Positions 1-11,170 of a stretch of 11,170 bases of DNA are shown one piece after another (position 1 is the first letter of the stretch; the number at the start of each line of letters is the position of its first letter). The notes beneath the pieces were generated by a model. It had not been told where the DNA came from and ran no database searches. It saw nothing but the letters and a program-made list of their open reading frames with translations. The position numbers were made by a program, and so were the translations under genes. The stretch spans positions 1 to 11,170 of the forward strand of contig CAXIUT010000140.1 in the NCBI GenBank assembly GCA_964035545.1, in the 5' to 3' direction. Origin of the DNA: Bugula neritina (taxonomy: Eukaryota > Animalia > Bryozoa).

Positions 1-75
1 CCCAACCCCAACCCCAACCCCAACCCCAACCCCAACCCCAACCCCAACCCCAACCCCAACCCCAACCCCAACCCC
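1..75 (+). repeat. Left telomere, (CCCCAA)n
   Basis: Uninterrupted C4A2 tandem repeat at the very start of the window. This is the Tetrahymena-type ciliate telomere repeat, in the correct C-rich 5' orientation. Confidence 0.98.
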
Positions 76-285
76 ATACAGAATGGAATAAATAAAATAT
101 TTTAACTTTTTGATGATGATAAAACAGGATCTATTAATGTAAAAAATATCAAAAGAGTAGCTAAATAACTTGGATAAACCATGAGTCCTCAATAACTATA
201 AGAAATGCTTCAAAGAGCTGCCAGTAATGGCAAATAAATCACAAAAGATGACTTCTATGAAATCATGACTAAAAAATCATTCTGA
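76..285 (+). CDS. Centrin-family EF-hand protein, C-terminal fragment only (5'-truncated by the telomere)
   Basis: With TAA=E it reads NGINKIFELFDDDKTGSINVKNIKRVAKELGETMSPQELEEMLQRAASNGKEITKDDFYEIMTKKSF-TGA(283-285). It has EF-hand loop DDDKTGSI and the centrin signature KRVAKELGE. There is no in-frame ATG before the EF-hand. Bases 76-81 may be an intron remnant rather than coding. Confidence 0.9.
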
Positions 286-385
286 ATGATGTTCTTTAAT
301 TAATTTTAAACAATACACCTTTATGAACAGAGAGTTGATATTTTAATTATTGATATGAAGAGAATAGAATTTAAATATGGTAGAA

Positions 386-797
386 TCAACCTCTTTGAGG
401 GAACAACATAACTCTAAGAGTAGATCCCATAGCTCTTGCTGGTAAGTTTTTGGCAAATCTTGCAAGAACAGCTCCATTGTTTCCGTGACTGGTAGCAATT
501 CTTCCCCAAATGGTCTATTTATCATATGATTTACTCTGAATCTGTTATCAGCTTTTCCGGAATGAGTTTTGTAGATGTATGCTACTCTTTTACCAAAGTA
601 GTAACTAGCAGCTGATCTATCATTGACTCCTTCAAGTTTCAAGATGTTTTGGTTGGTATTTTGTGCGACTTTAGATCTACTTTAAACTTGATTTACCTTC
701 TGAAGCTAAGGAATTTAGCTCTAACCCAGAGTCTGACCTGCTTTCCTCTCTTGGGTTTAGATATTTTTTTTTATTTAGAAGCTACTTTATCAGCCAT
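386..797 (-). CDS. RPL35A: 60S ribosomal protein L35a (eL33), 123 aa, 2 introns
   Basis: MADKVASK...[49 protein letters not shown]...[46 protein letters not shown]. 20-nt GT-AG introns at 677-696 and 515-534 restore the conserved frame. Confidence 0.96.
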
Positions 798-1076
798 GTG
801 GTTTTTTAATTAATGATTATTATATTTGGAAAATCAATTAATATCAACAATACCTCAATCTATCACAAACAATATTATTTTAATTCATTTGACAGAAAAT
901 AAGTTTTTTCATCTTTTCCTTATCTTAATCGAATAATTATTAATAATATCTATGAATATTCATCATTATAATTTTATTTTTATTTTTTGATCTAATTGAT
1001 CATGAATATGATAATTCATTTAAGATAATTTATTGAGTGAGAATATAAGTTGATTCTATCATAATTTGAAAGCAAT

Positions 1077-1837
1077 TCAAACAATACTTTAACTTTTAAG
1101 CATCCTTGTAATAAAAATAACTTGAAGGCAAGAAAGAAACACAATAAAAACAGATTAAAATGCTTGAAAATAAGAATACGATGTAGATTGATGAAGCACA
1201 TATTTACCTATCTGCTGATCAAGAATATGACCTGTTACTGACTAAGTAAAAGCATTCTATATCATATCAATATTACTTATAACTTGGCTAAAGCATAAAA
1301 TAATTTTTGTTCAGCTTACAACATCTAACTCTTCTTAGCTGCTGTCTTAGGAGGATTTATCTTCTGACTCACTCTCATTATTATCATCTTTTTATTGATT
1401 GCTTGATTATTGCTTTATATTTTGATTTAATAAGTTGTTTTAGCTGTTGCATTGAACTTGAATCCAGTCATCAGGTAAAATGTATCTCTAAATATGACAT
1501 TTCGTTTATTAAATGTAATAGTAACAGTGACGTCTTATTTATCTTGTACTCTGGCAAGTAAATAAACATTATTTTGCTTCCAAAATACATCGAAAGAACC
1601 ACTTATTTATTCATCGACTTCAGGTAGTAATATAAATTAAGAATGTCTATCTAGATCAAAACTATTCTGCTAGTATATAGTTTTTTATATATGACTTTCT
1701 GAACGTTTTTAATTTTATCTATTTTTAACTTATTAATAAGGATCTTCCTCCTATAGAATAGGAGTTCCATCATTGTTGTGCCCCTTAGCGCAAAGAGATA
1801 AACTAACAAAAAGACAGAAGAGAAAGATTCGAATCAT
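1077..1837 (-). CDS. p24/TMED (emp24/gp25L) family type I membrane cargo receptor-like protein, 246 aa, 1 intron
   Basis: N-terminal signal peptide MIRIFLFCLFVSLSLC, a beta-rich GOLD-like middle, a helical linker, and C-terminal TM FESVFIVFLSCLQVIFITRML with the p24-typical E and Q, ending in a short tail ...SIV-TGA. 20-nt intron at 1257-1276. Confidence 0.75.
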
Positions 1838-1890
1838 TAGTTAATAATTATTATGTGTGATAATTATTTGAAGTAAATATAATTTGAATA

Positions 1891-3335
1891 TCATTTGATT
1901 GGGTTTTTCATTTCTGACATATCGAATACTATCAAATATTTTTAATTTAAAAACACTGAAGGATATTTTCTATTTATAAGAGGAAAATAAGTTCCAAAAG
2001 TACCCTAAACGCTAGGATTGTTCAATATTGATTATATTATCATTTATGCTACTTATTTATTTTCTACTATATACTTTTTATCAATTGATTAAAATGTGAT
2101 CTTTCTTGGTTGCTTTTTGGTTGTTTGAACTAACAAGATATCTCCCTTTGATTATATCTTTGCTACTATTATTAATTAAAAATGTGCTATAAGTAATGTC
2201 TCTTGATTTGACTTTATGTGACATTTATAGGGAGTTTCTATGTATATTTAAGTTTAAGAAAATTGAAAAATATTCGTTTTTGAGATGTTTTAGATTTAAC
2301 AGTGAATATTTATTGATTAATTTGCATAAAAATTGTCAGCATAAGGAACTGCATTGCCTAGATCACCCATATATAACTGAAACTATTGAGTTTGCCATGA
2401 ATTATCAAGAGTTATATTCAAAAGTCCTCGTTTCAAGCCTTCTAAAATAGATAACTTAATAGTCTATAAAGTAAATATTTCAACAATTCCACCATACTAG
2501 CTTTATTTAAATGATGAAGGAAGTACTTAGCAATGATCTTGTTAAACTGAATCAATTCCAAAAGATAAATAAGCAACTATTCCATGATCTTTACTTATTG
2601 ATATATTATGAACTTTATTTATATATTTCAAACTAATATTTTTGTATTCTAGTGGAATAGTAGAACTATAGAAGAGTTTATCTGAGTTAATGAACTGCCT
2701 TAACTAGTTTTTGAAGTATTTATTACATTATTTATTGATATTTTATCTGATATCATCAACAGGGACTATATTATTCAACATTTGCTCAATAATTTTATGC
2801 TAATATTAAAGAATTCCATTATTCTATACCACCCACAGTGCACTAAATGTTAACTATTTATCTTACACTACATTCCACTCATAATTTTAATTCTCTTTAA
2901 CCAACATTTTATCAAAAACCAAAGGATCAAAATAAGAACTAGCATAAGCAATCCCCTCTTTAATAAACTTATTAGATTGATCAGTAACATTATACTTCAT
3001 TTAAGACCAAATTCCAATAACTCCCATTCTTACTCTAATACTTGTACTATCTAATTAGATAAAAATATACCAAGATAACTCTACTTTTGCCAATGCTTAT
3101 TATAAGTCAACTGATATTGAATATCTATCAAATGATAGATATTGTCACTATTAGGATCATGATAAGTAAGATTGTAAGAAGATAGTTTTTTCGATATATT
3201 GTGAAAAAGGTCTTCAATGTGATCTCGGTTGGCAAGAGCACCAAAAGAAAGATAAATCGCTTTTTGAGGAATCTAACAAATAGATAGGATTTTTATTGTG
3301 AAGATCGTCAGAAGAAAAATGATATGATTTATCAT
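1891..3335 (-). CDS. Secreted protein, probable BPI/LBP/CETP (TULIP) lipid-binding family, 474 aa, 1 intron
   Basis: A TGA-free 475-codon frame appears after removing the 20-nt intron at 3051-3070. It has a signal peptide (MINHIIFLLTIFTIKILSIC) and several N-x-S/T sites. Its length and the segment GLLNITLD...LYMGDLGNAVPYADNFYANESINIHC resemble the BPI C-terminal domain by eye. The gene is solid; the family call is inference. Confidence 0.6.
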
Positions 3336-3362
3336 TTAATTTAGTAATATTATAATATATAA
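3336..3362. promoter_or_regulatory. Putative ultra-short divergent promoter/5'UTR spacer (27 nt)
   Basis: Almost pure A/T spacer between the head-to-head ATGs at 3335(-) and 3363(+). Depends on both start-codon calls being right. Confidence 0.45.
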
Positions 3363-4241
3363 ATGTTATCAGATCAAAAATCATTTCTCAGTCTATAGAA
3401 ACTCTAAGAATAACTTCTCTATGAATACAATAAACTAATCAACAACTAACAAATCAAACTAATCAATAGACAAAGTATAGTATACTCATAGCTTCCTTAG
3501 TCAGTGCCATCAAAAATAAAAAAATAAAATAAAAAATGTATAATTCTCAAGAATTGTTCAGGATTCTAATTGATGACTTTTTCACTAATGTAATTTTTAT
3601 TTAGACATTGTACGAAAGATAGTAAAAGGATTTTATAAAAGATAAGATAGAATATATGTAATTAAAATTTTATGTTTGGAAGTTGGTATATTAAGGGTCT
3701 ATTGATAAACAATCTTAAAAAAATGGCATAAAATATATAATACAATCAACCTGTTATCAATATCATCAATGATGTTGATTCTTTAACTGCTTTTTCATAA
3801 TTTTGGAAAGAATTGATTGAATAATATAGCTAAAATAATTAATAAATTATATCAGAATCATTCTATATTGACTATTTCAGTGTTATTAGTAATTATTTGG
3901 AAATAGGTTTTCATTTATATTAAAAAGATAAATTATAAATAAAATAAAAAATTATAAAACCTTTCAATAATAAAACCAAAATACCTTTTATATAAATAGT
4001 TATTAATATATAATCTAACAATGTTTAAATATAAAAGAGTTAGGAAAAGATGAAATGCATAATAATCGTTGATAAACAAAACAAATAAAATATAAAACAT
4101 TAATTCAATATCTAATCAAATACTGAATTAGAAAATAATTAATATAAGAAATTAAAAGCTCAAGCCTGGTAGACAAAACAAAAAGGATGGTAACTAGTTA
4201 AGTAAATCAAATAATTTTCAAATTAAATATAAAACATATGA
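3363..4241 (+). CDS. Hypothetical protein, 292 aa, apparently intronless
   Basis: ATG at 3363 to TGA at 4239-4241 with no in-frame TGA over 293 codons in the UAR=Glu code (MLSDQKSFLSLEKLEEELLYEYNK...KLKAQAWETKQKGWELVKEIKEFSNEIENI). It fills the space between neighbours. No recognisable motif. Confidence 0.7.
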
Positions 4242-4318
4242 TTTTTATCATGTAAATATATATTTTTATGATTATTTTGAATTAATAGTTAAAGTTTTAG
4301 ATAATATTAACAAATTGA

Positions 4319-5112
4319 TCAAAAGTAGTCATCCTATTTGATTTATAAGGCTGTAATATTTTTAATCTATAATTCATAAGGATTACAACTAAATATCCTA
4401 TTTTGAATCTCAATATTCCTCTCCTTCAAAGAATCACAAATATTCTGAGTCGATACAATAGCCATATTCAACAAACCAACTTCCTTCTTATTCCTCAACT
4501 TCTTCTCTTGCTGCATCACCTCATTAGAATTAAAAACCTTCCTCAACTACTCTATCTTCAATCGAATATCTTAAGAAATATCATCTAAGACTCTATTGAT
4601 ATTTCTATCCAAAATACTCAACTCTCCTCTGAGTATACTAACTTCATATTTTTGACTTTTAAGCTCCTTAGTTGAAATATTTATCAATTTCTAAATAATA
4701 TATTTTTTACTTATATGTACCCTACAGGAGCAACCATAGTATTGAGATAACTAAAATCTGATGAATTGTTATCATAGAGATTATCAAATCGAGGTACAAG
4801 AGTAATACTTTCCATATTTTATTTATCCTATACATTTTATTTAATATAATCTCTACTCATAAAAGATGTAAATGTTTGTAAATAGCTATCTCTTTTTTTA
4901 ACATCTGTTGTCCTATTCTGTGACTGCTTTAATTTTTTAAAATGAGTCAAAGAACCCAGTCTATCTGCATTGATAATTGAACGAGTTTTTTGTTTTGATA
5001 AATCTGATCTAGCATTCTAACATGCAGATAATCCTCTAGTTTGAATAGAATATTTAACTGAACGGAAACGAGGACGAAATGAACTGATTTTCTTATCTGA
5101 ATCAAACTACAT
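4319..5112 (-). CDS. Hypothetical protein with basic Ser-rich N-terminus and C-terminal coiled coil, 257 aa, 1 intron
   Basis: MEFDSDKKISSFRPRFRS...; consensus 20-nt intron at 4691-4710; heptad-like second exon (ILRGELSILDRNINRVLDDISEDIRLKIEELRK); TGA at 4321-4319. The start codon is the best candidate and is not proven. Confidence 0.75.
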
Positions 5113-5306
5113 CTCAATAATTATACTATTATTTTTAATTTAGTATTACTCTATTATTCTATTCTTCCAAAAAGCTCATAAAAAAAGAAAGATTCTTTAT
5201 TATTTAATTACTTCATTAAATAAAATAGATTTAAAAAAGCAAGATATTTTCTTTAAATAATAAGATTTTTAATAATTATAGAGTAAAACTTTAATAAATA
5301 AATTTA

Positions 5307-6743
5307 ATGTAAATCCCGTAGCTGGTCTCAACAATCCATCTCAAAGATTCAATATCATTCACCTTAAATTCATAAGTACATCATTTCCAATCTAGTTTTT
5401 AAACCATAATTTTGAGATAGTAAAACAATGTTTACTACGTATCAAAGATCTTGAAACAACAATGGGAAAATAACAAACGAATATCAGTAAAATATAGAAT
5501 AAACTGAATGAAATCTAGAATAAAGTAGAAGACAATATCGGATAAATAAAAATCAATAGTCAAAAAGTAAAATAGTTTAGCAATAACATAGGAGATTAGT
5601 TTATGGTATTTTTTTGATTATATAGAAAAAAATGTATGGAATATAATAAAAGACAAGAAATATGTTTGATTTCAAATAAACAGTAAGAAAACTATAATAA
5701 CTAAATAAATTTGTATAAATTGATAAATTCTAATAAAAAAATAAAGAAGTCGATTAATAAATATCTAAAATATGGAAAATAAAATAATAATTCGAAAGAT
5801 ATGTTCCACACACCATCTTAAACGATTATAAAACATAAATATAAAATACTTTTGCACATAAATAATAAAAAATAAAAAATACTAACCAAGAAATCATTAT
5901 TCTTTAATAACAAATTAATAAAATTAATAATAATATCACTGGAATTGATAGTTAAATCAAATCTAATAATAATATGCTAAAATAAATTAATTTTGTATAA
6001 ATGTTGTAAAAACTAAAGAAAACTAAAGATTAAATGGATGTTAAATTATCATAATTTTCTATTAGAATTAAGAAAAAAGCAGGAGTTAATTAACTATTAA
6101 CTTTATAAAAATTAATGATTTAAAAATTAGATAACTTCCTCGCTTAAAGCTAAAAAAATAAACCATAAAAAATATAAACTAAATAAGCATTTCTCTATCT
6201 CTAAAAGAAAGTATTCAATATTTTATTTAGATTATCTAACTACAAGCATTTATTGCCTGGAAATTACCAGATTAATAAAAAGATGCTTTATTCAGTACTA
6301 AAAAATGGCAATGTGCCTCATGTACAAAAGATATCGGTAAATTCTAAGGAAAACTTGGTCAATATCGTCCATGGTCGATATTCCCATGCAAAGAACCAGA
6401 TCCAGAAAAATCAGGAGGATTTGGATACTTGAACTATATTGACAAAATGGCTTATAAGAAAGGAACTTATCTTGATGACCAAAACATGGACAGACTAAAC
6501 AAAACATACAATGATTCCAAATAAACTCCAAGAAAAGCTACAAGATAGTCAAATATATTGAGTAAATTCGGTTCAGAATAAAGAAAATCAAGTTTGAAAG
6601 ATACATACTTCCGCGATGTAATATCCTAAAGAGGATAAAGACCAACTTTAAAACAATTCAGAGTTCAAAAAAAAGAAGCAGCTAAACCTAATTAATAAGA
6701 CCTTTAATCTGATGTTAAATAAAAATCACCAGAAAACAAATGA
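5307..6743 (+). CDS. Long coiled-coil protein with C-terminal CASC motif, 458 aa, 3 introns
   Basis: The frame is open from ATG 5307 to TGA 6741-6743 after removing 20-nt introns at 5376-5395, 5606-5625 and 6211-6230. An E/K/N/I-rich coiled coil is followed by DALFSTKKWQCASCTKDIGKFEGKLGQYRPWSIFP. Confidence 0.82.
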
Positions 6744-6777
6744 TCTTTAACATATCAAATTTATATAATAATAACTC

Positions 6778-7256
6778 ATGATAAAATTGTTGATTCTTTT
6801 AGATTTAGTCCTGGCTGTTTATACAGGAACCGATAACAAAGATGATAACTAGGAGTTGGTTCGAATGAGAAGAACGTCTTGCCTTATCATAACTAGAAAT
6901 TATCTTAATTCACTTCATAGCAAAATAAAAACTATGATGGCTGATAAGAGTTAAGCTGATTAAAGGATTCATATTGCTAAATTTTATGGATATTTAGGAT
7001 AAATATGTGAAGAGAATATCAGTTAATCATAATTACAAGAAGTATTGATGAATATATTTAGTTTTATATGGAAGATAGTGATTTGCAAGTGTAAAACTTT
7101 TATTATTTATTTTCTGATGTTTCATTTGTTGAAGCTTTAAGTGATTTGACTTTTAACGATAAACAAAAATAAATACTCAAGTTCCATCAGTAGTTTGATA
7201 AAAAGAATAAAAATCAACAAAATAAATAAAAATCAAAAGATTCAGAATAATTTTGA
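6778..7256 (+). CDS. Small signal-peptide protein, tandem paralog A, 152 aa, 1 intron
   Basis: MIKLLILLDLVLAVYTGTDNKDDNEELVRMRRTSCLIITRNY...YLGEICEENISESELQE|FYMED...KDSEEF-TGA. Intron at 7042-7061. Colinear with the paralog at 7386-7873. Confidence 0.88.
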
Positions 7257-7385
7257 TCAAATTCATTAGTTTCTAAAACACTTCTATTATCTATTAACAT
7301 TTTTGTATATTTTTTAAATGAATATTTGTAATAATCGAGATCAATTCAAAAATAACATTTGATTAACATCATAAAATATAAACTA

Positions 7386-7873
7386 ATGATCAAAATATTC
7401 ATAATCTTAGCTTTGATTCTTCTTCTTCACGCAGGCACATAAAAAAAAGATGATAACTAATAACTAGTTCGAATGAAAAGAACATCTTGCCTTGTCATTA
7501 CTCGCCATTATGTCCTTTCATTCCAAAACAAATTGAAAACTCTAATCGTAGATATGCACTAAGATGACCAAATGGCACATATTTGGAAACTGTATGGGCA
7601 TCTAGGATAAATATGCTAAAATAACATCAGTTAGTCTTAAATACAAGAAGTATCTATCATTTTATTTAGTTTTACACACAAGAAAATTAATTAGTAATTG
7701 AAAACTTTTTTTACATGTTTTCTGACTTTTCATTGATTGCTACGTTAAACGATTCGACTCTTAGCGAAAAAGAAAAAGAAGTTATTTAATTTCATAAAAA
7801 TTTTGATTAAAAAAATAGTGAAGAGAAAGGGAAAGAGAAAAGTAAAGAATAAATATATTTTGAAGATTTTTGA
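7386..7873 (+). CDS. Small signal-peptide protein, tandem paralog B, 155 aa, 1 intron
   Basis: MIKIFIILALILLLHAGTEKKDDNEELVRMKRTSCLVITRHY...HLGEICENNISESEIQE|FYTQE...IYFEDF-TGA. Intron at 7650-7669, in the same position and phase as in paralog A. Confidence 0.88.
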
Positions 7874-8015
7874 TCAAATATAACATTTAATATGATAAAT
7901 ATATGAGTCATCTATAATAAGCTAAAATATTCAACATTCTTTGTATTTTACAATAGATATAAAGAATAATTAAACCAATAGAATCAACTATCATCAATAA
8001 TTTATTAAAACCATA

Positions 8016-9875
8016 TCAATTAGCTGACTTCTTACTCTATATATTACTTGCCATCTAATTCAACACTTCCTTCGTATACTCAAATCTACATACCATCAAT
8101 AATACCTCTTAATTAACTCCCGATTATCACTCTGCATTATCTCAGATAAACCATACTCATTCTTCTACTTGTACTTGTTCGTGTACAACAGCTGCTTGCT
8201 TATTGAATTTATCAACAACTCGCTCTGATCAATAAATATAACCTGAACTGATTTGTTATTCAACCTGAATATTACAGCATGCTTTGATCTGAACCATCTT
8301 CTCACATAGATCAATTTCTTTTAGTCGAAATCTCTACCTCGGTATGCTAGTTTGTTTTATCCTTCAGTTTGCAGGTATCCTTTGAAATGATTGAAAAGAC
8401 TCACCTTTTTCTTCAACTCAAAAGGATGGTCTTTAAACGGATACTTTTTGATGATATCTTCTTTATCTATCCTTTAGATATAGTAGAAAAACTATTAAGT
8501 GAAGGTAAGCATTTTAGTTGAGTCATTGAAGTATACTCCAATCATATTATTACTGAGAGCATATCCTATTCCATACTTAGAAGAATAATCTATCCATTTT
8601 TTAACTGTTATATTTGTATCATTCTAATATCCCATCTTTCTGGGTGTTTTTTCATAATTACTTTTGCAACTATCCTTTAACACTCTTTGACTTCTAGCAC
8701 GACCAATATCTTTATTTTGAGTGGTAGATCTATTGACAGAACTGGCTCTTTCAGTCGCTAAAAACTTATCCTGACTCTTCTGGCACATATCTCGACTAGT
8801 TCCCTGAATAAAATAACAAATACAAATTAATTATTGGTATATAGTTTACCATTATCGCTTCTAAATAAATATAAATGTACAACTATCGTTCATCTTTGTT
8901 GGCTGACATCGATCGCTGAGTAGTGAAAGATATCGATGGCTGTCTCACCAAATTCACTTCAGTAAAGAAATCAAAACTTTTTAGCTATCTTAGAGTAGGT
9001 CTCTTATGAGGATCTTTCTGTAAAATACTAGATACTAGATTCTTCAAACTAGTCGATGTATTCACTTGATCAGGAAACGAAAAAGAACATTATTTTATCT
9101 TTTTGTAGGTATCTTTGACCTATTTCGACTCGAATGGAGGTCTTCCATATACCAAAGTGAAGATAATAACTCCAAAACTCCAAATATCAACTTAATAACT
9201 ATGTCCTTTCGATTATAAAATTTAAGGAGCGATATAGTTAGGCGTCCCACAGATAGTTTTCTTTTTCTATCCATAAAAATCAATTTTAGTAGCCAATCCA
9301 AAATCACCCAACTTAACACACATATTATCACCTAAAAACATATTGCCCAACTTAAGATCTCGATGCACTATCTTCTGACCATGCAAATACTACAAAGCAT
9401 CCAATACCTGCAGCATGAAATACTTAGCTTCAGATTAACTAAATCGTCTCTTCCTCTTGATCATATCATTTAAAGTCTAAATAAATTATGAAATACCTTA
9501 TTAGTGCAAAGTTCAAGTACAATATAAACGTTGATGTTGTCTTAGAAATTATGTAAAAATTTAACCACGTTTTTATTATTGAGACTTTAATGAATTTTAA
9601 TCTCACTCATCAGCTAAATATTAGAAGAGATACCTTTTGTTTTGATCTTTGTTTTACTAGACTTGATTTTTGTATAATTTTAACAGCATAGATTTATTTA
9701 GTTTATTATGAAATAAGTTAATAGCATCGAGCAAATCCTCCCTTCCCCAAAAAATTACCCTTCCGGTATTTAGTAACAGTATTATTCTCGAAACAGTGAT
9801 CCTCAATCACAAATAGATTTTAATGTGCTGACTAAGATTATAAATACGATCGGGCTGAACAGCCTTGGAACTCAT
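8016..9875 (-). CDS. PLK: Polo-like serine/threonine kinase, 579 aa, 6 introns
   Basis: Kinase motifs [34 protein letters not shown](E), GHSY(E)VDIWS. Polo box 1 [29 protein letters not shown]; polo box 2 [25 protein letters not shown]. 20-nt introns at 9828-9847, 9614-9633, 9477-9496, 8861-8880, 8804-8823 and 8086-8105. Confidence 0.95.
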
Positions 9876-9936
9876 TCGACTAACGATATTATAATTTATA
9901 ATTAAAAAAATAAATCTTTAGAAATTATGATCATCA

Positions 9937-10884
9937 TCAAGAATAGATTGTATGCTTCTAGATGTTCTACTACATAGTACCATCAGAATAATATATCTGA
10001 GTATACTTCTCAGTCATCTTAGACCCCTCATCATGATACACCTTGATATTCTCCTTCTTCTCACTTATCTTCTTACCCTTGCGCTCACTCATCTGACCAG
10101 GATTCAAAACTGAACCCTTTGAAGGAATATTGCTCTATAACTCACTAAATATTCCATTATTCTTAGGCTCTCTATTATATTGATTTTTCACATTTTTTGA
10201 AATATCAGTCCTAACCATATCTTTTTCTGGTTTATAGGCACTTTTAGCCTGATTAAAACAACCAGAAGGAGAACTACTCGCCTGCGATCCCTAATTTAAA
10301 TTCGAATGAGCACCTCTGATTTGAAGTTTATTTTCTGTCAAATTAAAAACAGTGATAATTTTATCATTTTGAACTGCAGATTGACAACCTATATATCTAT
10401 ACAGAGGATTAAACAATGTTTTTCTGTGTCCCCTATCTTCCACTCCATCATCAATGATTAATCCTAGGATAGTCATTTCTGCATAGTTTCTTTTATCCAA
10501 ATAGAAATCAGCTCCAATGATTTAAGCCATGGCTCCTTGTCCTTTTTTACATACTTTCAAAATTCTATCACTAAATGAAGATTTGTCAGTGCCAATATGC
10601 CCAAAAAGATTATTCTTCGCAAGATCTGTCACATGATTTCTAGCTGAAGTATTCAATCCTTAATGCATTTAGAAAGCAGGTAATGTAGCTTGTTTTTGCA
10701 TAAAATGTTTAGCCTCTTTCCAAGCTTTAACTCCTTCATTAGTTTAGTATATCATGTCTTAATTGATAGGTATTTCTTTATCATTAACAAAGGTTTGTAG
10801 TTGTCTGTCGATAAGATTCACATAGTATGATGGAAGCTGACGTGCCAAATTGATATATTTAACCATTTAGACTTCTTCAGTCAT
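9937..10884 (-). CDS. CAP/SCP (cysteine-rich secretory protein-like) domain protein, 315 aa, intronless
   Basis: INLARQLP...TNEGVKAWKEA...GLNTSARNHVTDL...FGHIGTDKSSFSDRI...MA(E)IIG...LIIDDGVEDRGHRKTLFNPLYRYIG matches the protist/bacterial-type CAP domain. It has a low-complexity C-terminal extension and no obvious signal peptide. It ends TGA TGA TGA. Confidence 0.88.
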
Positions 10885-10972
10885 TATTCTATGATTAGAT
10901 TTTAGAATATTATACTAATCGATTCGAATATCAAAAAAAAAAGATTTTATAGAAAATTATATTATCATTAGA

Positions 10973-11170
10973 GGGGTTGGGGTTGGGGTTGGGGTTGGGG
11001 TTGGGGTTGGGGTTGGGGTTGGGGTTGGGGTTGGGGTTGGGGTTGGGGTTGGGTTGGGGTTGGGGTTGGGGTTGGGGTTGGGGGGGTTGGGGTTGGGGTT
11101 GGGGTTGGGGTTGGGGGTTGGGGTTGGGGTTGGGGTTGGGGTTGGGGTTGGGGTTGGGGTTGGGGTTGGG
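10973..11170 (+). repeat. Right telomere, (GGGGTT)n
   Basis: About 200 nt of G4T2 repeat running to the end of the window, with two longer G-runs (G7 near 11080, G5 near 11113). Confidence 0.98.

Follow-up and report, generated by a model that had tools for sequence, protein, structure and literature searches.

Sixteen introns of 20 nt on a complete ciliate chromosome and a possible lower limit to intron length

Gene content and genetic code of the chromosome

The window, meaning the whole 11.2 kb stretch of DNA that was analysed, is an entire ciliate chromosome with a telomere at both ends (Table 1). Nine genes are found on it, of which gene I is intronless and the other eight carry 16 introns on both strands (RPL35A 2, B 1, C 1, D 1, E 3, F 1, G 1, PLK 6), a density of ~1.7 introns per kb CDS (16 introns in ~9.4 kb). 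In RPL35A, PF01247 hits both exon pieces, and the profile stretches covered adjoin. The hydrophobic N-termini of the gene B and gene F products look like signal peptides, and the gene E protein reads as coiled-coil-like with a Cys-rich C-terminal motif. For gene I, a Pfam search of the tested pieces returned no match; translation probably begins with the ATG at 10884, and the longest reading frame extends to 10968.

Alignments with relatives indicate that the organism uses the peritrich code, in which TAA and TAG are read as Glu, in line with the one-stop code assumed in the initial annotation. Window TAA codons face Glu codons at 47/120 positions and TAA/TAG at 19/120, and window TAG codons face Glu codons at 19/43.

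Table 1. Features of the window. Every intron listed is 20 nt long with A at position 15 (A15); a slash in a peptide marks the junction.
Feature	Positions	Strand	Description	Support, and state in relatives
Telomere	1..76		(CCCCAA)n	Direct sequence reading
RPL35A gene	386..797	-	3 exons, 123 aa	Pfam PF01247 and homologs
RPL35A intron	515..534	-	GTAAATCATATGATAAATAG; phase 0	FR/TIWG fits intronless P0009-11, P0014-15; 20 nt in L001, L007, L008
RPL35A intron	677..696	-	GTAAATCAAGTTTAAAGTAG; phase 2	FRR/SKV fits P0008 (without intron); 20 nt in L001, L008
Gene B	1077..1837	-	246 aa, no named family	Ortholog in L001
Gene B intron	1257..1276	-	GTAATATTGATATGATATAG; phase 0	23 nt at site in L001
Gene C	1891..3335	-	474 aa, no named family	L001 ortholog, 41% identical
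Gene C intron	3051..3070	-	GTATATTTTTATCTAATTAG; phase 1	Missing in L001, gap-free; 20 nt in L015
Gene D	4319..5112	-	257 aa, no named family; start ATG 5112-5110	Orthologs in L001, L015
Gene D intron	4691..4710	-	GTAAAAAATATATTATTTAG; phase 0	20 nt at site in L001, L015, L019
Gene E	5307..6743	+	458 aa, no named family	Orthologs in L001, L015
Gene E intron	5376..5395	+	GTACATCATTTCCAATCTAG; phase 0	21-nt GTA..TAG at site in L001, L015
Gene E intron	5606..5625	+	GTATTTTTTTGATTATATAG; phase 0	20 nt at site in L001, L015
Gene E intron	6211..6230	+	GTATTCAATATTTTATTTAG; phase 0	20 nt in L001, L019; apparently missing in L015 (one tblastn segment crosses site, frame unchanged)
Gene F	6778..7256	+	152 aa, paralog of G	Single ortholog in each of L001, L015
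Gene F intron	7042..7061	+	GTATTGATGAATATATTTAG; phase 0, codon 89	Codon shared with G; 21 nt in L001, 20 nt in L015
Gene G	7386..7873	+	155 aa, paralog of F	Sequence comparison with L001, gene model
Gene G intron	7650..7669	+	GTATCTATCATTTTATTTAG; phase 0, codon 89	Position shared with F
PLK (Polo-like kinase) gene	8016..9875	-	7 exons, 579 aa	Pfam Pkinase and two POLO_box; L001 ortholog 81% identical
PLK intron	8086..8105	-	GTATTATTGATGGTATGTAG; phase 2	Gap-free against 13 PLKs; 20 nt in L001, L015, L021, L041; 21 nt in L032, L037, L042
PLK intron	8804..8823	-	GTATTTGTTATTTTATTCAG; phase 0	Missing in L001, gap-free; 20 nt in L015, L028, L029; 22 nt in L016
PLK intron	8861..8880	-	GTACATTTATATTTATTTAG; phase 2	Missing in L001, gap-free; 20 nt in L015, L026, L028; 21 nt in L016
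PLK intron	9477..9496	-	GTATTTCATAATTTATTTAG; phase 0	CTNK/TLND gap-free against 13 PLKs; 20 nt in L001, L015, L018, L021; 21 nt in L016, L019, L023
PLK intron	9614..9633	-	GTATCTCTTCTAATATTTAG; phase 0	KQK/LMSEI gap-free against 13 PLKs; 20 nt in L001, L018, L021, L023; 21 nt in L015, L016, L019, L042
PLK intron	9828..9847	-	GTATTTATAATCTTAGTCAG; phase 1	Same site: 20 nt in L009 (CAG), L015, L018; 21 nt in L016
Gene I	9937..10884	-	Intronless, ~315 aa	L009 ortholog, intronless, 55% identical
Telomere	10973..11170		(GGGGTT)n, few irregular units	Direct sequence reading

Junctions, motif counts and the adenine at position 15

The initial annotation had described 16 introns of exactly 20 nt, and re-derivation from the DNA confirms the observation. 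All 16 begin with GTA; 14 end in TAG and two, both in PLK (8804-8823 and 9828-9847), in CAG; G at +5 occurs in none of them (0/16), and TGA-free reading frames result once they are excised. Calls of introns, junctions and branch points here rest on the DNA and on comparison, and the junctions are pinned in 16/16 cases by orthologous loci of related species or by outgroup proteins. For instance, three introns are missing in the syntenic locus of L001 (PLK 8861-8880, PLK 8804-8823 and gene C 3051-3070), where the sites align without gaps. The junctions that had previously been pinned by conserved protein sequence or by a paralog site also hold: FRR/S (FRR/SKV) and FR/TIWG of RPL35A are fixed by relatives that lack one or other intron (P0008; P0009-P0011, P0014-15), KQK/LMSEI and CTNK/TLND of PLK, together with KR/FEYTKE, are gap-free against 13 full-length PLKs, and the introns of F and G occupy the identical site, codon 89 in phase 0. 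Introns of other lengths were not seen in the window: in the inspected ortholog alignments (the sister species for 9/9 genes, L015 for stretches of PLK and E), every frame shift is accounted for and the window has no GT..AG insertion of 7 codons.

Motif counts point the same way. GTA(N14)YAG of exactly 20 nt occurs 21 times in the window versus 6.75 +/- 2.83 in shuffles, and at each of the other lengths between 14 and 39 the GTA..YAG motif is matched 2-11 times. When A is specified at position 15, 18 matches are found versus 2.43 +/- 1.55, a ~7-fold excess, and at least 18 matches were reached in 0/200 shuffles. The 20-nt peak persists over a GC range of 26-48%, being found in the window, in the sister contig (31 versus ~6 background), in L008 (8 versus ~1.6) and in L031 (37).

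Could these segments be something other than introns, such as assembly errors, leftover germline eliminated sequences (IESs) or programmed ribosomal frameshifting sites? Frequent +1 frameshifting in some ciliates (Euplotes) provides a precedent, but a +1 or -1 frameshift site would not take the form of a 20-nt insertion. Paramecium-type IESs are TA-bounded, unlike the GT..AG ends seen here. The shared GTA..A15..YAG structure of all 16, the recurrence of the sites in numerous metagenome contigs that were assembled independently and have diverged in sequence, and the base-exact presence or absence in orthologs likewise make a non-spliceosomal origin hardly credible.

Position 15 is A in 16/16 window introns and in 43/43 orthologous 20-nt introns of relatives. 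In those 43 relatives' introns this A lies at -6 without exception; in the 21-23-nt introns it lies at -6 in 16/22 and at -7 in the remaining ones. This invariance among 20-nt introns, in the window as in its relatives, gives A15 the look of a fixed branch point.

Two further 20-nt matches in gene D were considered as introns and rejected. The first (4367-4386, minus strand; GTA..TAG on the sense strand) carries T instead of A at position 15. It is evidently translated and left unspliced, judging from the unspliced frame IFSCNPYELEIKNITALE, which is conserved with IFDCHPLELEIRQIIALE of L001. The second (5107-5126, minus strand; GTA..A15..TAG) contains the start codon, an ATG-TAG conserved in three species. 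At this site the upstream reading frame of L001 ends in TGA, and L015 keeps ATG-TAG with GT..AG absent.

Intron length in relatives and what may set it

Relatives provide 66 unique orthologous introns from ~20 related species or strains, mostly PLK and from metagenome contigs. Their lengths are 20 nt (43), 21 (16), 22 (5), 23 (1) and an apparent 26 (1), and none of the 82 introns (16 in the window and 66 orthologous) is shorter than 20 nt. Lengths can be mixed at orthologous sites inside one species, as in the sister species (20 nt in nine, 21 in two, 23 in one) and L015 (20 nt in nine, 21 in two).

The explanation we favour, and hold to be reasonably probable, is that the window carries ordinary U2-type spliceosomal introns, those of a peritrich ciliate, which have shrunk to the minimum that its spliceosome can process; that minimum seems to be 20 nt. 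Such an intron would be wholly signal: GUA at the 5' splice site, 11 nt of U/A-rich spacer, the branch-point-like A15, two bases and YAG. Two minimal spacings would then add up to its length, one of 14 nt separating the 5' splice site from the branch A and one of 5 nt between the branch A and the 3' end. Introns would be driven down to this floor by deletion bias or by selection for compactness, and anything below it would be unspliceable; lengths should then peak sharply at 20 nt, with nothing on the shorter side and few introns at 21-23 nt, the added bases falling before or after the branch A. We infer all three elements, namely A15 as the branch point, 20 nt as a steric limit and the downward driver of length. 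As a floor predicts, observed lengths extend from 20 nt upwards and never below it. The same 20-nt minimum in Paramecium and the complete core spliceosome reported for three peritrich genomes also speak for this explanation. Counted against a floor is the window itself, where 16/16 introns at 20 nt is more extreme than the 65% of pooled relatives (P about 0.001).

The fixed-length ruler of the initial annotation can be refined into a caliper with a species-specific set-point, whereby the spliceosome would measure a fixed distance, either 5' splice site to branch or end to end, and reject shorter and longer introns, with 20 nt as the setting here and 21-22 nt in some relatives. The 16/16 in the window agrees with this, as does the heterogeneity among species, which is non-random (permutation p about 5e-5) and which a species-specific set-point predicts, whereas a universal floor with drift does not. 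PLK introns of L016 measure 21, 21, 21, 21 and 22 nt, and L035/36 and L042 have 21-22 nt only; 20-nt counts by species are 0/5 (L016), 0/3 (L035/36) and 0/2 (L042) versus 4/0 (L028), 3/0 (L021) and 3/0 (L018), although the species with a 21-nt mode are sampled at just 2-5 introns apiece, largely from one gene. Locus-wide motif spectra at 20/21/22 nt also differ, from 37/9/2 in L031 to 5/9/6 in L043, and homologous introns can differ by a single base, as in window PLK4 GTACATTTATATTTATTTAG versus L016 GTACATTTTTTATTTATTTAG. A caliper has moreover been proposed for the 18-21-bp introns of a nucleomorph (PMC6009652), and tight ciliate distributions have been interpreted in the literature as a structurally constrained spliceosome. 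However, mixed lengths within the sister species and L015 imply a tolerance of at least +3, and the absence of introns below 20 nt fits a floor. Nor would distance be the main determinant, as the annotation had it, for sequence signals also count, A15 being invariant alongside GTA and YAG and the T15 decoy at 4367-4386 being left unspliced. We regard the caliper as less likely than the floor. What survives of the ruler is the very tight length constraint on genuine introns in the window; a floor accords better with relatives at 20-23 nt plus the apparent 26 and none shorter.

Selection through NMD has also been considered, in which length is held at a non-multiple of 3 so that intron retention changes the frame and brings TGA, the sole stop codon, into it. 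Retention does shift the frame in 16/16 introns, and in 15/16 the first TGA then lies 3-106 codons further downstream, ahead of the normal stop; the exception is RPL35A intron 2, whose retention yields no premature stop. The identical argument was made previously for Paramecium, where it accounts for a deficit of 3n introns (PMC11334263). As an aid to NMD, the idea put forward in the initial annotation is weakened because stop-free 21-nt introns are common in relatives: 16/66 orthologous introns (24%) are 21 nt, the translated ones contain no in-frame TGA, and some of the sites lie within the kinase domain. These in-frame elements are best described as candidate introns. One species has 21-nt introns at four of its five PLK sites. 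Selection of this kind would disfavour 21 nt, but leaves the rarity of 22, 23, 25 and 26 nt and the absence below 20 nt unexplained, and it is improbable as what sets the length.

Comparison with known tiny-intron systems

Tiny introns in Paramecium were reportedly described by Russell et al. 1994 and Jaillon et al. 2008. Like the window, Paramecium belongs to the Oligohymenophorea and has GT..AG introns (GTA..YAG in the window), a 20-nt minimum, TGA as the sole stop and the same frame-shift/NMD reasoning. The two are also linked by the RPL35A FR/TIWG intron, whose position is shared with L007, which we take to be a Paramecium-like contig; L007 has a 25-nt mode, yet its intron at this site is 20 nt. 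They differ in code, TAR being Glu in the window and Gln in Paramecium, and in spread, lengths running from 20 to 34 nt in Paramecium while all in the window sit at the minimum and the tail in relatives reaches 23. More than 95% of Paramecium introns fall within 20-34 nt, and means for individual species lie at 23-28 (PMC11334263).

Heterotrichs (Stentor, Blepharisma; ~15-16 nt) share with the window a very sharp mode, AT-richness and GT..AG ends. Their introns also have a fixed A near the 3' end. As the annotation had noted, the length mode is distinct: theirs is 15 nt, which is divisible by 3, and their introns favour phase 0 at a density of <0.1 per kb CDS, versus 20 nt (3n+2) and ~1.7 in the window. 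Heterotrichs are furthermore distant, being Postciliodesmatophora rather than Oligohymenophorea. According to a 2026 survey, they combine tiny introns with a complete spliceosome (PMC13685798).

Nucleomorph introns of Bigelowiella natans are 18-21 bp and gave rise to a 'molecular caliper' (Gilson et al. 2006, via PMC6009652), the same idea as the annotated ruler. As described there, they resemble the window in their ~4-nt range, AU-richness, canonical GU-AG ends and high density, but no branch A is discernible, whereas 20-nt introns in the window and its relatives invariably have A at -6. A nucleomorph is a reduced endosymbiont nucleus; the window comes from the somatic nucleus of a free-living ciliate with a full spliceosome.

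Genomes have also been published for the peritrichs Campanella sinica, Epistylis hentscheli and Vorticella campanula, for which the text of Zhou et al. 2026 (PMC13685798) states 'similarly narrow' intron lengths (Fig. 2g) and few ancestral introns retained. A length constraint in peritrichs has thus been reported in part, as that text gives no length, branch-site description or between-species differences for them. It also reports that the ciliates examined, three peritrichs among them, all have the five snRNAs and a complete set of core proteins, which makes the suggested reduction of the spliceosome unlikely. A separate new system is improbable too, given that Paramecium, of the same class, shares the 20-nt minimum at 20-34 nt. 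Because Paramecium is the nearest relative of the trait, tiny introns were probably inherited and then sharpened. The window is a further case of the tiny, length-constrained introns known from other ciliates, to which the invariant A15 is added here as a new observation.

Chromosome, genes and genetic code

Telomere repeats at both ends, (CCCCAA)n at 1-76 and (GGGGTT)n at 10973-11170, mark the 11,170 bases of the window, with a GC content of 20-33%, as a complete somatic ciliate chromosome. It carries nine genes. Gene models were built with TGA as the sole stop, and all nine coding sequences end in it; a listing of standard-code open reading frames was discarded, since TAA and TAG encode an amino acid here. 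Two exon pieces of RPL35A match adjoining stretches of the Pfam profile PF01247, and the polo-like kinase (PLK) has Pkinase and two POLO_box matches in Pfam. Genes F and G form a paralog pair, and B, C, D, E and I are five genes without a named family, pieces of C, E and I giving no Pfam match. No rRNA and no toxin, effector or virus genes were found in the window, and scanning it together with seven related loci for tRNAs and Rfam families gave no matches, snRNAs included.

A comparison is provided by a sister species, in which a 33-kb stretch (L001/L009/L013) of a 36-39 kb contig with 36% GC is syntenic with the whole window (I-PLK-F/G-E-D-C-B-RPL35A). The syntenic block lies inside that contig, which continues 2 kb past gene I and >20 kb past RPL35A, so chromosome breakage and telomere-addition sites differ between these close relatives. 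In the window, gene I starts only ~90 nt from the telomere. Aligning window codons to the syntenic ortholog can also be used to examine the genetic code. TAA (n=120) is paired with Glu codons 47 times, TAA/TAG 19, Asp 15 and Gln 9, and TAG (n=43) with Glu 19 times, Gln not being among its main partners; in the kinase APE motif, TAA encodes the invariant Glu. Judged by these alignments, the window uses the peritrich nuclear code (NCBI table 30), with TAA and TAG read as Glu and TGA as the only stop, and from the genetic code alone its organism would be a peritrich.

Other features of the chromosome are listed in the table. The spacer between C and D, ~1 kb at ~20% GC, holds no convincing gene, and one of comparable size is found in the sister species. 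F and G lie in tandem, each with a hydrophobic N terminus resembling a signal peptide. Their counterpart is a single copy in the sister species and in the related locus L015, which makes the duplication recent and means that the 20-nt intron was copied along with the gene; by a count from the two sequences, the intron copies differ at 6 of 20 positions.

Coordinates of features in the window and in related loci
Feature	Location	Description
PLK intron	8861-8880	missing in sister species
PLK intron	8804-8823	missing in sister species
Gene C intron	3051-3070	missing in sister species
Gene D internal decoy	4367-4386	rejected; 20-nt GTA..TAG
Gene D start decoy	5107-5126	rejected; 20-nt GTA..TAG
Antisense 20-mer	2644-2663	rejected; GTA..YAG opposite the overlapping gene's strand
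Antisense 20-mer	3166-3185	rejected; GTA..YAG opposite the overlapping gene's strand
Antisense 20-mer	9672-9691	rejected; GTA..YAG opposite the overlapping gene's strand
C-D spacer	3336-4318
Gene F	6778-7256
Gene G	7386-7873
Gene D start, sister species	L001:3990-4010	conserved GATGTAG context
Gene D start, L015	L015 ~5100-5115	conserved GATGTAG context
21-nt element	L001 ~2010-2030 (-)	in-frame GTA..A..YAG, TGA-free
21-nt element	L001 ~3705-3725 (-)	in-frame GTA..A..YAG, TGA-free
21-nt element	L015:1348-1368	in-frame GTA..A..YAG, TGA-free
21-nt element	L016:335-355	in-frame GTA..A..YAG, TGA-free
21-nt element	L016:473-493	in-frame GTA..A..YAG, TGA-free
21-nt element	L016 ~1088-1108	in-frame GTA..A..YAG, TGA-free
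RPL35A 5' region, L007	L007:380-520	no clean exons

Twenty-nucleotide introns, their signals and their junctions

The motif GTA(N14)YAG at exactly 20 nt occurs 21 times in the window, compared with 6.75 +/- 2.83 times in dinucleotide-preserving shuffles, and other motif lengths from 14 to 39 nt give 2-11 matches each. There is no excess at 15-16 nt, so a heterotrich-type mode is not seen. Sixteen of the 21 matches lie on the sense strand of eight genes (two in RPL35A, three in E, six in PLK and one each in B, C, D, F and G), where their removal restores the reading frame and leaves spliced coding sequences without TGA. This matches the count in the initial annotation: all 16 introns are exactly 20 nt and begin with GTA, 14 end in TAG and 2 in CAG, and G never occurs at +5.

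All 16 also carry an adenine at position 15, or -6 from the 3' end (A15), and positions 11-14 and 16-18 are mostly T, giving the unusually clean layout GUA, 11 nt, A, NN, YAG. When A15 is required, 18 matches remain versus 2.43 +/- 1.55 in shuffles, and 0 of 200 shuffles reach 18. We infer that A15 acts as the branch point. Because this base is invariant, the introns would be defined by sequence, including a branch-point-like A that lies five bases before the 3' end, and not by distance alone; the proposal that distance is the main determinant is further weakened by the translated decoy in gene D, which has T at position 15. With their ends, frame restoration and predicted branch A, the window introns fit the U2-type spliceosomal GT-AG class.

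The five remaining matches were rejected. The two decoys in gene D restore the frame at first sight, and both were ruled out by ortholog comparison. At the internal decoy, conservation follows the reading frame without splicing (IFSCNPYELEIKNITALE versus IFDCHPLELEIRQIIALE in L001). The other holds the gene D start codon, an ATG-TAG (Met-Glu) that three species retain; in L001 a TGA ends the frame upstream of it, and in L015 this place contains no GT..AG. Gene D thus uses a reassigned stop as its second codon, and in the window this start region mimics a complete 20-nt intron with A15 by chance. The antisense 20-mers are also chance matches.

Junction positions can be verified through homologs. 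The sister species lacks three of the introns (see table), and since its protein alignment is gapless there, these junctions are fixed to the base; at the remaining sites it has introns of diverged sequence. Thirteen full-length PLKs from a representative library are gapless across KQK|LMSEI, CTNK|TLND and KR|FEYTKE, the F and G introns share an identical codon and phase, and RPL35A relatives without one or the other intron read FRRSKV (P0008) or FRTIWG (P0009-11 and P0014-15). The earlier view that protein conservation and paralog position pin the junctions is therefore upheld. The search query for RPL35A was a standard-code ORF reading through intron 2, and some relatives show the identical read-through of seven residues followed by the same out-of-frame exon, which places an intron of 20 nt at the same site in at least six lineages. 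In the ortholog alignments inspected, every frame shift in the window is accounted for and GT..AG insertions of 7 codons are absent, and thus no missed window intron of another length was seen. Joining frames across TGA-free flanks proved a weak test, since TGA is rare in the AT-rich DNA of the window.

Intron lengths and turnover among relatives

To gauge how general the 20-nt length is, protein anchors flanking each site were used to measure insert lengths, which were read as GT..AG segments. The ortholog panel consists of metagenome contigs and is dominated by one gene: L015-L018 come from exact-protein look-ups, and 25 loci (L019-L043, 65-98% identical) from one metagenome scan with a polo-box piece. 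Some meaningless insert values, such as 36, 42 and 45, were left out as PLK linker indels or more distant homologs. No further contigs of the window's own species were found; its nearest relatives have diverged in sequence. Across the relatives, 66 unique orthologous introns comprise 43 of 20 nt, 16 of 21, 5 of 22, 1 of 23 and 1 of an apparent 26 nt, the last probably being 20 nt plus two codons. With the window included, the 82 introns range from 20 to 26 nt, without a single shorter one. The 20-nt share is 65% in relatives versus 16/16 in the window. All 43 of the relatives' 20-nt introns have A at -6, bringing the total to 59/59; of the 22 longer introns, 16 also have it at -6 and the others at -7, so extra bases can lie on either side of the A. 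A few orthologous introns end in AAG or GAG (L035 PLK site 113 and PLK sites of L015, L026 and the sister species), for example GTATTTCATCATTAATGAAG and GTATTTTTCTGCTTAACGGGAG; the -3 base is hence not strictly a pyrimidine in the clade.

The 20-nt motif spike holds at GC contents of 26-48% (31 matches versus a background of ~6 in the sister contig, 8 versus ~1.6 in L008, 37 in L031). L007, which has a 25-nt mode and which we take to be a Paramecium-like contig, has a 20-nt RPL35A intron at the same site as the window. The 5' part of this L007 gene does not give clean exons: LWVRAKFL and GFRRSKV lie in different frames, separated by one extra base, which leaves too little space for an intron. 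This could reflect an assembly indel, an odd short upstream intron or a frameshift site.

Intron presence at the same sites varies widely among close relatives. L015 has all three introns that the sister species lacks, two in PLK and one in gene C; it seems to be without the third gene E intron (E3), and L018 lacks most PLK introns. Such a pattern points to rapid, exact intron loss or gain.

A proposed minimal intron length and known splicing systems

Species differ in intron length beyond chance (permutation p ~5e-5). All introns are 20 nt in the window (16/16), L028 (4/4), L021 (3/3) and L018 (3/3), lengths are mixed in the sister species (9/12 at 20 nt) and L015 (9/11), and L016 (21, 21, 21, 21, 22), L035/36 (22, 22, 22) and L042/43 (21, 21) have no 20-nt introns. 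Counts of 20/21/22-nt motifs are 37/9/2 in L031 and 5/9/6, peaking at 21, in the 20-kb locus L043. Such heterogeneity would be expected of the main rival reading, a true ruler with a species-specific set-point, 20 nt here and in several others and 21-22 nt elsewhere. However, lengths are mixed within species and the distribution is one-sided, which makes such a ruler rather unlikely. A variant with a constant branch-to-3' splice site spacing, in which the distance from the 5' splice site to the branch changes by 1-2 nt in all introns of a species together, is doubtful as well. If true, a set-point shift would be a real, evolvable spliceosomal ruler, and its basis (U1-U2 bridging geometry, SF1/U2AF/SF3b) could be located by comparing 20-mode with 21-mode species.

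We consider it somewhat probable that 20 nt is instead a floor onto which introns shrank. Under this mechanism, 20 nt would be the minimal 5' splice site-to-branch spacing plus the minimal branch-to-3' splice site spacing tolerated by the spliceosome. The floor is favored by a length distribution that is one-sided, by A15 being invariant among the shortest introns and by a 20-nt minimum in common with Paramecium. The fixed 20-nt ruler first proposed accounts for the tight length in the window but not for relatives at 20-23 nt (apparent 26), none of which falls below 20.

The initial annotation also linked 20 nt to a benefit for nonsense-mediated decay (NMD). In the window, a retained intron shifts the frame in 16/16 cases and exposes a premature TGA in 15/16. 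However, 21-nt introns, which do not occur in the window, make up a quarter of orthologous introns in relatives (16/66), kinase-domain sites included, and those that were translated have no in-frame TGA. Given how common they are, selection against 3n lengths is very unlikely to be what fixes the length. The 21-nt elements listed in the table occupy orthologous intron sites and, if retained, would add seven residues, in some cases inside the kinase domain; their splicing is predicted from DNA. Reduction of the spliceosome is unlikely in light of a 2026 survey reporting all five snRNAs and conserved core proteins in every ciliate examined, three peritrichs included (PMC13685798).

Near-fixed tiny introns test the minimal size of a spliceosomal substrate and splice-site pairing across the intron. 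They also matter in practice: the default minimum intron length of RNA-seq aligners and gene predictors is often 20 nt or more, so peritrich annotation needs adjusted settings and code table 30. For HISAT2, one preprint gives a default minimum of 20.

Sharp tiny introns are already known from heterotrichs, Paramecium and the B. natans nucleomorph, and peritrich narrowness is partly reported. In Paramecium, >95% of introns are 20-34 nt, and the NMD argument for intron length is already established there (PMC11334263). The 82 introns of the window and its relatives are likewise no shorter than 20 nt and stay within 34 nt, but the Paramecium spread (mean 23-28) contrasts with a window entirely at 20 nt and relatives reaching at most 23 (or 26). 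Heterotrichs differ in mode, 15-16 nt versus 20 nt here. B. natans nucleomorph introns are 18-21 bp, for which Gilson et al. proposed a 'molecular caliper' (PMC6009652), the same idea as the ruler of the initial annotation; the narrow range is alike, but nucleomorph introns have GU..AG as their only signal, whereas the window has invariant A15 and a U-rich tract. A recent preprint interprets tight ciliate intron-length distributions as the mark of a structurally constrained spliceosome. Zhou et al. 2026 (PMC13685798) describe three peritrich genomes with 'similarly narrow' intron lengths, the text giving no number or anatomy, and besides this MBE paper no dedicated open-access account of peritrich introns or genomes was found. 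As far as the literature found goes, the exact 20-nt floor, A15 in 59/59, the lack of shorter introns and the 20/21/22-nt species differences are apparently new. A comparative series of 20-, 21- and 22-nt species, with presence and absence at the same sites, could locate the component that sets the minimum. With its 20-nt spike, the locus represents a third regime among ciliates, next to the 15-16 nt of heterotrichs and the 20-34 nt of Paramecium.

Follow-up and report, generated by a model that had tools for sequence, protein, structure and literature searches.

The window – the whole stretch of DNA analysed here, 11,170 nucleotides long – carries introns of 20 nucleotides with an adenosine at a constant place near the 3′ end. 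Is this adenosine the branch point, and if so, is it chosen by its sequence context or by its position? Introns this short occur in few lineages only, each of them a natural experiment on the minimal RNA that a spliceosome can use.

A peritrich macronuclear chromosome

The window is a complete ciliate macronuclear chromosome of 11.2 kb with C4A2 telomeres – read directly from the sequence as (CCCCAA)n at 1–75 and as (GGGGTT)n, with a few irregular units, at 10972–11170. Four independent DNA runs contain the chromosome, as DNA contigs; the search for runs containing it listed no RNA run, and the contigs of the four, compared over 4950–10949, showed no joints. Its genetic code, in which TAA and TAG specify Glu and TGA is the sole stop, is the peritrich nuclear code (NCBI table 30), and the chromosome is that of a peritrich ciliate (Oligohymenophorea: Peritrichia). 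Across 18 aligned sequences of Polo-like kinase (PLK), TAA and TAG alternate with GAA and GAG in conserved Glu columns (APE, SYEVD, VLELC and others); the partner residues of TAA are 44% E and 18% D, and those of TAG 57% E and 20% D. In-frame TGA is absent from the same comparison, and every gene model of the window terminates at TGA. Another ciliate of the class, Oligohymenophorea sp. PL0344, has a median intron of 57 bp and reads TAA as Lys (PMC10553269). Rfam detected no snRNA, U2 included, in the window or in 11 loci, and no Glu-tRNA(UUA/CUA) was found in the window or related loci. A ‘CAP/SCP’ label given by eye to the intronless gene at 9937–10884 drew no support from Pfam on its pieces.

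Twenty-nucleotide introns

We defined introns by GT..AG ends, a restored reading frame and homology, with Pfam adjacency and a spliced aligner blind to interior bases as a further independent basis; position 15 played no part. For comparison we used 25 metagenome loci representing 17 relatives, all of which read TAA and TAG as Glu. The gene models of the window contain 16 introns in nine genes, each exactly 20 nt long with GT-AG ends: the donor is GTA in all 16, and the acceptor is TAG in 14 and CAG in two. Position 15, the sixth base from the 3′ end, is A in 16/16, and position 14 is T in 13/16. Both counts, put forward in the original prediction, were thus reproduced from independently built gene models. 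With A at a frequency of 0.27 at the remaining interior positions, the chance of an A at position 15 (A15) in all 16 introns is about 1e-9.

An unbiased count of GTA...TAG strings in the window likewise singles out this length, with 19 strings at 20 nt and 1–8 at any other length from 12 to 40 nt; shuffled sequence yields 6.9 ± 2.7. Since 20 nt is 3n+2, a retained intron shifts the frame, and retention brings a premature TGA in 15/16 cases. Splicing out restores the frame and the conserved protein, as is characteristic of U2-type GT-AG introns.

Two introns interrupt RPL35a on the minus strand. Intron 2 (515–534; 20 nt, GTAAATCATATGATAAATAG; A15 at 520) separates exons in different frames that match positions 13–58 and 60–95 of the Pfam Ribosomal_L35Ae profile, which is contiguous across it, and the orthologues P0004, P0005, P0008 and L026 lack exactly this insert. 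Removal of intron 1 (677–696; 20 nt; A15 at 682) joins ...FLSFRR to SKVAQNTNQ... in an unbroken 123-aa L35Ae protein; P0001 and P0014–P0017 have the junction and no insert. Matches to the RPL35a protein were of two kinds, some apparently spliced and others reading through. L026, a contig with no intron, and the intron-bearing L027 come from different species (~85% identity), so what they document is the precise presence and absence of an RPL35a intron, not splicing.

PLK, also on the minus strand, contains six 20-nt introns. Intron 1 (9828–9847; CAG acceptor; A15 at 9833), at aa 9 in phase 1, is kept in 16/16 distinct relatives covering the site; 15 of these have the A at −6 and the remaining one has it at −7. 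Introns 2 (9614–9633; A15 at 9619; aa 74, phase 0) and 3 (9477–9496; A15 at 9482; aa 113) lie within the kinase domain and are kept in 14 and 16 distinct relatives, respectively; removing intron 3 restores ...LELCTNK/TLNDMIKRK. Both intron 4 (8861–8880; A15 at 8866; aa 311, phase 2; kept in relatives), called by the spliced aligner and by frame, and intron 5 (8804–8823; CAG acceptor; A15 at 8809; aa 324; kept in nine distinct relatives) are required to bring the polo boxes into frame with the kinase. Intron 6 (8086–8105; A15 at 8091; aa 556, phase 2), found by the spliced aligner, is kept in 13 distinct relatives. The spliced product, an ORF of 579 aa, encodes the kinase and the polo boxes. 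Allelic variation was seen at position 13 of intron 3.

On the plus strand, geneG has three 20-nt introns whose removal restores the frame: 5376–5395 (A15 at 5390), 5606–5625 (A15 at 5620; retention exposes an internal TGA) and 6211–6230 (A15 at 6225). The related locus L001 has introns of 20, 22 and 20 nt at the same three positions, each with the A at −6. The 20-nt intron of geneH (7042–7061, plus strand; A15 at 7056) occupies the same site as those of its tandem paralogue geneI and of the L001 orthologue, and the paralogues keep the downstream frame; the geneI intron (7650–7669, plus strand; 20 nt; A15 at 7664) has the same QE/FY junction as geneH. An allele of the first geneG intron carries T>C at 5393, which turns its TAG acceptor into CAG.

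The remaining three 20-nt introns are on the minus strand. That of geneF (4691–4710; A15 at 4696) links two long ORFs and has a 20-nt counterpart in the matching codon of L001 (aa 134, phase 0), with the A at −6. Support is moderate for the introns of geneC (1257–1276; A15 at 1262) and geneD (3051–3070; A15 at 3056). The former lies between an ORF for a secreted protein and a C-terminal exon of 53 aa that includes a hydrophobic segment, and its retention leads to a TGA 15 nt on; the latter links a signal-peptide exon, within which 63 consecutive codons are free of TAA, TAG and TGA, to a 386-aa main ORF in a different frame. A 17th candidate, a GTA..TAG 20-mer with A15 at 5107–5126 (minus strand), is probably no intron: it contains the geneF start codon, which aligns with the L001 start, L001 lacks the upstream exon and intron, and a 2-nt insertion allele at 5179 would disrupt the supposed upstream exon.

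Judged by frame and homology, these elements of 20 nt are very probably ordinary U2-type GT-AG introns removed by the spliceosome. Residual DNA elimination, translational bypass and assembly artefacts are alternatives that we consider very improbable. The elements lie in telomere-capped macronuclear DNA and recur in four independent runs, so DNA elimination does not explain them; their ends are GTA...YAG, their positions and phases are conserved over 17 relatives, RPL35a orthologues exhibit exact presence and absence, and retention would bring a frameshift and an early TGA in nearly all of them.

An adenosine held at a fixed distance from the 3′ end

Intron positions in the relatives are the same as in the window, and the intron interiors have fully diverged. 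Lengths range from 19 to 23 nt, and all orthologous introns are GTA...YAG. Among orthologous PLK introns, all 43 with a length of 20 nt and both of those with 19 nt have the A at −6, as do eight of the nine with 21 nt. It accordingly falls at position 14 in the 19-nt introns and at position 16 in eight of the nine 21-nt introns, while position 15 is A in 0/2 and 2/9. The A thus follows −6 across introns of 19, 20 and 21 nt and is tied to the 3′ end rather than to position 15; of the original claim that it is position-fixed, the invariance and the six-nucleotide distance stand, and the numbering from the 5′ end does not. Nor is −6 universal: in a subclade with 22–23-nt introns the A is mostly at −7 (19/24, with an A at −6 in 10/24), and the YAG acceptor is unchanged.

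Other L001 introns, orthologous to those of geneF, geneG and geneH, have the A at −6 in 5/5 cases, including 4/4 of 20 nt. In this larger set – 43/43 PLK introns of relatives and 4/4 other L001 introns, all of 20 nt – A15 does not drop to background. Unbiased spectra of GTA..YAG lengths in L010–L013, L016 and L023 also peak at 20 nt; A15 occurs in 82–92% of the 20-nt strings of L010–L013 and in 59–67% of those of L016 and L023, figures that still include chance matches. Pairwise identity of interiors is 0.28–0.47 between orthologous and 0.27–0.45 between non-orthologous introns, with A15 at 1.00. As interiors are no more alike in orthologues and A15 is invariant, the A is held by selection rather than by recent common descent.

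Three sets of calls were put aside. GTC/GTT ‘introns’ of 27–60 nt in the variable PLK linker of L017–L022 are aligner artefacts, and an 18-nt GTA...CAG call in L022 lies outside the six conserved PLK sites; both were discarded. Calls of 26–27 nt at PLK site i4 in L014, L023 and L024 are probably 20–21-nt introns plus extra codons.

Could the invariance be a product of chance or of choosing introns that share a pattern? The original GT..AG segments may have been picked by eye. Redefinition through frame, Pfam adjacency and the interior-blind spliced aligner left the A in 16/16, 43/43 and 4/4 introns, as against 2/5 of the GTA...TAG 20-mers of the window that are not introns. This explanation, having been tested and not supported, retains a negligible probability.

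Branch motif and U2 pairing

The original prediction also held that there is no branch motif and little pairing with U2. For the AT-rich window this is correct: CTRAY or TACTAAC occurs at the A15 register in 0/17 candidates (the 16 introns and the rejected 20-mer), and complementarity to U2 at that register is 2.76 of 6, compared with 3.15 in shuffled sequence – not above chance. It fails for the GC-richer relatives, in which the same A lies within CTAAC, ATAAC or TACTAAC (e.g., TACTAACATAG, CCTAACTTAG, CCCTAACGCAG) and U2 pairing reaches 3.43, compared with 2.89 ± 0.16 in shuffles. At the −6 register, 7/54 introns of the relatives show YTRAY, and a pyrimidine is found at −8 in 45/54 and at −5 in 48/54. 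The putative branch site of the window therefore resembles a canonical site in decay more than a system lacking a motif. The U2 sequence GUAGUA is kept in every ciliate examined, including three peritrich genomes (PMC13685798).

An alternative is that the −6 A is not the nucleophile but belongs to a wider 3′ splice-site signal (A-Y-N-Y-A-G), recognised by a protein or the catalytic core, with branching at an upstream A, for example at positions 10–13. Such a signal would be expected to stand at one set distance from the AG; pyrimidines are enriched in the flanking positions −5 and −3, 10/17 candidates of the window have an A at position 10, and the window shows no U2 pairing at the −6 register. 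A competing A is occasionally close by, as in CTAAT, with a second A at position 16 (geneD) or position 13 (PLK intron 2). Several observations nevertheless speak against upstream branching: in four introns this is the sole A from position 5 to −4, none of the upstream positions is conserved, the A of the relatives is the exact branch A of CTAAC/TACTAAC, and the spacing moves to −7 in one subclade with YAG constant. We therefore judge this alternative unlikely.

The reading that we prefer, and consider likely on comparative sequence evidence, is that these are U2-type introns of shrunken, near-fixed length whose invariant −6 A is the branch-point adenosine, selected by spacing rather than by pairing. 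Both the role of this A as nucleophile and the primacy of spacing over pairing are what we infer from the patterns above. Attack on the 5′ splice site by the 2′-OH of A15 would leave a lariat loop of 15 nt (G1 to A15) with a tail of 5 nt (N-N-Y-A-G). What is constrained would be the stretch between branch point and 3′ splice site, where only three bases separate the branch A from the AG, and the distance from 5′ splice site to branch would be free to vary (14–17 nt among relatives). With the consensus around the A apparently decayed to (T)TAT in the AT-rich window species, proximity to the 3′ splice site, and not base pairing to the GUAGUA of U2, is probably what mainly selects the branch.

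Comparison with other minimal introns

The closest parallels are the tiny introns of heterotrichs. In Stentor, the presumed branch A is at −6, with a 10–11-nt lariat and a 5-nt tail (PMC9505925), and in Blepharisma it is A10 of 15 nt, again −6 (PMC13685798). The Stentor comparison made originally thus stands and extends to Blepharisma (PMC9505925, PMC13685798). Introns of Stentor coeruleus and Blepharisma (15–16 nt, GTAAWWTTTATWTAG) share with those of the window the GTA donor, the TAG acceptor, an AT-rich interior, a practically identical 3′ half (TATWTAG), and a near-invariant A sixth from the 3′ end with a 5-nt tail (PMC13685798, PMC9505925). In both groups the A holds its 3′ distance as length changes, from 15 to 16 nt in heterotrichs and from 19 to 21 nt in the window group. 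They differ in modal length (15–16 nt versus 20 nt in 16/16) and in loop size (10–11 versus 15 nt). Heterotrichs favour 3n introns with in-frame stops in phase 0, whereas those of the window are 3n+2 and shift the frame; the window lineage is also distant, uses a different genetic code and has denser introns (16 in nine genes).

Trichomonas and Giardia have a fused branch-point/3′ splice-site motif, ACTAACACACAG. There too, the branch A is held very close to the 3′ AG, at a constant spacing (cited in PMC10946202), and some relatives of the window resemble them in showing TACTAACATAG or CCTAACTTAG. The Trichomonas and Giardia motif is a strongly conserved 12 nt in otherwise long introns, whereas the introns here measure 20 nt in full and have a degenerate motif. 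Euplotes and Oxytricha likewise have a fairly conserved A near the 3′ end that is read as the branch point, but their introns are ~30 nt and more, of variable length, and the A is only >50% conserved (PMC10946202). The short introns of Paramecium and Nyctotherus (20–33 nt) share GTA...TAG ends, tiny size and a depletion of 3n lengths, with premature stops when an intron is retained (PMC2633312). Their lengths are spread, and for Nyctotherus no branch motif or fixed A is reported (PMC2633312); the window has one length and an invariant A.

The literature searched does not describe 20-nt introns of peritrichs or their −6 A, the sole related mention being a ‘narrow’ intron length distribution in three peritrich genomes (PMC13685798). 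The geometry itself is known already from the 15-base introns of Stentor and Blepharisma, to which the peritrich case would add a longer, 15-nt loop. Its presence in both lineages may reflect convergence, as originally proposed, or else inheritance or a common physical constraint. An equal 5-nt tail combined with loops of 15 and 10 nt suggests a hard limit on the length of the tail rather than on the loop.

More speculatively, and with the balance of probability somewhat against it, peritrich spliceosomes may define introns geometrically – by a GTA donor, a YAG ~20 nt downstream and any A three bases upstream of the AG – with U2-branch pairing largely dispensable and the 5-nt tail a physical lower limit reached independently in heterotrichs and peritrichs. 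If so, these introns would be a natural system in which to measure the minimal working dimensions of the spliceosome active site. The graded series of relatives (19–23 nt; CTAAC to bare TAT; A at −6 or −7) offers comparative material on when U2 pairing becomes dispensable. The rule GTA, N11, A, N2, YAG, 20 nt in all, would permit accurate gene prediction in peritrich genomes and metagenomes.

Chromosome and genetic code

The window opens with (CCCCAA)n repeats and closes with (GGGGTT)n. These C4A2/G4T2 telomeres on both ends mark the 11,170-bp sequence as a small but complete ciliate macronuclear chromosome, 11.2 kb long and carrying about ten genes. Between 11040 and 11110, the right telomere tract contains irregular units – GGGTT, GGGGGG and GGGGGTT. 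The contigs that carry the syntenic block in relatives reach 82-96 kb (metagenome loci L013 and L025) versus 11.2 kb here, so chromosome size varies widely within the clade. The sequence is AT-rich (GC 0.20-0.33); a ~900-bp stretch between geneD and geneF (3400-4320, GC ~20%) is without a convincing gene and is unusually long for such a compact chromosome.

TGA alone behaves as a stop codon in the window. At conserved Glu columns of the polo-like kinase (PLK) gene – in the APE motif, SYEVD, VLELC and FEDN – TAA and TAG interchange with GAA and GAG in the window and its relatives. Across 18 PLK sequences, the sense-codon partners of TAA were 44% Glu and 18% Asp, those of TAG were 57% Glu and 20% Asp, and no in-frame TGA was present. 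All 17 relatives likewise place TAA and TAG at Glu columns, with the proportion of Glu written with these codons ranging from ~9% in L024 (GC 47%) to ~84% in L009 (GC 24%). The window thus uses the peritrich nuclear code, TAA and TAG both specifying Glu; Peritrichia are the only group in which both codons are known to have been reassigned to Glu (PMC10553269). Oligohymenophorea sp. PL0344 was ruled out, having a median intron of 57 bp and TAA reassigned to Lys (PMC10553269).

A 5′-truncated open reading frame (76-285, forward strand) encodes a C-terminal EF-hand pair that is centrin-like by eye (Pfam EF-hand_6, E=0.023 on a 20-amino acid piece). It emerges directly from the left telomere without a start codon, as if the gene had been severed when the chromosome was fragmented. 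Other genes encode the ribosomal protein RPL35a, two secreted or membrane proteins (geneC and geneD), a coiled-coil protein rich in Glu and Lys (geneG, preceded by geneF, which lies between it and geneD) and a PLK with a kinase domain and two polo boxes (579 amino acids after intron removal); one conserved gene has no introns. The tandem paralogues geneH and geneI (6778-7256 and 7386-7873, forward strand) encode small secreted proteins and have a common intron site; at the syntenic position, the related metagenome locus L001 has one orthologue.

Sixteen 20-nt introns with an invariant adenosine

Continuous reading frames in the window require 16 interruptions, each exactly 20 nt. The strongest case is RPL35a intron 2, where positions 13-58 of the Pfam L35Ae profile close the upstream exon and positions 60-95 open the downstream exon in another frame; support for the six PLK introns is also strong. 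Retention shifts the frame, and for 15 of the 16 introns translation then runs into a premature TGA. The window contains 19 GTA...TAG strings of length 20, whereas each of the other lengths between 12 and 40 is represented by 1-8; shuffled sequence yields 6.9 ± 2.7 at 20 nt.

Positions 1-3 (GTA), 15 (A) and 19-20 (AG) are invariant in the 16 introns, and position 18 is always a pyrimidine. The remaining interior positions are 53% T, 32% A and 15% G+C. Taking A as 0.27 of the other interior positions, the chance of an adenosine at position 15 (A15, which is -6, the sixth base from the 3′ end) in all 16 is ~1e-9; non-intron 20-mers of the same outline have A15 in two of five. Our independently modelled introns, from which 5107-5126 was excluded, reproduce two counts of the original prediction: A15 in 16/16 and T at position 14 in 13/16. 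The excluded string, a 17th look-alike, covers a start codon whose counterpart in the alignment is the start of the L001 orthologue. That orthologue has no upstream exon, and 2-nt insertion alleles at 5179 would disrupt the supposed upstream exon.

The adenosine is anchored to the 3′ end

A 51-amino acid polo-box query identified 25 metagenome loci from 17 distinct relatives, which share 65-74% DNA identity with the window and are in some cases syntenic. We modelled their PLK introns with a protein-guided spliced aligner that is blind to intron interiors and that placed all six PLK introns of the window correctly. The relatives' introns occupy the same six codon positions and phases as those of the window.

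Among distinct orthologous PLK introns, A stood at -6 in both 19-nt introns, all 43 of 20 nt, 8 of 9 of 21 nt, 10 of 20 of 22 nt and none of 4 of 23 nt. The corresponding counts were 2, 11, 2, 15 and 4 at -7, and 0, 43, 2, 12 and 0 at position 15. The conserved A therefore holds its distance to the 3′ end, not the 5′ end. The original prediction of a position-fixed adenosine was right about invariance (16/16) but not about anchoring to position 15, since the A follows the 3′ end across lengths of 19-21 nt. Most of the 22-23-nt introns belong to one subclade (L017-L022), where they occupy the same PLK positions; their conserved A is at -7, often within TTAAY, and a peak of GTA..YAG strings at 20 nt is lacking in the L017-L022 loci. 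Intron length seems to be set lineage by lineage.

In L010-L013, L016 and L023, too, the unbiased length spectra have their maximum at 20 nt. With chance matches still included, L010-L013 have A15 in 82-92% of cases, and L016 and L023 in 59-67%. In this larger set of relatives' introns, A15 did not decay to background. Five orthologous L001 introns (three in geneG, one each in geneH and geneF; 20, 22, 20, 20 and 20 nt) all carry A at -6. Pairwise identity of intron interiors is 0.28-0.47 for orthologous and 0.27-0.45 for unrelated introns, compared with 1.00 at A15; orthologous interiors being as diverged as unrelated ones, this argues that selection, not recent ancestry, accounts for the constancy of A15.

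A probable decayed branch site

Where relatives are richer in GC, the -6 A coincides with the branch A of canonical motifs, for example GTAGTAATTTACTAACATAG, ...CCTAACTTAG, ...CCCTAACGCAG and ...CTATAACCCAG. Among 54 relatives' introns of 19-21 nt, a pyrimidine stands at -8 in 45 and at -5 in 48, resembling the yUnAy consensus; seven have YTRAY in register with the -6 A, and four have no other interior A. Their potential pairing with the U2 branch-recognition sequence GUAGUA averages 3.43 of 6 positions, versus 2.89 ± 0.16 in shuffled interiors. The context of the A in window introns is mostly TTTAT, with YTRAY in this register in 0 of 17 candidates and potential U2 pairing of 2.76 versus 3.15 for shuffles. 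The claim that there is no motif and little U2 pairing thus stands for the window species but fails for the clade, whose GC-richer members keep a CTAAC-like motif. The contrast between these relatives and the window suggests that a canonical branch site has decayed, not that a system without a motif was invented. Canonical U2 GUAGUA is present in all ciliates examined, three peritrich genomes included (PMC13685798).

The -6 A is very likely the branch point. Recognition of the 3′ AG in C*/P-complex structures involves non-canonical pairing, of the A with the branch A and of the G with the 5′ G. Combined with this pairing, a 5-nt tail would leave a three-base bridge, plausibly the physical minimum.

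Comparison with known tiny introns

The -6 A is also taken as the branch point in the heterotrichs Stentor, with a lariat of 10-11 nt and a 5-nt tail (PMC9505925), and Blepharisma, as A10 of GTAAWWTTTATWTAG (PMC13685798). The presumed branch site of the window introns works alike, and the 3′ half TATWTAG is common to both; this shared geometry may be convergent, ancestral or the result of a common limit. However, heterotrich tiny introns are 15 nt and of length class 3n, whereas those of the window are 20 nt and 3n+2, which places the latter outside the heterotrich class in both respects. Changes in the components that recognise the branch have been proposed for Stentor. Neither the 20-nt length of peritrich introns nor their -6 A was described in the literature searched, where the one pertinent remark is that three peritrich genomes have a 'narrow' intron length distribution (PMC13685798). 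Because annotated peritrich genomes exist, their authors have probably already noticed the pattern. Our analyses confirm the A15 observation, extend it to the whole clade and support its original interpretation in part, with the 3′ end as anchor and a residual motif in relatives.

Alleles and intron presence or absence

The four sequencing runs containing the window are DNA and reveal no joints; they show allelic differences of ~1%, none of those listed falling at an A15 site. One allele (T>C at 5393) changes the geneG intron 1 acceptor from TAG to CAG; another (A>G at 9484, which reads T>C on the coding strand) lies at position 13, in the interior of PLK intron 3. A cluster of small indels (5179-5233) occupies the intergenic spacer that separates geneF from geneG.

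An RPL35a protein search returned both read-through and junction-exact forms. Among the orthologues, intron 2 is missing in P0004, P0005 and P0008, intron 1 in P0001, and both in P0014-P0017 and contig L026. The intron-less L026 and the intron-bearing contig L027 belong to different species; what they document is the exact presence or absence of an intron, not its splicing. The L027 intron at the RPL35a site, GTAATTAATTATTTATGCAG, is 20 nt long and has A15. Compared with L026, the first exon of L027 has a single base inserted at two points, which breaks the LWVRAKF frame and may indicate a pseudogene, an error in sequencing or some other oddity.
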